DNA of 64,000 bases from the IMG/VR virus record IMGVR_UViG_3300031998_000009, positions 64,001 to 128,000 of that record; one strand, given 5' to 3'. How positions within the stretch are numbered: position 1 is the stretch's first letter; every line of letters starts with the position of its first letter. Of the stretch, positions 1 to 64,000 are shown one piece after another. Source of the DNA: a virus. Taxonomy: Duplodnaviria; Caudoviricetes. The position numbers and the translations under genes are program-made. The notes beneath the pieces are model-generated. The model saw only the letters and a list, made by a program, of their open reading frames with translations, had not been told where the DNA came from and made no database searches.

Positions 1-49
1 ATTACTGTTTTTTGATATTTTATTTTGTTTATTTTATAAAACTTTATTT

Positions 50-316
50 TTATTTTACATGAACAGACATTGTAACACTATCATCTTCAAAATCAATTAA
101 CATTACATATTCTGCTCCATATTCATAATAAAGATCTCCGGTTAGTTTTCTTAATTCTCCAATAGTGATATCTTCATAAAGAAGATCAAATTTAGCTCCC
201 GGTCTTGTAGAATTATAAAGGTATACGTTTATATAAACATCAGAATAATTTATGGAACAGAAATCCATAATTTTGATTTTCTTTGTCTGGATACCTTCAT
301 TTAACCTGTTTACCAT
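50..316 (-). CDS. small acidic protein with N-terminal RLNE motif (candidate internal head protein)
   Basis: ORF begins MVNRLNEG; upstream GAAAGGA..TTTATTATG. Confidence 0.6.
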   Translation of the reverse strand: MVNRLNEGIQTKKIKIMDFCSINYSDVYINVYLYNSTRPGAKFDLLYEDITIGELRKLTGDLYYEYGAEYVMLIDFEDDSVTMSVHVK

Positions 317-373
317 AATAAATCACAATCCTTTCACATTCTTAATCATTGCTGAATGGGATTTCATTCTATT

Positions 374-466
374 TCAATCTAGGTTATATGTTAATAGGTA
401 TGATACTTGAATAATACTAGATGTAAGGCTTGCATTTTTATTGTTTATTGTTATTGTATAAGATAT
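374..466 (-). pseudogene. truncated third copy of the N-terminal module shared by 482-1234 and 1307-3175
   Basis: reads (ATA)SYTITINNKNASLTSSIIQV vs MLYTISITNKNVSLTSSTIQV; ATA in place of ATG; TGA after 30 codons. Confidence 0.7.
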
Positions 467-481
467 AATATATCATCTTCA

Positions 482-1234
482 TTAATCCCATTTAGGTATT
501 TCATTGTGCTGAATCAAAATGTTTCCTTCTGAATCTATATATTGATAAAAATAAAAGTAGTACACACCAAAACCCTGTGGACCTACATCTCGAATTTCAA
601 AAGTATCTATAGAAAAATTTCCGAACATATTATTGATGTAGGAACCGGAAACAATAAGACTATTAGTTTGAACAAGTGTATCTTTAAGAATGTATTTTTT
701 AGCTGGAGTTTCTTTGGGCTCTACAACTATAAGAATATTATAAGGATCGTCACTAATAGCCTGTACGAGTTGACTTTTTGTTATGGATGTTATATATTTC
801 TGGGAGTCTACGTCCCACGAAATATCTATTATAAAAGGAGTTGTTCCGCTAGGTTCGGCTTTATTCCAAGCACCATCAACAACTGTAAGAACTTTACCGT
901 TATCGTCACTATTTACTTCTGGAAGTCCAGCATCAGAAGGACCTGTTTCTACAGTTACAGAAACATTATCTAGATTCATATTAAGATAGTACATGGTTTC
1001 ATCAGTATTATCTGTTTTAATCATAAGACTGGTTCCAGCTTCCAGTTTTACATATTGTACTCTTTTATAAAGTGGCACATATACAAATGTATCTGAATTA
1101 GTTACATCAGATGTATATTCCTCGATAGGAACATTTGGTTCTGTTATAAGTGAAGGAGATATTGTTTCTAGGTTTACTACTTTTGGTTCTACATAGCTAA
1201 CAGAAGTATTTGTAATAGTTATCGTATATCCCAT
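482..1234 (-). CDS. putative virion-associated protein; N-terminal domain paralogous to 1307-3175
   Basis: shared ~95-aa module (TISPSL..PN.PIEEYT.D.TN..YVPLYKR); LPEVNSDDNGKVLTVVDGAW fibre-like motif. Confidence 0.6.
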   Translation of the reverse strand: MGYTITITNTSVSYVEPKVVNLETISPSLITEPNVPIEEYTSDVTNSDTFVYVPLYKRVQYVKLEAGTSLMIKTDNTDETMYYLNMNLDNVSVTVETGPSDAGLPEVNSDDNGKVLTVVDGAWNKAEPSGTTPFIIDISWDVDSQKYITSITKSQLVQAISDDPYNILIVVEPKETPAKKYILKDTLVQTNSLIVSGSYINNMFGNFSIDTFEIRDVGPQGFGVYYFYFYQYIDSEGNILIQHNEIPKWD

Positions 1235-1306
1235 TACACATCATCCTTTCTTCATAAAATAGTTGTTCTAGTATCTAAACCTGAACTACTATTAACAATT
1301 CTTATA

Positions 1307-3175
1307 TTAGTATCCGACATATGTATAGGTATTACTATCTGGATAATTTGTTGCTGATTTATACATTTCCAAAGAATCTGATGGAACATAAATAATACAA
1401 GTTGTAGGAAGATTATAAAATACATTCGAATTACTGACGGTTGGAGGTGTTTCTGATTCAAATCGAATATATCCAAGACTATAACAGTTATAAAATGCAC
1501 TTCCTCCAATATCGGTCACATCATATGGAATTGTGATGTTTGTTAAAGCATAACAACCATAAAATGCCCAATCTCCAATACTTGTAACGCTTTCTGGAAT
1601 TGTGATACTTGTTAAAGCATGACAACCTTGAAATGCAGAATCTCCAATATCTGAAACATAATCTGGAACTGTAATGCTTGTTAAAGCAAAACAAGAATCA
1701 AATGCACCAGAATAAATATATAAAACACTATCTGGAATTGTAATACTTGTTAAAGCCGTGCAGTAGGAAAATGCAGTATTACTAATATATGTAATACCAT
1801 ATGAAATTGTAATATTTGCTAATGAAGTACAATAATAAAATGCTTTGCTTCCAATACTTGTAACACTATATGGAATTGTAATACTTTTTAATGAATTACA
1901 ATTATCAAATGCTTCATCTTCAATATCTGTAATAGTATCTGAAAGTATGACACTTGCTAAATTGTTACAATAATTAAATGCATTCATTTCAATACTTGTA
2001 ATCCCAGATGGAATTGTGATACTTTTTAACGAGGTGCATGACTGAAATGCATACATATCAATGCTTGTATCAACTCCATTTGAAATCATAATTTCAGATA
2101 AAGTATAATGACGTGCAAAAGCTTCGTCACCAATCGATATATTTCCACAAATAAAAATTTTCTTCAGTGTCAATGCATACACATCAACATTATTAGCAGC
2201 CAATGATACAATGATACCTGACGATATTTTTGCATTTCCGCTCACACTAAACGAAATCACATAATTTCCGGGAGTGCTATAAGTATGTGATTGATATACA
2301 GGTGTGTCAACATCAGTACCAACCATTGTATCATGCGTTGAACCGTCACCCCAGTCAACATCAACACTACCATCAATTCCCAATTTTAAATTAGGAGAAA
2401 GTGCGCCATCTGAAAGTGTTATAAACAGTTTTGTCGCACCATCTGTCGTACTATAAGTTGCACCAATATTTAAAAAACCATATTCATCAACATATGCTTT
2501 TGCATCATCCAAGTAATGATTGTATTCATTAAATGTTAAATATTCATGTGATGGTGGTGTTGGATAACTTTCAAGTCGTAAAAATTGTTGTGCTGTGTAA
2601 GATGCAATAACAGAACCATCATAGTCATATAAAATAACATCCTGACCATTACTACTAGGTTCTGGTCCTATATTACCTGCAACATCGGCAATATTTTCAA
2701 TAGCGTCAGAAACAGTAGTAGCATCTCCTTCACCTTGATACATTACAGAAATAGCATTTAGAACATCTACTGTAGAAGTAAGATCAGCAACTGCAGAACT
2801 ATCTCCACCTAATGCTACATATAGATCTTTTAATGAATCTACAACTGGGTCATCTGTTGATTCTCCTGTAATTGGATCTGGATTACATAAAACAATGCTC
2901 CCGGTAAGATTCATATTTCTATAGTATACTGCCTCATCTGGACATTCTGTTGTTATTGTTAAAACTGTTCCTGGTTCAAGAATAACAAACTGATTTCTTT
3001 TATACAGAGGGACATAAATATTCCTATCTTCGTTGGTGTTATCCTTTGTGTATTCTTCAATAGGAGTATTAGGTTTCGTCAATAGTGAAGGTGATATTGT
3101 TCCTAGATCTAATACTTGAATAGTACTAGATGTTAGACTTACATTTTTATTAGTTATTGAAATAGTGTATAACAT
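1307..3175 (-). CDS. BspA-type leucine-rich-repeat protein (putative virion adhesin) with PKD-like domain
   Basis: about 10 repeats of C.sL.sItIP.sVt.Ig..AF; VDWGDG...HTYSTPGNY. Confidence 0.85.
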   Translation of the reverse strand: MLYTISITNKNVSLTSSTIQVLDLGTISPSLLTKPNTPIEEYTKDNTNEDRNIYVPLYKRNQFVILEPGTVLTITTECPDEAVYYRNMNLTGSIVLCNPDPITGESTDDPVVDSLKDLYVALGGDSSAVADLTSTVDVLNAISVMYQGEGDATTVSDAIENIADVAGNIGPEPSSNGQDVILYDYDGSVIASYTAQQFLRLESYPTPPSHEYLTFNEYNHYLDDAKAYVDEYGFLNIGATYSTTDGATKLFITLSDGALSPNLKLGIDGSVDVDWGDGSTHDTMVGTDVDTPVYQSHTYSTPGNYVISFSVSGNAKISSGIIVSLAANNVDVYALTLKKIFICGNISIGDEAFARHYTLSEIMISNGVDTSIDMYAFQSCTSLKSITIPSGITSIEMNAFNYCNNLASVILSDTITDIEDEAFDNCNSLKSITIPYSVTSIGSKAFYYCTSLANITISYGITYISNTAFSYCTALTSITIPDSVLYIYSGAFDSCFALTSITVPDYVSDIGDSAFQGCHALTSITIPESVTSIGDWAFYGCYALTNITIPYDVTDIGGSAFYNCYSLGYIRFESETPPTVSNSNVFYNLPTTCIIYVPSDSLEMYKSATNYPDSNTYTYVGY

Positions 3176-3204
3176 GAATAACACTTCCTTATTTATAGAT
3201 TAGA

Positions 3205-3468
3205 TTATCTAAGGTTAGACAAAGCTACATTAAGGAAGAAATTCTTTATCTCGTCATCAGATTCGTCACTATTAGCAACTACTCCTAGAGTATAGTTACC
3301 AGCTTGATTAGAAGAGATAACTTCAAAATTCATAAATGTTTTACCATCTAGAACTCTCTTAATATTATCAATATCTCTTTTATTGAAGAAACCTAATTCA
3401 TCAAACCAAATTTCTCTACCTGTTTTAGATTCCATGTTTGATTCTGAAAGTCTTAATTTTCTTACCAT
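3205..3468 (-). CDS. small protein with N-terminal RLSES motif
   Basis: ORF with SD AAAAGGAG. Confidence 0.6.
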   Translation of the reverse strand: MVRKLRLSESNMESKTGREIWFDELGFFNKRDIDNIKRVLDGKTFMNFEVISSNQAGNYTLGVVANSDESDDEIKNFFLNVALSNLR

Positions 3469-3519
3469 AAATAATCAGACTCCTTTTAATTATATTTAAA
3501 GTATTTATATATAATAAAA

Positions 3520-3544
3520 TTAGTGCGTTTTATCAACGCACTAA
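3520..3544 (-). terminator. intrinsic terminator-like hairpin
   Basis: TTAGTGCGTT/AACGCACTAA inverted repeat with A/T tails. Confidence 0.65.
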
Positions 3545-3618
3545 AAATATTGTTATTTATTTCTTACTTTTTCTATGTAAGTGTTTGTTTTTTTTTGTAT
3601 GCTTGCATACCACAAGGG

Positions 3619-3825
3619 TTACATAGTTTTTATATTTTGGCTAGATATGTGAGTAACTCTCCCTAAAGCGTATGCCAGGCCTTGGTTAATTCCATCTTCA
3701 AATTCAGTTTTTGGATTCTCAATACGACATCTTTCTAATTCCTGAATAAGAACGGTTCTACTTATTGTATCACCATCTGGAACACCTACATATTTTACAT
3801 TTGGTAAATCATTTGACGTATCCAT
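3619..3825 (-). CDS. hypothetical protein
   Basis: ORF with SD AAGGAG. Confidence 0.55.
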   Translation of the reverse strand: MDTSNDLPNVKYVGVPDGDTISRTVLIQELERCRIENPKTEFEDGINQGLAYALGRVTHISSQNIKTM

Positions 3826-3902
3826 ATATAATAACTCCTTATGTAAAATTACTTATTATTAAATTTGTGAATAATTACTAGTATTTAGATTTTTCGAACG
3901 GT

Positions 3903-4520
3903 TTAGTATTCATCAATAACCAGTTCAGATCCGTCATCAGGAGTTAGGACATATTCAGCATCTTCGTATGCTTCTTCTGCTGTTGAGAAATAAGGTTCCG
4001 TAGGTTCAAAATCATCACTACAATACCATGTCCATCCTAATACTTCATCGGTTTCTTCATCATAATATTCTTTAACAGTAAATTCTCCGAAGGTATCTTG
4101 ATAAAATTCTCCATCTGGTTCTACATAACCAAAAGTATGAGTACCTTCATAAGATTCTTTAATATTTCTTTTTCTAGTTCTTGATTCGTTGGTTACATTA
4201 GACCCTCTATCAATAAGGTTATCGGAAAAATATTGTGGAAATTGACGAATAATATATTTTCTAAAATCAGGATCTACTTGATTTATTGAACAAACAGAAC
4301 CTGCTGAAACTCTGATCGGACCACCTTTTGTCTGTCTCTCATAGTAACCAACAAAGATTTCTTCATCAGACAGTCTTTCAAGAAGAAGGGCATCTTCAAC
4401 ATACTTTAAAAACTTGAAACCATTATTGAACAACCACCGTCTGTATTCGTAAACATCTTGAAATTGTGTAGGTTTCCTTGGTAGAAATACATTTTTGGAC
4501 TCATTTAACCTCTTTACCAT
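3903..4520 (-). CDS. acidic protein with N-terminal RLNES and internal VTNES/NIKES motifs
   Basis: ORF; upstream GAAAGGA..TTTATTATG. Confidence 0.65.
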   Translation of the reverse strand: MVKRLNESKNVFLPRKPTQFQDVYEYRRWLFNNGFKFLKYVEDALLLERLSDEEIFVGYYERQTKGGPIRVSAGSVCSINQVDPDFRKYIIRQFPQYFSDNLIDRGSNVTNESRTRKRNIKESYEGTHTFGYVEPDGEFYQDTFGEFTVKEYYDEETDEVLGWTWYCSDDFEPTEPYFSTAEEAYEDAEYVLTPDDGSELVIDEY

Positions 4521-4646
4521 AATAAAAACTTCCTTTCATTTTAGTTCGTATTATCAAATCATTAGATCAGGTCATCCTCTTTCGATCTATATACATATAG
4601 TTGCTACCCATTTATTTTATTTTTAAAATTTACTATTTTTTTACAT

Positions 4647-4994
4647 TCAATCTGTTACCTTAATATAATTCCAGGTATTCCAATCTGCTTGTTTGGCAGC
4701 GTACCAATTGGTTTCACACCTTTTAAGATTCTCCTTTGCAAGGTTCATATTATATTCAGCTCTCATTAATTGCAATTTAAGGGCACGGTACATTGAAAGT
4801 TCATAACTATCACTTTCGATAATATGTTTAATTTTAGAACATATTTCATCACGTTTTTCTTCCCAGGTTTCTGTGATATCGTCACTTAAATAATTATTAT
4901 CGATTGTAAAATCAAGTTTTAGATATTCATCATAAAGTTCTTTTTCTTTACGAGTCATTTCAAATTTATGACTAGAAATAATTGATTTATCCAT
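4647..4994 (-). CDS. hypothetical protein
   Basis: co-oriented ORF with SD. Confidence 0.6.
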   Translation of the reverse strand: MDKSIISSHKFEMTRKEKELYDEYLKLDFTIDNNYLSDDITETWEEKRDEICSKIKHIIESDSYELSMYRALKLQLMRAEYNMNLAKENLKRCETNWYAAKQADWNTWNYIKVTD

Positions 4995-5006
4995 GTTATC
5001 TTCCTT

Positions 5007-5309
5007 TCACACTGGTTCGGAACATTGCTTTTCATAATTTTCAAATTCTTCTTCTATTTCTTCTTCTGATCTAGCATAACAAGGTATGTAACTTTCCAAA
5101 AACCGATCCCAAGGATTTACATGATTATTTATTGTATCGACGGCATCATTAAATGCTTGATCGGTTGTCATATACTTACAACCTTCAAAACAATTTACAT
5201 ATTCTTTAACGAATTCTTTCTCGGTTAGATTTATTTTAATGGGTGAACAACTAACAGTCGAAAATAGCATCAAAAGATTATTAGGTTGTCTTATAGCAAT
5301 AAGAGCCAT
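5007..5309 (-). CDS. hypothetical protein
   Basis: co-oriented ORF with SD. Confidence 0.6.
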   Translation of the reverse strand: MALIAIRQPNNLLMLFSTVSCSPIKINLTEKEFVKEYVNCFEGCKYMTTDQAFNDAVDTINNHVNPWDRFLESYIPCYARSEEEIEEEFENYEKQCSEPV

Positions 5310-5332
5310 TTAATCACTTCCTTTCATCATAC

Positions 5333-5530
5333 TTAGTTGTCTTCCTTCGATACCGGAAAATAACCTTCTAATCTATATTTAGGTTCATTCTCTACAACTG
5401 TGTATCCTAAACCGTTACATTTTGGACATTTATATATTCTACCATCTGCAACAATTTTCAATATATCAGATAATGTTGCTTTGTCACCATAATCGTTTAT
5501 CAATCTTATCACATCACAGGTTTTTAGCAT
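5333..5530 (-). CDS. small Cys-motif protein
   Basis: CPKCNGLG motif. Confidence 0.55.
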   Translation of the reverse strand: MLKTCDVIRLINDYGDKATLSDILKIVADGRIYKCPKCNGLGYTVVENEPKYRLEGYFPVSKEDN

Positions 5531-5621
5531 AGTTTCAATTTTCCTTTACTAGTTATTCTTTTATAAAACCACTTTTTGATTAGTGATTTTCATTTGTTTC
5601 ATTCTAATACGATATTAATCC

Positions 5622-5975
5622 TTATAAATGCGGCTTGTGAAGCTGTAAACAGCCGTTTGCATATTCATTCTCAACTTGATCAGAATTTGCAACAACGAGT
5701 CCTCGGTTAAACCTCTCACCTTCATGATGGAAGTTGTCGATAAAGTAGAGATACAGCTTACTCGGAATAGTTTCTCCATTCTTAAGTATTGCCTCACAAT
5801 CATATATCCCCTCTTCATGGGGAAAGGGATCTATCCAACAGAGATCAAAGCCATTCATATCCGCAAGAATTCCGTGAAGATATACGAATGGTGTGATATT
5901 GGTTGTGACAATAACCCCGATTTTGTCAGTATCATCAGCTTGAGACAACCCATAAACTTTTATTATGTCAGCCAT
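5622..5975 (-). CDS. hypothetical protein
   Basis: start MADIIK follows AAGGAGG. Confidence 0.6.
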   Translation of the reverse strand: MADIIKVYGLSQADDTDKIGVIVTTNITPFVYLHGILADMNGFDLCWIDPFPHEEGIYDCEAILKNGETIPSKLYLYFIDNFHHEGERFNRGLVVANSDQVENEYANGCLQLHKPHL

Positions 5976-5991
5976 GATTTCCTCCTTATCA

Positions 5992-6438
5992 TCATATCCA
6001 TGTGAATGTCTCATCATCATTTAACATGGATATCGATCTCACAATACAAGCTGACGTGACGAAGATTGCACACACGATTAGCAACGCAAAAGTCAAAGTA
6101 ATTACGTCGGATTCTGTCAAATGATGTGTCTCTTCATACCAACACGCCCAATACCACAAAAGCGGATGGACGATGAGTGATATAATAATCGTGATTATTA
6201 GTGGAATTAAACCGCTTCTAATCCGTAGATTATGACATCCAATGTATTCTTCACCTTCACAACCACAACCATCACATCGATACTGCACATAATGTCTATT
6301 CCACTTGATACTGTTAAGTATCATCCGTGTATGTACGATTGTCCCGATACGATGCATTTCGAATTGACATTCTGGACACAGATGAACTTGTGTGTCATCT
6401 GTTTCCATATATGTGATCCCATGTTTTGTCACTTTCAT
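5992..6438 (-). CDS. Zn-ribbon membrane protein (MKV..G family)
   Basis: CPEC/CDGC plus two hydrophobic helices. Confidence 0.6.
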   Translation of the reverse strand: MKVTKHGITYMETDDTQVHLCPECQFEMHRIGTIVHTRMILNSIKWNRHYVQYRCDGCGCEGEEYIGCHNLRIRSGLIPLIITIIISLIVHPLLWYWACWYEETHHLTESDVITLTFALLIVCAIFVTSACIVRSISMLNDDETFTWI

Positions 6439-6475
6439 GACAATCCCTCCATCAAAACAATATTAGAATCATATT

Positions 6476-6718
6476 TTACTTCTTCTCGACCGTCATAGAT
6501 CTATAGAAGTTCACCCATGCTTTTCTATATTCAATCTCATCTTTTGTAATATCAGAATCTTTCATGTTAAATAATCCAGTTGGATAAAATGCCCCTGCAT
6601 CAGGTAACCCTTCTTCAGTAAGTTTGGCTGCCCATATGATTGATGCTACTGTCATTAACTCTCCATATCCGATTTTATCCCCTAAATCTTGTACTTCTTT
6701 CCAATGTCTGTTAATCAT
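6476..6718 (-). CDS. hypothetical protein
   Basis: ORF with AAGGAGG. Confidence 0.6.
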   Translation of the reverse strand: MINRHWKEVQDLGDKIGYGELMTVASIIWAAKLTEEGLPDAGAFYPTGLFNMKDSDITKDEIEYRKAWVNFYRSMTVEKK

Positions 6719-6741
6719 GATAGGTCATCCTCCTTATTTCT

Positions 6742-7503
6742 TTATAATCCGGTTTGACTTGTTATAAATTCAATTGGTTCACCTGTTTTTGTATTAGTTC
6801 CTTTACCAACTACATGAACCGTATAATCGTATCCATATTCTTCATCATATTCTTCGTAAACCTCAAACCAAATATCGCCATCAAAATCTTTAATTAAAGC
6901 AGTTGTCCAAGGTCTTTCTGTATGATAATTGAAAGATGGATTATATTGTAACACTTCTGAAAGAAGAAATACACCAACAAGACCAGCATCTGCACAAAAC
7001 TGTCCAATAGAATTTTTTGTAATTATATCAAATACAGTACATGACCAATCACCATATATAGTGTCACGCTCAATGAAATTTTTGATAGCATTTTTACCCT
7101 TATATTCATCGTCCAAAAAGTCAGGCCAATCATTATCTTTTGCAATATAACAAGGATCAGTAATAATGATATCCCCTGTAAAATGTTTCGGATCCGAGTC
7201 TAGATAGTTATTATAACTATCCATTTTTGTTATTACGAGTTCTTCGTAAGGAAGTTTTTCGAGAAATTTCATTGTACTATTAAACAATTCTTTATTCTTA
7301 AATTTGTCAGGAATATAAGGCACGAGTAAACGAACAGAATAGGATCCAAGATTCAACTCATGATGAAATCTTTCAATAAAAAGTTGTAACTCCTCCTCTG
7401 TGTAACCTTCCATAGAAAGAAGAGTATCCTCTATCTGTTTAGTTAGAATTTTAATTTTTTCTTGACGTTCTTTTTCTTTCTTCTCTACCCATTCTTTTTT
7501 CAT
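6742..7503 (-). CDS. phage hypothetical protein
   Basis: IITDPCY...YGDW...FCADAGLV motifs; SD. Confidence 0.65.
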   Translation of the reverse strand: MKKEWVEKKEKERQEKIKILTKQIEDTLLSMEGYTEEELQLFIERFHHELNLGSYSVRLLVPYIPDKFKNKELFNSTMKFLEKLPYEELVITKMDSYNNYLDSDPKHFTGDIIITDPCYIAKDNDWPDFLDDEYKGKNAIKNFIERDTIYGDWSCTVFDIITKNSIGQFCADAGLVGVFLLSEVLQYNPSFNYHTERPWTTALIKDFDGDIWFEVYEEYDEEYGYDYTVHVVGKGTNTKTGEPIEFITSQTGL

Positions 7504-7517
7504 ATGTCAAGTCCTCC

Positions 7518-7730
7518 TTATCCTGAACATAGATCTACCGTTGGTATATTATTATCAAATACCGTCGGTTTATATGCCGATCCAAGAATGAACTTCCCAA
7601 TCGGAATATCCATAATCTCGTCGAGATTTAGGTCATTGTCTACATTAATATTTCTTGTCACTTTCATATCAAACGGATTGTCAATTCGGGTGGCGTGAAT
7701 ATCAATGGTTATCTGAAAACCTTTCATCAT
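7518..7730 (-). CDS. hypothetical protein
   Basis: translationally coupled ORF. Confidence 0.5.
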   Translation of the reverse strand: MMKGFQITIDIHATRIDNPFDMKVTRNINVDNDLNLDEIMDIPIGKFILGSAYKPTVFDNNIPTVDLCSG

Positions 7731-8158
7731 TCTTCCTCCTCATCATCATAGTAATGGGCTCCAAAATTTTCCTCCGAATATTCTGGAAATTTCCATCCAA
7801 ATTTGCCATACACATCACCATCTTCATCAGGATACCTAATGAAATCAGACATGGATTTCTCATACTCTATCTCTTTGGGTCCGTCTGTCGAATATCGGAT
7901 TACGGTGTATTTGTATTTCTTGTTATATAATAAAGCTGGACAGTTTTCTTTGACCCAGCTTTTTGGAGCAATGATACACCAGTTTGCCGACATATCAATG
8001 TTACCGGAGAGAACGACTAGTTTATTTTTCTTACACCACTTATCATTAGAAAATGCGCGATCGCTTACCCATGAAATGAATGGTTCATCCAGTGGATAAT
8101 CTCTTCCAGAAAACCAGTTGTTCAATTCGAAGTGTACTAATTCGATGTCACTCATCAT
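7727..8158 (-). CDS. hypothetical protein
   Basis: ORF with GAGGA SD. Confidence 0.6.
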   Translation of the reverse strand: MMSDIELVHFELNNWFSGRDYPLDEPFISWVSDRAFSNDKWCKKNKLVVLSGNIDMSANWCIIAPKSWVKENCPALLYNKKYKYTVIRYSTDGPKEIEYEKSMSDFIRYPDEDGDVYGKFGWKFPEYSEENFGAHYYDDEEEE

Positions 8159-8167
8159 TTTTCCTCC

Positions 8168-8620
8168 TTAATTAGACATAGCCTCTTTCAGTTTTTTGTT
8201 TGCTTCTTCACGAACTCGACGTCGTTGTTCAGCAAACCATTCGTCTTCAGAAACTTCGACGATATATTCTGGTAGTTTTAATCCATCGTCTCTGAAATTC
8301 TGAGGCGATATACTGATCAAACCTTTTCTTGGCATTCCATCAGATCCCATTATTTTAGCCGGAACACACCTTTCATCAAATGTGCATCCATTAATCATCA
8401 TCCAATGCTCTTGTGGAACATCAGTGATAATGAACCAATCCGTATGGTTTCCTGTCTTACGAAAATATCTTCCAATGTAAGGTCGGAACAATTCCTGTAC
8501 CAGTTTATAAAGGTTTATATTTATATCACTAATCTGACGCTGTAAATTTTCAATATCATTTTGCAACTTATTTTTTGACTCAATGAAATCCTGAATATTC
8601 TTAAACTCCTCATGTTTCAT
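8168..8620 (-). CDS. hypothetical protein
   Basis: ORF with AAGGAGG. Confidence 0.6.
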   Translation of the reverse strand: MKHEEFKNIQDFIESKNKLQNDIENLQRQISDININLYKLVQELFRPYIGRYFRKTGNHTDWFIITDVPQEHWMMINGCTFDERCVPAKIMGSDGMPRKGLISISPQNFRDDGLKLPEYIVEVSEDEWFAEQRRRVREEANKKLKEAMSN

Positions 8621-8669
8621 AATAAACCTCCTTAATTTTTATAAATAACCGTTGTTTGTTTATTTCGGA

Positions 8670-8972
8670 TTATTTATCCTCATCGTCATAGCAATAGTAT
8701 TCTTCGTCAGGATCTTCTTCTACAGCTTTTCTACATCTTTCAGCAACCTCGAATGGTGATTTATCCCCATATAATCTTTTGTATGTTTCAGGATGGTTAT
8801 ATAAAATATATGCCGGGTCGTTTACACAGTTTTTATATCCTCTAGGACACATTGGAATATATGCCATATAACGGGAGTATTCTGGATAGTCTGCAAATTT
8901 TGGATTATCCCTACAGTTATCACACTCACTTCTATCTGATACACAGGTTTCACATTTTTTCTCGTTAGACAT
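8670..8972 (-). CDS. Cys-rich hypothetical protein
   Basis: multiple CxxC motifs. Confidence 0.6.
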   Translation of the reverse strand: MSNEKKCETCVSDRSECDNCRDNPKFADYPEYSRYMAYIPMCPRGYKNCVNDPAYILYNHPETYKRLYGDKSPFEVAERCRKAVEEDPDEEYYCYDDEDK

Positions 8973-9150
8973 TGTCAGTACCTCCGTTCTTATTTATTGC
9001 TCTCATAACATCACAGATCTCGTCATCGTCAAAAGTATCTCCATATGGACAGGCATCACATCCGCACGGCTGATCGCTTACTGCATCACACAAGGTCTTT
9101 ATGTATCCTATTGCTTCGTCAAGTGTCATTCTCAACACCTCCTGTTCCAT
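8965..9150 (-). CDS. small Cys-rich protein
   Basis: C..CP motif; overlaps neighbours. Confidence 0.5.
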   Translation of the reverse strand: MEQEVLRMTLDEAIGYIKTLCDAVSDQPCGCDACPYGDTFDDDEICDVMRAINKNGGTDNV

Positions 9151-9647
9151 AATTTTTCAGCATCAGGATATGCATATCTGTATTCAGTATTTGCGCCGCA
9201 ATCATCGCATTTTACATAATACGGTGGGAAACCTCCGCTATCAGGATCATTTCGTGTCGGCATCCAACGCGGGTCAAAATCTTCTTGACATAATTCTGCT
9301 TTACCGCCACAAAACGGGCATGGTTTCAAACCGTTGTTAGAATCTCCTTTGTCATCAACATTAATGTCAGTCCTATCCATATGAGCGCCGCAGTCAGGAC
9401 AAAACGCAGTTAAAGTATCTTCTTCGCCGTTGTGTTCGTGACAACATTCTGAGCATTCCCATTTGTCCCATACGGGTGCACCGTTCGCATAGCTATCATA
9501 CTCTGTCGGGATCCACCGCCCGTGCCGCACATCCGGCTCGATTGTGGGCTGTATATCAACAATTCTCAATGCCATATCATAATTAAATTCAGATAGATCT
9601 TTTTTCAAAGCATTCACCTCAATCAATCTTATTTCTGCCATATTCAT
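9132..9647 (-). CDS. Zn-ribbon protein fused to Lar-like (restriction alleviation family) domain
   Basis: RHGRW..CSEC..CPDCGA followed by LKPCPFCGG..C..CGA..WNRR. Confidence 0.7.
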   Translation of the reverse strand: MNMAEIRLIEVNALKKDLSEFNYDMALRIVDIQPTIEPDVRHGRWIPTEYDSYANGAPVWDKWECSECCHEHNGEEDTLTAFCPDCGAHMDRTDINVDDKGDSNNGLKPCPFCGGKAELCQEDFDPRWMPTRNDPDSGGFPPYYVKCDDCGANTEYRYAYPDAEKLWNRRC

Positions 9648-9651
9648 TACC

Positions 9652-10248
9652 TCACAATTCAGATTTTACACTATATTGGGCAATTATTGTTTTGGCTGCT
9701 TCGTATTCCTCACGACTTACAATGTATGGAACATACCCAAAACCACCTTCATTATTAATGTCGTTATATTCTTTCATTCTGCGTCGTGCTTCTTCCCTTG
9801 TTGGGATGTCTTTCTGTGCTTCAGCTTTTACTATTGTTTCATTAGCTGCTTTGATTTTCTTTTCGATTTCTTCTGCTTGCTTTAATGTTCTAATTTCTTC
9901 GGCTTCCGGATCGCTACCCTCTTCAAGAACAGTCTTAAGAAAAGCTTCAATCTCTGTTGCACGTTCATCTGTAAACGCAATCTGTTTAATACCCCAGATC
10001 TTTTTGATTCCAGGCTTTACATCAATAATACGCCAGAAGTTTACATCCCGACAACTGTCAAACTTCTTACTGTCGATATAGGCAGTAAGCATTGCACGTT
10101 TGATAATTTCACGTTCACCGGTATTACAAATGTCCCCATCAAGGTTGACGATCTTATCCTGCACGAACTCTGTATATTCTGCCTCCAATGTTACTGTCCT
10201 ACCATCTGTAAGTTTCCATTCGTAACGCTTCATAATATTTACCTCCAT
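9652..10248 (-). CDS. hypothetical protein
   Basis: long co-oriented ORF. Confidence 0.6.
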   Translation of the reverse strand: MEVNIMKRYEWKLTDGRTVTLEAEYTEFVQDKIVNLDGDICNTGEREIIKRAMLTAYIDSKKFDSCRDVNFWRIIDVKPGIKKIWGIKQIAFTDERATEIEAFLKTVLEEGSDPEAEEIRTLKQAEEIEKKIKAANETIVKAEAQKDIPTREEARRRMKEYNDINNEGGFGYVPYIVSREEYEAAKTIIAQYSVKSEL

Positions 10249-10289
10249 TATGAATCATATAACGACATTATTTACTATAATGTCCTACT

Positions 10290-10664
10290 TCACAATCCTT
10301 GAAGAAACGAAATAGCATTTTCAGAAATTCCAGGCATCACATATTCCTTTTTATAGTTCCTTGCCAGAATTTCAATATCTGGATCGTTATTCTCAGAATA
10401 GAGAACCTTTCTAATAACATATCTTTTTATTTTATACTCTTTAGCAAATTGCTCTGCTTCCTCTTTAGAAGTAAAACAGGTAGGTGTACCCAAAGAAGGA
10501 TTCACACTAATCATTTTCTGAACTTTAAGAAAATCACTGTAGGAGGACCATGTGAGACCCATAAAGTCATCAACTGTGCTATTAACATCCCAGGACAACA
10601 GGTAGAGTCTGGAGTTAGAAAAATCATTACTCAACACATATTTAATAGTATCACACATAGTCAT
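10290..10664 (-). CDS. hypothetical protein
   Basis: ORF with GGAGG. Confidence 0.6.
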   Translation of the reverse strand: MTMCDTIKYVLSNDFSNSRLYLLSWDVNSTVDDFMGLTWSSYSDFLKVQKMISVNPSLGTPTCFTSKEEAEQFAKEYKIKRYVIRKVLYSENNDPDIEILARNYKKEYVMPGISENAISFLQGL

Positions 10665-10674
10665 ATCCTCCTAT

Positions 10675-10860
10675 TTAGTTTGTGTTCTTTTCAATATCCT
10701 TATACTTAAAAACTCGTGTTCCACAAGCTGGACAAAACTTTACAAAAATGTTTTCAATAAGCTCACGACTCCAATTTGCCCCACAATAGGGGCATTTTAC
10801 AAACTCAAAAGAAAACGATTCTTCCCAGATTCTTACATCTTTATTATCAGTGTTCTTCAT
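10675..10860 (-). CDS. Zn-ribbon protein
   Basis: CPYC..CPAC; start MKNT follows AAAGGAG. Confidence 0.55.
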   Translation of the reverse strand: MKNTDNKDVRIWEESFSFEFVKCPYCGANWSRELIENIFVKFCPACGTRVFKYKDIEKNTN

Positions 10861-10876
10861 AAGAATATCTCCTTTC

Positions 10877-11239
10877 TTAACCCAGCTCGACCCAGATTCC
10901 TTTTTTCTCCTCTTCACCGAAAATATCATTATTTCGACGAAGCATACCAGTATAGATAGTCTTCCAACCCATAAGGTTACATAGGTGTAAGAAATCAATT
11001 GTAATTGTGGTTTTACCGGTGTAGCAGAATTTCTTAACTCCAGAAGTGTTAAGAGTTATAAGAAACTGTTTTGTATCGTCCTCATTATAAGGTGGATCCG
11101 AAACTTCAAATTCTTCGGCACCCAGTCGAATGGATTCCTTATAATTTTTTACAGCGACATATTCACCTACATGGGATTTGATATACTTTCTGTCATCAAG
11201 TTTCCTATCCAGTTCTTCTAGATATTTAATATTTTTCAT
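10877..11239 (-). CDS. hypothetical protein (first gene after promoter)
   Basis: ORF with GGAGGG SD. Confidence 0.6.
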   Translation of the reverse strand: MKNIKYLEELDRKLDDRKYIKSHVGEYVAVKNYKESIRLGAEEFEVSDPPYNEDDTKQFLITLNTSGVKKFCYTGKTTITIDFLHLCNLMGWKTIYTGMLRRNNDIFGEEEKKGIWVELG

Positions 11240-11280
11240 TGTATAACCCTCCTATAGTACATATTTTGTAACTGTTCCAT

Positions 11281-11400
11281 TTACTATATATAGTATAACA
11301 TATTTTAATGTAAATGTCAAGTGATTCCTAGAAAAAAGATGATAAAATATCTCACAATGTTTATAATAAAACATTGTGAGATTTTAGTTATTTTGTATAT
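11281..11400 (-). repeat. terminator+promoter module, copy 1 (direct repeat of 13437-13560)
   Basis: near-identical ATCTCACAATGTTT..AAACATTGTGAGAT hairpin plus promoter. Confidence 0.85.
11292..11320 (-). promoter_or_regulatory. sigmaA-type promoter
   Basis: TTGACA-17-TATACT with TG extended -10. Confidence 0.85.
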
Positions 11401-11552
11401 GACCGGGAATCCTTATCGTAACATTTTTCTAGTCCTATATGTTGTTATTTGATCTTCTTATTTGGTCATCTAAAAACGAAATGATTATAACAACTATAAT
11501 CCATGTAGAACAGAAGTTCCACAACAAGGTGTCAGGAATTACTCCCAATTAT

Positions 11553-11921
11553 TCAATTTTCTGGAGGTTTAGGTAATGGCATCCAGTGCGTGACAGTCTC
11601 AACAGCAGTCCAGGTTGTTCCTGTCCAACCGAGTGTATCCGGATCGTGGTAATCTTGTCTAAATCCCCATTTGTTTTCTTCATTTGAATCAAACGTACAT
11701 TTGAAAACATCTTCGTACTCTGTGAAAACAAGATATTCACCGTCCTGTTCAGGCAGCAGACTGACACACGAAATCCAATGGACGGCAGGAGTGTTTATCA
11801 CGAATTTTCTTGCTTGCAGTAGACCACTATCGAACTCTTTTCTTCCACCCAAGCTATTTCCAAGACAGCAATCAATGCAGGCAAGTACCGCATTTCGTTC
11901 AATTAGATCATTCATTATCAA
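11553..11921 (-). CDS. DUF551-like phage protein
   Basis: WISC...LPE...VTHWMPLPKPP. Confidence 0.7.
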   Translation of the reverse strand: MIMNDLIERNAVLACIDCCLGNSLGGRKEFDSGLLQARKFVINTPAVHWISCVSLLPEQDGEYLVFTEYEDVFKCTFDSNEENKWGFRQDYHDPDTLGWTGTTWTAVETVTHWMPLPKPPEN

Positions 11922-12099
11922 TTCTCCTGTTCCAGTCTTCTGCTGCTTCTTCTATGGAAGAACAGTTGCCAGTTCGACAAAGACAATCCGAACACCAGAT
12001 ATAATACTCCTCACGATAATTAAAGCCCTCGCACGTCCCAACAGACGGATGTTTGTCCCCGCAAAACGGGCACGGTTTCAGTTCAACCATTATTAGCAT
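11908..12099 (-). CDS. Lar family (restriction alleviation-like) Zn-finger protein
   Basis: ELKPCPFCG..C..C..WNRR. Confidence 0.7.
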   Translation of the reverse strand: MLIMVELKPCPFCGDKHPSVGTCEGFNYREEYYIWCSDCLCRTGNCSSIEEAAEDWNRRIDNE

Positions 12100-12463
12100 C
12101 TCCCATCATTACACTGTCTACCTCGTCAAGTTGCACTTCTGTCGGTGTTTTCAAGTCCATTCGTGCTCCACAGTTAGGGCAGAATTTGAAACGACTTGTC
12201 ATGTCTCGGAAATTATAAATTAGTTTGCAGCATGAGCACATTCCATGCACATTTATAACCCCGTTCGGGTCTTTGTAGTCGAAAGCCTCACTATGAATCC
12301 ACCGCCCGTGTTTCACAGGTTCGGCTTCGATTGTAGGCATCAATGCGGCTGCAAATCCTACTGTGAGATTGCACTGATTGTACAGATATGTGTCTATAAT
12401 CTTTGCCATATCAGAAACAGCAAGCGCATTTGCATCAATCAATCTTACTTCCGGCATCTTCAT
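12083..12463 (-). CDS. Zn-ribbon protein (RLIDA..PTIE..HGRW family)
   Basis: RLIDANAL, KHGRWI, CSCC, CPNCGARMD. Confidence 0.65.
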   Translation of the reverse strand: MKMPEVRLIDANALAVSDMAKIIDTYLYNQCNLTVGFAAALMPTIEAEPVKHGRWIHSEAFDYKDPNGVINVHGMCSCCKLIYNFRDMTSRFKFCPNCGARMDLKTPTEVQLDEVDSVMMGDANNG

Positions 12464-12752
12464 TTACCTCCTGTTCAGGTTTCGACAACAATCTGAAATC
12501 ACATCCACCGAACGGATACCACGCACACATTTCGATGTGTTCACAATCTTTACACCATTCTTCACATTTCTTGTGGTCTGTCTCATACATTTTTGGTTTT
12601 TGCATGGGTTCAACTTCGATTGTGGGTAGTGCTTCGATTTCGTCAAGCATTTCTCTTATATCGTGCCCTGCTTTCGAACAACATCCGTCATCGTCCGGAC
12701 AGTAACACATAGCTATTTCCAGCACTTTCTGTCTGTCAATCAGTTCTAGCAT
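12435..12752 (-). CDS. Cys-rich phage protein
   Basis: LIDRQ..ALPTIE motif. Confidence 0.6.
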   Translation of the reverse strand: MLELIDRQKVLEIAMCYCPDDDGCCSKAGHDIREMLDEIEALPTIEVEPMQKPKMYETDHKKCEEWCKDCEHIEMCAWYPFGGCDFRLLSKPEQEVNEDAGSKID

Positions 12753-12948
12753 CTTTGTTCACCTCCTCATATCCACACATATCTCTACCACACGGTATCA
12801 ACCATTGCCCCGAACGGTGAAATCCGTTTCCATGGTGTTGTATAACGGTTTGATCTTTTTTCTTACACCAGTATTCGTATGAAACATTCGAGAATGTAAG
12901 ATGTTTGCATCCTATGCAAGGGCACTCGTTTTTAATTATCTGCGGCAT
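12736..12948 (-). CDS. Cys-rich hypothetical protein
   Basis: start MPQII follows GGAGG; overlaps neighbours. Confidence 0.5.
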   Translation of the reverse strand: MPQIIKNECPCIGCKHLTFSNVSYEYWCKKKDQTVIQHHGNGFHRSGQWLIPCGRDMCGYEEVNKDARTD

Positions 12949-13117
12949 CTGTCTCAGCCTCCTGTTTAAGCCACGCAAGATTTCCGGCAACGCACCCTTC
13001 ACCATATCCACTATCGCATTGACCGTTGCTGTATATACAACGATAGCAGCTTGTTCCAATTGCATTAAGTAGTTCCTCCTCGTCCGTCATCCGACGGATT
13101 TTATCACCGTTGGTCAT
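12932..13117 (-). CDS. small phage protein (MTNGDKIR.MTDEEL family)
   Basis: typical N-terminus and WLKQE end. Confidence 0.65.
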   Translation of the reverse strand: MTNGDKIRRMTDEEELLNAIGTSCYRCIYSNGQCDSGYGEGCVAGNLAWLKQEAETDAADN

Positions 13118-13436
13118 TTATGATTCCTCCTCAGTTAGTCTTAATTTCCGATTTTATTCTATTCCCATTTTCGTCATAATACACCGTTTCGCACAGCTCA
13201 CATCCTACCTAATTGTATCTTCGATATGTCCCTTCGATGCAATGGTCACAATGTCAAAAATCCTCCCGTTCCTGTCTCTATCAATCAGGCTCACTGTGTT
13301 ATAAGGCATTTTCATTCTCCCTTCTATTTCAAGACGAATATTCATTTAGTCACTCTGCAACGCACTCATTGCACTTGTTTCTTTGATATAACATAATATG
13401 ATTTTGAATATAATTAAGTTTCTCTCCTTACACAAA

Positions 13437-13560
13437 TTACTATATATACATAGTATAACATATTTATATAAAAAAGTCAAGAGGTTTCTAAAAAAAGATA
13501 ATAAAAAATCTCACAATGTTTTATGTAAAACATTGTGAGATTTTTGTGTATATTTTATAG
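13437..13560 (-). repeat. terminator+promoter module, copy 2
   Basis: direct repeat of 11281-11400. Confidence 0.85.
13452..13480 (-). promoter_or_regulatory. sigmaA-type promoter
   Basis: TTGACT-17-TATACT, extended -10. Confidence 0.85.
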
Positions 13561-13575
13561 TTATAAATTTTAATT

Positions 13576-13830
13576 TTATGAATTATAAAGACCTATATTT
13601 CTAGCACATTGTTTTATAGCAGTATAGTTAGCTTGCAATTCATTTCTAATGTCTAAAAGATCCTCTACCCACTGATAAATAAATTCTTCGTCAATCCCAC
13701 CTGATTCCTCTAACTCTGTAATATAATTGTCTAATGATTTAATAACATTTGGAATACCCTTAAAATCGACATCTTCAGTTAGTCCTATTCTTCTACTTGC
13801 AGACATTGATCTGTTAGCTTTCTTAATCAT
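13576..13830 (-). CDS. small protein with basic leader ending in LTE
   Basis: upstream GAAAGGA..TTTATTATG like 50-316 and 3903-4520. Confidence 0.6.
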   Translation of the reverse strand: MIKKANRSMSASRRIGLTEDVDFKGIPNVIKSLDNYITELEESGGIDEEFIYQWVEDLLDIRNELQANYTAIKQCARNIGLYNS

Positions 13831-13861
13831 AATAAATCAATTCCTTTCGTAATATATAACA

Positions 13862-13900
13862 AATAGTCTATGTAAGCTGTACTTACCTACATAGACTATT
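13862..13900 (-). terminator. terminator-like hairpin after nrdD
   Basis: AATAGTCTATGTA/TACATAGACTATT. Confidence 0.65.
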
Positions 13901-13949
13901 GTACTTTTTTTTTATTTTTTTGTATTTTACATCTATTAAATTGTAAAAC

Positions 13950-16379
13950 TTATTTATTTTCGTTTAAGAACTTTCTTATATTAGAAACATTTTGAATTTT
14001 TTTAGGTTGACCTTGTTCAAATACAATAAGGGTTGGTGCTGATGTTATTTCATACATTTTTACAAGATCCTGATTTTCTTCGGCTAATAGTACTTCACAA
14101 TCAAATCCTGCTTCTGAAATGAACTTCTTTGCCATTTTGCAATTCGGACAGGTTGCTGTGGTAAACAACATTGGTTTTCTAGTTCCGGCTAGAATTGTTC
14201 TTACAGTTTCTTCGATGTTTACATCTTTTTGCTCTTGTTCTGGTAGTTCTGTATAGTCTGTTTTACAAGATTCACATTCTTCTGTATTATTAGATAGTTC
14301 ATCTACATTCACCTTATATTCTTTTCTGTCCTTAAATTCGTGGGCCTTTCCATCGTTAAAGTTTTGAACAGCTCTATAATAACCTGTTACTCTACTATAT
14401 ACTTCTGTTGCTTTTCCACATATAGGACAGGTCCATTCTTCTCCCTTAATATATCCATGTTCTGGACAGATAGAATAAGTAGGTGAAAATGTAAAATAAG
14501 GTAGTTTATAGTTTTCTGCTATCTTTCTTGTAAGATTCATAGCAGATTGCCAATCTGGTAATTTTTCACCTAGAAAAGCATGGAATACAGTTCCAGAGGT
14601 ATATTTAGTTTGTAGATCATCTTGGTGATCTAGTGCTTCGAATATATCATCTGTATAACCTACTGGAAGATGAGAACTATTTGTATAATACGGAGACCCA
14701 TCTGTTTTATCTCCTGCTGTTATAATATTTGGATAATCTTCTTTATCGTGTTTTGCAAATCTGTATGTAACACCTTCGGCAGGTGTAGCTTCAAGATTAT
14801 ACAGATCTCCATACTGTTCTTGATAATCCGAAAGTTTATTTCTCATAAAATCAAGAACCTTTGTTGTGAATGTATATCCTTCTTTTGTAGAAATATCTTT
14901 TGCTACCCATTTAGCATTCAAACAACACTCGTTCATACCTACTAGACCAATAGTAGAAAAATGATCATTAAAGGAACCTAGATATCTCTTTGTATATGGA
15001 TATAGTCCTTGTTCAAGATATTGTGTAATAACATTTCTTTTTATTTTAAGACTTCTTGCTGATATGTCCATCAATCTAACTAATTTAGTGAAAAACTCTT
15101 CTTCTGTTGTCGATGTATAAGCTAGTCTTGGCATATTTATAGTAACAACACCTATTGAACCTGTATTGTCACCACTACCAAAGAACCCACCTGATTTACG
15201 TCTTAACTCACGAAGATCTAGACGTAACCGACAGCACATAGCCCTTACCGAATCTGGTTGCATATCACTATTAATATAATTGCTAAAATAAGGTGTTCCG
15301 TATTTAGCAGTCATTTCAAATAAAAGTTTATTATTAGTAGATTCCGGATCCCAATCAAATTCTTTGGTTATAGAATAAGTAGGAATTGGATAAGAAAAAC
15401 ATCTTCCATCTGCATCTCCTTCTATCATAGTTTCGAGAAATGCTTTATTAATCATATCCATTTCACGTTTACAATCTTTATATTTGAAATCTACTTCTTC
15501 TCCACCCACAATGCAATTAAGTTCGGCAAGGTCATCCGGAACAGTCCAGTCCAAAGTAAAATTTGAGAACACAGGTTGACTTCCCCATCTAGAGGATGTG
15601 TTAAGATGATATATTAGAGATTGTATACATTGTTTTACTTCTTTATAGGAAAGGTCCTCATATTTGACAAAAGGAGCTAAAAGTGTATCTACACTATTGA
15701 ACGCCTGAGCCCCGGACCATTCGTTTTGAAGGCAACCAAGATAATTTACCATCTGATTACAAAGAGTAGAGAGATGTTTAGCAGGTTTAGACGCTATCTT
15801 TTTCGGGACTCCTCCAAAACCTTCCTTTATCAATGTCTTGAGGGACCATCCAGCACAGTATCCAGATAACATTGATAAATCGTGTAGATGAATGTCACAA
15901 TTTTTATGAGCTGTCGAAACCTCTTCGTCGTATATCTCTGATAGCCAATAATTAGCTGTGATGGCACCGGAATTACCAAGAATAAGTCCTCCAAGGGAAT
16001 AGTTGATACTTGAATTTTCTTTGACTCTCCAGTCTGTTGCTTGAGTATATCCTTCAATGGTCTTTTTATAGTCAAGCATTGTCTCTTTCGCTTTTCTAGC
16101 ATTCTCGTGTTGTTTTCTATATAGAATATAAGATTTAGCTACATCATCGTAACCGAATGTCATTAATGTTTTTTCTACTGCATTTTGAATATCTTCTACG
16201 GATAGAAGACCGTCTTTAATTGTTTTTTCTGCTTCTGCCATAGATCTTATTGTTATTAGTTCTATAATAGAATCCTGATATTCTCTATTACAGGATTTAA
16301 ATGATTTTACAATTCCTTCTGATATTTTTGATGTAGTGAATACATCAATATCTCCACTTCTCTTTTTTACTTTATACAT
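13950..16379 (-). CDS. nrdD: class III anaerobic ribonucleoside-triphosphate reductase with ATP-cone and C-terminal glutaredoxin-like domain
   Basis: ATP-cone VKKRSG, AMCCRL, TPAEG, glycyl-radical motif RVTGYY, C-terminal TCPNCK. Confidence 0.95.
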   Translation of the reverse strand: MYKVKKRSGDIDVFTTSKISEGIVKSFKSCNREYQDSIIELITIRSMAEAEKTIKDGLLSVEDIQNAVEKTLMTFGYDDVAKSYILYRKQHENARKAKETMLDYKKTIEGYTQATDWRVKENSSINYSLGGLILGNSGAITANYWLSEIYDEEVSTAHKNCDIHLHDLSMLSGYCAGWSLKTLIKEGFGGVPKKIASKPAKHLSTLCNQMVNYLGCLQNEWSGAQAFNSVDTLLAPFVKYEDLSYKEVKQCIQSLIYHLNTSSRWGSQPVFSNFTLDWTVPDDLAELNCIVGGEEVDFKYKDCKREMDMINKAFLETMIEGDADGRCFSYPIPTYSITKEFDWDPESTNNKLLFEMTAKYGTPYFSNYINSDMQPDSVRAMCCRLRLDLRELRRKSGGFFGSGDNTGSIGVVTINMPRLAYTSTTEEEFFTKLVRLMDISARSLKIKRNVITQYLEQGLYPYTKRYLGSFNDHFSTIGLVGMNECCLNAKWVAKDISTKEGYTFTTKVLDFMRNKLSDYQEQYGDLYNLEATPAEGVTYRFAKHDKEDYPNIITAGDKTDGSPYYTNSSHLPVGYTDDIFEALDHQDDLQTKYTSGTVFHAFLGEKLPDWQSAMNLTRKIAENYKLPYFTFSPTYSICPEHGYIKGEEWTCPICGKATEVYSRVTGYYRAVQNFNDGKAHEFKDRKEYKVNVDELSNNTEECESCKTDYTELPEQEQKDVNIEETVRTILAGTRKPMLFTTATCPNCKMAKKFISEAGFDCEVLLAEENQDLVKMYEITSAPTLIVFEQGQPKKIQNVSNIRKFLNENK

Positions 16380-16421
16380 AGTAAATCAACTCCTCTTACA
16401 TTTTATATAAATTAACACAGT

Positions 16422-17180
16422 TCAAAACAATTTTCTTCTTTGTGTTTTTTCCGTAGCTTCTATTCTTTCTTTAGCGATGTTAAAGTAATTATTATCCAAT
16501 TCTATTCCTATAAAACGTCTGTGATTTTTCATACATGCTACACCAGTGGTTCCAGAACCCATGAAGTTATCTAAAACGATATCATTTTCATTTGTATATG
16601 TTTTTACAAGATATTCAATTAAAGATAGTGGTTTCTGTGTAGGATGAATATGTTTAGATGGATGTTCTCTACTAAACTCTAATAATTCACACGGATATCT
16701 GGTCCCATCGTCAATATAAGGTGTTACAGTAAGTTCGTTTGCGGATACTGTTTTACTAGAGTTTCCTTTTGGAGAATTTTTAGAAATAGGACCGTTATGT
16801 ATTACTTTTTGAACGTTATAAACACCTAGTTTTCTATAAAAAACACATATATTTTCTATATATTTAGCAGGTCTATTTTTAACTTGAAATATATTTGTAG
16901 GTCTTTCCTTTTTCCAATACCAGTCGTATTTATAATCGTTCAAATTACTTAATCTTAATTTACTAGAAAATGGTTCTTGTGCAAATATTAAAATGGGTGC
17001 TGTTTCTTTTGTAACTCTTTTTATCTCTTTCCATAGTTTTTCAAAATCTACACACTTATCCCATTCTAAAGGTGTCTGACCGTAAGGTGGATCTGTAATA
17101 ATACAATCTATGGATTTATCCGGAATCTGATTCATCAGTTCTAGGCAATCTCCATTATACAATGTATAGTCGTTGATCAT
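16422..17180 (-). CDS. N6-A/N4-C DNA methyltransferase (beta class)
   Basis: DPPY, HPTQKP, DNFMGSGTTG. Confidence 0.92.
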   Translation of the reverse strand: MINDYTLYNGDCLELMNQIPDKSIDCIITDPPYGQTPLEWDKCVDFEKLWKEIKRVTKETAPILIFAQEPFSSKLRLSNLNDYKYDWYWKKERPTNIFQVKNRPAKYIENICVFYRKLGVYNVQKVIHNGPISKNSPKGNSSKTVSANELTVTPYIDDGTRYPCELLEFSREHPSKHIHPTQKPLSLIEYLVKTYTNENDIVLDNFMGSGTTGVACMKNHRRFIGIELDNNYFNIAKERIEATEKTQRRKLF

Positions 17181-17417
17181 AATAACCTCCTCAACTCAAC
17201 AAAGAGTTGTAATTGTTATTGTAATTCGTATGTGAGTTAATAACACTTGAATTTGAATAAAATCAAAATCCATTTTTAATTCTACTTTTTATATAAAAAT
17301 TGCTATTGATGTTCTTACAATATTTTTAGTTTTTGGTTCAGAAAATAACAGTATATAGTATTTGTGGTATAATCACATTACTACATATTGTATTAGACTA
17401 TGATATTCTTCGTTTAT

Positions 17418-17447
17418 AGTATAACACAAAACCTCTACAAAAGTCAA
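17418..17447 (-). promoter_or_regulatory. sigmaA-type promoter with -35 inside a 16-bp inverted repeat
   Basis: TTGACT-18-TATACT; inverted repeat 17431-17473. Confidence 0.75.
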
Positions 17448-17499
17448 TAGGAAAACATGACTTTTGTAGAGGTCTACATATTTTATAATTTATTAACTT

Positions 17500-17733
17500 T
17501 TAGACTTGCATCACCTCGCGAAATGGAATAAAAAGAACTCCTACATAAAATCCGAGTACAGATTCTTTCATATCTTCATCCAGTTCCGGAGAATGACAAA
17601 TGTCCAACCAAGTAGGTTCTTTGCCGTTAAAACCTACAAGAACTTTATCCGTCATATAGTCAATGTCGTACACAAGAATCGTACAGGTGTTAGACAGACA
17701 AAAACAACCAACAGGCTTTCCTTCTTTTAACAT
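17500..17733 (-). CDS. hypothetical protein
   Basis: ORF with AAGGAGG. Confidence 0.6.
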   Translation of the reverse strand: MLKEGKPVGCFCLSNTCTILVYDIDYMTDKVLVGFNGKEPTWLDICHSPELDEDMKESVLGFYVGVLFIPFREVMQV

Positions 17734-17746
17734 GGTTATTTCCTCC

Positions 17747-17941
17747 TTACTTATAATGAATAATCATTTTACCTTCCAGGAGACTAATTGTGGTCACGGT
17801 CTTGTCCTTCTCCTCGTAAAAGTAATCACCGTAATCGAAGGAGTTCGCTTTACGAATATTACCTGTGACACCTTCCTGGAAGAATACAGGGATTTTGGAA
17901 GTTCCATAATTAATCTTTTTCATGATATCCTTTACTTTCAT
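17747..17941 (-). CDS. hypothetical protein
   Basis: ORF with SD. Confidence 0.6.
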   Translation of the reverse strand: MKVKDIMKKINYGTSKIPVFFQEGVTGNIRKANSFDYGDYFYEEKDKTVTTISLLEGKMIIHYK

Positions 17942-17956
17942 ATTTGTAACTTCCTT

Positions 17957-18295
17957 TTATTTATGGTTCGGATGGTTCTGTTCGCAATGGACACGAAGCA
18001 GTAAACCAGGATATCTCTTAATACGATGGAACAACTTCTTATCGTCACGTTTATGTGTGGTATATTGAACGCCACCCTTCTTACCTACAAAGAAGTAACC
18101 ATATTCTCTACACAGTCTTGCGAAAACATTATCCTCATCACCCACAAGACCTACACAAAAGTTAATAAGGACTGTTCCAGTTTCCAGTTCCTTAAAAGAA
18201 ACTTCCTTCACCTCACCATTGTGATAATGATCTCTAGCCAATTTCTCGGCTTCCTGTTTGGTCCATTCAAATACCTGTTCCTGCGACTTTGTCAT
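17957..18295 (-). CDS. hypothetical early protein
   Basis: AAGGAGG; directly downstream of promoter. Confidence 0.65.
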   Translation of the reverse strand: MTKSQEQVFEWTKQEAEKLARDHYHNGEVKEVSFKELETGTVLINFCVGLVGDEDNVFARLCREYGYFFVGKKGGVQYTTHKRDDKKLFHRIKRYPGLLLRVHCEQNHPNHK

Positions 18296-18337
18296 AATCG
18301 TGACCTCCTTTTATGTACTTTGTTTCTTACTATATAT

Positions 18338-18366
18338 AGTATAACATATTTATAGTGAAAAGTCAA
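18338..18366 (-). promoter_or_regulatory. sigmaA-type promoter
   Basis: TTGACT-17-TATACT. Confidence 0.85.
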
Positions 18367-18388
18367 GTGTTTTTGAAAATTTATAATA

Positions 18389-18419
18389 AAAAACTCCACG
18401 AACTTATCGTGGAGTTTTT
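18389..18419 (-). terminator. intrinsic terminator
   Basis: AAAAACTCCACGA/TCGTGGAGTTTTT. Confidence 0.8.
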
Positions 18420-18439
18420 GTTTAATCTATACAAAATAA

Positions 18440-20641
18440 TTACTTGTTTTGATTCTTATAGAACAGCTTTCTGTAATAAATAATATCTTTGGGCATATGC
18501 TCTCTTTCTTCTTTACTGTATTCACTGTATACTTTCTTCATAAAATCGTAAAACAAATTAGATTCAGGTGTTAGTAGTTGTCCGGTTTTATCGATATAAC
18601 CTTTTCTTAATACAATCATTGCTATTTTTCTCATATGCTTCCAATGATTGTAGTAATCGAGTTTAAGTTTTGTCATATAACCAACACTATCCTCAATAAC
18701 AAAACCTTCAATAACTCTACCACCAAAAGTATAATCAGGCTGTAAAACCTCATTATACCAATCATAGAAATCAGACCAATTATTGATCACAGCTGCCTTT
18801 GTTTTAACTACTAGACCTAATTCTTTACCTACCTCTACCACTTCTTCGTAATCGTGTTGTTTGAATTCAAGACTATTATCAATGATAGAAAGTAGGAATA
18901 GCTCATTTTCTGGATATTCAATGATGTGTGGATCGTGTACTTGGTCTACACATTCAAATACAAGAGTAACATTGTTTTCCTTACAATACTCTTTTACCCA
19001 CTGTACCTTATCCTCTGACAATTTTTGGTAAAGCATTATCTTTAACCAGTCTGCATAGGAACCTACTGGACAGGACTTTGTGGTAATGAACAGATCATCT
19101 GTCTCTTCGTTATATGAAACAAGACCCAGATATCCATTTTCCTTCACATAGCAGGTAACTGGAAATTTAAGTTTGTATTGTAACATATCAAATTGAGTTT
19201 CCGGTCTTTCATTGATATTGAAAAACTTACTGTATCCACGACACATAACTTTCATTGTAGCTGTGTTAATATACAGTCCTCTTGCTACGATTGTTTGTTC
19301 ATTCCAAATCTTATCATAAAAAGCATCTTTTGTAAAGTTGAACGAAGAAATGTTACCATACTGTTTTTCCTGAATGTGTCTGTTCTTACGAAGTTTCATA
19401 ACAGCATCTGCCATATCAGAATTGGTAATTGTTTTCTTTTCCTCGACCTCTTCAATAGGCTTGAATACCGTATTCTGAATAGTTACTTCATGGAACCCTT
19501 CTTTATCCAATTCGACAATACGAAGACATCCACCGTGTTCTATCTTACCCTCAAGATTAAATGTTCTTTCCTCGATGCACATATCAGAGTATCTAATATT
19601 TCTGTGGCCGTGAATTTGGTACATATTAGATTCTGTATTTTCTTTCCAATATTTAGCAACGTCTTCATAATCTTTGTAATCACCTACACCACGAATCATT
19701 TGTTCAGTGGATATAAATGTCAGATTATCAGGCATTGTGGAAAGACCACCATGAGTTACTAAAACATCTTTTCCATCATATGTATACCAAGCACATTGAC
19801 CACATTTTCTGTAAAGTTGTCTAATGTCTTTCAAATCAATATCGGAATTTTGAAGTTGTTTTTTCGTTACAAATTCAAATTCTTTAGAATCAGCAATACC
19901 TTCATTAGCATATATCCACAACCATCTTTCATGGTTACCCTCAAGAAGTAGTACATTAGGTCGTTTCACAGCTTCAATAAAAAACTTTACAACTTCTGCA
20001 TTTTCTAGTCCTCTATCAATAATGTCACCTACAAAGATATACATATAGTTGTCGTTAAAACCATTTTTGAAGTATTCCATTAGGGCAGTATAACAACCGT
20101 GAATATCTCCAATGTGTACGATCTTCTCATATTTATTCAAGTCAAACTTCTTCATCCAAATAGTATCAAGTTCTTCCGGTTTAATAGCTTTAATACCTGC
20201 TGGAATTTTTTGAGTAGCGAATCTAGAATAAATATTCTCAAGTGCTGATTCAGGTACCCACTTAAACATAGGACGAAGTTTATTCCTTCTTTTGCATTCT
20301 TCCAGTGGAACATCTGTCATATCAATACAATAGATTCTGTAACGATATGTTTCACACATATTCTTATAACGATTCATTTCTATTGTTTTACTATTTGTAG
20401 CATCAATGACAGTAAACTCACCACGTTTCATTCTAGTTTCGAGAAGTTTGAATAGCATAGACCATACATCTTTTTCATTTTTCTGACTGATTCCATATGT
20501 TCCATTTACACTAAGTTGTGGTGTAGAACACAGAACACGAATATCATCAGCACAAAGAGTATACGGTTTAAGTCCATGTTCCTCAATAAATGTTGATTTA
20601 CCACATCCAGGTGCTCCACGAAGTAAAAGTAAAACTCTCAT
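18440..20641 (-). CDS. polynucleotide kinase / metallophosphoesterase / RNA ligase fusion (RNA repair)
   Basis: P-loop GAPGCGKS; GDIHG, GDIIDRG, GNHE; ligase KENG and EGFVI..K.K. Confidence 0.88.
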   Translation of the reverse strand: MRVLLLLRGAPGCGKSTFIEEHGLKPYTLCADDIRVLCSTPQLSVNGTYGISQKNEKDVWSMLFKLLETRMKRGEFTVIDATNSKTIEMNRYKNMCETYRYRIYCIDMTDVPLEECKRRNKLRPMFKWVPESALENIYSRFATQKIPAGIKAIKPEELDTIWMKKFDLNKYEKIVHIGDIHGCYTALMEYFKNGFNDNYMYIFVGDIIDRGLENAEVVKFFIEAVKRPNVLLLEGNHERWLWIYANEGIADSKEFEFVTKKQLQNSDIDLKDIRQLYRKCGQCAWYTYDGKDVLVTHGGLSTMPDNLTFISTEQMIRGVGDYKDYEDVAKYWKENTESNMYQIHGHRNIRYSDMCIEERTFNLEGKIEHGGCLRIVELDKEGFHEVTIQNTVFKPIEEVEEKKTITNSDMADAVMKLRKNRHIQEKQYGNISSFNFTKDAFYDKIWNEQTIVARGLYINTATMKVMCRGYSKFFNINERPETQFDMLQYKLKFPVTCYVKENGYLGLVSYNEETDDLFITTKSCPVGSYADWLKIMLYQKLSEDKVQWVKEYCKENNVTLVFECVDQVHDPHIIEYPENELFLLSIIDNSLEFKQHDYEEVVEVGKELGLVVKTKAAVINNWSDFYDWYNEVLQPDYTFGGRVIEGFVIEDSVGYMTKLKLDYYNHWKHMRKIAMIVLRKGYIDKTGQLLTPESNLFYDFMKKVYSEYSKEEREHMPKDIIYYRKLFYKNQNK

Positions 20642-20796
20642 TTATTTTCCTCCTCTATTTTAATTCCATTTGATTTAGCAAAATCATGAACCAGCTGTTC
20701 CAAAGATCTACTAGGTCCTCCTTTTTCTCTATCTTCATATATCATATCAGTTATAGTATCGGCATCCAATAAAGAAAGCACTTCCGAATAGTTCAT
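20638..20796 (-). CDS. small hypothetical protein (52 aa, not in ORF track)
   Basis: GGAGG SD, MNYSEVL...; stop overlaps the next start (ATGA). Confidence 0.55.
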   Translation of the reverse strand: MNYSEVLSLLDADTITDMIYEDREKGGPSRSLEQLVHDFAKSNGIKIEEENK

Positions 20797-20811
20797 ATTA
20801 TTCCTCCATTA

Positions 20812-21354
20812 TTATTTGTTAAGAACAGTAATAACTTTTCCATATTTATTCTGTTCGAAATTACTAATTCGAATCTGTGCTTTATTCAGATATTTATTAA
20901 AAGCACTTCGTGCTGCTTTTTCAAAATTTTTAGGTTTCATACCTACAATATGAATACTTTGTAATATATCCGGTAACTTTCGTTTTTCCTCATGCTTATG
21001 GTCAGAAAAACGAATGGAATATTTATAATTTTTAGTGATCTCCTCCTCTGACAAACTATCCGGATGTATAAATACGATGTCTATGTAATTAGACAAACCT
21101 GTTTTTGTTTTCTTCGAAGCACCACGAACCCAGCAAGACTTCACACAATTATATTGTTTGATCGTTTTTACGGCATCATTAAGATACATACGCAAAAAAG
21201 CCCTTGTATCCTGTACGTTTTTATAGTTGTTACCATCTTGTATCTCTTCATCCGGTTGAACCATATCTTCATCTAAATCATTTAATGTCTCCTCATAAGG
21301 AAGCATATCAACATAGAATTCAATATTTTCATCTTCATGTAATAGTTTAATCAT
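20812..21354 (-). CDS. hypothetical protein with N-terminal KLLHE motif
   Basis: ORF with AAGGAG. Confidence 0.6.
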   Translation of the reverse strand: MIKLLHEDENIEFYVDMLPYEETLNDLDEDMVQPDEEIQDGNNYKNVQDTRAFLRMYLNDAVKTIKQYNCVKSCWVRGASKKTKTGLSNYIDIVFIHPDSLSEEEITKNYKYSIRFSDHKHEEKRKLPDILQSIHIVGMKPKNFEKAARSAFNKYLNKAQIRISNFEQNKYGKVITVLNK

Positions 21355-21793
21355 TATCAATATTCTCCTTTATATAATTTAATACATTTTTAATGTCACG
21401 GTAATCTTGAATTTCATTAACATATTTTTCGTACAAGAAACAGGCTTTATTAAAATAAAACCCATTTTCCGGATATGTAAATTTAGATTTAATGAAATCC
21501 CGAATTCCTCCATAATAAGAATCAGAATTTTCAAATTCAGAAAAAACATAGGTAATATAGTCAATATGATCAATAATATAACTAGCGTCAAATAAGGTTG
21601 TCGAAAAGTCTATCTCGTATTTATCCTTATTAACAAATAATATATAACGGAATAAACCTTCAGAACAGTAATTTTCGTCTAACTGTTCTAATAACTCGTC
21701 ACTTAATGATGCTATATTTATATCACAATTTCTTTTTATTATATAGGATAAACTTTTCTTTATACCAGGTAGATAGTTAGATACATCTACCAT
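21347..21793 (-). CDS. hypothetical protein
   Basis: start MVDVS follows AAGGAGG. Confidence 0.6.
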   Translation of the reverse strand: MVDVSNYLPGIKKSLSYIIKRNCDINIASLSDELLEQLDENYCSEGLFRYILFVNKDKYEIDFSTTLFDASYIIDHIDYITYVFSEFENSDSYYGGIRDFIKSKFTYPENGFYFNKACFLYEKYVNEIQDYRDIKNVLNYIKENIDND

Positions 21794-21826
21794 ATTTATT
21801 CCTCCTTCCAAATATATTGTATATAT

Positions 21827-21855
21827 AGTATAACACAAAAAACACAAAATGTCAA
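21827..21855 (-). promoter_or_regulatory. sigmaA-type promoter
   Basis: TTGACA-17-TATACT. Confidence 0.85.
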
Positions 21856-21878
21856 GTAGTCATTCATATTGTTAAAAT

Positions 21879-21910
21879 AAAAACTCCTATCTACTAGGAT
21901 AGGAGTTTTT
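21879..21910 (-). terminator. intrinsic terminator
   Basis: AAAACTCCTATC/GATAGGAGTTTT. Confidence 0.8.
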
Positions 21911-21917
21911 GTATAAT

Positions 21918-23180
21918 TTATACAAGTCTTGTTTGCGCTTTAATAGGACCCCATATACAAGGTTCGTTACAATGAATGTTATTACATTTCATTTGTAATT
22001 CACCATCTCTAAAATGTCGTTTTAGTTGTCCTAACATATAATTAGATTTATCCCAATGTCTAGTAAATCTAAATAGATTATTTTTTATTGTTTCAAATGT
22101 TTCTAACTGAACTCTTCCACATAGCCTTTCATCACATTTACTCATAAAATCACATATGTCACCTGTTTCTACAACATCTACCATTGTAGCAATAGGATAT
22201 GTTTCTTTTACTTTATCCAGATCGTTTTTCCATTCTTGAATAACAGGTTCTGAATACTGTAAGATTTTAGGAACATAAAATTGTGGGTTACTTGTTCCTT
22301 CAAAACACATATAATGATGTAAAGTTCTATGTCTTTGCTGTTGTGCTAAATCAGCAAAAGAAGATCTGTATTTAATAAGATACACATCGTCATAATGTTC
22401 TTTGGCTTTGTCTATATCATAGCATGTTTGTTTAGCAAGAAATCTAAATTTCCATCCTTTTTGTTCAACAATACATTCAGAATATAAACGTGCTTCTGTT
22501 ATTGTATTGTATAGTTCCGTTATGCAGTCTAATAATTTACTATTAAAAGGTGTTCTTTTAAGGTCTAGACTAGCACCGCCATCATCCCAAACACCTATAT
22601 AACTTTTACACCACTGTCTTATATAGCTCCACATTCTTAATGAAGTTGTATATGCCATAGTGGTTGTCGGTGCAAATACACTTAAAACATATCTTGCATT
22701 TTCTAATGTTAGTTTCTCCCTTAATTTATCATTAATAGGAATATTCCACTTTTCTGCATACGTAGCAATGGCATCATTAAATATTTCTTTCCATTTTTCA
22801 TACAATTCATAATTCTTGAAATACTTCTTATGTGTTTCTTCGTCTCCGTTCATAACAGTATAACGACCACTTTTTTCTGACGTGTTGTAGAAACCAACAC
22901 TATTAAGAATCATAGCTGTCATTTTAGGAATGTTTTCAAATAGAACTGTTACAAAGGCATGGTCACTTATACTATGATGACCTGTGGAGGCAACACGTTC
23001 GAATCTAGCTAGTGCTTTTTTGTCATCCGTATATTTTGGGTCAAAATAATTAGAGTTAAGATAACATATAGATGCCATGGAACCTGAAAACTTTCCTAGA
23101 TCTTTAATGTTTTGTTCAGTTAAAGCAGTATAATTTGGATCAGTTACTTGATTCGGAGTTGCTAGAATTGTTAGTTTCAT
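21918..23180 (-). CDS. thyX: FAD-dependent thymidylate synthase-like protein (long form)
   Basis: GHHSISDH, SEKSGRY, ENARY, QRHRT motifs. Confidence 0.75.
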   Translation of the reverse strand: MKLTILATPNQVTDPNYTALTEQNIKDLGKFSGSMASICYLNSNYFDPKYTDDKKALARFERVASTGHHSISDHAFVTVLFENIPKMTAMILNSVGFYNTSEKSGRYTVMNGDEETHKKYFKNYELYEKWKEIFNDAIATYAEKWNIPINDKLREKLTLENARYVLSVFAPTTTMAYTTSLRMWSYIRQWCKSYIGVWDDGGASLDLKRTPFNSKLLDCITELYNTITEARLYSECIVEQKGWKFRFLAKQTCYDIDKAKEHYDDVYLIKYRSSFADLAQQQRHRTLHHYMCFEGTSNPQFYVPKILQYSEPVIQEWKNDLDKVKETYPIATMVDVVETGDICDFMSKCDERLCGRVQLETFETIKNNLFRFTRHWDKSNYMLGQLKRHFRDGELQMKCNNIHCNEPCIWGPIKAQTRLV

Positions 23181-23442
23181 TTGTTATTTCCTCCTGTTTA
23201 TGAGATTCACTATCTACTTTTATGTAAACATATTTAGAACAAAATGGGCATTTTCTTCTATAAGTGTTCACACCTTTTCCATTCACTACCGAATAGTCAA
23301 AGAACTCGACATAGTCTTCATCCTTCTCTAAAGCAGCTTCAAAGACACACCCACAAATTAAACATTCAAATCTATATGTATTCATATAAGATTTAGTGTT
23401 CTCTTGTAATTTATAAAGGGATCCATCTACGATGACTTTCAT
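23140..23442 (-). CDS. Zn-ribbon protein (MKV..G family)
   Basis: FECLICGCVFEA..CPFC. Confidence 0.6.
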   Translation of the reverse strand: MKVIVDGSLYKLQENTKSYMNTYRFECLICGCVFEAALEKDEDYVEFFDYSVVNGKGVNTYRRKCPFCSKYVYIKVDSESHKQEEITNETNNSSNSESSN

Positions 23443-23446
23443 AAGC

Positions 23447-23692
23447 TTACCTCACAAAATATTTAATATCCAAGATATGCTTTTCCACATTTTTAATATC
23501 TGCAAGATCGGACAAATCATAACTGACTCTTGCGTAGGCAACGAACATCGTGAATATAAAAGAACCTATTATCAATTCTTCGTAGTATTCTCCATCTGTC
23601 AACTCATTCGTTCTATATATAAATCGAATTATTTGTAGCATATAAAACATCCAAAAAATGATACGAAGAATACAAATTCCTAATGCTATCAT
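23447..23692 (-). CDS. small membrane protein
   Basis: two hydrophobic segments. Confidence 0.55.
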   Translation of the reverse strand: MIALGICILRIIFWMFYMLQIIRFIYRTNELTDGEYYEELIIGSFIFTMFVAYARVSYDLSDLADIKNVEKHILDIKYFVR

Positions 23693-24225
23693 TTTTTATA
23701 ATCCTCATATATTTTAGAACCTGTAGCACCTACCTGTCCTTGGTACTTTCCGTTATATGGATTATCAGCAGGTTTATCCATTCTTGCAAACACCAGCTGA
23801 CCTACTCTTGTTCCTGCTTTAATGTTTATAGCCCAGTTACTAGCATTAAATAGTTCGAGTGTAATTTGTCCCTCAAATCCTGGATCTACCCAACCTGCAT
23901 TCTGAATAAATAATCCTAATCTTCCAATAGAAGAACGACCTTCTACAAATGCAGTTAGATCATTAGGAAGAACAAAGTACTCTTGAGTGGTAGCAAGAAC
24001 AAATTGTTTTGGAAGTAAAATATATGATGTTTGTTTTGTGGTTGTGTAAGTTAAAGGTTCGTCTAATTCTATAATTCCACCATTAGGAACATCGGTTATT
24101 GTGCTGAATGAATCTCCGATAGTGATGTCAACACTTGCCGGCTGAATACTTTTATCGTCTGTTAGATTATGACATAGACCTTTATTCTCTATTAGATTCA
24201 TTAGTGTATTATCAGAAAGTATCAA
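23689..24225 (-). CDS. dcd: dCTP deaminase
   Basis: QPASVD, GRSSIGRLG, DPGFEGQITLE, YNGKYQGQ. Confidence 0.95.
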   Translation of the reverse strand: MILSDNTLMNLIENKGLCHNLTDDKSIQPASVDITIGDSFSTITDVPNGGIIELDEPLTYTTTKQTSYILLPKQFVLATTQEYFVLPNDLTAFVEGRSSIGRLGLFIQNAGWVDPGFEGQITLELFNASNWAINIKAGTRVGQLVFARMDKPADNPYNGKYQGQVGATGSKIYEDYKK

Positions 24226-24650
24226 AGTTTATCATCTCCTTCTGGATCTGCTAGCATTGGATGCCAACATACAATATCGAAATCAGCGTAAACTGTTATT
24301 TTCTGACCTGTATAGTTTTCTATCCAATCCCATGTTCTGTTATCTGGATTAGGTTCCCTTCTTGCAATATAATGAGTTTTCTTTCCATCACAAGAAACAC
24401 CGATAGCATAAACATTTTGCCACAGTTCTGGAAGTTTATCCTCACACTTGTTCCATCTAGTGTGGTACAAGACCTCATCTTTACCGTCCACATAGCCAGA
24501 CTGGTATTGATTTCTATCGTAACTCAATGCTTTCAATAATTCTTCTTTACGAATAAAAAATCCAACTGACATAGAGCATTCTTCAGTAAGTTTATCAATG
24601 AGCTGTGTTTTCATTTCAGTTCTGACAATATCAATAATTTCGTTGTACAT
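24222..24650 (-). CDS. phage protein with DUF551-like C-terminus
   Basis: WNKCEDKLP...VCWHPM. Confidence 0.55.
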   Translation of the reverse strand: MYNEIIDIVRTEMKTQLIDKLTEECSMSVGFFIRKEELLKALSYDRNQYQSGYVDGKDEVLYHTRWNKCEDKLPELWQNVYAIGVSCDGKKTHYIARREPNPDNRTWDWIENYTGQKITVYADFDIVCWHPMLADPEGDDKL

Positions 24651-24661
24651 GTTCCCTCCAA

Positions 24662-25024
24662 TTAAGCATCCAAAGTCGTAAATCCAAAGTTATTGTTCAG
24701 TTTCTCCATAGCATAACAGATAACATTTTCGAACATATCTTCTAGACAATATTCCTCACATATGGGTAAATCTTCGTCCTCGTATAAAATATACATTGGG
24801 CAAGGTCCTTCTTTATTATCAACATATAATCTAAATAACTCTTGCTTCTCCAATGTAAAAACAAGAGTTAGTATAAGTGAACTGTTATCTTTTGGAAATA
24901 TTCCATCCACTTCTAAATTATCATAGTTTAATTCATATTGTAGGGAATCTAAAAATCTTTGATATTGTTCGTTTATTGTTTGAAATAGTTGCCCCATTAT
25001 TATAACCCCTTTCAAAGAGAACAT
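24662..25024 (-). CDS. hypothetical protein
   Basis: co-oriented ORF. Confidence 0.55.
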   Translation of the reverse strand: MFSLKGVIIMGQLFQTINEQYQRFLDSLQYELNYDNLEVDGIFPKDNSSLILTLVFTLEKQELFRLYVDNKEGPCPMYILYEDEDLPICEEYCLEDMFENVICYAMEKLNNNFGFTTLDA

Positions 25025-25062
25025 CTTCGAAATATTCTTTTAGTGGATTAAATGTGATATAT

Positions 25063-25296
25063 TTAATCTTCTACATATTCCCATCTATACCCACCTGAAC
25101 GATGATTTATTCCACTACATACACAACTAATACCGGATATAGCAACACCGGTTGCTTCGTGTGCTTCTTTAATGCTATTAAAAATTCGTTCGTTTCCGTC
25201 GGAATCGATACATCTTACCTTCGTAGAACGATAATGTGTATGATAATTCAATCGTTTGTTATGCTGTTCTTGTAGTCTATCTAATGTATCTCTCAT
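25063..25296 (-). CDS. NUMOD1-type DNA-binding protein
   Basis: FNSIKEA..GISCVC.G..GGYRWEY. Confidence 0.75.
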   Translation of the reverse strand: MRDTLDRLQEQHNKRLNYHTHYRSTKVRCIDSDGNERIFNSIKEAHEATGVAISGISCVCSGINHRSGGYRWEYVED

Positions 25297-25538
25297 TCGG
25301 ATACCTCACAATAAACATATCTTATATTTTCATTTTCCGAAAAGTTATTTTCGTAGAATCCAATATCAAGTAAAATTTCAGTAATGTCGTCCCAAAGAAA
25401 ACCGGAATTCATGTATTCAGTAACATCTATTTCAAATTCTGATTCAGGTCTCATTCCTTGTTTACACAGGGATTCCCACTTTTCTAAAACTTCTCTTTCT
25501 AGTTGATGAACTAGTGCTTCATCTAACATAATTGTCAT
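25293..25538 (-). CDS. hypothetical protein
   Basis: coupled ORF with SD. Confidence 0.55.
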   Translation of the reverse strand: MTIMLDEALVHQLEREVLEKWESLCKQGMRPESEFEIDVTEYMNSGFLWDDITEILLDIGFYENNFSENENIRYVYCEVSE

Positions 25539-25853
25539 CCTTTCGTCACAGAGATTAATTCTTTCGAATTTTCCTTTCTTAGCATCTCTTCAAAAACATA
25601 TGGAAACTCGTTCCAATCGTTAAATCTTGTAAAGTTACATCTTGTTGTATTTTTATTCCACGAACAATTCTTCAACATAAATAAACATTGTGGATTTACG
25701 TTTACTAAATTGTATAGACAACGGTAAAAAGTTATTTAAGGTATTTAATACAAATTTAAGAAACATATAAAAAAGTTATAAAATATATAATAATATTTTG
25801 AGAAAAAATAAGAATAATATCTACTATATAAGTATAATAAATTTGTTAAGGGG

Positions 25854-26444
25854 ATGTTATTCTTGAAATTAAGTGAATATGCTAAAAAGAATTCTTTGTC
25901 GTATCAAAGTGCTTGGAATCATTTTAAACAAGGTCTTATTCCAGGGGCAAGACAATTACCTAGTGGAACAGTTGTAATAGATGAAGTTGTTACACAACAA
26001 AAACCAGAATATGTAATTGTTTATGCAAGGATTAGTTCTTCTGAGAATAAATCAAATCTCGAAACGCAAGCTGATAGACTGTGTCAGTTCTGTGCCGCTA
26101 AAGGTTGGACAGTGAATGAAGTTGTAAAAGAATGTGCCAGCGGTCTTAATGATAATAGACCAAAACTATCCAAAATCTTTACGGATAGAAAAGCTACAAA
26201 AATTGTAATAGAACATAAAGATAGACTGACAAGATTTGGTTTTAATTATATAAAATTACTATTAAATGACTGTGATATAATTGTTGTTAATGAATGTGAA
26301 ACAGATCAAGATTTATTTGAAGATTTTGTTTCACTTGTTACAAGTTTTTGTGCTAGGATTTATGGCAAAAGAAGAACTAAAAGAAAAACGGAACAAATTA
26401 TAAATGCTCTAGAGAAAGAAGGTGATGATAATGATTCTGGTTGA
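25854..26444 (+). CDS. tnpA: IS607 transposase (MerR-like HTH plus serine recombinase)
   Basis: YARISS, ASGLNDNRPKL, DRLTRFGF, SFCARIYG.R. Confidence 0.95.
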   Translation: MLFLKLSEYAKKNSLSYQSAWNHFKQGLIPGARQLPSGTVVIDEVVTQQKPEYVIVYARISSSENKSNLETQADRLCQFCAAKGWTVNEVVKECASGLNDNRPKLSKIFTDRKATKIVIEHKDRLTRFGFNYIKLLLNDCDIIVVNECETDQDLFEDFVSLVTSFCARIYGKRRTKRKTEQIINALEKEGDDNDSG

Positions 26445-27651
26445 ACAGCACCAATATTCTAAATACTCCAAGCATTTCAAGGAATTAGATCATTTGTGCT
26501 TCCTTGCTAAAAATCTATATAATGTAACATTATATCATATTCGACAACATTATTTTAAAACAAAAGAATATTTAGGTTACTGTAAGTTAAATCAGATGTC
26601 TAATACTTTGTTTCCTAATGATTATCAAGCCCTTCCTAGAAAAGTAGCACAACAGGTTCAGAAACTGGTGGATCAAAACTTCAAGTCTTTCTTTAACCAC
26701 CTAAAAGTTTTAAAACAGGGTGAACGAATAAACATACCGCAATACCTCCATAAAACAGACGGAAAACAAGTTCTAACTTATACTAATCAAGCAATATCGC
26801 AAAATAATAGAAATGTGTCAAAAGGGCATATAAAACTTTCTGGAACTACTTTTGAAATTAAGACGAACATCGAAAATGTTATTTTTGCAAGAATTGTTCC
26901 AAATAAAGGTTATATAACTATTGAACTTGGTTATGAAATTCAAAACACAGAACCGACCGAAAAGAATAATAGATACGCTTCTATTGATATTGGTGTGAAT
27001 AATCTTGCAACTGTCACATCTAATATTTTCAAGCCTTTCATAGTAAATGGGAAGCCTTTGAAATCTATAAATCAGTTTTATAATAAGAAAATAGCTGAAT
27101 TATCGTCTACTAACAAAAAATGGACAAACAGAATGTACTCAATAAACAGAAAACGAAATAACAAAATAAAAGACTATATGCATAAATCTTCAACATATAT
27201 TGTGAATCAATTAGTTGAAAACCGTGTCGATACATTAGTTATCGGACACAATAAAGGTTGGAAACAAGACACAAATATGAGAAAAGATGTAAAGCAGTCT
27301 TTTATTCAAATTCCGTTTAATTTGTTTACAGATATGCTATCTTATAAATGTAAAAAAGTTGGTATTGATGTTATTATTCAGGAAGAATCATATACATCAA
27401 AGAGCAGTTTTCTAGATCTTGACAATATACCTGTTTATAATGAAACGAGCCAAGAAATTACATTTTCCGGCAAACGTATTAAAAGGGGTTTATATAGATC
27501 TAAAAACGGAACAATTATAAATGCGGATGTGAATGGTTCTTTGAATATACTTCGAAAATACCTAACAAAACAAGAAGCGTGGAACGAGAAGATTTTCTCG
27601 AACTGTGTAGAGGTGTGTAGTATGCCGTCAGTTTATACTGTAAAATTCTAA
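26431..27651 (+). CDS. tnpB: RNA-guided nuclease TnpB
   Basis: IDIGVNNLA, VIG.N.GWKQ, EESYTSK, NADVNGSLNI. Confidence 0.93.
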   Translation: MILVEQHQYSKYSKHFKELDHLCFLAKNLYNVTLYHIRQHYFKTKEYLGYCKLNQMSNTLFPNDYQALPRKVAQQVQKLVDQNFKSFFNHLKVLKQGERINIPQYLHKTDGKQVLTYTNQAISQNNRNVSKGHIKLSGTTFEIKTNIENVIFARIVPNKGYITIELGYEIQNTEPTEKNNRYASIDIGVNNLATVTSNIFKPFIVNGKPLKSINQFYNKKIAELSSTNKKWTNRMYSINRKRNNKIKDYMHKSSTYIVNQLVENRVDTLVIGHNKGWKQDTNMRKDVKQSFIQIPFNLFTDMLSYKCKKVGIDVIIQEESYTSKSSFLDLDNIPVYNETSQEITFSGKRIKRGLYRSKNGTIINADVNGSLNILRKYLTKQEAWNEKIFSNCVEVCSMPSVYTVKF

Positions 27652-27690
27652 ATTTATATTTTTATATGTTTGGAGTAACTATTATCAATA

Positions 27691-28017
27691 TCAATGTTGA
27701 TTATCATTTTTTAACTCCTTTTTTAGCTCCTTTTCCAATTTCTGAACTAACGGTTCATAATGTGTTCGGTTCACATCCATATCGTCTATTGTTATTCCGT
27801 CTGGATTTCTCCACTCGTAAATATTTAACATGGATGCGAATGTTATTTCTTTAGTTACTTTTTCAAAACCATGTTTCTTTAACCATTTATGTTTTTTATG
27901 GTCTTCCCACTTATCAAGGATGTAAGCTAATATTAAAAGTATCCCTATAGTCCCAAAAAACAATAATGGTATTAAATAATCAAATATATATTTTACTGTG
28001 AAATATTTTTCAATCAT
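27691..28017 (-). CDS. membrane-anchored hypothetical protein
   Basis: N-terminal TM segment. Confidence 0.55.
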   Translation of the reverse strand: MIEKYFTVKYIFDYLIPLLFFGTIGILLILAYILDKWEDHKKHKWLKKHGFEKVTKEITFASMLNIYEWRNPDGITIDDMDVNRTHYEPLVQKLEKELKKELKNDNQH

Positions 28018-28438
28018 AATTATCAATCCTCTCAAAAGTAAATGTTCCATTATTGTTTGTATAATATACTTTGTTTATACCAAAATCTTTTATTGCAGAC
28101 ATACAAACAGGACAAGGTCTAGCTAATCTAAACTCTCCATTCTTCTTTTTAGATATGATAACAAGTTCTATTTTATCCCAATTAGTTATTGACCCATCTA
28201 CTCTTCTTAAACAGTTTATCTCGGAATGTTCCTTGTCTACAAAATTCTCAATACTCTTTAAAGGAGTCCTTACTCTGTAAAAATTCTGAAGTGGTGATGT
28301 CTTATCAGAATTTATACCAAAACTAATAACTTTTCCTTTATATACCAGAAAAGAAACTGTTTTTACTCTTTTATATGGTTTATCAGTATATGTGTAATCA
28401 TACATTCTGGAAAGTGTATTAAGAAGTTTGTTTTTCAT
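28010..28438 (-). CDS. cytidine/dCMP deaminase-family Zn protein
   Basis: HSEINCL...ARPCPVC..GINKVYY. Confidence 0.8.
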   Translation of the reverse strand: MKNKLLNTLSRMYDYTYTDKPYKRVKTVSFLVYKGKVISFGINSDKTSPLQNFYRVRTPLKSIENFVDKEHSEINCLRRVDGSITNWDKIELVIISKKKNGEFRLARPCPVCMSAIKDFGINKVYYTNNNGTFTFERIDNYD

Positions 28439-28682
28439 TTCTTTCTAACTCCTCTATGGACTTATCTAAATACCAGCGAGCTTTCTTTAGATCTTCTAGA
28501 CCATTCTTGCTTTCATAACGCCAACAATATTTAATAACATTTCCAATAGTGAATCCAATAAATTTATCACCTAGTGCTGATTTGAGGGCATCTATACATT
28601 CAATACCACCTTGATTATAATGGTCTGGATGGTTTACATTATTAGATGATTTGTTAGGTGCTGAAATACTATATGGATACAT
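28419..28682 (-). CDS. DUF3310 (SaV-like) protein
   Basis: VNHPDHY..GNVIKY.WR..KNGLEDLKKARWYL. Confidence 0.88.
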   Translation of the reverse strand: MYPYSISAPNKSSNNVNHPDHYNQGGIECIDALKSALGDKFIGFTIGNVIKYCWRYESKNGLEDLKKARWYLDKSIEELERNEKQTS

Positions 28683-28705
28683 AAAAATCCTCCAATCAAA
28701 ATCAA

Positions 28706-28885
28706 TTATTTCTTTAGTTTATCTACTAGTTCGTGATAGTAAATGTATAGTTCATCTGTAGGCTCTAGATGTTTTTCGGAAACCTGTTTACACAATTCTG
28801 CTAATTCTTCTATATCTAATCCATTTATAGAGTCATTAATTATTTTATCTACTTCTTGTTCTGTTCTCTTTTTAAGACTTTTCAT
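28706..28885 (-). CDS. hypothetical protein
   Basis: start MKSL follows promoter. Confidence 0.5.
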   Translation of the reverse strand: MKSLKKRTEQEVDKIINDSINGLDIEELAELCKQVSEKHLEPTDELYIYYHELVDKLKK

Positions 28886-28906
28886 CCTATGCACCCCCAC
28901 ATTTAC

Positions 28907-28935
28907 AGTATAACATATAACAGAACAAAAGTCAA
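28907..28935 (-). promoter_or_regulatory. sigmaA-type promoter
   Basis: TTGACT-17-TATACT. Confidence 0.85.
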
Positions 28936-28948
28936 GTAAAAGAAACAA

Positions 28949-28978
28949 AAAAGTTGTTCAAATAAATGAACAACTTTT
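28949..28978 (-). terminator. intrinsic terminator
   Basis: AAAAGTTGTTCA/TGAACAACTTTT. Confidence 0.75.
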
Positions 28979-28984
28979 AGTGAA

Positions 28985-29425
28985 TCAACTATAGAAATGG
29001 ATAGTGCAATTTGTAGGAAAACTATATGGACCGTATACACAATCACTTGCAATAGTTACTTCTGTCAATTTCGTATTATAAAAAGCGTAAGGTCCTATAT
29101 ATTTAACTGTTTCTGGAATTGTTATTGACTCCAAATTTATGGCATTACAAAATGCTCCTTGATTATCTATTGTTCCTACAAATGGATAACCGTAATTTTT
29201 ATCCGGTTTTATATCCCAAAAGAATTTAACATCTGTCATATCAGGTTCAGGTGTATTTCCACCTGATACAACATAAGGATATCCTAAATTAAGATTTGCA
29301 TTTATATCCCAGCTAAATTTAACATTGCTCATATCCGGAGCTACTGGAGCTCCACTATTTGTAACATATGGATACCCTATATTCAAATCATCATTTTGTG
29401 ACCAAGCATCATAAATCCAACTCAT
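28985..29425 (-). CDS. protein with three W..N.GYP repeats and short BspA-type LRR
   Basis: LNIGYPYV/LNLGYPYV/KNYGYPFV; LESITIPETVKYIG..AF. Confidence 0.7.
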   Translation of the reverse strand: MSWIYDAWSQNDDLNIGYPYVTNSGAPVAPDMSNVKFSWDINANLNLGYPYVVSGGNTPEPDMTDVKFFWDIKPDKNYGYPFVGTIDNQGAFCNAINLESITIPETVKYIGPYAFYNTKLTEVTIASDCVYGPYSFPTNCTIHFYS

Positions 29426-29439
29426 AACGGATCACCTCT

Positions 29440-30477
29440 TTATGGAAGGAATCCTATACTAATTAGATAATTCTTATCTTTTATATTTGTAATACTTATT
29501 TTTTTCGTACTATACGATGTATTTATATTTTGATTAACTGTAGATGCCACTACATTAATAGTGTCTGCTGTTTCCGCATTTAAACAGCGTACATCTGACC
29601 AACCACTCTCAACTGTACAGTTATCAAATACCATGGAACAACCGGAGATGTCACTAGCATATGTTGTGTTACCGGAATCATTACTGATTACATAAGGTGT
29701 GTGAGATGTATCGACCCAGTTTATTGAGGCATTTTTTATAACCAAGGAAGTACTGCTTCCTGCAAACTGACCGAAGACATTTCTACCGTATAAGTCATAT
29801 ATACCCCGTAATATAGCATAATAATGGGCACTATATGCTTGAGCGTGTGCATACTGAAGTTTTATACCATCTAGCACAATATTACAATTAACAAATGGCA
29901 TATAACACGAAGCAGCTCCTGGAGTAGTACTGTATTGCTGACTGGAACATAAATAAATAGGTTGAGTATGGTTCATCTTTATATAAAGGGAACAATTATT
30001 CCATTTTCCGTTACCACCGGATTGAGCACTATAAATTAAACTTCCCTCACTAGCACCAGAAACAACTAATAATGAAAACTTACAGTTATTAAAAACCACT
30101 TTATTAGTATAAGAACTTGCTGAATAATAGCATGCTATAGTAGCAAATTGACTTCCGCTTACTTTATGACAACAATTCTTAAAATATAAATTTTCAATGG
30201 TTTGACTGTTTGATTCTATTCGTAAGAAAAATGCAGCCTCTACTGTAAGACCCTTTATCTCGGTCAATGTATCAGCATATAACTTCAAACCATCCAGACG
30301 TATTGGATACGTTATTTTGCCTGTATACCAACTCTCTTGAGCAAAGTCTATATCTTGTGTTACTTTTATATAAGCACCTGGATGTGTGGAACCGTCTCCA
30401 CCACATAATTGTAATAAATCATAGCCATTATCTACTAAGTATGGATCTGCTTGAGTTCCACTACCTGAATATGCCAT
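29440..30477 (-). CDS. putative beta-helical virion/adhesin protein
   Basis: GSGTQADPYLV N-terminus; repeated NC.. beta-helix-like motifs. Confidence 0.55.
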   Translation of the reverse strand: MAYSGSGTQADPYLVDNGYDLLQLCGGDGSTHPGAYIKVTQDIDFAQESWYTGKITYPIRLDGLKLYADTLTEIKGLTVEAAFFLRIESNSQTIENLYFKNCCHKVSGSQFATIACYYSASSYTNKVVFNNCKFSLLVVSGASEGSLIYSAQSGGNGKWNNCSLYIKMNHTQPIYLCSSQQYSTTPGAASCYMPFVNCNIVLDGIKLQYAHAQAYSAHYYAILRGIYDLYGRNVFGQFAGSSTSLVIKNASINWVDTSHTPYVISNDSGNTTYASDISGCSMVFDNCTVESGWSDVRCLNAETADTINVVASTVNQNINTSYSTKKISITNIKDKNYLISIGFLP

Positions 30478-30498
30478 ATTAAATCACATCCTTAAAAA

Positions 30499-30711
30499 TT
30501 ACATATCATAATATTCTACAACTTCTTTTGCTTGATATCCACATTGTGGACAATGACATCTATACGAGACCAAAAACTTTCTAAAATATTCGGTTTTGTT
30601 CGCTTCAAATTCACAACCACATTGATAACAAAAGAACTTTTTAGGTCTATTTAATTTTTGATCGATAACAATATCCATTCTTTCAGAAGAACCTTCTTTA
30701 ATTACCTTCAT
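30499..30711 (-). CDS. Zn-ribbon protein (MKV..G family)
   Basis: FFCYQCGCEFEA..CPQC. Confidence 0.6.
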   Translation of the reverse strand: MKVIKEGSSERMDIVIDQKLNRPKKFFCYQCGCEFEANKTEYFRKFLVSYRCHCPQCGYQAKEVVEYYDM

Positions 30712-31169
30712 AAAGATTCCTCCAATAAATCCATTGACTGATTAGCAAGTTTATCACACTTTTCATTAAATTCGTGGCCGTTATGTCCTTTTACCCATTG
30801 GAATGTAACATTGTGTCCTTCTAAAAGTCTAAGAAGCTCTTTCCAAAGTTCAACATTTTTCACGGCAGATTTATCAGACTTCTTCCATCCATTTCTAATC
30901 CAGCCATCAATCCAATGTTTATTTATAGAATCTACTACATAGGAAGAATCTGTTACAACGGTTACATAGCATTTCTCTTTAAGAAGTTTGAACCCTTCGA
31001 TGACTGCTGTTAATTCCATTTTGTTATTCGTAGTAAATTTATCGTTACCACAGATTTCTTTTGTGTGTAATTGTCCTTTAGAGTCTGTATAGGATAAGAT
31101 AGTTCCCCATCCACCTATCCCAGGATTTCCTCTACAACCACCATCCGCATAAAGATAAACTCTTTTCAT
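30708..31169 (-). CDS. rnhA: ribonuclease HI
   Basis: DGGCRGNPG, TNNKMEL, TDSSY, WVKGH, NEKCD. Confidence 0.95.
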   Translation of the reverse strand: MKRVYLYADGGCRGNPGIGGWGTILSYTDSKGQLHTKEICGNDKFTTNNKMELTAVIEGFKLLKEKCYVTVVTDSSYVVDSINKHWIDGWIRNGWKKSDKSAVKNVELWKELLRLLEGHNVTFQWVKGHNGHEFNEKCDKLANQSMDLLEESL

Positions 31170-31369
31170 TTTTTATTCTCCGTTTCAGGAATAGGTTTTG
31201 GAACATAACAAAAATAAGGTACGAATTTACCATTATCGTGCTTGTCACATATAGGAAAATCGGATCCATTATGATTATAGAATTTACATTTTTTGCAACA
31301 ATAAGGAATTTCAGTCGGATCAGAATAACCATGCATAATAGGTTTTAGTGGCATTATAGTCAACCTCAC
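31166..31369 (-). CDS. small Cys-rich protein
   Basis: coupled to rnhA by ATGA overlap. Confidence 0.5.
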   Translation of the reverse strand: MRLTIMPLKPIMHGYSDPTEIPYCCKKCKFYNHNGSDFPICDKHDNGKFVPYFCYVPKPIPETENKK

Positions 31370-31770
31370 TTTTCGTATATTCTTATGTACTGTTCATGGG
31401 TTGTAAATCCAAGAACCGGTAACCTATAATATTCCAATAACTGTATAGATTTCTTCTCCCAGCTATCCTCGTGACTAAAATATGGAAACTGGATATTTGC
31501 TAAAACAACTGTTTTTTCTACATCAAACTCACTTATTCTATCAGTTAATGGATATTCCTTATATATAGCATCTAGTTCTGATCTTACAGTATGAAACGGA
31601 TTAGAGAACATTAGTTTAACTTCTTTCTGAAATTCTATTTGAAGTCTAAATGCTATTTCGTCTAATATTTCAAATTTTGTTCCTAGATCTAAACAAGGTG
31701 GACACAATAAACAAACTTGGTTTAACCATCCATTATCTAACAAACTGTTAAAATAACTTAAATAGTCCAT
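31366..31770 (-). CDS. hypothetical protein
   Basis: start MDYL follows AGGAG. Confidence 0.55.
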   Translation of the reverse strand: MDYLSYFNSLLDNGWLNQVCLLCPPCLDLGTKFEILDEIAFRLQIEFQKEVKLMFSNPFHTVRSELDAIYKEYPLTDRISEFDVEKTVVLANIQFPYFSHEDSWEKKSIQLLEYYRLPVLGFTTHEQYIRIYEK

Positions 31771-31796
31771 TTTGTATACTCCTATTTTATGTTTAT

Positions 31797-31825
31797 AGTA
31801 TAACACATAATTTTCAAAAAGTCAA
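31797..31825 (-). promoter_or_regulatory. sigmaA-type promoter
   Basis: TTGACT-17-TATACT. Confidence 0.85.
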
Positions 31826-32066
31826 TAGTTTTATAAAAAATTAAAATAATTAAATAGTTACCAATAGTTCATAAACATCCTCAATTATCATAATCCTAAA
31901 AATAAAGAATTTATAAATATATTGTAGACACATAAGAATAAACAAAACAATTTCTAGCAAATTATTCTTTATTTGTTAGAAATTGTTTTGTTTTTATATT
32001 ACTTCATTTATCTTAGGTAACTTTAAATTTACTTTAACTAAATAAAACTGTACATCTGAATATTAT

Positions 32067-32444
32067 TCAAAATTCAATTAATGGGATTTCTTCCCACCAA
32101 TCAGGAACAAAGTACCATCTAATTACAGAATGTAAAGCTTCTTGTTTTTCAAGTATCTTATTATTTAACTCCATAAAGTCTGGAGTCAAAATAGCAACCG
32201 CTCCAGAACTGCTTGTATCTGCTAGATGTTGATATGCTTGTACTTTTGAAGTGATTTTATCTTTTTCAGGTTCGAATTTTAGAACTTTTGTAAAAAACCA
32301 ACCTACAGATAGAAACATAGTAAAAACTAAAGAGAAAGCGGTTAGAATAGTTAGTAACCCATTAAAAATATAATGTGAAACTTTTATTTTTATGGTTAGT
32401 AGGACAAGAACTGTTGTTATAATTAAACATATAATTAAAAACAT
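32067..32444 (-). CDS. membrane protein
   Basis: two N-terminal TM segments. Confidence 0.6.
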   Translation of the reverse strand: MFLIICLIITTVLVLLTIKIKVSHYIFNGLLTILTAFSLVFTMFLSVGWFFTKVLKFEPEKDKITSKVQAYQHLADTSSSGAVAILTPDFMELNNKILEKQEALHSVIRWYFVPDWWEEIPLIEF

Positions 32445-32505
32445 TTTTTAATCTCCTATAATGTAAAATATTAAAACAAAAACCCAATATAATTTCTTTT
32501 CCATT

Positions 32506-32823
32506 TCAATTTACCTCCATGGTGGCACCACAATTTTGACAATAATTGGTATAGACTAATTTCTTTTTTGAAAAGGCACATCTACATTCGCTGCATAAAA
32601 GGGCACCATTTGGAATTCTAGATTCAACTGTGAATGTATGTTCATCGATAATAAGGTCGTCTGTTGTTATCCACTTACCTTTTCTTCTTGTATGCAATTC
32701 GGGTAGACTTCTTACAATGCGTTTAATATCTTCTGGTGTGAATAGTATATCTTCATCCTGTCTCTGTAGCACAGCTATATGATTCAAAAGAACTGTGGCA
32801 TCTATTGGTTTTATCTCATTCAT
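32506..32823 (-). CDS. Zn-ribbon protein (IDA..GKWI..CSEC..CQNCGA family)
   Basis: paralog of 12083-12463. Confidence 0.6.
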   Translation of the reverse strand: MNEIKPIDATVLLNHIAVLQRQDEDILFTPEDIKRIVRSLPELHTRRKGKWITTDDLIIDEHTFTVESRIPNGALLCSECRCAFSKKKLVYTNYCQNCGATMEVN

Positions 32824-32938
32824 CTTTTTTGGTCCTCCTTTAAACTATCGTACTTCAAATTTGTGTCTCTTTCATATTGTGGGTATGGATGGTTCAGAAA
32901 ACATTATTGTGGATTCTCCCTTCGTGTTTACTATTTAT

Positions 32939-32967
32939 AGTATAACATATAATTGATAAAAAGTCAA
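32939..32967 (-). promoter_or_regulatory. sigmaA-type promoter
   Basis: TTGACT-17-TATACT. Confidence 0.85.
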
Positions 32968-33023
32968 GTGATTTTTTCGAAAAAATAGCAGGACAGATAA
33001 ACAATTCTTGTCATGCTATAAGA

Positions 33024-33326
33024 TTATTTAATTATAAACTCATTAGCTTCCTTAATACAACCATTTATATCTTTATGTAATCCTGTTTTATAAATAGTTC
33101 CTCCGGCTGTTTTTAATTCAAGAAACCATAAGTTATCATTAGTGATAACCCATCTTGTAGACCTATAAGAATTATTTAAATTAAACCAGATGATATCATT
33201 TATCCAAGAATTAAAGGTTACTTCTCTATCACCGTTTGGTAGTTCCTTATATGCCATAGCATTTGCTAGGGCAGACTTTCCAATGTTTTCCTTTACTCTA
33301 CTTTTCATAATTACTCCTTTACTCAA
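33024..33326 (-). CDS. hypothetical protein
   Basis: co-oriented ORF. Confidence 0.55.
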   Translation of the reverse strand: MSKGVIMKSRVKENIGKSALANAMAYKELPNGDREVTFNSWINDIIWFNLNNSYRSTRWVITNDNLWFLELKTAGGTIYKTGLHKDINGCIKEANEFIIK

Positions 33327-35478
33327 CTAAAATATTAGATTCACTTTTACTTACTTTATCAAGTATAATTGGGTCTAGTAATTGTTTTATCTTTTTACGA
33401 ATAAATCTAACTCCATCCTGTTTACTATAACATGATTTAAACAATTCCGATTTCTTATTGTCTGATACCACTACCGTTATCTGTTTATTATTATAATGGT
33501 TTAGATACAAGTTCATTTCCTTTTCAAATATCTTTATTGCGGTATTTTCATCAATAGTATTAAAATATATAATATTATCGAGTCTATTTAAGAATTCTGG
33601 AGTAAAATAGTTTTTTATTTCTTTCTGTATTATGTCCATTCCGTTTGTGTTTTCAAATCCTATACTATTCTTATTCAAATAATCTTTACAACCTATATTG
33701 GAAGTCATTATTATAAGTGTATTTCTAAAATCAACCGTTTCACCTGTAGAGTCTGTTAGTCTACCATCATCCATTACTTGTAATAAAATATTTAATACAT
33801 CTCTATGCGCTTTTTCTATCTCATCTAATAATATAATACAAAATGGATTATTTTTAACTTTGTCGGTGATACATCCACCTTGCGAATATCCTATATAACC
33901 AGGTGGAGAACCTATTAATTTAGAAACTGAATGTGGTTCCATAAATTCAGACATATCGTATCTTAAAAAACTTTCAGGAGTAAAGAAATTTTTTGCCAGC
34001 TGTTTACAAAGTTCTGTTTTACCCGTTCCTGTAGGTCCTACTAATAACAAATTTGCAATAGGACGAGTGGTTTCGTTTATTCCAAATAAATACCTTTTAA
34101 TAGGAAGTAAAGCATTTTTAACAGCCTCATCTTGTCCTATTATATTCTTTTTTATTTCTTCTTCTATTTCATTTATTTGAAATTTTCTATTTCCATTTAT
34201 AGTCACACCTATATAACTACTTATCCCCATATCTATTGTCTCTTTTGTTAATTTAGGTAATTTATTTTTTCTACATATGACACAAGATGTATCCATAATA
34301 TCAAAAGCCTTATCTGGAAAATATTTATTTCGTATAAATGTATCACAACTTTCTACAAGGTATGTACACATTTCGTCTGGTATTTCTATATTATGGAACT
34401 TTTCATAATCAGTTCTCTTATACTCTAACATACTAATGGTATCTTTTACAGATAGTTCGTTTACATGAATTCTTGTAAATCTTCTTTCGAATGCCTTATC
34501 AGATTCTATTTGTTTATACTCTGATTCTGTTGTACATCCTATTATTTTAGAACCTTTGGATAAGTATGTTTTGAAACTTTCTGCGATAGAAGAACTTCCG
34601 GAATTACCTGTTTTATTAAACATATTGTGTATCTCATCTATGAACACGATAACCTTATCGTATTCTTGTAAGGAAGCAATGACTGTTTCTATTCTGGCTT
34701 CGAGATCTCCTCTATAAGTGGTTCCACTTATCATAGAATTTATATTCAGTTCATATACATAATAACCTTTTAACATATCTGGACAACTTGTTGATTGTAT
34801 AAGATTACAGAAACCGTATACAACACTTGTTTTTCCTACACCTGGATTACCTACAAGAATAACATTGTTTTTTCTCATTCTACATAAAACATCTACGCAT
34901 TGTTGTATTTCTTTTTCTCGTCCAAAGCAGTCATAATGCTCTCTTACAACAAGAGGGTCAGTTAGATACTCGCCGAACTCTAATAAATCTCCAGACATAT
35001 TAGTATTTACACATTGATCAAGTATATTACAAAGCTCTGTCTGAACTTTTTCTTTCTCTTTTTGTTTTACATAGATTAGTTCGTCAAATAACTTTGAACT
35101 TTTTAATCTGGAGTCATATATCATTATATAAGATATATAGGCGGTTATTATATTTTGGTCTAGTTTATTTCCGTATTGAGATTTGAAGAATATATAATTT
35201 TTTATAAGAATTTCACATTCCTCAGATAATTCAAGTTCACTAAATTCGTGTAACTTCTTTTCTTTTTCTTTAGGTACTTTTAACTTATTCTCTACTATTC
35301 TATCGGCACATTCTTTAAGGTTCTCTATAACGCATTTTTTAAGTAGACCTTGTTGAATGAATAGACACGCTAATAGTTCAGTATCGATATTTCCATATTT
35401 ATGTGGAACTAGCATTTTTAATGTGAGTTGGGAGTGTTTAGGTAGTAACTCAAAAAATTCCAAATACTGTGTTTCCAT
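33319..35478 (-). CDS. ClpA/ClpC-family AAA+ ATPase
   Basis: two Walker A motifs (GNPGVGKT, GPTGTGKT), DMSEF, GSPPGYIGY, IGF loop. Confidence 0.92.
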   Translation of the reverse strand: METQYLEFFELLPKHSQLTLKMLVPHKYGNIDTELLACLFIQQGLLKKCVIENLKECADRIVENKLKVPKEKEKKLHEFSELELSEECEILIKNYIFFKSQYGNKLDQNIITAYISYIMIYDSRLKSSKLFDELIYVKQKEKEKVQTELCNILDQCVNTNMSGDLLEFGEYLTDPLVVREHYDCFGREKEIQQCVDVLCRMRKNNVILVGNPGVGKTSVVYGFCNLIQSTSCPDMLKGYYVYELNINSMISGTTYRGDLEARIETVIASLQEYDKVIVFIDEIHNMFNKTGNSGSSSIAESFKTYLSKGSKIIGCTTESEYKQIESDKAFERRFTRIHVNELSVKDTISMLEYKRTDYEKFHNIEIPDEMCTYLVESCDTFIRNKYFPDKAFDIMDTSCVICRKNKLPKLTKETIDMGISSYIGVTINGNRKFQINEIEEEIKKNIIGQDEAVKNALLPIKRYLFGINETTRPIANLLLVGPTGTGKTELCKQLAKNFFTPESFLRYDMSEFMEPHSVSKLIGSPPGYIGYSQGGCITDKVKNNPFCIILLDEIEKAHRDVLNILLQVMDDGRLTDSTGETVDFRNTLIIMTSNIGCKDYLNKNSIGFENTNGMDIIQKEIKNYFTPEFLNRLDNIIYFNTIDENTAIKIFEKEMNLYLNHYNNKQITVVVSDNKKSELFKSCYSKQDGVRFIRKKIKQLLDPIILDKVSKSESNILVE

Positions 35479-35515
35479 TGTTATCACTTCCTTGCATTCT
35501 AACTCCTCCAATTTT

Positions 35516-35544
35516 AGTGTAACATAAAAACACATAAAAGTCAA
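35516..35544 (-). promoter_or_regulatory. sigmaA-type promoter
   Basis: TTGACT-17-TACACT, extended -10. Confidence 0.75.
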
Positions 35545-35599
35545 GTAGGTAAAAATAAAAGCTGCTCACATATTAGAGTAGCTTTTATTCTATATATAA

Positions 35600-36553
35600 T
35601 TAAGCTGCATAGAAGTGATTTACCCAACCATCACCCCAAAAAGAATTTAATGTAGTACTGTATGAACTCCTATGATTAAAATAATATAATACGGCATCTT
35701 TGCAACTCTGTGAAGTTCTTCTCCAGTAATAAGAGTCTGGTACCCAACAAAACTGATTTCTCTGAAGGATTACCGAACGAATCGAGTTAGGAAAACGTGA
35801 ATCTCTAACTCTGTTCATAACAGTCATAACGACTTTACCTTTTTCATGTAACGAAACCCAATCAGCGCCATACTCATGTGCTACTAGATTTGCTAGCATA
35901 TAAAATTCTGCTTGAGTACAAGGTAGGTTAGACATCGTGTACACACCTGAACTAGAAGATGTTGTCTGTGTAACAGGAGGTTTGTATTCTTTGACTAGTT
36001 TTACATCCGGTTTACATTTAGAACAAATACGTCCTTCAATTTCATTAATGTCATAATCAAACACACAGGTATCATCAAACCATTTACAGGAAGTCATATG
36101 AAAATAATGTGTAGATGGCTTATATACTATCTTTGCTTCTGTTGTCGTTGTGGTAGTTGTTACAACTTCTGTTTTATAATTGGTTGTAAGAGCTACTTTT
36201 TTATTAGGAGTAGGTGCTACGGAAACCTTTGTCGTGGTGGTTGTTTCCTCCACAGTACTTGTTGTGGTAGTTTCTGTGGTAGTAGTTTCCGATTCCGTAG
36301 TTGTCTCTAATTCTTCTGTCTGTGTAGTAGTTGTTTCTGTTGTGGCTTCATCAGTAGTATCTTCTTCCTTTGTGATATATTCTAGTTTATCACCTGAAAA
36401 AGCGGTGTCTTCTGTATCCAACTCTTCCAAAGAACTTTCAGATACAACACTAGATTCATCGTTATTGGATGTAGGAAGTAAAATAACACCTAATGCCAGG
36501 ATGGAAACAAACAGTACACAAATAACACTTGCAATAATTTTGGTCTTTTTCAT
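35600..36553 (-). CDS. membrane-anchored SleB/Hydrolase_2-like cell-wall hydrolase with Thr-rich linker
   Basis: N-terminal TM; LANLVAHE..VMNRV.DSRFPNSI..VI.Q..QF. Confidence 0.82.
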   Translation of the reverse strand: MKKTKIIASVICVLFVSILALGVILLPTSNNDESSVVSESSLEELDTEDTAFSGDKLEYITKEEDTTDEATTETTTTQTEELETTTESETTTTETTTTSTVEETTTTTKVSVAPTPNKKVALTTNYKTEVVTTTTTTTEAKIVYKPSTHYFHMTSCKWFDDTCVFDYDINEIEGRICSKCKPDVKLVKEYKPPVTQTTSSSSGVYTMSNLPCTQAEFYMLANLVAHEYGADWVSLHEKGKVVMTVMNRVRDSRFPNSIRSVILQRNQFCWVPDSYYWRRTSQSCKDAVLYYFNHRSSYSTTLNSFWGDGWVNHFYAA

Positions 36554-36587
36554 TTTAATAACTCACCTTTCAATTTAATTATTCATT

Positions 36588-36833
36588 AGCTTGCAAAGTG
36601 AGTTGACACCTAAAAATAAATTTGATTGAAAGTTCTCCTTACCTTCCAACATCAAATCTTTACAATCCCGTAGAGATTGCTTTCCTCCTTTAAGGATCTT
36701 CCTTAAACTAGGTTGTCAACTCTTTGGGAACATGATCAAAATTCTAGTTGTTATTCTAGGATAAATTCAATTTTCTCTGACAAAATAGAAATTTAGATTT
36801 TGATATGTTCCGGATTCAGAACAATCAAAAGCA
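36588..36833 (-). ncRNA. candidate ~245-nt multi-stem 5' leader RNA of the hydrolase gene
   Basis: nested long-range helices and hairpins between promoter and RBS; ends resemble ydaO/c-di-AMP motifs. Confidence 0.6.
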
Positions 36834-36862
36834 TCACACCCTTCCAAAATTATACTTTTTAT

Positions 36863-36891
36863 AGTATAACACATTGTAAAACAAAAGTCAA
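36863..36891 (-). promoter_or_regulatory. sigmaA-type promoter
   Basis: TTGACT-17-TATACT. Confidence 0.85.
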
Positions 36892-36940
36892 GTGGAAAAA
36901 CGTAAAAATTCTTCCACTTGATTTCTAAAAATGTGTGTAC

Positions 36941-37657
36941 TTAATATAAATTATCCGCCCATTGACTAATTTTTCCTCTATAATTTTTAGTTAATTTACA
37001 TACAGCAAAATTTGGGTCGTTAGTATCGTTGCAATATTTTATATATCGTTCAAATCCACAGGAAGTATCTTGTGTATCTTTTTGAAGTTGATGTCCTACT
37101 ACAATTATTTTGCAGTTATCGTTAGCTCTTGTTAATGTCTTTTTAAGATCATCAAAGCTATAATTCTGACTCTCATCTAGTATAACAACAGAATCCTCAA
37201 AGTTAGTTCCTCTTAAATAGGTGTGAGTTAAACATTTTACATAACCGCTACATTCCATCTTATCTGTTTTAGCTGTTAGCGATTCGTTGTATATAACTTT
37301 ATCTGGAAACAGATTGCACTTAATAATCGCTTGATATATTGGTTCAAAATATACCTCAGATTTCTCTGTGATGTCTCCTGGAAGAAATCCTTGTTTACTT
37401 TCACCATACGGACTTACAACATAAATGATGTTTTTATACAATCCATATTCATATAAGAGGTTTGCTGTTGCAAATGAAATAAGTGTTTTACCTGTTCCAG
37501 CTTTGGCATCACAGAATATTAAACACTTGTTCTTATCCCAAATACAATCTCTAAAATAGGTCTGGTTCTCATCTAATTGAAAACCATAGAAAGGATGTTC
37601 AGAAAGTGTTTCCGGAACATCATTAAGGTTTACAGGTTGTTTTCTAGGTCTGCCCAT
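36941..37657 (-). CDS. phoH: PhoH-family ATPase
   Basis: AGTGKT, GFLPG, YLRGTNF, DESQN. Confidence 0.88.
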   Translation of the reverse strand: MGRPRKQPVNLNDVPETLSEHPFYGFQLDENQTYFRDCIWDKNKCLIFCDAKAGTGKTLISFATANLLYEYGLYKNIIYVVSPYGESKQGFLPGDITEKSEVYFEPIYQAIIKCNLFPDKVIYNESLTAKTDKMECSGYVKCLTHTYLRGTNFEDSVVILDESQNYSFDDLKKTLTRANDNCKIIVVGHQLQKDTQDTSCGFERYIKYCNDTNDPNFAVCKLTKNYRGKISQWADNLY

Positions 37658-37672
37658 GTAAACAACTCCTCT

Positions 37673-38050
37673 TCAAAATAATTTCTTCTTGTTAGTAATG
37701 TATCGAGTTATTACTTTTTGTTCATTACTGGATTTAGGTTTCTTTGTTAATGGGTTTCCACTAACGGTCGTTGTTTCTACAATTCTTACATTATGACCAT
37801 TCAAATTATCAAACCTACTACTTTGTGTAATAATAGGTTGATTTAATTTCATAACATGAAAATCAAAATCAACATAACTATCGGAACTGTTTATACATTC
37901 ACCCAACTTAAACCCATCCACATAATGCAAATAAAAAGTGTTTTCTCTATGTATTAATACATATCTTAAATGACTATCTACAACATATAAACAGGTTAGA
38001 TCATATCCTTTTGGAATTCTGGAAACAACATCAGCTAATAGGAAGTCCAT
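37673..38050 (-). CDS. hypothetical protein
   Basis: coupled ORF. Confidence 0.55.
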   Translation of the reverse strand: MDFLLADVVSRIPKGYDLTCLYVVDSHLRYVLIHRENTFYLHYVDGFKLGECINSSDSYVDFDFHVMKLNQPIITQSSRFDNLNGHNVRIVETTTVSGNPLTKKPKSSNEQKVITRYITNKKKLF

Positions 38051-38573
38051 TATTAACTGTTCCTGTAGAAATAAGATCTATAATAGGATATGTTTTAAAT
38101 GGTTCACACCAACCCCATTCATCTTCTATAAAGTTAGGAATATCAGAAACACGATAATCATTTCTGTCATTCTTTATTTGAACGGATGCGAATATAGCAT
38201 AGGGTAGTTGCTTAAGATCTCTATAGTATTTATATACATATCTATATCCAGAAGCATACAGACCCATTAGTATATTTACAACATTATTAGAAAGAATAGT
38301 AGGTGGTGAGATTCTTACGTTAAATCCATAACTGTTTATAATGTTGATCATTTCATCATCTGTGAATTTAGCATCTAGTGGAATTAATGTAGATGCTCCA
38401 ATATTTACAAATCCACTAAAATATTGTGCATTTGTATTATAGTCTGCGATTGTTATTTGTGTACCTGTTAGATCGTTACCTGTATATTCTGTTACTAATA
38501 TACGAAGATTAGTATAATCAGATCTGGCACCTGTTAATTGATTCCAGGTACTTATCTCTAGTATGTTAGCCAA
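38031..38573 (-). CDS. hypothetical protein
   Basis: TTG start with AAGGAAG SD. Confidence 0.6.
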   Translation of the reverse strand: MANILEISTWNQLTGARSDYTNLRILVTEYTGNDLTGTQITIADYNTNAQYFSGFVNIGASTLIPLDAKFTDDEMINIINSYGFNVRISPPTILSNNVVNILMGLYASGYRYVYKYYRDLKQLPYAIFASVQIKNDRNDYRVSDIPNFIEDEWGWCEPFKTYPIIDLISTGTVNNGLPIS

Positions 38574-38589
38574 TATAGTTCACTTCCTT

Positions 38590-39744
38590 TTAACTTACTG
38601 CCGAAATTATTTTATCTACAACAGAGTCAGTCTCGTAACCGGCCGTATTTTCTTTTGTTCCTGGATTATGTAATACGTCATACCACAATGTGTTAGATGT
38701 AGAAGCATCTCCAACTTTTTCAAGTATTTTGTCTCTTGTCCATGCAATAGGAGAATCGGATTCCACAACAACACCTTTTTGTTTAGTACCGGCATTATGT
38801 AAAATATCATACCAAACAGTACCACTGGTGCTGCTATTTGAACCTAGTCTTGTAGCAATATTGTTTACGGTCGTAGCAACAGAACTGATAGAGGATCCAC
38901 CGGAACCAACATTACTATTTATAGTGTTGCTATATCCGAACAATGTGGAAGTTCCTGTGTCTCCGGAGGCACCTATTAATGTATCGATTTTCTTCAGTTT
39001 ACCATTTAAGGTTGCTGCAGATGCGGAATCTGTACTTTGACCTATTCTACCTTCTACATCGCTAAATGAATTAGATATAGTAGTTGTTTGGTCTTTAACA
39101 GAGTGAGCTACACTATCATCGCTCGTAGTACTATCACGAAGTGCTTTAGAAATCGTGTAGGTATCATTATCAGCTTTAATGTTAGTAGCAACTTTTTCTG
39201 TGGATGTTTTTAATGCAATAAGTGTACCATCTGTACTATCATTGAAATTCTCATCCATAACGGTTATAGAATCGACAACATCTTCATTATAATCTTTCAA
39301 TGTATTTGTCTTATCTATACTTGTCGCAATAGTATTATCAAAATAAGAAGGAGGACTTCCGGTTGTTTTGGTCATATCATAATGTAACTGCCAGCACAAG
39401 GTATCGATTGATTTAGTTACAGTATCACTAGAAGCGGTTTCCGCTAATGCGGTTTCTAGTTTATCTAACCATAATTTAGCTTCATTACTAATCGTACTCG
39501 CTGTCCATGATTGAACCTTAACACCGTTTGTACCTATTTTATTGCTGTCGCTAAACTTCTTTTCCATTATAGGTGTAGGTATTCCGGAAACATAAATCAT
39601 ATAACCTTTATATTCAATACCCGTTTTTATCTTTGCATAGAAATGGGAATTACCTACTAATAATGAACATTCACTAACTCTTACCACAAGCGGATCAGAG
39701 GCTTTAGCAACATATGGATAATCGGATTGCGGAGTGTAGGGCAT
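38590..39744 (-). CDS. Ser/Thr-rich putative virion protein with C-terminal repeat
   Basis: TVWYDILHNAGTK / TLWYDVLHNPGTK duplication. Confidence 0.55.
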   Translation of the reverse strand: MPYTPQSDYPYVAKASDPLVVRVSECSLLVGNSHFYAKIKTGIEYKGYMIYVSGIPTPIMEKKFSDSNKIGTNGVKVQSWTASTISNEAKLWLDKLETALAETASSDTVTKSIDTLCWQLHYDMTKTTGSPPSYFDNTIATSIDKTNTLKDYNEDVVDSITVMDENFNDSTDGTLIALKTSTEKVATNIKADNDTYTISKALRDSTTSDDSVAHSVKDQTTTISNSFSDVEGRIGQSTDSASAATLNGKLKKIDTLIGASGDTGTSTLFGYSNTINSNVGSGGSSISSVATTVNNIATRLGSNSSTSGTVWYDILHNAGTKQKGVVVESDSPIAWTRDKILEKVGDASTSNTLWYDVLHNPGTKENTAGYETDSVVDKIISAVS

Positions 39745-39757
39745 AAGAAAACTCCTT

Positions 39758-40267
39758 TCACTTTATGATAAAAGAATTTCTTTCTTTTCTAAAAGTAACA
39801 ACTTCTATTGTTTCCAGAAACTCTTTATAAAATGTGAGTATACCTGTATTTGTTATATTCACGTCAGATTTATTAAACAGACCATATCTATCGTCCTTAA
39901 ATAAATCGGGTTGATGAATTGGTTTTAAATACCATGAATAGATAGTTTGATTGGAGATGTTTGTGTGCCAACCATAGTTTAATTCATACTCGTCTATTTC
40001 ATTTACTTTTAATTTCACAATATCTCCAGGAAGTAAAAACCCAATACCTAAAACATACAGACATTCTGTTGTATAGGTATATTCATCCTTTAAATATGTA
40101 TATATTGTTCCATCTACCTCACAGGTGAGTACGTCAAACTCACCATTATCGTCAAATGCAACAGATATAGAACCTTGTAGTAAATTACCCTCTAAATCAT
40201 AAAAAGAAAAGTAGGGTATACTGTCACTTTGTCTATTATCATGTAAATTGTTGAATGTGTCAAACAT
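39758..40267 (-). CDS. hypothetical protein
   Basis: ORF with SD. Confidence 0.6.
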   Translation of the reverse strand: MFDTFNNLHDNRQSDSIPYFSFYDLEGNLLQGSISVAFDDNGEFDVLTCEVDGTIYTYLKDEYTYTTECLYVLGIGFLLPGDIVKLKVNEIDEYELNYGWHTNISNQTIYSWYLKPIHQPDLFKDDRYGLFNKSDVNITNTGILTFYKEFLETIEVVTFRKERNSFIIK

Positions 40268-40804
40268 TCAATCACTCTCCTTTTTATCGCTAACCTCAGC
40301 TTCTATAACTTCAGATGTATCAAACTTTGATAATTGTGCTAATAAACTTGCAGCAAGGTTTCTAACCTCATCCCTAGATGTAGCATCAATGACAGTAGCA
40401 GAACCACCATCAGGTGTTATGATGTTAGTGGTATTTATCACTATTTTCTGAAGTTTATCATCTTTCAGAACCTGTGTTACTGTCATATTAGCATCTGCTA
40501 GACATTTAGAAACCGTTTCCATTGCTAATGATATCATAGATAGATTGGTAGGACCTTCGTCTATCTGTTCTGTAACTGTGTCTATAAACTTATTCTCTAA
40601 CTTCTCCATAAAATTAGTAAGTTTTATAATTCGTTTAAGACTATTTCTAGCCTGGACGACTAAAAATAATTTTGTTCTATCTATTAGTTGTTCACCGTTT
40701 ATATCAATAACAGTATTGGTATCATCGTTAGCAAGTTGTTTCATCAGTGACATGGAGGTAATTTCTGGATCACCTAGTTCAAGTTTTACTGTTTCTTGTT
40801 CCAT
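40268..40804 (-). CDS. helical hypothetical protein
   Basis: ORF with SD. Confidence 0.55.
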   Translation of the reverse strand: MEQETVKLELGDPEITSMSLMKQLANDDTNTVIDINGEQLIDRTKLFLVVQARNSLKRIIKLTNFMEKLENKFIDTVTEQIDEGPTNLSMISLAMETVSKCLADANMTVTQVLKDDKLQKIVINTTNIITPDGGSATVIDATSRDEVRNLAASLLAQLSKFDTSEVIEAEVSDKKESD

Positions 40805-40807
40805 GTA

Positions 40808-41239
40808 TTACCCCTCACTTTCTAATCTAGAATACAACTCTTTTAATCTATCACTATATAATGTAGAAAAAACTTTTGGAAGATCGGTTTCTCTATTTAA
40901 AAATGCTTTATATATATCTGTTTTAAATCCACTACATGGTTCGAATTCGAAATCTAAATGTAGGGAAGGTGCCTCTGTAAGTCTATGTTTTTCGTGAAAT
41001 GTTCTAGGTTTTATTGTAACATTTCCTATAAGAGGTATTTCGGTTGTTACCTCCATTTCGTCTAGTGGGGTATCTAACGGATAATTGCATATACTCTCTG
41101 TTACTTTATAACAGATTAGTGTTTCTACTAATCTTAAAAAATCGAAATTATATTTATATGGACTTCCTTGAAGTTGTTGAATTTCAACAGCAATTTGTTT
41201 TGAATCTTTCGTAGAGGTACTACCTTTTGTTCTGGACAT
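40808..41239 (-). CDS. HU/IHF-like DNA-binding protein (tentative)
   Basis: EIPLIGNVTIK..FEFEPCSGFK resembles the HU beta-arm pattern. Confidence 0.4.
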   Translation of the reverse strand: MSRTKGSTSTKDSKQIAVEIQQLQGSPYKYNFDFLRLVETLICYKVTESICNYPLDTPLDEMEVTTEIPLIGNVTIKPRTFHEKHRLTEAPSLHLDFEFEPCSGFKTDIYKAFLNRETDLPKVFSTLYSDRLKELYSRLESEG

Positions 41240-41517
41240 TATTTGTACAACCTCCTCAATGTTTGAAGTAGTGTTTTACGATTATAGGAAAGCAATCTTA
41301 ATATTTTAGAAACACATACCTTGATTTGAGTTACAGAGTTATAATCTATATTCATTTCTAATTCGTCTAGTAGTTTATCAAAGGTATCCGTTTCTTGTGT
41401 ATATACTTTTTCTAATTTTACTCTTGCACATCTATTAAATAGTTGACACGGTGTTTCTTCATTGTTAAATAGATTATTTATATCCGTATAACATTCTTGT
41501 ATGATACTCATAATCAA
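41239..41517 (-). CDS. hypothetical protein
   Basis: coupled ORF. Confidence 0.55.
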   Translation of the reverse strand: MIMSIIQECYTDINNLFNNEETPCQLFNRCARVKLEKVYTQETDTFDKLLDELEMNIDYNSVTQIKVCVSKILRLLSYNRKTLLQTLRRLYK

Positions 41518-41903
41518 TACTTCCTGTTCCCAAAGTTATATTTTTCCATTGTTTCCTTTAACTTGTCTAACTTATTATGCATTAACTTACCTTTGGATGT
41601 AGGTATATCACACATTGTTAGACAGTCTTTCCACGGTCTCTTTTCAATTTCATAATATTGGAAAAGTAACAATACTTGCATGGCATCTGAGAATTCTTTC
41701 TTTGTAGGAACTTTAACTGTTTTACCCGCAAAATATTTAATAAAGTTCATAAAAGAATCTATATCTAGTAAATAACATAATTCGGATAAAGTTGTATACT
41801 CAGGTACCTTGTGTAGGTCATATAAGAAACTACACAAAATAGAATAAACATCAGGTTTGCTTAAATTACCTATCACTTCTGATAAGTTCGGAGTATTCTT
41901 CAT
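41514..41903 (-). CDS. Mor-like transcription activator domain protein (tentative)
   Basis: FIKYFAGKTVKVP motif. Confidence 0.4.
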   Translation of the reverse strand: MKNTPNLSEVIGNLSKPDVYSILCSFLYDLHKVPEYTTLSELCYLLDIDSFMNFIKYFAGKTVKVPTKKEFSDAMQVLLLFQYYEIEKRPWKDCLTMCDIPTSKGKLMHNKLDKLKETMEKYNFGNRKY

Positions 41904-42634
41904 CGTTTACTCTCCTTCTCCTTTGTGAACGATTCGTCAACTATTAACTGCATTTCTAAATCGGCATCTACGTTATCCATTATAGATTCTGTAAAACCTG
42001 CATTTCTAAATTCTTTTTTGAACTGTTCCATAACTATTTCTACATAAGGTTCTATATTCGGTTCTATTCTAAAATAAAATGGCTTATCCTTATCTATCTC
42101 CCTTAACAGGTTTAGACAGACATTTGTGTATAAGGATAGCCACTCTTTTGTACCTTTTTTAAATTTTGTTTTAGACATAGTTTGTTCTATTAGTGATGGT
42201 ATATTATCTAACATTATGTTTCTTTGCATTTTATCGAATTCTTCTGTACAAGACATTGACGAACTTGCACACATTCTTTTTACTTTTTCTCTTAAATGTG
42301 GGTCTGTTTCTGTGTTTATTATTTCATGTTCTATTTTCTTTTGGTTTGGAACATATGATAATTTTATCATTTTTCCTATATAATATATCCAGGCATATAT
42401 TTTTCTTCCATTTAGTACATTCATCCATGTATCTGCCGCTACATCATGACAGACATCTTCTACACCGTTATAACCATAATAGAATTTATTTTGATTTATA
42501 AAAATGTATGCTAATTTTTTAAGTAGTACATACATTTCTTCATTTCTTGGATCATTTTCTGCGAGATAGGTTAATCTTTGTTCTATCTCCAATATTTTCT
42601 TATTTCGTGTTGGTTTGTCTTTCTTGTCTGTCAT
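41900..42634 (-). CDS. sigma-factor-like protein (tentative)
   Basis: EDVCHDVAADTWMNVL...AWIYYI resembles sigma region 2. Confidence 0.35.
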   Translation of the reverse strand: MTDKKDKPTRNKKILEIEQRLTYLAENDPRNEEMYVLLKKLAYIFINQNKFYYGYNGVEDVCHDVAADTWMNVLNGRKIYAWIYYIGKMIKLSYVPNQKKIEHEIINTETDPHLREKVKRMCASSSMSCTEEFDKMQRNIMLDNIPSLIEQTMSKTKFKKGTKEWLSLYTNVCLNLLREIDKDKPFYFRIEPNIEPYVEIVMEQFKKEFRNAGFTESIMDNVDADLEMQLIVDESFTKEKESKR

Positions 42635-42806
42635 TTATATTACCCTCTTTATCAAATAGCTGTATGCTCTGTAATCGTTCCTTCTTCCACATCTGATAAC
42701 ATACAGGACCAAAACCGATAGATTTACTATGTTCTCCTCGAAGCAATTTACCACACCTCCGACACAATACTTGTTCCTCTTTTTCCACGTTCTCTTTGGT
42801 ATTCAT
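42600..42806 (-). CDS. DUF6011-like Zn-finger protein
   Basis: CRRCGKLL...S...GFGPVC. Confidence 0.7.
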   Translation of the reverse strand: MNTKENVEKEEQVLCRRCGKLLRGEHSKSIGFGPVCYQMWKKERLQSIQLFDKEGNINDRQERQTNTK

Positions 42807-42818
42807 GTTTCACACTCC

Positions 42819-43763
42819 TCACATGACGTTTACAATAAGATAATCCACAACATCTTCCGATGTAACAATACCTTGTTTTACGGCTTTTTCATAATATTTT
42901 AAATATTTCATGAATGTAACAAGTTCTTCTATTTTATATTTATTTACATACTCCATAGCTGTTTTGACTTGATAACCTGTTAAACCTGTTGATTCTGTTA
43001 CGTTTTTAGTACCTGCTAGTGTTATTTGAAGTACAGCTTTTACATTGTTATGAAGTAAGGAAACAATCATTAAAGGATTATCACCACGTTTTTTAGAATT
43101 TTCCATAAAAGAGTAGACGTGTTTATAATCTCTTTTCATAATACAATCTACTAATTCATACACTTCACCACTTATTTCAGAATAAAAAACTCCATTCTGT
43201 TTGCATATTCTAAAAGCATCGTTATCTGAAAGTCTTCTAGCTTTCTTTAGATTCTTAACTTTATCAACTTCTAGAAGTATTCTACCATAACTTTTACCAC
43301 ATAATTCGGCAAGGTACAAACAATCCTCTTCGGATATATCTAAATCTTTACGAATGTATTTACACAACATACTTTCAGACAAATATGTGAACTCTACAAT
43401 ATTATCTACAAACTTCTTACTAAATTTAGAACGTGAATCTATATTTCCGTATTTCATGATTACTGTGATATTTTTTGATTTGAGTTGTTTCTCAAGCCCT
43501 TCCCAGCTCTTTTCATCCGTTAAGAATGATTTATCATCACGAATAACATATATAGATTTACTACTCGCAAATAAAGACTTGGTATTCAATGTTTTGATGA
43601 TGTTTTGTATAGACTCAGATTTATAGGTTATTCCATCTATTTTCTCACATAATTTGTTGATGTATATATTCAGTATTTGAAATTCTTCCCCATAAAAGAT
43701 ATACAGATTTCTAAATGATCCTTCAGACATGGATTTCTTTAATTCCATCAAGGTCATTAGCAC
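42819..43763 (-). CDS. holA: DNA polymerase III delta-like clamp-loader subunit
   Basis: LYIFYGEE N-terminus, EVDK, size and synteny with dnaX. Confidence 0.75.
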   Translation of the reverse strand: MLMTLMELKKSMSEGSFRNLYIFYGEEFQILNIYINKLCEKIDGITYKSESIQNIIKTLNTKSLFASSKSIYVIRDDKSFLTDEKSWEGLEKQLKSKNITVIMKYGNIDSRSKFSKKFVDNIVEFTYLSESMLCKYIRKDLDISEEDCLYLAELCGKSYGRILLEVDKVKNLKKARRLSDNDAFRICKQNGVFYSEISGEVYELVDCIMKRDYKHVYSFMENSKKRGDNPLMIVSLLHNNVKAVLQITLAGTKNVTESTGLTGYQVKTAMEYVNKYKIEELVTFMKYLKYYEKAVKQGIVTSEDVVDYLIVNVM

Positions 43764-44617
43764 ACACCTCCGGCAATATCAATATGGGTATTTAGAATCC
43801 AGTTATCAATAATCATTTGTTTACTGCTACCTTTCATCTGTAACTCAGACAGATGTTTACTAGTGTTTTTAATTATTTTACAGAATACTTCTGTATCTTC
43901 CTTGCTGCAATTTTCTAATAGATAATTATTACAACATAACATGATACATCTTAAATACAGTATTGGGTCAAACTTTTCGGATTCTTCATCTTTCCTTAAA
44001 TTTAGAAATGTAGATATTTTGAATTCATTAGCCAGATTAGCAGAACCTATGAATTGAATAAACTTATCTGCTAGATTATATAATTCTGTCACGTCTAGTT
44101 TGGAACAGTTCAGAACATCCTGTGGTGTACTACATATACTCTTTACAATATTTAATTCTTTAGATTTGAACTCTATCTTTTTTTCGTTTATAAAGTTTTG
44201 CAGGTCCGTTTGAGTATATGGATCCAGATAAAATACAGTTCCTCTACTAACAATGGTTCCTAAAACACTATTGATATCCTGAACGGTCATAATGAAATAA
44301 GAATCGTTTGGAGGTTCTTCTGTTACTTTTAGAAGTGCATTTTTAGAAGTAACAGACATACCGTCACAATCAAAAAACATATATAATGTCTTCTCTGTAA
44401 CTGTATATGAATTATATATTACTTCTCTTACACTATCTGCTTTAATATCACAAGGAACAAAGTTTGCCCCTAACTGTTTAGCAGCATAATCAGATATTAA
44501 CTTCTTTCCGGAACCTACATTACCTACAAGAATACTGAATCTAGGAAATCTTCCAGTTTCGACTAGATGGTTTATCTTATCTAGAAGTTTTGTTTGACCA
44601 CAAATATACATATTCAT
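43757..44617 (-). CDS. holB: DNA polymerase III delta'-like clamp-loader subunit
   Basis: GNVGSGKK, NALLKVTEEPP, TIVSRG. Confidence 0.78.
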   Translation of the reverse strand: MNMYICGQTKLLDKINHLVETGRFPRFSILVGNVGSGKKLISDYAAKQLGANFVPCDIKADSVREVIYNSYTVTEKTLYMFFDCDGMSVTSKNALLKVTEEPPNDSYFIMTVQDINSVLGTIVSRGTVFYLDPYTQTDLQNFINEKKIEFKSKELNIVKSICSTPQDVLNCSKLDVTELYNLADKFIQFIGSANLANEFKISTFLNLRKDEESEKFDPILYLRCIMLCCNNYLLENCSKEDTEVFCKIIKNTSKHLSELQMKGSSKQMIIDNWILNTHIDIAGGVC

Positions 44618-45639
44618 GCCTCCGAACAGAGTAAAATAAATGTGGACTCAATCATTGGTTTAGGTGTAGACTCCCACTTAATGCTATTATTCAGATTGAT
44701 CATTTCATTAAGAAGTGTTATAAAGAACTTAAAATCTGAATTATTATATTTGGACATTCTATTATCATAAAGATTAGGTATTTGAATAAATTCGAAAGAT
44801 CTACAAATATCATATTTACAAAGGTCTAGCACAAATGCATTGTAATTCTTGATAAACTGCTTTAGGTCCATACCATCTCTGTAAATAGTTTCAATTATAT
44901 TTATGACTGTTTTCTTATCCATCTTGCACAATGCGTCTGTAAGATCAAAAAGTGTATTATAGTCAACTGTTCCTAATGCTTTAACAACACTTTCCATGGT
45001 AACATCGTTAGAAAAACCTAATACTTTTTCCATAAGAGTAATAGCGTCACGCATACCGCCATCAGCAAGTTTTGCAATATAGCTAATTGCGTCTTCATTA
45101 TATGTATAGGAACATCCTTCTTTATTTTCCATTTCCAATATATACTTCAGACGTTTTGTAATACCGCTGTGAGATATTTTCTTAAAATCATATCTTTGTA
45201 CTCTTGATAGAATTGTATTAGGTATTTTTTGAGGATCTGTTGTAGCAAAAATAAATATGCTTGTAGGTGTAGGTTCTTCAGTTGTCTTGAGTAAACATTG
45301 CCATGAGGTATTGCTCAGCGAGTGGGCCTCATCAATGATATACACCCGATAGTCACAACCAATAGGCTTAAACTTCGAATCATCTATTAGTTTTCTAACA
45401 TCCTCTACACCACTATGAGAAGCTGCGTCTAGCTCTACAATACCGTTTCCATTATTATTGATATACTTTGCAAATAACCTAGCGTCAGTCGTTTTGCCAG
45501 TGCCGGCAGGTCCACAAAACAAATAAGAATTTCGAATTGATTTAGTTTCAATCTGATTCTTCAATATTGCTTTAATAACATCCTGTTCTACTACTTCTTC
45601 AAATGTGGCAGGTCTATACTTCACAGCTAATGTTGGCAT
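44614..45639 (-). CDS. dnaX: DNA polymerase III gamma/tau clamp-loader ATPase
   Basis: LAVKYRP, GPAGTGKT, ELDAAS, IIDEAH, TILSRVQ, GGMRDA. Confidence 0.93.
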   Translation of the reverse strand: MPTLAVKYRPATFEEVVEQDVIKAILKNQIETKSIRNSYLFCGPAGTGKTTDARLFAKYINNNGNGIVELDAASHSGVEDVRKLIDDSKFKPIGCDYRVYIIDEAHSLSNTSWQCLLKTTEEPTPTSIFIFATTDPQKIPNTILSRVQRYDFKKISHSGITKRLKYILEMENKEGCSYTYNEDAISYIAKLADGGMRDAITLMEKVLGFSNDVTMESVVKALGTVDYNTLFDLTDALCKMDKKTVINIIETIYRDGMDLKQFIKNYNAFVLDLCKYDICRSFEFIQIPNLYDNRMSKYNNSDFKFFITLLNEMINLNNSIKWESTPKPMIESTFILLCSEA

Positions 45640-45698
45640 AATAAGAGTTCCTCCTAATTATAAAAATAAAAAAGTGTAGAAAATATTTCTACAATTAA

Positions 45699-45727
45699 AG
45701 TATAACACATTTCCTAATAAAAGTCAA
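45699..45727 (-). promoter_or_regulatory. sigmaA-type promoter
   Basis: TTGACT-17-TATACT. Confidence 0.85.
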
Positions 45728-45766
45728 TAGTTTATTGGAAATTTCTTTCTTAATTTTTATATTTAT

Positions 45767-45809
45767 AAATGTAAAAGCAGTATGTTTTTTCACATACTGC
45801 TTTTACATT
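45767..45809 (-). terminator. intrinsic terminator
   Basis: AAATGTAAAAGCAGTATG/CATACTGCTTTTACATTT. Confidence 0.75.
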
Positions 45810-46144
45810 TAGCTTTCATTTAAATATTCGATAAACTTTTTCATAACACTTTCAGGTAAAACATAATAGTTTTCACCGTCTCCAAAGTCAAATGCTAGTA
45901 TAGGATAGCGTTTTCCCATAGCGTAGCATTGTTCATCCACTTTTTCTAACCATTCTTTTTTAATAGAGAACGACTTCTTTTCTGTAACACAGGTCTTACA
46001 TTCGATTAAACAAGTATCACTAACCACATCACCTTTTAGAAAATCACTAGATCCACTACTTGTTTGAACCTTGGCACCTAGTTTTTTAGCGGTTCGTTTT
46101 TCTTGTTTATCACTATAATATCTTGTAGGTTTCTTTTCCATCAT
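45809..46144 (-). CDS. Hjc-like PD-(D/E)xK endonuclease / Holliday junction resolvase
   Basis: E..AK.LG..SGS..KGDV..LIECKT. Confidence 0.7.
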   Translation of the reverse strand: MMEKKPTRYYSDKQEKRTAKKLGAKVQTSSGSSDFLKGDVVSDTCLIECKTCVTEKKSFSIKKEWLEKVDEQCYAMGKRYPILAFDFGDGENYYVLPESVMKKFIEYLNES

Positions 46145-46518
46145 TGATCCTCAAGATAACTCTTAATAGAGTTTATAGACCCATCTGCAAAATTATAGAG
46201 AATATCAAGTTCGTGTGCGATTGTGTCTAACTGTTTCATTCTTAATTTTACAGCCTGTTTGACCATGGACATAAATCGTTTCATAAGTTTCTTTCTGGCA
46301 ATGCGTTCACCCATATCCTTATTATAAGTATCACCGTTCTTGCAAATGGTTTTAGAAGTTATGATATAGATACCTTTATGTCTGTTGAGAAACAAATCTC
46401 CAAATTCATATGCAATAATTTCGGGTACGTTGTCATAGTATATTTTTGCCTGTGCTACAGTAATATCTCCGTAGTGCTTAAATGTAATGTCCAATGGGTT
46501 GCCTTTAAATTTTTTCAT
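46141..46518 (-). CDS. hypothetical protein
   Basis: C...DTYN...GERIA motif. Confidence 0.55.
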   Translation of the reverse strand: MKKFKGNPLDITFKHYGDITVAQAKIYYDNVPEIIAYEFGDLFLNRHKGIYIITSKTICKNGDTYNKDMGERIARKKLMKRFMSMVKQAVKLRMKQLDTIAHELDILYNFADGSINSIKSYLEDQ

Positions 46519-47014
46519 GTGTGTTTTTCCTCCTACAATATTCTTCACAATCTTCTTGTGTTATATAAAAAACATCGGAACAGGGTAATTCCAGATGTTC
46601 TTCATTAAATTTATCGTATATACTCGCTTCTCTAATAGATACGAACGAATCATTATAAGTACAATCATAGAATACGACATTATTTTGAATAGACATATTA
46701 GTAACAGTGACTTCTTCTGTTTTATAATTGGCTTTATATTCCCTACAACTACACAGTTTATAAGAAACAGAGAAAGAATTATCAACTAATACTAATCCAT
46801 CTTTATTACATTTATTACATTTCTTGGAACGTATATATTGTATCGTGGGTCGATAAATGGTACATAATCTGAACTTATTTAGAGATATACCCGGTTTAAT
46901 TACCTCGGCAAGTTTATTCTTATAATCAAAAACTTCTTTTCTTAATGAGTCTATATAGTTTAAGATATCGAGTTTCATCTCAATATCTTCTTGCAGATAA
47001 TCTCTTGGATTCAT
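46505..47014 (-). CDS. Zn-finger hypothetical protein
   Basis: CNKC..CSC. Confidence 0.55.
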   Translation of the reverse strand: MNPRDYLQEDIEMKLDILNYIDSLRKEVFDYKNKLAEVIKPGISLNKFRLCTIYRPTIQYIRSKKCNKCNKDGLVLVDNSFSVSYKLCSCREYKANYKTEEVTVTNMSIQNNVVFYDCTYNDSFVSIREASIYDKFNEEHLELPCSDVFYITQEDCEEYCRRKNTHEKI

Positions 47015-47038
47015 TCAGTTTCCTCCTTAATACAATTT

Positions 47039-47240
47039 TGGGAACCTCCCTTATATAGGAAAATATACAAGGGAGGCTGGAACTTTCGTACCATTCACCA
47101 AAGGTGTTGTTCCCACAGGAAGTTCTTACATAGGAGGTCGAGAACCCATGGACAAAAAGGATGGCATTCTTCTAGAATCTAAACTTTTGAACTTCCAAGC
47201 GATTTAGATTCTACTCGACATGACCCAACAAAGCTGGGTG
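47039..47240 (-). ncRNA. candidate structured RNA at the 3' end of the tRNA operon
   Basis: consecutive hairpins and a four-way junction; no credible ORF. Confidence 0.5.
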
Positions 47241-47241
47241 T

Positions 47242-47317
47242 TGGTGTCCCGGAACAGAATCGAACTGTTGACACGGGGATTTTCAGTCCCCTGCTCTACC
47301 ATCTGAGCTACCGAGAC
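47242..47317 (-). tRNA. tRNA-Phe(GAA), CCA encoded
   Basis: cloverleaf, loop CT GAA AA. Confidence 0.95.
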
Positions 47318-47323
47318 AAATAA

Positions 47324-47407
47324 CGGAAGGAGAGGGACTCGAACCCTCGCACCTTACGGTCTAGCGGTTTAGCAAACCGTCCCCTTCACCAGCTTGAGCA
47401 TCCTTCC
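47324..47407 (-). tRNA. tRNA-Ser(GCT)
   Basis: cloverleaf with variable arm. Confidence 0.93.
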
Positions 47408-47411
47408 TAAA

Positions 47412-47483
47412 AGTGGATGAAGGGAATTGAACCCTCATTACCTGCTTGGAAGGCAGGAGTCTTAACCATTCGACGACATCCAC
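47412..47483 (-). tRNA. tRNA-Gly(TCC)
   Basis: CCTGC CT TCC AA GCAGG. Confidence 0.93.
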
Positions 47484-47487
47484 AAAG

Positions 47488-47561
47488 TCCTCACAGTAGG
47501 ATTCGAACCTGCGACCTACCGCTTAGAAGGCGGTTGCTCTATCCAACTGAGCTATGTGAGG
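47488..47561 (-). tRNA. tRNA-Arg(TCT)
   Basis: ACCGC CT TCT AA GCGGT. Confidence 0.94.
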
Positions 47562-47564
47562 AGA

Positions 47565-47972
47565 TTAGCTACAATTATGACAAGTGTAATGACTACCATC
47601 GATAAATAATTGTCCAGACCAATTTGTATGAACATTAGGTAAATATAATCTAAATGTATCGATTATCATTTCTTTTATTATAGATGTATTTATGCACTTA
47701 TCCATATAAACATTTGATTCGTATATAACTGTTCCATTCACTTGTTTATGGGGTAGTACCTCAACTCTTCCTCTCGGAAAATAGTCATAAGGAACAGGTT
47801 TACCATCTACGATATATTTGTTTTTTAATGTTTCCCAAGATTTCTTGTGAAGTAAGTTTGTCATAAAATATGGATCATTAGGATCAACTGGATCTGTTAA
47901 TGCTACTAGTTCGTTATTTATAACCCAAAATATTCCTTCACAAAGAACTTGTAGACTTTCATAAACTATCAT
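47565..47972 (-). CDS. hypothetical protein inserted in the tRNA operon
   Basis: YDYFPRGRV, C-terminal HYTCHNC. Confidence 0.65.
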   Translation of the reverse strand: MIVYESLQVLCEGIFWVINNELVALTDPVDPNDPYFMTNLLHKKSWETLKNKYIVDGKPVPYDYFPRGRVEVLPHKQVNGTVIYESNVYMDKCINTSIIKEMIIDTFRLYLPNVHTNWSGQLFIDGSHYTCHNCS

Positions 47973-48052
47973 TATTTATCATCCTTACCCAGAATACAGC
48001 AAGAATATAGAATTAATGTTATGAATACAGCTACAAATAAAATAACTTTCAT
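47972..48052 (-). CDS. 26-aa hydrophobic membrane peptide (not in ORF track)
   Basis: MKVILFVAVFITLILYSCCILGKDDK; AAAGGAGG SD; TAATG overlap with next ORF. Confidence 0.55.
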   Translation of the reverse strand: MKVILFVAVFITLILYSCCILGKDDK

Positions 48053-48080
48053 ATATTATTCCTCCTTTATGGAGAAGAAA

Positions 48081-48164
48081 TGGAAGAGATTGGATTCGAA
48101 CCAATGAAGCACATAGGCAACAGATTTACAGTCTGCCCCCTTTGACCAACTCGGGAACTCTTCC
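48081..48164 (-). tRNA. tRNA-Tyr(GTA)
   Basis: GCAGA CT GTA AA TCTGT, variable arm. Confidence 0.94.
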
Positions 48165-48177
48165 AAATTATATTTAA

Positions 48178-48310
48178 TGCCGGGTGAGTAGTTTCAACCT
48201 CACGCATTCCCGTCCAGAGTTACATAACCTTTTTAACGGAGTTGGTCCTCCGAATGTTCTGTCGTAGGGACTGTATTTTCTTTTCGACTTTTAATGCTTG
48301 TCTACCGACA
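48178..48310 (-). ncRNA. candidate tRNA-like structured RNA A (GGACCA-loop family)
   Basis: terminal stem TGTCGG/CCGGCA, T-arm-like hairpin, core shared with 49378-49571. Confidence 0.6.
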
Positions 48311-48320
48311 ATAAATATAA

Positions 48321-48395
48321 TGACCCTAACGGGATTTGAACCCATGTTTTCAGAATGAAAATCTGACGTCCTAGACCAGACTAGACGATAGGGCC
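48321..48395 (-). tRNA. tRNA-Glu(TTC)
   Basis: TCAGA TT TTC AT TCTGA. Confidence 0.92.
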
Positions 48396-48397
48396 GG

Positions 48398-48472
48398 TGG
48401 TTGTCGTGGTTGGATTTGAACCAACGAATAACGGCTTCAAAGACCGCTGCCTTTCCACTTGGCGACACGACA
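48398..48472 (-). tRNA. tRNA-Gln(TTG), CCA encoded
   Basis: GCGGT CT TTG AA GCCGT. Confidence 0.92.
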
Positions 48473-48480
48473 ATCACGAA

Positions 48481-48562
48481 TACTACCTGTGGGACTTGAA
48501 CCCACATTCCTTTCGGAACTGGTTTTTGAGACCAGTGCGTATGCCAATTCCGCCAAGGTAGT
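48481..48562 (-). tRNA. tRNA-Leu(CAA)
   Basis: CTGGT CT CAA AA ACCAG, variable arm. Confidence 0.93.
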
Positions 48563-48569
48563 ATAAGAA

Positions 48570-48644
48570 TCGGAATGACAGGATTCGAACCTGCGACATC
48601 CTGCTCCCAAAGCAGGTGATCTAGCCAAACTGATCTACATTCCG
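48570..48644 (-). tRNA. tRNA-Pro(TGG)
   Basis: CCTGC TT TGG GA GCAGG. Confidence 0.94.
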
Positions 48645-48769
48645 AATTGTGTCAACTCAGCTTTACCTCGCCATTAACGACCATTGTCACTTTTGCCGGC
48701 TACCATACTCGTAGCTTTGCTGCTTCTAAATAAGATAATTATAACGAGCAGCGGTTATAATTAAATTAG

Positions 48770-48853
48770 TGCTGCTGACCGGACTTGAACCGGTACGGTG
48801 TATCCACCGAGAGATTTTAAGTCTCTTGCGTCTGCCGATTTCGCCACAGCAGC
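48770..48853 (-). tRNA. tRNA-Leu(TAA)
   Basis: AGAGA CT TAA AA TCTCT, variable arm. Confidence 0.94.
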
Positions 48854-48861
48854 AAATATTA

Positions 48862-48933
48862 AGACAAGGGTGAGATTCGAACTCACGATCGCGGTGTTGC
48901 AGACCGCTGTCTTAACCGCTTGACTACCTTGTC
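48862..48933 (-). tRNA. tRNA-Cys(GCA)
   Basis: GCGGT CT GCA AC ACCGC. Confidence 0.93.
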
Positions 48934-49008
48934 GTTATGTGAATCTGTTTTGTATGTACGCCGATAATCGTTCTTTCAAAATTATTCGTGTAACAGATTC
49001 ACATAAAA

Positions 49009-49081
49009 TGGGATTGGACAGGATTTGAACCTGCGATCTGGGCTTTAGACGCCCTTGCCTTACCCACTTGGCTACAATCCC
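49009..49081 (-). tRNA. amber suppressor tRNA (anticodon CTA)
   Basis: acceptor GGGATTG/CAATCCC, D-arm GCC..GGC, anticodon arm AGGGC GT CTA AA GCCCA, T-arm GCAGG TTCAAAT CCTGT. Confidence 0.87.
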
Positions 49082-49084
49082 TAG

Positions 49085-49296
49085 TGGAACACCAGTACCT
49101 CTCCCTCTTGACCGATGTATTAACGAACTCCACCTAAATCCGTCCTGTAAGACCTAGTACAGAAAATATCATCTAAATATAACAGGCGTCCCTGCTTCCT
49201 ATTTAACCCATAAGTGGAGTAAGGTTTTACTGCTTACCTTCAAACATCGTCATCTAGGTCCGGATCCTAAATGATTCCAGGTAACTAGGATTACCC
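49085..49296 (-). ncRNA. candidate ~210-nt multi-stem RNA between tRNA-Thr and the suppressor tRNA
   Basis: nested helices TGGAA/TTCCA, CGATGT/ACATCG, ACTCCACTTA/TAGGTGGAGT plus hairpins. Confidence 0.6.
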
Positions 49297-49300
49297 TTGA

Positions 49301-49373
49301 AGCTGGATGACGGACTCGAACCCCCGACCTGCTGATTACAAATCAGCTGCACTACCAACTGTGCTAATCCAGC
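49301..49373 (-). tRNA. tRNA-Thr(TGT)
   Basis: GCTGA TT TGT AA TCAGC; one G.G mismatch in T-stem. Confidence 0.9.
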
Positions 49374-49377
49374 AAAG

Positions 49378-49571
49378 TGTCTGTCTATCCAGACTGTCAT
49401 AAGGCACTGCCACTTATGTTACCGTCTACCGTAAGCCTTATTCCCCTCTCGACGACCGTTAACGGAGTGGTCCATTCCGGATGTCTTGTTAAGGTACAAA
49501 CTCTTAAACCTTACTTTCTCAAGGTTATTTTATAGAACCGTTTGATATAAGTAATAAACCTTTCAGTTCTT
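49378..49571 (-). ncRNA. candidate structured RNA B (GGACCA-loop family)
   Basis: several hairpins; core shared with 48178-48310; 3' GACAGTCTGGATAGACAGAC. Confidence 0.6.
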
Positions 49572-49572
49572 T

Positions 49573-49648
49573 TGGCTCCCGTAGACAGACTCGAACTGCC
49601 GACTTGATCATTAACAGTGACCCGTTCTACCAACTGAACTATATGGGA
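49573..49648 (-). tRNA. tRNA-Asn(GTT), CCA encoded
   Basis: GGTCA CT GTT AA TGATC. Confidence 0.92.
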
Positions 49649-49652
49649 ATGA

Positions 49653-49726
49653 TGGGCTCTCTGGGACTCGAACCCAGGACCACCCGGTTATGAGCCGGAA
49701 GCGCTAACCGACTGCGCTAAGAGCCC
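49653..49726 (-). tRNA. tRNA(CAT), Ile2-like (Met not excluded)
   Basis: GGGCTCT acceptor, CCGG CT CAT AA CCGG. Confidence 0.88.
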
Positions 49727-49819
49727 GTATAAACTCCTACAAAAACAATGCATGGTTATCATTGAAACATCGGAGTTTGTGTTTTTTACATTTGAAAGAA
49801 AGGAATATCAAATGTCTGG

Positions 49820-49895
49820 TGGTGTGCCAACTGGGATTTGAACCCAGGACCCCTTCCTTAAAAGGGAAGTGTTCTGCCAGCTGAACTATTGGCAC
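49820..49895 (-). tRNA. tRNA-Lys(TTT), CCA encoded
   Basis: CTTCC CT TTT AA GGAAG. Confidence 0.93.
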
Positions 49896-50026
49896 ATTTT
49901 CAACCTCTAAAAACTTACATCACAAAATAAGTAAAACTTGGTTGAATTTAGTTTTATTAAAGGAGAATGGAATGAGATGGACAGTCGTTTTTTATTTCCT
50001 TTATCACTATTCGTGTTTACAAACAT

Positions 50027-50055
50027 ATTATAACACATTATTCAGATATTGTCAA
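50027..50055 (-). promoter_or_regulatory. consensus sigmaA promoter of the tRNA/ncRNA operon
   Basis: TTGACA-17-TATAAT with TG extension. Confidence 0.9.
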
Positions 50056-50088
50056 GTACTTTTTGAAATTTTCTTTTTATTTTTATAT

Positions 50089-50511
50089 TTAATTTTTAAC
50101 TACTCTCTTTACTTCTGTTTCTGGAGAAAGTATAACCGGATCACCTGTTTTAGGGAAGGCGATAACAAAATCACCTTTTGTTGTTTCGTACACTTTATAA
50201 CAGTTGAATTTATAAAAGAACTGCTCACCTTGCTTCAGTTCTCCGAGTTTCACAGAGAAATTTGGAATAGGAATTCTTTTATATCTTGCCCAGGCAATAG
50301 CAATACCTGTTTTTGGATTGTACTTGTCAGTTTCTTTACATTTAGCAGAAGCTATTTTTCCGGTTTTACTATTCATAATAAAAACCGTAGTGCTTTTATC
50401 TGAATTAATAAAAACATCCTGGTGAAGATTAACTGTTTTTATGGTTGTTTTTATATAATCCATCCACATTGAATAACACCATTCATCAAATGTTTTGCAG
50501 TTTTTTCTCAT
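50089..50511 (-). CDS. hypothetical protein
   Basis: A.C...D.YN...GIAIAWAR motif. Confidence 0.6.
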   Translation of the reverse strand: MRKNCKTFDEWCYSMWMDYIKTTIKTVNLHQDVFINSDKSTTVFIMNSKTGKIASAKCKETDKYNPKTGIAIAWARYKRIPIPNFSVKLGELKQGEQFFYKFNCYKVYETTKGDFVIAFPKTGDPVILSPETEVKRVVKN

Positions 50512-50571
50512 GATAACACCTCAATAATAGACTTTTTACCTTTTTGCAATATGACTTCTATTTACAATAAT

Positions 50572-50600
50572 AGTATAACATATTTTTAGTATTTTGTCAA
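50572..50600 (-). promoter_or_regulatory. sigmaA-type promoter
   Basis: TTGACA-17-TATACT. Confidence 0.85.
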
Positions 50601-50624
50601 GTAGTTTTTTGAAAAAATAAATAT

Positions 50625-50656
50625 AAAAAGTCCTCCTAGTAACAGGAGGACTTTTT
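50625..50656 (-). terminator. intrinsic terminator
   Basis: AAAAGTCCTCCT/AGGAGGACTTTT. Confidence 0.8.
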
Positions 50657-50674
50657 GTGAAATATACACAACAC

Positions 50675-51292
50675 TTATCCTAATTTACCTTTTAGGTTTT
50701 CATTTTCCCAAACATAAGTTGCCATCATGTCCGCTCTATGTAATGCAAATGCTAAAGTATTTTTAGCAAAGGACTCACTTAAATTACCAACTGTACTGTA
50801 TTGAGATAAGTCATAAGCTCCCATATGCCAATATATTGCTTGTGCTTCTTCGTCTGTTAATTTAATGAATTTTTGAATCCTATATACAGATAATGCCCCG
50901 TGACCCATCTGGAAAGCATCTGTATTGTAATTATAGCAATCTACTGTATCCCATCTACCTGTTTCTGGATCCTTTACATTTTTAGTTCCTTTTACATATT
51001 TACCGGCTTTGCAAACATCATGAAGTAGACTGACAATAGTTGCAGATTCTAAAGAATGATATTGTTGCCATTTATCTTTACCGCCATAAATAAAGGAGAG
51101 TTCATCCAGCATGGAGTAATAAACATTCATGGAGTGGTCACATAGACCACCTTCGTAACTTCCATGGTATTTAGTACTGGCAGGTGATGTATAAAAACCT
51201 GCTTCTTCTAGATATACTAATAAATCAGACACACCTGGTCTATTTACGTTATCACTCATTGTTTTGACAAATGCACTCTTACTGCTTTCCAT
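50675..51292 (-). CDS. HD-domain phosphohydrolase
   Basis: PASTKYH..GGL.DHS, LLHDVCK, HG, WHMG, HRAD. Confidence 0.88.
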   Translation of the reverse strand: MESSKSAFVKTMSDNVNRPGVSDLLVYLEEAGFYTSPASTKYHGSYEGGLCDHSMNVYYSMLDELSFIYGGKDKWQQYHSLESATIVSLLHDVCKAGKYVKGTKNVKDPETGRWDTVDCYNYNTDAFQMGHGALSVYRIQKFIKLTDEEAQAIYWHMGAYDLSQYSTVGNLSESFAKNTLAFALHRADMMATYVWENENLKGKLG

Positions 51293-51860
51293 CTGTATTA
51301 AACTCCTTCCATTCGTTCATATAATTTAACATACGAAGATAACCAAATATTAACTTGAAAAATTCCAATGCTTCAAAGGTTCCATCCTTCATGTCATAAA
51401 AAGGAAAGGCTTTCTTGATGGCATTTATATATGTCATTATATCCTTTTTGAATATTGTAGCAAACTCTTTATCCTTCGTTACATCATGAAAAATAATGTA
51501 TTTAATAGGAGCACGATGTTCTTGTAGTTTATCAATATCATAATAAGTGTTAAACAAAATTGAAGCCATGGAAATGTAAAGATCTTTCTTTTGTTTAACA
51601 TACATATCAAATAGTTTACTAACATTTTTGAACGCTAGTTTGTTACTTTGTTCAATCATTTGTTTTTGCTGGGTATCGAGTGTTTTCTCCTTGACAATTT
51701 CTTTGTTCTTCTCCAACTGTGGAAAATATCGTTTAAGTATATCCGAATATTTTCCTCCTTTATTAGAGTCTAGTTCTTCTTTAGCTTTCTTGCAGATTCT
51801 TTCAAAATCATTAAAGAAAACAACATCGAAAAAGTCATCGTACAGATTTGTGCTCAACAT
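51279..51860 (-). CDS. hypothetical protein
   Basis: start MLST follows AAGGAGG. Confidence 0.6.
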   Translation of the reverse strand: MLSTNLYDDFFDVVFFNDFERICKKAKEELDSNKGGKYSDILKRYFPQLEKNKEIVKEKTLDTQQKQMIEQSNKLAFKNVSKLFDMYVKQKKDLYISMASILFNTYYDIDKLQEHRAPIKYIIFHDVTKDKEFATIFKKDIMTYINAIKKAFPFYDMKDGTFEALEFFKLIFGYLRMLNYMNEWKEFNTDGKQ

Positions 51861-51874
51861 ATATGATCCTCCTT

Positions 51875-53140
51875 TTATATAAATATAACACACCTGTTCT
51901 TGGCGCGTGTTATTCCAACATAAAATACCTTTATCTCTTCTGAATTATCCATATTCTTTATAGGAAATTTACCATAAAGTGCTACATTTTCACATTCTAG
52001 TCCTTTAGAGGCATGAACAGTAAGTACCTTTATACACGGTTTCTCTGTTATCTCTTTTAGCTTCTTCTGTGAGATTGTAGACTGTTTAAAACAATAATGA
52101 TTTATGTTGTGCTGCTTCAATAGGTCGTCTATCATTACCATTTCTTTGTTACTTCGTGTAAGTAAGAACCAATCTTCATTTTCGTTTAATTTTGACAAGA
52201 ACTTCTCAAGTTGTGATTTTGCTACAAATTCCAAACTACCTTGATTTGGGTTCATACATACAACATCTTTCTTTATAATATCAGATGCCTTTTGGATAAC
52301 GGCATTGGCATACATAAGAATAGATTTAGCGGTTCTGTAATTTTCTGTCAGATAAAATACCTTCCAATCTGGATTCTTCATTAACGAAAGAAATATATTT
52401 ACATCTCCACCTTTGAAACCGAAGATTGCCTGAAAGTCGTCTCCTATGTAAAAATTATTTTTTGCTTTTAACGAACGTAAAAAGTTATACTCCAAATACC
52501 CAATATCTTGAAGTTCGTCTACAAATAGATACTCAAGATCCAGTTTATTCTCTTTGAAATATTTAGTAGTTAGTTCGATTAATTCGTCGAATGTAATTAT
52601 ATTATTTAGTTTACACAAGGTAGTTACCGTCTCTTTATAGTAGTAACTATATTCTCTACCTAATAGTTGCATAATCTCTGTATATACTTGCTCACTAGGA
52701 AACTTATACTTTATATCGTTTTTTGACATTCTACCAGCTGATACAAGACGGTCATAGACAACAAACTGTTCATAATCTTGTAATGTACAATATCTAGCAT
52801 ATTTAGGAATTAGAATTTTCATAAATTCTGTTTGATACTCTTCCGAAAATATTTCAAAATCGTATCCAGTCTGTTTCAATAACATATTCGCATATGAATG
52901 TATAGTTCCAATAAAACAGTATTTGCTAGAAGGTGTATCGGATAAACGTAGGTATAACTCGTCGGCTGCCCTATTTGTGAATGTGATAATAACAATAGAT
53001 CTGGCATCTACACCTGTATTTAATAAATGTTTGACACGTTCTACAAGTGTTCTTGTCTTACCTGATCCAGAACCGGCATCTACAATAATATTTTTATCTG
53101 AGCATAGTACAATTTCTTTTTGTTGCTTACTCAACTCCAT
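51875..53140 (-). CDS. UvrD/Rep-family SF1 helicase (compact)
   Basis: AGSGSGKT, TFTNRAA, VDELQD, GDDFQAI, ENYRT, TVHASKGLE, YVGITRA. Confidence 0.92.
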   Translation of the reverse strand: MELSKQQKEIVLCSDKNIIVDAGSGSGKTRTLVERVKHLLNTGVDARSIVIITFTNRAADELYLRLSDTPSSKYCFIGTIHSYANMLLKQTGYDFEIFSEEYQTEFMKILIPKYARYCTLQDYEQFVVYDRLVSAGRMSKNDIKYKFPSEQVYTEIMQLLGREYSYYYKETVTTLCKLNNIITFDELIELTTKYFKENKLDLEYLFVDELQDIGYLEYNFLRSLKAKNNFYIGDDFQAIFGFKGGDVNIFLSLMKNPDWKVFYLTENYRTAKSILMYANAVIQKASDIIKKDVVCMNPNQGSLEFVAKSQLEKFLSKLNENEDWFLLTRSNKEMVMIDDLLKQHNINHYCFKQSTISQKKLKEITEKPCIKVLTVHASKGLECENVALYGKFPIKNMDNSEEIKVFYVGITRAKNRCVIFI

Positions 53141-53519
53141 CTGTCTTATCCTCCGTTCTGTTTAGAAATCTTTGTCGAGCTGCCTCTTTTTGTTCATCTG
53201 ACATTTCACGTTTCTTGAACGGATCAATGATGGAAACACCCTTTTTGGAACCTTTGAATGTTTTGCTACAAATAGTTCCATCTTTATAATACTGTGTTTT
53301 TATACATATCCAGTTCTTCTTTTCCAGTTTTCTCCAATATTTGGGTATACTTGTATCAGCATACCACACACCTTCAGCTTCATTGTAAAGAAGAACTATT
53401 TCTCGTTCGTCTTTGGTGAGTTTTTCTAATACAACTTCTTCAGATTCGGATTCTGCGGTATTTCTGATATTTTCTACATAATCCTTCTCTTTCTGAGTCA
53501 TGTTTGTGTCCTCCGTCAT
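53127..53519 (-). CDS. hypothetical protein
   Basis: KREMSDEQKEAARQRF C-terminus. Confidence 0.6.
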   Translation of the reverse strand: MTEDTNMTQKEKDYVENIRNTAESESEEVVLEKLTKDEREIVLLYNEAEGVWYADTSIPKYWRKLEKKNWICIKTQYYKDGTICSKTFKGSKKGVSIIDPFKKREMSDEQKEAARQRFLNRTEDKTDGVE

Positions 53520-54670
53520 CCATAAATTTCTTTATTTATATGATTTACAATTTTATCGTACACATCCTTATTTTCTGGATCTTTAAGAAATGGAATTAGT
53601 TTTGCTTGACCGTTTATCTTAATGTCTACCTTATTTCCATCTTCGTCTGTTCTGGAAAGTAGTTCACCTGTTTCCGGATCCAAAAACGTAAACCATGCAC
53701 CTGCTTTATTTATAATACCACTTTTAATTCCTAGATCAATGTAATCAATAAGTGGTTCAATACCGTGATCGTATGTTAAGGTATACGAACCTAACTTTCT
53801 ATCTGGCTTACATACCTTTGTCTTTGCAATGCTCATCATTACTTTATGTCCATATGGACTTTCGTGACTCTTTTTAACCTCATCGAACTTCTCATCAAAA
53901 GGTGTACCTTGTCTAAACATAGCACGAACAGAACAGACGTGTTTCCAACATTTACCACCTGGAGTTGTATATGTAGGTCCACCATAACCGGCATTAAGGT
54001 TATCTCTTACTTGATTTATACCTATTAAGGCACAGTTTCTTTTAGAACATATAAGTTCTACTTTTTTAGAGAATTTAGTTAAAGCTCTGGATATACCACC
54101 ATATGTAGAATCTTCAATGTCCTTATCCATTTCCTGCTGGGATACCATCATTCCAAGACTATCTATAACAGCTAGTCCAATTTCACCGGCATCAATAAGT
54201 TGATAGACCATATCAAATATTTCTTCAGCGCTCTGTGATTCTGGAGACATCATATAAAGGTCATCTACACAAACACCTAGTTTTTCTGCCCACTCATCAT
54301 CAAAAGTATTTTCACAATCAATCCACAATACTTTTCTAGGACCAGTTTCACGAAGTTCGAGTAAGTAACCGGATTCTTCTTTATTCAGTTTCTCTTTGTT
54401 TTCCAATTTATGGATTTTCTCTTCCCATTCCTCCTGGAATAGCTTTTGGGCATTTCCAGCAATATCGAGTGCTGTGGTTGTCTTACCTGAACTCTCTTCA
54501 CCAAAAAACTCAACAATACGTCCTCTTGGAATACCGCCATATAACATACGGTTTGCATTAGGACTACTAAATGGAATTCTAGCACAATTATGAATAATAG
54601 TACCTTTTGTGAAAAGTTCCATTTTGTACTTCTTGTTAAACTCCTTAAATAGTGTTTCTGACTTGGTCAT
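53516..54670 (-). CDS. recA: RecA/UvsX-like recombinase
   Basis: GGIPRGRIVEFFGEESSGKTT, VIDS, INQVR, TPGG. Confidence 0.92.
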   Translation of the reverse strand: MTKSETLFKEFNKKYKMELFTKGTIIHNCARIPFSSPNANRMLYGGIPRGRIVEFFGEESSGKTTTALDIAGNAQKLFQEEWEEKIHKLENKEKLNKEESGYLLELRETGPRKVLWIDCENTFDDEWAEKLGVCVDDLYMMSPESQSAEEIFDMVYQLIDAGEIGLAVIDSLGMMVSQQEMDKDIEDSTYGGISRALTKFSKKVELICSKRNCALIGINQVRDNLNAGYGGPTYTTPGGKCWKHVCSVRAMFRQGTPFDEKFDEVKKSHESPYGHKVMMSIAKTKVCKPDRKLGSYTLTYDHGIEPLIDYIDLGIKSGIINKAGAWFTFLDPETGELLSRTDEDGNKVDIKINGQAKLIPFLKDPENKDVYDKIVNHINKEIYG

Positions 54671-54681
54671 ATCATTACCCC

Positions 54682-55200
54682 TTAATTCGTTTTTGTAGGA
54701 GCTACTTTGGATAACTCCAATTCAGCCATTCTTCTGGATACTACCTTTTTAGCACTTTGTAGAAGTTCTGTAGCATAAGATACTTTTTGTTTGATTATAT
54801 CATAAGCACTTCCATATATAGTAGAAACTAATGTTTTATTCATAACAGCATTTGTTGCTACAGCTTTTCTATAACCTTCTGTACCTGCTGTTTCTGTATA
54901 AATATCGTTATAGTCTGTTGTTTTGGAAACATCAGACATATCCTGTTTAAGACCCAGTAGCTCTTGTTGTGTTCCACAGAAATACAAAAGAGCTGGTATT
55001 GTCATAATAATGTCGTCTAGTTCAGCATCCGTTATGTTGTTACTTCCACCATCCAATAATTCGAATACATACTGCACATACTGGTCTAGCTTATCACAAC
55101 ATTGATGAACCAGAGAGTCTACAATACTTCTTGCATACTCTGTATTAACATCTAATGTTTCCAATAGCTTTTCAAGTTCATCATTTGTTAATTTTTCCAT
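54682..55200 (-). CDS. helical hypothetical protein (recombination mediator-like position)
   Basis: lies between recU and recA. Confidence 0.5.
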   Translation of the reverse strand: MEKLTNDELEKLLETLDVNTEYARSIVDSLVHQCCDKLDQYVQYVFELLDGGSNNITDAELDDIIMTIPALLYFCGTQQELLGLKQDMSDVSKTTDYNDIYTETAGTEGYRKAVATNAVMNKTLVSTIYGSAYDIIKQKVSYATELLQSAKKVVSRRMAELELSKVAPTKTN

Positions 55201-55720
55201 CGTACTCACTCCATATCTTATCGGATTCTTGGTGAAGTTTGTGTAAAAACTTATCACCGAAATAGTCAAACATAACACGTTTCTTCATACCGTCAATTAA
55301 GATATGTGGAATAAAATCTTCATTAGACGAATCTGTAACTAGGTTTGTTATGTTCAAAGACTTTGCCCCACTATTACGATGTCTCTGTAAATCTTTAATA
55401 TTCACAAATGCTGTAACATCATGGTCCATAAACCAAACACACACACCGGCTACACAACGGTATATTTGACTTTTTTCGTACATACCAATCCATTGATTCT
55501 TTGTAATATCCCCGGCATAGTTCAGTGTATTACCATATTTACTCTTACACTCCAAATAAAACATATCCGGAGAACTAAACATTGTAAAATCACAAATATT
55601 ACGAACACCTGAATAACCTGCCATAGGGTCTATAAGTCTATCAAATGATACATTAGGTAGATTTTCTAGACTTTTCTTTATAGCACCCTCAAAGTCTTTA
55701 CCTCTATTTACTGCTTTCAT
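55181..55720 (-). CDS. recU: RecU-like Holliday junction resolvase
   Basis: NRGKDFE, CDF, LECKS. Confidence 0.75.
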   Translation of the reverse strand: MKAVNRGKDFEGAIKKSLENLPNVSFDRLIDPMAGYSGVRNICDFTMFSSPDMFYLECKSKYGNTLNYAGDITKNQWIGMYEKSQIYRCVAGVCVWFMDHDVTAFVNIKDLQRHRNSGAKSLNITNLVTDSSNEDFIPHILIDGMKKRVMFDYFGDKFLHKLHQESDKIWSEYDGKINK

Positions 55721-56706
55721 TTATTATCAACCTTACATACAGTTTTATAATCGCAATACTGACATATGTGCTTGGTTATATCCGTTTCTATAGGAGGAGG
55801 TGTTTTTTTATCTACATAACTCTGACAAGTAGCAATTCTGTTATCAATATATTGTCTATTTTCATCTGTCACTTCTACTAGAAATGATTTTTTAGTACAA
55901 AAATCTCTATTTTCATAAATAAAGATAACTTTATCAATTCCAAATTCTAGTGAGTATGTGTATGCTTGTATCCTATGTTCTGGATCCATTGCTTTTCTGT
56001 CCATCCATTTATAGGATGATTCTGTTTTGATTTCTATAATATAATATGTATTCTTATACTTTATAATTCCATCACACAAGAATACAATATTTCTTCTTTC
56101 GTCGTACAGTTTTACTTCATAGTCTTTCTTACTTTGAATTGTTAAAGGTAAATTATGTTCTTTAACAAACTCAACAACATCAACAAATTCACAGTCGACA
56201 ACGTATTCCTTCATTTTAGAAATAGCGTTTTGAATACGTTCATGTCTATCAGTCCCACTATCGCAAATACCGTAAAAATCAGATGTTTTACTGGATTGTT
56301 TATCCTGGTCAGCACCTATTACCTGATAGTACATATTACGAATACACTTCATCGAAGAAGGTTTATACGTTCTGGAAGGCTTTCCGTCCGAATACACACA
56401 CACATAATAATCATCATTTGCATGATAAACAATATGAGAATTATCATAGCAGTTTTCCTTATTAGGTTCAGGTAATTCTGTTACACAAACAATATCAACT
56501 CTTCTATACGTTTCGGAACCTTCTTGTTTGGTGTCGAGATATTTATCCTTGTTATCGGTTATCTTTTTGAAATAATAACCTACTTTGTACTCATTCATTT
56601 TACGAATAGTATAATCCAGATCCAAAAGAAAGGATGCTTCCGGAGAAACATCCTTTCCAGAATCTGCTACTAACCTATTCAGATTAAATAGTGCTTTCTG
56701 TGCCAT
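55717..56706 (-). CDS. Cas4-like PD-(D/E)xK exonuclease
   Basis: PSSMKC, GT.RH, CDG, EIKT, QAYTY, CQYCDYKTVC. Confidence 0.82.
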   Translation of the reverse strand: MAQKALFNLNRLVADSGKDVSPEASFLLDLDYTIRKMNEYKVGYYFKKITDNKDKYLDTKQEGSETYRRVDIVCVTELPEPNKENCYDNSHIVYHANDDYYVCVYSDGKPSRTYKPSSMKCIRNMYYQVIGADQDKQSSKTSDFYGICDSGTDRHERIQNAISKMKEYVVDCEFVDVVEFVKEHNLPLTIQSKKDYEVKLYDERRNIVFLCDGIIKYKNTYYIIEIKTESSYKWMDRKAMDPEHRIQAYTYSLEFGIDKVIFIYENRDFCTKKSFLVEVTDENRQYIDNRIATCQSYVDKKTPPPIETDITKHICQYCDYKTVCKVDNK

Positions 56707-56708
56707 AT

Positions 56709-57797
56709 TTATGACTCCATTCTTGGGTCATCCAATAGTGAAATAATCTGAATTACATTATCCTCTTCAATACGGAATGTAGAAGGTTCACCGTAATAAA
56801 GATGTACAGTTTCACCAACTCTAGCATTGAGCTGCTTCTTCAAGGATTCCACACCTACAAAACAGGTGAAGTCTTTGAAGTTGTTACTACCCTGATACGG
56901 TACCGTTTCAATACCGTCATCATGTGCAGACTCTACCTTAACACCTGCTTGAGTAAATGTCATGTACAATCCATTCTGATCATTATCACTAATAAACAGA
57001 GACAATCTATCAATAATATTAAGAAGAGCTGTTTTTGGAAGTATGCAATCAGAACCGTATTCTCTTTCCAAAATAGCATCGATAGTTGATACCGGATATT
57101 CTTCAATACCTTCTGGAAGTACAGCAAACAGTTTCATCTTCTCGGTCTTAAACAAAATATTATTCTGATAAATCTTATATGTAATGTCTTCTTCAGATGT
57201 CATACTTAAAAGTTCGAATACATTCGGTGGAATGAGTATGTCCTTATCAAATGTAGGTAACTGTGTAATACAAATATTAAATGTATCAGCAGAAATAACT
57301 CTGTTCTTCAAACACAGATAATTTACCAGGTATGGTGCCTCCAATGTTAGTGCCAAAGAGGGCTTATTATGAAGAATAAGTGTTTTAATAACAGATGTTT
57401 TGATAGTTCCACTGTATTCAGGATTATTGATCTCGTGTACTGGATACTTAATAGGTGTACCATCTACATCAAGCTGAATTGGAATCTTATAAGTACCATT
57501 ACCTGTAACAGAAATAAAACTATCTGTAACATCAATCTTGATATTCTCTACACTTGTTTTCATAATCAGTTTAGAGAATGTATCTACATTAACTGTAAAT
57601 GTTACAGGATCTCCATTAAGAATTTTGTCAGTTACAGTAAAATAGTTATTAGAATCTGTTGTTGTAATAGAGAAGTTACCACTGTCTACAACAAAATTCA
57701 TCAAACTTGTAATAGCACTGAATTTACTGTTTCCGGCACCTTTAATTGCCTTATTAATAGCTGTTTGAAGTACCTGAGTATTAATAGTAAACGCCAT
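56709..57797 (-). CDS. dnaN: DNA polymerase III beta-like sliding clamp
   Basis: 362 aa; three repeated beta-clamp-like segments (TTDSN, SADTF, EEYP); synteny with dnaX/holA/holB. Confidence 0.72.
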   Translation of the reverse strand: MAFTINTQVLQTAINKAIKGAGNSKFSAITSLMNFVVDSGNFSITTTDSNNYFTVTDKILNGDPVTFTVNVDTFSKLIMKTSVENIKIDVTDSFISVTGNGTYKIPIQLDVDGTPIKYPVHEINNPEYSGTIKTSVIKTLILHNKPSLALTLEAPYLVNYLCLKNRVISADTFNICITQLPTFDKDILIPPNVFELLSMTSEEDITYKIYQNNILFKTEKMKLFAVLPEGIEEYPVSTIDAILEREYGSDCILPKTALLNIIDRLSLFISDNDQNGLYMTFTQAGVKVESAHDDGIETVPYQGSNNFKDFTCFVGVESLKKQLNARVGETVHLYYGEPSTFRIEEDNVIQIISLLDDPRMES

Positions 57798-57812
57798 AAT
57801 CTGAATCCTCCA

Positions 57813-58397
57813 TTAATGTTTTGTTGTGATATTTGAATAAAGTTCCTGTCTCAATGAGGCATTAGCACGGAACTCACCACCTAAAGCACAGGTCCTAGTA
57901 ATACTAGGTTTCTTAATACCTCTTGCCGACATACAACTGTGTCTGCCCTGAATGATAACAGCGACACTATCCGTATTAAGAATTTTTTGAAGTATCTCCA
58001 TGATGTCACTTCCAATACGTTCCTGAAGCTGTAAACGCTTACCTACCATATCTGCGATTCTGGCAATCTTGGAAAGTCCAATAACTCTACCATTCGGAAT
58101 GTATGCCACAGATACAGTCATATCAAACATAAGTGCAATATGATGTTCGCAGTAGCTATAAATAGGAATTTCGTCTACAATTACAAGGTCTCCCATTGTA
58201 GTGTCCTCGAAACACTTATCAAACATTGTAGCGATTTCGTCATTGGTATAGCACATACCTTCGAATACTTCTTCGTACATCTTTGCTACTCGTTTAGGAG
58301 TATCTAAAAGTCCTTCTCTATCCGGATTGTCTCCGAGAGCAATAAGAATATTACGAATGGACTGCTCAATAAGTTCTTTATTGATCTTTTTAGACAT
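57813..58397 (-). CDS. folE: GTP cyclohydrolase I
   Basis: [34 protein letters not shown]. Confidence 0.96.
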
Positions 58398-58758
58398 TCT
58401 CGCACACTTCCTTCTTATCCTTTTTAAGATTTATTGGATTAAGGTCAATGTTTAATAATTGTGCTCTTAATTCCAATAAGTACAGATATCTTGTCATAGC
58501 TTCTTCCTGGTCTCGCATAATCTGATTTAAGGTATATTTTTCACTTCTACGTTTTTCATCGTCTTTAGTGTAACAGATTTCGTTACTATAACCTCTATCC
58601 ATCACACGGCATTCTGCTTCTTCTCTAACATTACTAACATGAAGTTTATTCAGTCTAATTCTTGTCTGCCAATATTCAGCAAGAAATCTATCTCTAAAAT
58701 CATCAGAAACAGAGGCTTGAATAGTATCTCCCATCATAACTTCAACAATATCTAACAT
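58390..58758 (-). CDS. crAss001_48-like helical protein
   Basis: AEYWQ..IRL.KL...Q..AM..YL..LE.RA. Confidence 0.6.
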
Positions 58759-58759
58759 A

Positions 58760-59458
58760 TTAAACTCCTCTCGCATTAAAATCCCAGATATACTTGTGAA
58801 TTTGTAATTGCATACGAACATCGAACAGATCATTTTGAATTATATATTCTACAATTTGTTTAGGTTCGATCATACCAAAAATAGGACTTACAAAAATATG
58901 CGGCATATCTGAATAACTATTTTTAATAGTAGTTATCCATCTTTTCATATCCTCTAAGTCCTCTTTTGTACCTACCACAAACTTTACAACATCCCAATCA
59001 TTAAGATTTTTTGTAAAGTTTTCAGGAATCATTTTATTGTTTTCACCGCTAGAAATAGATTTATAGTCAATAGTAAAGATTAATCTTTCATGAGAGTATG
59101 ACGATAAAGATGTAAGTAATCTTTTCTTAAATGGTTGAATGTCAACAGCGCCGCAGGTTTCTACATTTACTTCAAAACCTTCCTCCAGTAATGCTTCAAT
59201 GAGCTCGGCAGAATCTTTTTGAATAAGAGGTTCTCCACCTGTGAAAGTCACATAGGGTGTTTTATTGGATTTACAATATTCTACAATTTCTTCTACTGTC
59301 ATGTCTTTAGGTTCAGCACCGTGTCCGACTTCATTTGCGTAAATACTATCACAGTAGTTGCAGCACAAAATACAACCGAAACTTCGTATAAAAGTAACAA
59401 TTTTTCCTGTTCTAATACCTTCACCGTCAATAGATTTAAACAACTCAACTATTTTCAT
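58760..59458 (-). CDS. queE: 7-carboxy-7-deazaguanine synthase (radical SAM)
   Basis: F.SIDGEG, CxxxCxxCD, TGGEPL, LQIHK. Confidence 0.93.
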   Translation of the reverse strand: MKIVELFKSIDGEGIRTGKIVTFIRSFGCILCCNYCDSIYANEVGHGAEPKDMTVEEIVEYCKSNKTPYVTFTGGEPLIQKDSAELIEALLEEGFEVNVETCGAVDIQPFKKRLLTSLSSYSHERLIFTIDYKSISSGENNKMIPENFTKNLNDWDVVKFVVGTKEDLEDMKRWITTIKNSYSDMPHIFVSPIFGMIEPKQIVEYIIQNDLFDVRMQLQIHKYIWDFNARGV

Positions 59459-59461
59459 AGT

Positions 59462-59920
59462 TTAACCTCTTTTCCAGGTGGCATGAGAATTAGTGGTTTC
59501 CCACAAATCAATTTTATCTACTGTACATTCCAAATTAGGAAAGTTGTTATTTAATAAGGATTGGATGTCATTAGCAAATGCCTTTACCATATTCTCGGCA
59601 GATGGACTATTCTCCATCTTGAAAATACGCATATTAGCTTGTTCTAGAACCTCTCTAATCTTGCCCTCTGTAGTCTCCGGACCATTACTCATATTGGTAA
59701 TGAAGGAATGATCTGGTACATAATCTTTCAGGATTTTATTTAACACACTGAAATCCACGACAAAATTAAATTTGTTTGACATTCTATCATATTCTGGACA
59801 ACTGATTGTAACTTCCAGTTTATATGAGTGTCCATGTAGGTTACCACAGAGTCCTTCGTAACCATAAAGAAGATGTGCTGCCTCAAACTCTACATGACGA
59901 GTAACACTGATACGATCCAA
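59462..59920 (-). CDS. queD: 6-carboxytetrahydropterin synthase
   Basis: FEAAH, C.NLHGHSY, SAEN, WET. Confidence 0.93.
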   Translation of the reverse strand: MDRISVTRHVEFEAAHLLYGYEGLCGNLHGHSYKLEVTISCPEYDRMSNKFNFVVDFSVLNKILKDYVPDHSFITNMSNGPETTEGKIREVLEQANMRIFKMENSPSAENMVKAFANDIQSLLNNNFPNLECTVDKIDLWETTNSHATWKRG

Positions 59921-59938
59921 ACTAAAAACCTCCTCTTT

Positions 59939-60418
59939 TTAATAAATTGTTCCTTTATTTTCTGAATAATTTTTATATAATTCTTGAGCTAGATCTCTGT
60001 CCCTAAACTCGAATTCTAGTTCATTTGTATTGTAACACATTTTTGAAAGATTGTCAATAGTCTCATAAATATGTTTATCTTTAAACCCAATATGTTCGGC
60101 ATCTTCTAACGTACCAGAAATATAAACTTTCTTTATATTTGCCCACATTATAGCACCTAAACACATTGGACAAGGATAACCTGTTGCATATAATTCACAA
60201 TCAGATAAATCATGTGTTTGTAGTTTTTGACACGCTTTTCTTATAGCGTTTATCTCGGCATGAGCTGTAGGATCTTTAGTACCTAGTACTGTATTAGATT
60301 CACAGCTTATAAGTTTTCCATCTCTTACAACACTTGCCCCGAAAGGTCCACCTAAACCTAAATTAGAATTAGTATATGCTATATCTACAGCTTGCAGCAT
60401 AAAGGTTTTATTATACAT
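59939..60418 (-). CDS. guaD: guanine deaminase (cytidine-deaminase fold, GuaD type)
   Basis: GGPFGA, DPTAHAEINAIR, PCPMCLGAI.WA, GF.D..IY. Confidence 0.85.
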   Translation of the reverse strand: MYNKTFMLQAVDIAYTNSNLGLGGPFGASVVRDGKLISCESNTVLGTKDPTAHAEINAIRKACQKLQTHDLSDCELYATGYPCPMCLGAIMWANIKKVYISGTLEDAEHIGFKDKHIYETIDNLSKMCYNTNELEFEFRDRDLAQELYKNYSENKGTIY

Positions 60419-60430
60419 AGAATAATCACC

Positions 60431-60811
60431 TTATTCCCATGGAAATTTAATCCAGAGATTACCTTTTTCCATATTCCAATAATCTGGAGTTACTTTTGCA
60501 TCCTTCTTATAGAACATAGTAGCAATATAGTATCCTTTATCTTTCCAAGCAAGTGCTGTATTACCTGTATCACAGATATCATCTACAATAAGGCATCCAG
60601 GTTGTGGGGCACCTAGAAATGGAAGATTAAGTTTATGTGAAAGCATTACGGCAAACACCAAACCACCTCTAGCAGGTCCGTATACACCTGTGAATGACCT
60701 ACCCTGTGTCTGAATAACACTTGTTAAACAATATATGAACTCATTTACTTGATCCCATGTTACATAGTATACTTCTGGGGTCATATCTTTTTTATCCCTA
60801 TCATTTAGCAT
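60431..60811 (-). CDS. type I purine phosphoribosyltransferase (Gpt-like)
   Basis: G.ARGG, LIVDDICDTG.T, WIKFPWE. Confidence 0.88.
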   Translation of the reverse strand: MLNDRDKKDMTPEVYYVTWDQVNEFIYCLTSVIQTQGRSFTGVYGPARGGLVFAVMLSHKLNLPFLGAPQPGCLIVDDICDTGNTALAWKDKGYYIATMFYKKDAKVTPDYWNMEKGNLWIKFPWE

Positions 60812-62057
60812 AATCTTTTTCCTTATCCTTAAAATCTAAACGCTCTTCATACTCAATAGGATCCACCAAACCGTTTCTAAAGAACGCTTTCTGTCTCATA
60901 AAACAAGGACCACAATGCCCACAGGCTTTATCCCCATTTCTGTAACAAGACCACGTATATTCAAAAGGTGCCTTATATTTAAGACCAAAGGGAATAATTT
61001 CATGCTTCATTAAGTTACCCACAGGAGTTCTAATCTCCACATACTTTCCATTTTGAACAGCTCCATACAAACAACTATTAAAATCCTTAATAAACTGTTC
61101 TTCATTATCAGGATATGCCCCAGACTCTTCTAAATTTGTCCCTAAATAAATGTAACTAAAATTATTTGCCTCCGCATAACCTACGGCCATTGACATCATA
61201 ATAAGGTTACGGGCAGGTACCCATTCATGGGCATATTCACTTCCAGAAACGCTCTCGGAAATGTTTTCCTTACCGTCCAAAATTGTACTTGCATGAGCCA
61301 TAAAATGTAAATCTAAATCCATTACATATAAAGAGCAATTACCATATGTGTGATTAAGAGATTCCTGAATCTTTTTAATTCGAATCAATTCGGGTGTCTC
61401 CGCTAGGCACCCATAATTATAATGCAATAAAGTCACTTTCTTATGTGTGGCACAAGCGTATGCTGCAACGGCGGTGCTATCTAAACCTGCTGAAGCAATA
61501 ACAATGGCGCTATCTTGAACATCCCTTTTTATACTTATAATCTCCCTTGTTTCAGAATCCATTATAGAATAAGGGGGAACTCTTTTAACATCCCCAATAG
61601 AAACCAAGTGATGTGCATAAGAACTAAAATAAAAATTACCATCCTTATCGTAAGAATAAAAAATGGGCTTATAATTACAGGCGAGGTAGAAATTTCCATC
61701 CGGTTTTAAAATTCCGATGGCATAGGCCCCTACCACCTTATACAAACTATCCCTTAGAGAATAAATATTTGTAAAGTCCAGAACTTTACTAAGTACATAA
61801 CTATCAATCATCCCATCTGGATTTCCTAATTCTCTATCATTACTAATAGTTCCATTATGAACTATTTTATAGTCCGTTCCGAAAGGTTGATTAAATTCGG
61901 CATTTTCAACCTCCGTCGTAGGAACTGCCCTATGGTTACAAATCCAGCTCCCTTTTCTATAAAAAACATTACTATAGTCTCTACCCCGATCTAAGGACGT
62001 TTGAAATATAGAAAGAAATTTTTCATTCAGGGAGGTTCCACCACAAATCGTACACAT
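60801..62057 (-). CDS. gat-queC: Gat-QueC fusion (Ntn glutamine amidotransferase plus preQ0 synthase)
   Basis: N-terminal MC.I.G, HNG; QueC SAGLDS, VPARN, YPD, SCY..CGHCGPC. Confidence 0.92.
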   Translation of the reverse strand: MCTICGGTSLNEKFLSIFQTSLDRGRDYSNVFYRKGSWICNHRAVPTTEVENAEFNQPFGTDYKIVHNGTISNDRELGNPDGMIDSYVLSKVLDFTNIYSLRDSLYKVVGAYAIGILKPDGNFYLACNYKPIFYSYDKDGNFYFSSYAHHLVSIGDVKRVPPYSIMDSETREIISIKRDVQDSAIVIASAGLDSTAVAAYACATHKKVTLLHYNYGCLAETPELIRIKKIQESLNHTYGNCSLYVMDLDLHFMAHASTILDGKENISESVSGSEYAHEWVPARNLIMMSMAVGYAEANNFSYIYLGTNLEESGAYPDNEEQFIKDFNSCLYGAVQNGKYVEIRTPVGNLMKHEIIPFGLKYKAPFEYTWSCYRNGDKACGHCGPCFMRQKAFFRNGLVDPIEYEERLDFKDKEKDYAK

Positions 62058-62069
62058 AAAAATCTCCTT

Positions 62070-62954
62070 TCAGAATAAAGATTTTTTTAAACCTTTTAAT
62101 TTACGTTCATGGTTATTTGCAAATTGTTGAAGGTACATAATATTAACAAGACATCTTATTTTATAATCTTCCATACATTGTTGAACGGTAAAACCTAGAG
62201 ATTTTAAATAAATTTGAACCTGTTCCTGTTCATCCTTTTTCATATTAGCATAATTTTTTGCCAGATAATCTTGCTTCTCACTAATATTAATGACTCCCCA
62301 AGGTGACATTATACCCCCGTTAGCACTTGTCATAATCCACGCTGTGGAGTCCGCACTTTTAAAAGGATAAGACTTCAAAAGAGGTTTAGAAGTCATACCA
62401 AAAGCGTGAACTTTAATGTCGGGTCTCACTTTCTGTATAACTTTATAACAGGACTGAAAAAAATTATCTAAAATACTCTTTGTACTACCCACCAATCCTC
62501 CTAGCGCAATATAATCAATATCATCATCCTGTAGGTACTTATATAAATATTGAATATTGTCACCTTGGTGATATGTAGGAAGTAATTTATGCTTATCTTT
62601 ACAATGCTCCTTTAAATATAAATAGTTCTCATAACTTTTTTTATCTGAATCTGGAACACCACTACCACCAATAATATCTAAACTCGCAAATATATCAATG
62701 TACTCGATGATATTATTTATATATTGAATATAGTTATCTATATCGATAGTAACACCTTGAGTAAAAGCTGTGTAGGCACCGCAATCTATAAATAATTTAT
62801 TTTTAGCATTTTGGGTAGACTTTTTAAAGTCTACCCAGGATCTAATAATAGACTTGTCGCTGTAATAGGAAAGAAGTCTATTACAACCATTATTCATCAT
62901 ATAATCTTCGGCGAGTTTATTTTGGCTTCCGGCAAAATAAATATCAAATGCCAA
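62070..62954 (-). CDS. dpdA: DpdA, DNA 7-deazaguanine transglycosylase (TGT-like)
   Basis: FIDCGAY, LD.IG, P.YH.GD, ALGGLV, VHAFG, SADS..W; located in que cluster. Confidence 0.87.
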   Translation of the reverse strand: MAFDIYFAGSQNKLAEDYMMNNGCNRLLSYYSDKSIIRSWVDFKKSTQNAKNKLFIDCGAYTAFTQGVTIDIDNYIQYINNIIEYIDIFASLDIIGGSGVPDSDKKSYENYLYLKEHCKDKHKLLPTYHQGDNIQYLYKYLQDDDIDYIALGGLVGSTKSILDNFFQSCYKVIQKVRPDIKVHAFGMTSKPLLKSYPFKSADSTAWIMTSANGGIMSPWGVINISEKQDYLAKNYANMKKDEQEQVQIYLKSLGFTVQQCMEDYKIRCLVNIMYLQQFANNHERKLKGLKKSLF

Positions 62955-63018
62955 ATCTAATCACCTCTATTTTCATATCCTAAGTAGATTTACACCCACC
63001 CATATTTGATTAAAAGAA

Positions 63019-64000
63019 TTACAATGTATTCACATCAATTGATTCTCCGTACCAACTATAAAACAATTCAACATCACAAGTGAGTGGAACACAGAGATCA
63101 CGTCCTGCATTTATCATACATTGACTCATGAGTTCGGCACACCGTTTAGCATTTTCTACAGGACACTCTGCTATAATTTCATCATGTACGGGAATTAACA
63201 TTCTAAAACCTAGTTCTTTTAGCTCCTTATGGTTAAACAATTCTATTTGTGCTAACTTTGTCAAATCAGCACTCGAGCCTTGAACACGACTGTTTACAAC
63301 CTCTCGTTTAGCCTTAGCGATATGTCCAGTGTTATCTTTAATGTTAATACCGGATTGACGAATCTTTTCCTTTATAAGTTCACGTTCTTTATAATTACAT
63401 CTAAGAAGTCTATTAGTGAGACGTCTAACTTCTTCTTCTGGAACTTCTGTAGAGTAATTTGTCTCTTCATCTGAAAGTGGATCAAAATCAGGAGTCATAC
63501 CATTCTTATATGTGAACTCATAATATGGAAGTTGCATGGCAGGCAACTGTCGACGTCGTCCCCAAACAGTAGTAACATATCCGTATTCTCTTGCCATGTC
63601 CTCTGATTCTTCCAAGAACATAGCGAGACCTGGGAACTTTGCTAGAACCTTATCGTAAATTGCCTGTGCTTCTTTACGATTTTTATGAAGTTGTTCACCT
63701 ATAGATGCTATACCTCTTCCATAAAGAATGCCAAGAACAACTGGTTTTGCCGTAGCTCTTCTTTCTTTACCTTCTTTACTGTATGTTCCATCAGGTCGTT
63801 TCTCACAACATTCTTCATATGGAACATTAAAAATGATAGAAGCTATTTCAGAGTAAACATCCTTACCGTCCTTATAAGCCTGAATCATCTTTTCATCTTG
63901 ACTTAAATGAGCAGTAACACGAACTTCTTGTCCGGAATAGTCACAAGATAACATAATGTATCCTGGAGAGGCTGTAAACAACTGTCTTACATCATGTCCT
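63019..64000 (-). CDS. polA: family A DNA polymerase, C-terminal part (5' end beyond window)
   Basis: motif A DYSGQE.R, motif B R..AK....G..YG, motif C VHDE. Confidence 0.93.
   Translation of the reverse strand, partial: GHDVRQLFTASPGYIMLSCDYSGQEVRVTAHLSQDEKMIQAYKDGKDVYSEIASIIFNVPYEECCEKRPDGTYSKEGKERRATAKPVVLGILYGRGIASIGEQLHKNRKEAQAIYDKVLAKFPGLAMFLEESEDMAREYGYVTTVWGRRRQLPAMQLPYYEFTYKNGMTPDFDPLSDEETNYSTEVPEEEVRRLTNRLLRCNYKERELIKEKIRQSGINIKDNTGHIAKAKREVVNSRVQGSSADLTKLAQIELFNHKELKELGFRMLIPVHDEIIAECPVENAKRCAELMSQCMINAGRDLCVPLTCDVELFYSWYGESIDVNTL

Follow-up and report, generated by a model that had tools for sequence, protein, structure and literature searches.

Four anticodons in one tRNA gene of a T4-like rumen phage lineage: a candidate natural amber suppressor allele in a genome without TAG recoding

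Suppressor tRNAs are thought to precede stop-codon recoding in phages, and their origin and tolerance in standard-code genomes have so far mostly been inferred from distant comparisons. The window analysed here, a stretch of 64,000 nucleotides of phage DNA, contains a tRNA gene with the anticodon CUA and thus raises the question of whether such a gene marks the beginning of recoding or has a different origin. A sequence-only reading of the window had proposed that TAG is being kept vacant in the course of partial or incipient amber recoding, and had suggested a comparison of coding density under different codes as well as a search for RF2 or aminoacyl-tRNA synthetase genes. The gene in question is located as follows.

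49009-49081, minus strand: tRNA gene of 73 nt with anticodon CUA (ARAGORN cloverleaf, Rfam tRNA match and fold)

The full cloverleaf with anticodon CTA described from the letters alone is borne out by ARAGORN, by a match to the tRNA family (RF00005) with 47 bits (E 7e-7) against a threshold of 29, and by the predicted fold, which is a cloverleaf of -26.8 kcal/mol (z = -3.3); the plus-strand TAG at 49046-49048 is likewise seen. In the ARAGORN drawing, the 7-bp acceptor stem with G1-C72, the Gln-like D arm (a 3-bp D stem plus A13.A22), the A27.A43 mismatch and G32, all reported before, are accompanied by an extra C where the T and acceptor stems meet, which the earlier reading had missed. The discriminator position is occupied by A73, and the gene does not encode the CCA end. 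The anticodon loop (G32-U33-C34-U35-A36-A37-A38) has the hallmarks of an amber suppressor, with CUA in a 7-nt loop, U33 and a purine at position 37. Another hallmark, conservation of the anticodon among orthologues, is not found, with UCA, ACA and AUA occurring elsewhere. Having the lowest Rfam score among the 16 tRNAs of its cluster, in addition to G32, the A27.A43 mismatch and the extra C, the tRNA may be a poor decoder.

ARAGORN labels the CUA form as tRNA-Pyl and the UCA alleles described below as tRNA-Sec. Neither label fits. A tRNA-Pyl would be recognised by a 6-bp anticodon stem, a 3-nt variable loop, a small D loop without G18G19, a single base between the acceptor and D stems and an atypical T loop, but the gene shows an anticodon stem of 4-5 bp, GG in the D loop, the linker U8 + A9 and a GGTTCAAAT T arm. 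A domain search of the genome, whose record is ~86% complete, returned no match to a PylS-type core domain. A tRNA-Sec, in turn, would have a long variable arm, a 6-bp D stem and 8/5 acceptor/T helices, as opposed to the short variable region and 3-bp D stem observed here; the extra C yields at most a U.C pseudo-pair. In an nhmmer search, used rather than a covariance model, two tRNAs of these same phages emerge as the nearest paralogues of the gene, namely tRNA-Gln(UUG) (E = 6e-5) and the neighbouring tRNA-Cys(GCA) (E = 8e-5). According to the general identity rules of aminoacyl-tRNA synthetases, U35 and A73 would favour Gln or Lys. Together with the Gln-like body, these positions would make Gln or Lys the most plausible residue to be charged, whereas the same rules argue against Cys, which would call for U73, and bacterial Trp, which would call for G73.

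The gene is part of a larger unit, whose elements lie in and around the tRNA cluster.

47242-49895, minus strand: cluster of 16 tRNA genes (ARAGORN; the Rfam tRNA model also finds all 16)
49082-49300, minus strand: non-coding spacer of 219 nt between tRNA-Thr and tRNA(CUA), 97-99% conserved among strains
50027-50055, minus strand: consensus sigma-70 promoter (TTGACA, 17 nt, TATAAT, with TG before the -10 element; 12 of 12 matches)
50625-50656, minus strand: hairpin resembling an intrinsic terminator (14 pairs, then a T run)

The cluster is embedded in the replication module, with the clamp loader gene on one side and the genes for an HD phosphohydrolase, a UvrD-type helicase and UvsX on the other, and all 16 tRNAs are located on the coding strand. 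The promoter, ~130 nt upstream of the first tRNA, is likely the start of the tRNA transcription unit, and the hairpin closes the unit upstream of it. Because of this arrangement, with a consensus promoter upstream and a terminator-like hairpin before it, the cluster appears to form a single early transcription unit, in which tRNA(CUA) is probably transcribed along with the remaining 15 tRNAs from an early promoter of host type.

The spacers flanking the gene show several features of their own. The 219-nt spacer is more conserved than nearby protein genes (~93-95%), with neither a significant fold (z = -0.26) nor an Rfam match, and no theta or HDV-like ribozyme adjoining tRNA(CUA) was detected with Rfam at E <= 1. 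The 75-nt spacer between tRNA(CUA) and tRNA-Cys (48934-49008, minus strand) contains a perfect 13-bp inverted repeat, ATGTGAATCTGTT ... AACAGATTCACAT, with a loop of ~36 nt. This repeat, which alignments show to be kept in strains G001 and L027, possibly marks a processing site. Moreover, the content of the cluster differs by cassette between close strains. Upstream of tRNA-Asn, Met(CAU) in the window (49653-49726) is swapped for Ile(UAU) in others (L001:5795-5874, L041:2304-2383 and L037:1485-1561), and the slot between tRNA-Cys and tRNA-Gln is occupied by Leu(UAA) in one set of strains and by Ser(UGA) in the other. HNH genes are found within the tRNA clusters of some relatives, and the clamp-loader gene, which encodes 341 aa in the window (44614-45639), reaches ~745-778 aa in several of them, with LAGLIDADG or intein-splicing domains in the longer versions (L028:8170-10407, L035:6406-8661, L034:2666-5002 and L041:6332-8411).

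The window comprises bases 64001-128000 of a source genome that is represented by a single 198,524-bp contig with 33% GC (~86% complete according to CheckV) and carries nearly all of its genes on the minus strand. Its sequence is present in public bovine and sheep gut runs. This phage is a large T4-like rumen phage that uses the standard code. Over the whole genome, the fraction covered by a greedy non-overlapping set of open reading frames is 0.90 under code 11 and becomes 0.91 once TAG is treated as sense, without any locally rescued block. Only two 10-kb bins gain density when TAG is sense, one at the tRNA cluster and one at the left end of the contig; the TAG-rich plus-strand frames at this end (genome 263-1033) are antisense to a 360-aa minus-strand gene running off the contig. 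Within the minus-strand open reading frames, no in-frame TAG was found inside a gene anywhere in the genome, late genes included, so that the earlier observation of long genes unbroken by TAG extends beyond the window. Each in-frame TAG is the terminal stop or precedes the true start, and several belong to a TAGGAGG Shine-Dalgarno motif. The candidates for amber-gated genes with an internal TAG were rejected, as they consist of upstream non-coding sequence or TAGGAGG ribosome-binding sites. Matches to release-factor or aminoacyl-tRNA synthetase families (PF00472, PF03462, PF00749, PF00579 and PF01409, the latter three covering the Gln/Glu, Trp/Tyr and Phe/Pyl-type synthetase cores) were absent from the ~86%-complete record, although such a gene could reside in its missing part. 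The genome is not TAG-recoded.

How strongly is TAG then avoided? In the window, no credible gene ends in TAG: the four TAG-ending open reading frames present were dismissed as antisense shadows or tRNA overlaps, among them a 141-aa plus-strand frame that is antisense to two minus-strand genes. The total avoidance claimed from the window does not hold for the whole genome, in which TAG terminates 8 of 268 minus-strand open reading frames. About seven of these are credible, including one of 274 aa, which in DNA of 33% GC is too long to have remained open by chance. Overall, TAG makes up 2-3% and TGA ~30% of the stops. The depletion itself is real, with 6 TAG stops out of 260 on the dominant strand compared to 17 out of 84 in unrelated gut or rumen phage loci of similar GC (p = 3e-7), and since TGA, which has the same GC content, is common, base composition alone does not account for it.

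Strain G001 (IMG/VR 3300028591_000148), which is ~93% identical to the window genome over 66 kb, provides a comparable span, and none of the 92 stops of the genes common to both is TAG. Where this can be judged, the TAG-ending genes of the window genome occur only in strain-specific insertions, as do most of those in G001, which suggests that they are recent imports. The comparison of accessory DNA rests on the following genes.

Window genome (G000), 54583-55017 and 140328-141152: TAG-ending genes
G001, 9805-10086, 21732-22043 and 23378-23776: TAG-ending genes

None of the TAG-ending open reading frames matches a Pfam or PHROG family, and read-through would add 1-14 residues to their products. 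In G001, whose orthologous tRNA has the anticodon ACA, TAG accounts for 6 of 137 stops. It accounts for 4 of 107 stops, pooled over the sampled regions, in family members without a CUA, UCA or ACA tRNA, whose embedded protein (encoded by a gene within the tRNA cluster) shows 52-62% identity to that of the window. The differences among the window genome, G001 and these tRNA-less relatives are not significant. Since TAG is equally rare in G001 and in relatives without the tRNA, its scarcity predates the CUA allele. The suggestion that TAG is kept vacant agrees in part with the depletion observed, whereas the tRNA is not its cause. Similarly, TGA is used freely in strains carrying the UCA form (6 of 15 stops in the sampled locus of L027), and orthologous TGA stops are kept. 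Given that G001, the tRNA-less relatives and the UCA strains show no such dependence, stop usage is not tuned to the allele of the respective strain. The sole event that fits the direction proposed earlier concerns a single gene.

45809-46144, minus strand: Holliday-junction resolvase gene (phrog_2002, E = 4e-31)

The stop codon of this gene is TAA in the window genome, with a second TAA two codons further on, and TAG in G001, L041, L027 and L037, making this TAG-to-TAA change an observation with n = 1.

The most revealing feature of the locus is the variation of the anticodon itself. In other strains, reached via the protein gene embedded in the tRNA cluster, an orthologous tRNA occupies the same slot between tRNA-Thr and tRNA-Cys(GCA). 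Its body and flanks are 96-100% identical, and its loop differs.

49047-49050, minus strand: hypervariable loop positions 35-32 (alignments, contigs from public runs, tree and Poisson test)
Window and run X1: loop 32-38 GUCUAAA, anticodon CUA
L041: loop 32-38 ACAUAAA, anticodon AUA
G001 and run X3: loop 32-38 ACACAAA, anticodon ACA
L027, L042, L037 and L038 and runs X4 and X5: loop 32-38 ACUCAAA, anticodon UCA

Among the eight assembled strains or contigs, only one carries CUA, the other seven having UCA, ACA or AUA; runs X1 and X2 possibly represent the source sample of the window itself, and X3 possibly that of G001. Exact-pattern scans with the anticodon or the loop left free retrieved only the G001 record among viral and metagenome contigs. 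The bases A36-A38 (49044-49046) are invariant, and because they never vary, every allele reads a codon starting with U. The gene is limited to a close clade, and relatives at ~55-60% protein identity do not have it. A tree of the surrounding 790 nt, calculated without the loop, has the topology ((window, L041), G001, ((L027, L042), (L037, L038))), from which it follows that UCA is ancestral and stable on long branches; it has been kept across ~5-7% divergence. The changes proceeded in the order UCA to ACA to AUA to CUA, with the last step also involving A32 to G and C33 to U.

The pace of these changes is remarkable when compared to their surroundings. Within a subtree spanning 0.027 substitutions per site, the four sites at loop positions 32-35 have accumulated five substitutions, with 0.11 expected (P ~1e-7), and the excess persists when the triple change is counted once, giving three events (P ~2e-4). 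In the same strains, none of the 39 anticodon positions of 13 other shared tRNAs varies, as opposed to two of three here (p = 0.003). This loop-restricted change is too fast for neutral decay, indicating selection on the anticodon loop itself. A mutator of the DGR type was also considered and is unlikely, given that no reverse transcriptase and no second copy of the tRNA were found in the genome.

Anticodon loops vary elsewhere in this phage family as well. U33 is nearly universal in tRNAs and present in all 16 tRNAs of the window strain. In other strains of the family, a change from U33 to C33 recurs with the anticodons kept, affecting tRNA-Asn (L027 and L042), tRNA-Cys (L037, L038, L029 and L033), tRNA-Arg (L029), tRNA-Met (L032 and L033) and tRNA-Leu-UAG (L033). 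One possible cause of this recurrence is pressure by enzymes directed at anticodon loops. The more distant phage L033 additionally contains a 74-nt tRNA (L033:5166-5239) that ARAGORN calls Ser(CGA), with no long variable arm and the loop CACGAAG, including A33. It resembles tRNA(CUA) in its architecture: an additional C follows the T stem, the Gln-like D stem has 3 bp, and position 73 is an A. Its stems differ in sequence with their pairing kept, and in a MAFFT alignment its anticodon arm was shifted against the others.

Taken together, these results incline us, with slightly better than even confidence, to view the CUA form as a natural amber suppressor allele that arose recently and costs little, in a phage tRNA that switches its anticodon, and not as incipient recoding. 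The locus harbours a real tRNA gene of one T4-like rumen phage lineage with UCA as its ancestral anticodon, whose loop was rewritten stepwise in one sub-lineage, leaving only the window strain with an amber-reading form combined with the canonical U33. As TAG was nearly unused as a stop across the family before this allele arose, an amber-reading tRNA would cost little, namely 1-14 extra residues on a handful of accessory proteins, and it is because the family had nearly abandoned TAG stops that the allele would be tolerated. If charged by a host synthetase, the tRNA would act at most as a weak natural suppressor and would not be part of a recoded gene set; its transcription, its charging and any suppression of UAG are putative. 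Some observations sit less comfortably with this interpretation. Besides the low score and the non-canonical features of the tRNA, A34 and C33 in the intermediate alleles are odd for working decoders, and the CUA allele has been seen in one sample only. It is tempting to speculate that the switching itself was under selection, leading from the opal-reading UCA form through ACA and AUA to a CUA form that reads amber and has U33 again, which would have settled on a nearly vacated stop. The UCA form would be costly where ~30% of the genes end in TGA, and weak sense intermediates with A34 and C33 (ACA and AUA) would avoid the dangerous UUA and CCA forms. We regard this selective scenario as unlikely, albeit worth stating.

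The chances of incipient or partial recoding, in which the suppressor would be the reason for the vacancy of TAG and the phage would stand one step before the appearance of in-frame TAGs in late genes, appear slim to us. Low GC, TAG depletion and a suppressor tRNA in combination correspond to an intermediate stage of the published route (Borges et al., bioRxiv 10.1101/2021.08.26.457843), and incipient recoding would agree with the low GC content of 33%, the share of TAG stops of 2-3% next to ~30% TGA, the lack of TAG among the 92 stops of the core common with G001 and the loss of the resolvase TAG on the very terminal branch on which CUA arose. However, the last of these is a single change, and TAG is equally scarce where strains or relatives have no CUA tRNA. 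Moreover, in-frame TAG is absent from all genes, about seven genes still end in TAG, and CUA is confined to one of eight strains, so that the recoding originally proposed finds no footing in these data. Strains with UCA do not avoid TGA either (6 of 15 stops in L027), and no recoded relative is found among 15 related loci, each sampled over 5-20 kb. An even lower probability attaches to the notion that the gene is a redundant copy in decay, on its way to becoming a pseudogene, with an anticodon that drifts and has arrived at CUA by accident. While the lowest score in the cluster, the mismatches, the extra nucleotide, the unconserved anticodon and the absence of the tRNA from more distant relatives are what decay would produce, neutral changes should cover all 73 positions, and the body is conserved as much as or more than the flanks. 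The loop changes also far exceed the neutral expectation, and UCA has been retained across ~5-7% divergence.

More weight, though still well short of an even chance, may be given to the idea that the RNA resembles a tRNA without taking part in decoding and serves, for instance, as a decoy or substrate mimic for a host enzyme acting on anticodon loops. Positions 32-35 of its loop would be under diversifying selection, or the loop would have shifted to the nearly vacant codon at which it does least harm. Change that is confined to the loop and far above background in an otherwise conserved body would be accounted for in this manner, as are the A34 and C33 alleles, which are atypical of working decoders, the recurrence of C33 in other tRNAs of the phage family and the L033 homologue, which combines the same odd architecture with the loop CACGAAG and A33. 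There is also precedent for phage tRNAs countering anticodon nucleases through loop changes (PMC10264068). Nevertheless, the nuclease or other partner remains putative, and the ancestral UCA loop has been stable over longer branches. The window allele, furthermore, has regained a canonical U33-CUA-A37 loop, suggesting that decoding matters, and the invariance of A36-A38 fits a normal tRNA reading UNN codons. Selection on the loop would be compatible both with such a role and with the shift of a stop-reading tRNA from TGA to the vacant TAG.

The laboratory suppressor mutants of phage T4 (psu alleles) arise by point changes in the anticodon of a tRNA cluster gene that create a stop-reading tRNA, which is tolerated. 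The present case is similar in that it involves a T4-type tRNA cluster and a point change generating a tolerated stop-reading tRNA. Unlike the psu alleles, the variants described here are natural and multi-step, cover two stop and two sense codons and affect a tRNA whose sense identity is not fixed. Other phage tRNAs escape the anticodon nucleases of the host by changes in the loop that keep the anticodon and preserve decoding (van den Berg et al. 2023, PMC10264068). They share with our system the concentration of changes in the anticodon loop, including the recurrence of C33 in several tRNAs, whereas here positions 34 and 35 change as well.

A third comparison concerns the gut phages that have recoded TAG to Gln, such as the crAss-like, Lak, Garnet and Topaz phages and others (bioRxiv 10.1101/2021.08.26.457843; PMC9523058, Peters et al.). 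As in these phages, a phage tRNA with CUA and a Gln-like body is found in a low-GC genome from an animal gut in which TAG is rare as a stop. In contrast to them, there is no in-frame TAG, the density under code 11 is normal, TAG ends some genes, RF2 and synthetase genes were not found, and CUA is not conserved among close strains. The published route leads from low GC to stop depletion, then to a suppressor tRNA and finally to in-frame stops in late genes (bioRxiv 10.1101/2021.08.26.457843). Of the features that precede recoding, a low-GC standard-code phage, TAG depletion and a suppressor tRNA are present here, and no recoded relative was found among the 15 loci of 5-20 kb each. A further parallel is provided by the standard-code relatives of recoded phages in the model of Borges et al., which likewise combine low GC, a preference for TAA, TAG as the rarest stop and a suppressor tRNA with a lack of recoding. 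The window genome differs from them in that only TAG is depleted, TGA remaining at ~30%, such that GC content alone is no explanation, and in that its suppressor arose in place by mutation of the anticodon and was not acquired.

While a phage suppressor tRNA(CUA) is in itself of a known kind, the natural series of four anticodons in one phage tRNA is new. In natural strains that are ~93-98% identical, this one tRNA gene occurs with four different anticodons, of which two read stop codons, on a fixed background of stop-codon usage. These strains show that TAG can become depleted long before an amber suppressor arises and that the presence of a tRNA reading a stop codon, in this case UCA, need not reshape the use of TGA. 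The allele series also offers simple material for testing the function of such tRNAs.

Follow-up and report, generated by a model that had tools for sequence, protein, structure and literature searches.

Among the closest described counterparts of the locus analysed here is the dG+/dPreQ0 system of Escherichia phage 9g and the Seuratvirus-Nonagvirus group (Hutinet 2019, PMC6884629), whose gene set is comprised of FolE, QueD, QueE, Gat-QueC or QueC, and DpdA1, and for which the role of Gat-QueC in dG+ was demonstrated. In the DpdA of S. Montevideo, Asp95, Asp130, His181 and Asp256 are the key residues, the three Asp acting as general acid/base, base-edge reader and nucleophile, and a guanine-exchange assay showed that free guanine is accepted by DpdA as a substrate (PMC10164549). 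The cluster of Flavobacterium phage immuto, in whose DNA all G is replaced (PMC10516641), carries between queE and folE a short phosphoribosyltransferase (PRT) homologous to the one described below (44% identity), but it has DpdA3 in place of a DpdA1-like enzyme, replaces Gat-QueC by QueF and a formyltransferase, and lacks GuaD; the main text of the immuto paper does not mention the PRT. A PF00156 PRT, TubE/ToyH, likened here by description, is also encoded together with FolE, QueD and QueE in the tubercidin and toyocamycin clusters (PMC6112128), although these clusters are without dpdA and their products are free nucleoside antibiotics (10.64898/2026.04.15.718813).

The window, i.e. the whole 64,000-nucleotide stretch of viral DNA that was analysed, has all five core genes in common with the 9g-type system, including the Gat-QueC fusion, and its DpdA likewise adjoins replication genes. 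In contrast to that system, its cluster contains in addition a guanine deaminase (GuaD), a loop-less PRT and a small ORF, and the phage record is ~200 kb (86% complete) with an anaerobe-type setting. The core is the known DpdA1-type phage 7-deazaguanine system.

Organization of the gene cluster

Eight ORFs occupy the minus strand between positions 57813 and 62954 (Table 1), in the order DpdA, Gat-QueC, short PRT, GuaD, QueD, QueE, crAss001_48-like small ORF and FolE, framed by PolA and DnaN; the original prediction had named the same run of genes, and its family assignments were right. Intergenic distances range from an 11-nt overlap, between the start of the PRT and the stop of gat-queC, up to an 18-nt gap, with the exception of the 64 nt separating PolA from DpdA, and no terminator-like sites were found on the minus strand within the gene run. 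The polymerase ORF extends past the end of the window (full ORF: G000 127019-129367). The PolA to DnaN frame is also found in relatives, with synteny in L013, L020, L022 and L185-L253, and the cluster is best explained as a phage 7-deazaguanine DNA-modification operon within a replication module.

For the small ORF, the most probable start is the ATG at 58758 rather than 58833, given the GAGGAG ribosome-binding site upstream and the position directly after the queE stop. A homologue was absent from every related locus examined, and in the closest relative queE is joined straight to folE; the ORF is probably a passenger gene rather than a conserved component of the cluster.

Table 1. Features of the 7-deazaguanine cluster and of its two flanking genes, with positions counted in the window.
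Feature	Coordinates	Strand	Supporting matches and remarks
DnaN-like sliding clamp	56709..57797	-	TIGR00663, 8.7e-12; directly downstream of cluster
FolE, GTP cyclohydrolase I (first step from GTP)	57813..58397	-	PF01227 2e-61; NF006826
crAss001_48-like small ORF, putative	58390..58758	-	PF21825, 3.4e-8
QueE, radical-SAM 7-carboxy-7-deazaguanine synthase, clostridial type	58760..59458	-	TIGR03963 1.3e-70; PF04055
QueD, 6-carboxytetrahydropterin synthase	59462..59920	-	PF01242 (PTPS) 8e-23; TIGR03367 7e-19; phrog_2389
GuaD, CDA-fold (Bacillus-type) guanine deaminase	59939..60418	-	PF00383 1.4e-21; B. subtilis GuaD 1tiy/1wkq 4e-35
Loop-less Gpt-like purine phosphoribosyltransferase, 126 aa	60431..60811	-	PF00156 29.6 bits; xanthine PRT model NF006613 1.4e-12
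Gat-QueC, class-II glutamine amidotransferase and 7-cyano-7-deazaguanine synthase fusion	60801..62057	-	PF06508 5e-50; phrog_10428 7.5e-94
DpdA, DNA guanine transglycosylase, DpdA1-like type	62070..62954	-	phrog_887, 1.7e-50; Foldseek; phage isolate matches
Family A DNA polymerase, C-terminal part	63019..64000	-	PF00476, 1.7e-55; directly upstream of cluster

Core 7-deazaguanine genes

DpdA has zero matches to Pfam or NCBIfam models and is matched by annotated DpdA/TGT genes of phage isolates, with 39% identity to that of Bacillus phage Flasso and ~30-33% to the JenP1, Seurat and NP1-type proteins of the 9g group, to which it is nearest. Its AlphaFold (AF2) model (pLDDT 87.7) has a predicted TGT-type TIM-barrel fold, and the top Foldseek matches are exclusively tRNA-guanine transglycosylases (1iq8, 4gh3 and 7nq4, E ~1e-8). 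Residues D57, D93, H129, H183 and D202 are kept in 18 relatives, and DpdA1-like and DpdA3-like sequences have them alike; in order and spacing they fit the residues of S. Montevideo DpdA, to which D57/D93/D202 and a His may correspond. Based on its homology to 9g/JenP1-type DpdA and on the gene context, this enzyme would put a 7-deazaguanine into DNA.

Gat-QueC displays an MCTICGG N-terminus (Cys2), an SAGLDS PP-loop and a four-Cys zinc site (C-x8-C-x2-C-x2-C), with GATase_6/7 matches just under the Pfam cut-offs, and by analogy with phage 9g its presence predicts dG+ as the end product. QueD and QueE exceed the Pfam cut-offs and fall short of the strict equivalog cut-offs (68 versus 89 and 237.5 versus 260 bits, respectively), while FolE scores 223.5 bits against NF006826, above the cut-off of 162.

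The guanine deaminase and the short phosphoribosyltransferase

GuaD possesses the HAE and PCxxC zinc site, and across 29 sequences from phages and bacteria there is no variation at N42, H53, E55, C83, C86, D114 or the C-terminal Y159. It has the HAE and PCPMC motifs, Asn42, Asp114, the C-terminal Tyr and a similar length in common with B. subtilis GuaD/YknA (1WKQ, 1TIY), from which it differs in being phage-encoded and located beside DpdA and deazaguanine genes. We take N42, D114 and the C-terminal Tyr, the latter completing the site of the neighbouring subunit, to be the recognition residues of the 1WKQ structure. Models for TadA and dCMP deaminase give much lower scores on GuaD. Identity to housekeeping GuaD is 55-57% overall, with 57% to a GuaD whose surroundings are genuinely those of a Lachnospiraceae chromosome; the clade in the window has GFKDK where most bacterial copies show GFRDD, with D114 retained.

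The best folds for the AF2 model of the PRT (pLDDT 93) are 6-oxopurine PRTs (1vdm, 5bqo, 4jls and 1a95). The protein has a type I PRT fold, in which the PRPP motif (D77-D78-I-x-D81-x-G83) and the PPi loop (R48-G49-G50) are invariant or nearly so. In its base pocket the stacking W120 is nearly invariant, and K102, presumably the O6-binding Lys of HGPRT and XGPRT structures, is shared by the phage and long-form PRTs, many CPR forms having His at this position. Fold, PRPP motif, PPi loop, stacking Trp and 6-oxo-binding Lys are common to E. coli and Yersinia Gpt (XGPRT; 1A95, 4JLS, 6KP5) and to the archaeal 6-oxopurine PRTs (1VDM, 5BQO), but the flexible catalytic loop II is missing: query residues 66-71 span Gpt 56-83, and the same gap of ~25 residues relative to the long forms, at the flexible beta-hairpin (Gpt ~57-82), is found in all phage PRTs and in the short forms from CPR and DPANN. 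Because this hairpin is absent, the protein is called Gpt-like rather than a canonical 6-oxopurine PRT, and as this flexible element shuts the active site of the type I purine PRTs known so far, the phage enzyme could differ from them in activity or in substrate. In CPR and DPANN genomes the same short forms stand alone, without deazaguanine genes, and would be ordinary salvage enzymes there. No PRT residue was found that distinguishes GuaD-bearing from GuaD-less clusters, and a xanthine-specific pairing is therefore not visible.

Distribution of the two genes among viral loci

The survey of viral loci covered the 80 best out of 339 for the PRT and the 80 best out of 183 for GuaD, with genes called by HMMs built from those same loci. 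At least two core genes lie within 5 kb of the PRT in 62/72 non-redundant viral loci, and in 45 of the 48 with good flanks (best 80 of 339). FolE adjoins it in 38 of the 72 loci, compared with nine for QueC and zero for DpdA (best 80 of 339), and single-ORF fusions of the PRT to FolE (L040, L117) were found, as were QueC-PRT fusions (P0248, P0365). A long-form PRT adjoins FolE in Brevundimonas phage StAshley. The PRT-bearing clusters differ in their end product (Gat-QueC, plain QueC, QueF with DpdN, or no QueC), which fits a common substrate such as guanine, and DpdA is present wherever genome completeness allows judging.

For GuaD, deazaguanine genes are located within 8 kb in 31 of 50 non-redundant viral loci, DpdA being among them in 26 (best 80 of 183). 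Seven of these 50 loci (best 80 of 183) have DpdA without FolE, QueD or QueE, and minimal modules consist of DpdA-GuaD-Vut_1 (L215) and DpdA-DUF6884-GuaD-Vut_1 (L216), Vut_1 being a transporter; GuaD thus tracks base exchange and not synthesis. Eight of the 50 GuaD loci (best 80 of 183) also have the PRT, and eight of the 72 PRT loci (best 80 of 339) also have GuaD; where the two occur together, they are adjacent in seven of eight. GuaD and the PRT are two independent accessory genes, not one obligate pair, and many phages carry just one. Chance is not a plausible account of their placement among deazaguanine genes, as the association is met again in dozens of non-redundant viral loci. The original prediction had set both genes outside the canonical preQ0/DpdA pathway, which is right, and the co-occurrence for which it proposed a survey proved to be real.

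In a collection of phage isolates that included 9g-like phages, tblastn detected the PRT in Flavobacterium and Brevundimonas phages only and no GuaD match in 9g-type phages; the immuto lineage was the sole cultured one found with the short PRT. Both genes are missing from most of the deazaguanine phages in culture, 9g and CAjan among them, and a literature search returned no description of GuaD or the PRT in this role in a deazaguanine operon.

A putative guanine clearance and recycling loop

We propose that GuaD and the PRT dispose of the free guanine released by DpdA and feed it back into the GTP on which FolE draws, a reading to which we assign a probability of about 0.55. FolE, QueD, QueE and Gat-QueC would convert GTP to preQ0 or the G+ base, with one GTP spent per deaza base, and the DpdA1-like transglycosylase, as in its validated homologues, would swap this base for guanine in finished DNA, with one free guanine expelled per exchange. 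Since DpdA accepts free guanine (PMC10164549), the latter would compete with the deaza base. GuaD would convert guanine to xanthine, presumably unusable by DpdA, so that the competing substrate would be gone and a futile G-for-G exchange avoided. The loop-less Gpt-like PRT may couple guanine and/or xanthine to PRPP, and the resulting GMP or XMP would be turned by host GuaA, Gmk and Ndk into GTP, the substrate of FolE. GuaD and the PRT would jointly close a loop of clearance and recycling around DpdA, although their two genes are separable.

The genome contains 65,597 G per duplex copy; assuming that 25-100% of G is replaced in ~100 copies, we estimate that millimolar guanine would be freed in a 1-fL cell. 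Insertion of the 7-deaza base by TGT enzymes is already effectively irreversible, so that a sink and salvage loop would benefit the rate of the exchange and the supply of precursor rather than set its direction. The idea that such a loop makes the exchange one-way was part of the original prediction and is not retained, while the loop itself is the best supported of the alternatives it offered, through GuaD with DpdA in L215 and L216 and through the PRT with FolE (38/72 loci, best 80 of 339, and the fusions).

Several points speak against recycling: a direct step from guanine to GMP leaves the deaminase seemingly redundant, the QueC-PRT fusions fit a PRT acting on the QueC product at least equally well, the hairpin is missing from the PRT, no residue of the PRT sets GuaD-bearing clusters apart, and both genes are missing from most deazaguanine phages in culture.

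Alternatively, the PRT might use PRPP to turn a 7-deazaguanine base (preQ0, CDG or G+) into a nucleotide, which would then be reduced and built into DNA by the polymerase or have another nucleotide-level role. A 7-substituent would fit into a pocket opened by the absence of the hairpin, the QueC-PRT fusions P0248 and P0365 point the same way, a class III RNR (NrdD) is among the genes of the phage, and the immuto cluster also contains a nucleotide kinase (annotated as a thymidylate kinase). Support also comes from the synthesis of tubercidin, where the PF00156 PRT TubE joins CDG to PRPP (PMC6112128; 10.64898/2026.04.15.718813), from the failed validation of immuto DpdA3 in E. coli, and from the ADG nucleoside detected in CP220-infected cells (both PMC10516641). 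We consider this activation unlikely, given that DpdA is present where completeness permits judging, whereas PRT-using antibiotic clusters are without dpdA (10.64898/2026.04.15.718813). One type of PRT serves clusters with differing end products, adjacency to FolE, the first enzyme, far exceeds that to QueC, CPR and DPANN genomes that have no deazaguanine genes also possess the short form, and no guanylate kinase was found in the phage record. The Asp of the PRPP motif, which we take to act on N7 in HGPRT-type enzymes, is also retained, although 7-deaza bases have no N7.

A second alternative sees GuaD and the PRT as general purine-pool auxiliaries of a large genome, located in the replication module by chance and uncoupled from DpdA and FolE. 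It would account for the 15 of 50 GuaD loci, giant-virus bins among them, without a nearby deazaguanine gene (best 80 of 183), and for PRT domains fused to an unknown domain amid T4-like structural genes. It is made quite improbable by an association that spans unrelated phage lineages and gene orders (45/48 well-flanked PRT loci, best 80 of 339; 31/50 GuaD loci, best 80 of 183), by the PRT fusions to FolE and to QueC, and by the minimal DpdA-GuaD-transporter modules.

That GuaD instead deaminates a 7-deazaguanine, as the free base or in DNA, to a 7-deazaxanthine-type base unseen so far in DNA, as the original prediction also suggested, is very unlikely: the 2-amino-4-oxo-pyrimidine ring of guanine is indeed common to all pathway intermediates and GuaD lies consistently inside or beside the cluster, but its active site is that of housekeeping GuaD, it accompanies many distinct end-product chemistries, and DpdA D93, the Watson-Crick-edge (2-amino) reader as assigned by order and spacing, is invariant in GuaD-carrying phages.

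GuaD and the PRT, with their proposed part in clearing and recycling guanine, add an accessory module to a system already known, and to speak of an undescribed pathway, as the original prediction did, is an overstatement.

Organization of the 7-deazaguanine operon

The window covers positions 64001-128000 of the source record, which has 198.5 kb and an estimated completeness of 86% (IMG/VR). It carries on its minus strand the gene run of the original prediction, guaD and the phosphoribosyltransferase gene (PRT) included, all ORFs being present with their families identified. The eight ORFs overlap by up to 11 nt or lie up to 18 nt apart, and no terminator-like site was found between them on the minus strand. 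A family A polymerase, whose ORF extends beyond the window, lies directly upstream and genes for a DnaN-like clamp, a Cas4-like nuclease, RecA and a UvrD helicase follow downstream, which places the operon within a replication module. DNA comparison with phage isolates gave only short matches on folE and gat-queC, and no isolate exceeded a coverage of 8% over the 5.1 kb.

The small crAss001_48-like ORF between queE and folE had no counterpart in any relative examined and looks like a passenger gene; in the closest relatives (loci L020 and L185) it is missing and queE directly abuts folE. In relatives, the polymerase gene is interrupted by genes for GIY-YIG homing endonucleases, which also occur within the deazaguanine cluster (L015:1-2819 and L018:4504-5199), and in L014 QueE is matched in two pieces approximately 600 nt apart, suggesting an insertion.

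Coordinates of the operon ORFs and of other nucleotide-metabolism genes (window positions unless G000, the whole record, is indicated)
Feature	Position	Strand
DpdA	62070-62954	minus
Gat-QueC	60801-62057	minus
PRT	60431-60811	minus
GuaD	59939-60418	minus
QueD	59462-59920	minus
QueE	58760-59458	minus
crAss001_48-like ORF	58390-58833 as called; probable start 58758	minus
FolE	57813-58397	minus
CDA-fold deaminase, 142 aa	28010-28438	minus
NrdD	13950-16379	minus
NrdG-like radical-SAM protein (probable)	G000 188403-189092	

Core genes and predicted modification

The core gene set is that of a known system, described in phages as comprising five to seven genes with DpdA acting last. FolE, QueE, QueD and Gat-QueC were assigned via Pfam, NCBIfam and PHROGs; Gat-QueC has the Met-Cys N-terminus expected for a class-II amidotransferase and retains both the PP-loop and the four-Cys motif of QueC. 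DpdA had no match in Pfam, NCBIfam or PDB sequences, and was identified solely through PHROGs (phrog_887, 1.7e-50), tblastn and a fold search. It is 39% identical to DpdA of Bacillus phage Flasso and approximately 30-33% identical to those of JenP1, Seurat and NP1-type phages (DpdA1 group), and its AlphaFold model (pLDDT 87.7) matched tRNA-guanine transglycosylase folds only. Residues D57, D93 and D202 and two His are kept in relatives, across DpdA1-like and DpdA3-like sequences, and by their order and spacing fit the three catalytic Asp and the His defined in Salmonella DpdA (PMC10164549). Neither QueF nor DpdN nor an additional copy of any core gene was found in the record. Since Gat-QueC and DpdA place dG+ in the DNA of phage 9g (PMC6884629), dG+ is the predicted base in the DNA of this phage.

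A loop-less phosphoribosyltransferase and a guanine deaminase

The PRT is a protein of 126 aa whose best family model is xanthine-guanine PRT, and whose structure model (pLDDT 93) has only 6-oxopurine PRTs as its top folds (P. horikoshii 1VDM, S. solfataricus HGXPRT and E. coli XGPRT). Conserved features are the PPi loop (R-G-G), the PRPP motif (DDIxDxG), the stacking Trp and a Lys that presumably corresponds to the 6-oxo position of the purine PRT pocket. The flexible hairpin of Gpt (about 57-82), approximately 25 residues long, is missing. From the alignment of homologues this deletion is a family trait, and for this reason we term the protein Gpt-like and not a canonical member. Nearly all of the more than 220 homologues (90% clustering) are 124-137 aa long, and searching 1.84 billion representatives with a profile returned 128 clusters at E <= 1e-30, mostly of 112-150 aa; the hairpin is retained in long-form relatives of Campylobacterota and other bacteria. 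CPR and DPANN genomes that have no deazaguanine genes likewise carry the short form, as a solo gene (hairpin-less PRTs in L102-L104, L107, L108, L111, L115, L116 and L131, from Patescibacteria (CPR) and DPANN-type archaeal bins). In these cells it would serve in ordinary salvage, and it may represent a minimal purine PRT of housekeeping type or the cellular form from which that of the phages derives. No PRT residue separates clusters with GuaD from those without, and no xanthine-specific subtype is apparent from this comparison.

GuaD has B. subtilis guanine deaminase as its best solved relative (4e-35), followed by plant guanosine deaminase, with TadA far lower, and N42, H53, E55, C83, C86, D114 and a C-terminal Tyr are invariant across 29 aligned homologues from phages and bacteria. 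Nothing in its sequence suggests an altered substrate. It is 57% identical to a Lachnospiraceae GuaD whose gene is flanked by infC-rpmI-rplT and a folate operon; on this contig (L179:5001-8523) the housekeeping gene adjoins folE, folP and folB/folK, and its closeness to a GTP cyclohydrolase I gene may be a coincidence. The second CDA-fold deaminase of the window (PF00383, 25.5 bits) is unrelated to GuaD and probably of the dCMP/cytidine type.

Recurrence of the two genes in deazaguanine clusters

Relatives of the PRT are encoded at 339 IMG/VR loci, of which the best-ranked 80 were fetched and, with loci collected earlier, yielded 72 distinct PRTs at 90% identity. Loci were annotated with HMMs built in this analysis (E < 1e-6), which divergent DpdAs may escape, and the contigs are metagenomic and often fragments. 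[quoted passage not shown] FolE directly adjoins the PRT at 38 of the 72 loci and DpdA at none; in one complete genome without a nearby DpdA, DpdA was found elsewhere. PRT and FolE are fused in a single ORF in L040 and in the Planctomycetaceae-bin contigs L117 and L118 (both domains Pfam-confirmed in L040 and L117), while homologues P0248 and P0365 are single chains of an N-terminal QueC and a C-terminal short PRT. The end chemistry of these clusters varies: some have Gat-QueC, some plain QueC, some QueF with a formyltransferase, and some are without QueC. Flavobacterium phage immuto_2-6A, in which the PRT is placed between queE and folE, is the one cultured member. It replaces all G by fdPreQ1 via DpdA3 (PMC10516641), and the main text describing it makes no mention of the PRT.

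Two further arrangements were noted. In L183:7001-8011 and L184:6476-7510 the short PRT domain is joined to a domain of approximately 200 aa for which Pfam, PHROGs and PDB gave no match; the neighbouring genes encode T4-like structural proteins (gp23, gp13, fibres) and deazaguanine genes are far away, and for these reasons the fusions have no bearing on the mechanism. In Brevundimonas phage StAshley (L182:6637-8471) genes for a dNMP kinase, FolE and a full-length PRT that has the hairpin lie next to one another beside RNR genes, with no QueD, QueE or QueC annotation nearby.

The GuaD profile matched 183 viral loci, the best 80 of which gave 50 distinct GuaDs at 90% identity. The association recurs here as well: among these best-ranked loci 31 of 50 have at least one core gene within 8 kb of GuaD, and 26 have DpdA, 8 the PRT, 23 core genes without the PRT, and 7 DpdA without FolE, QueD or QueE in the same interval. 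Two of this last group are Pfam-confirmed, with the orders DpdA-GuaD-(103 aa)-Vut_1 (L215:3360-5792) and DpdA-DUF6884 (DpdC-like)-GuaD-Vut_1 (L216:4638-7822), Vut_1 being a YhhQ-like transporter family; they look like salvage-fed modules importing a deaza base, in which GuaD is retained beside DpdA. A 161-kb contig (L180) with GuaD 2.5 kb from queF-C-D-E-folE was left uncounted, its next gene not being a PRT and the contig possibly bacterial. Where both genes co-occur in the best-ranked loci of the PRT survey, they adjoin each other in 7 of 8. GuaD and the PRT are independent accessories: GuaD tracks the exchange enzyme DpdA, the PRT the GTP-consuming first enzyme FolE, and the window has both side by side in one operon, with these contrasting partners.

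Proposed guanine clearance and recycling

DpdA accepts free guanine, its standard assay being [14C]guanine exchange (PMC10164549). Guanine released by the swap would therefore compete with the deaza base. Once inserted by TGT enzymes, a 7-deaza base is not known to be taken out again, so that guanine would slow the reaction by futile exchange and not reverse it. With 65,597 G per duplex genome copy, the guanine freed and the GTP needed are estimated to be in the millimolar range, assuming 25-100% replacement, approximately 100 copies and a 1-fL cell. We propose that GuaD would turn the released guanine into a form unusable by DpdA, and that the PRT would send guanine or xanthine back to the nucleotide pool supplying FolE. 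This scheme, to which we assign a probability of roughly 0.55, would explain both placement patterns. A search of the record (86% complete) for other purine genes revealed neither a PRPP synthetase nor a guanylate kinase, class I/II RNR or Vut_1 transporter; the only one found was that of the class III anaerobic ribonucleotide reductase NrdD (PF13597, 2e-187), accompanied elsewhere by the probable NrdG-like gene, and NrdD without a class I/II RNR points to an anaerobic host.

The PRT could instead activate a 7-deaza base, as TubE does in the tubercidin pathway by coupling CDG with PRPP (PMC6112128); the QueC-PRT fusions, the phage-encoded NrdD and the space that the lost hairpin could leave for a 7-substituent agree with this. 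We nevertheless consider it improbable, given that the antibiotic clusters lack dpdA whereas the PRT phages have it, that a single PRT family is common to clusters with differing end products, that FolE is the dominant neighbour, and that the short PRT also occurs in cells without the pathway. It is less probable still that the two genes are general purine-supply genes with no specific coupling: approximately one third of the surveyed viral GuaD loci (best 80 of 183) are without nearby deazaguanine genes, but the PRT fusions and the minimal DpdA-GuaD modules are at odds with it. Production of a 7-deazaxanthine base by GuaD is highly improbable, the GuaD site being unchanged and the base-reading Asp of DpdA invariant. 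Overall, it is rather unlikely that the PRT, alone or with GuaD, acts on 7-deazaguanines in place of guanine, in a pre-replicative nucleotide route beside DpdA, or that GuaD makes a 7-deazaxanthine-type base; such a pre-replicative route, if true, would challenge the published view that all these modifications are post-replicative.

Implications for phage DNA modification

In a literature search reaching a minority of subscription journals we found no relevant report that places a PRT or a guanine deaminase in deazaguanine clusters of phages, although a review may exist, and the fate of the displaced guanine and the source of GTP were not addressed in the literature searched. The repeated recruitment of two helper genes, in diverse gene orders, suggests that the guanine by-product and the precursor supply limit the share of the genome that can be modified. 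Guanine clearance and recycling, if real, would help to account for the complete replacement of G in some phages, would offer a simple means to boost modification in engineered systems, and would define a minimal loop-less purine PRT common to phages and to CPR and DPANN cells.
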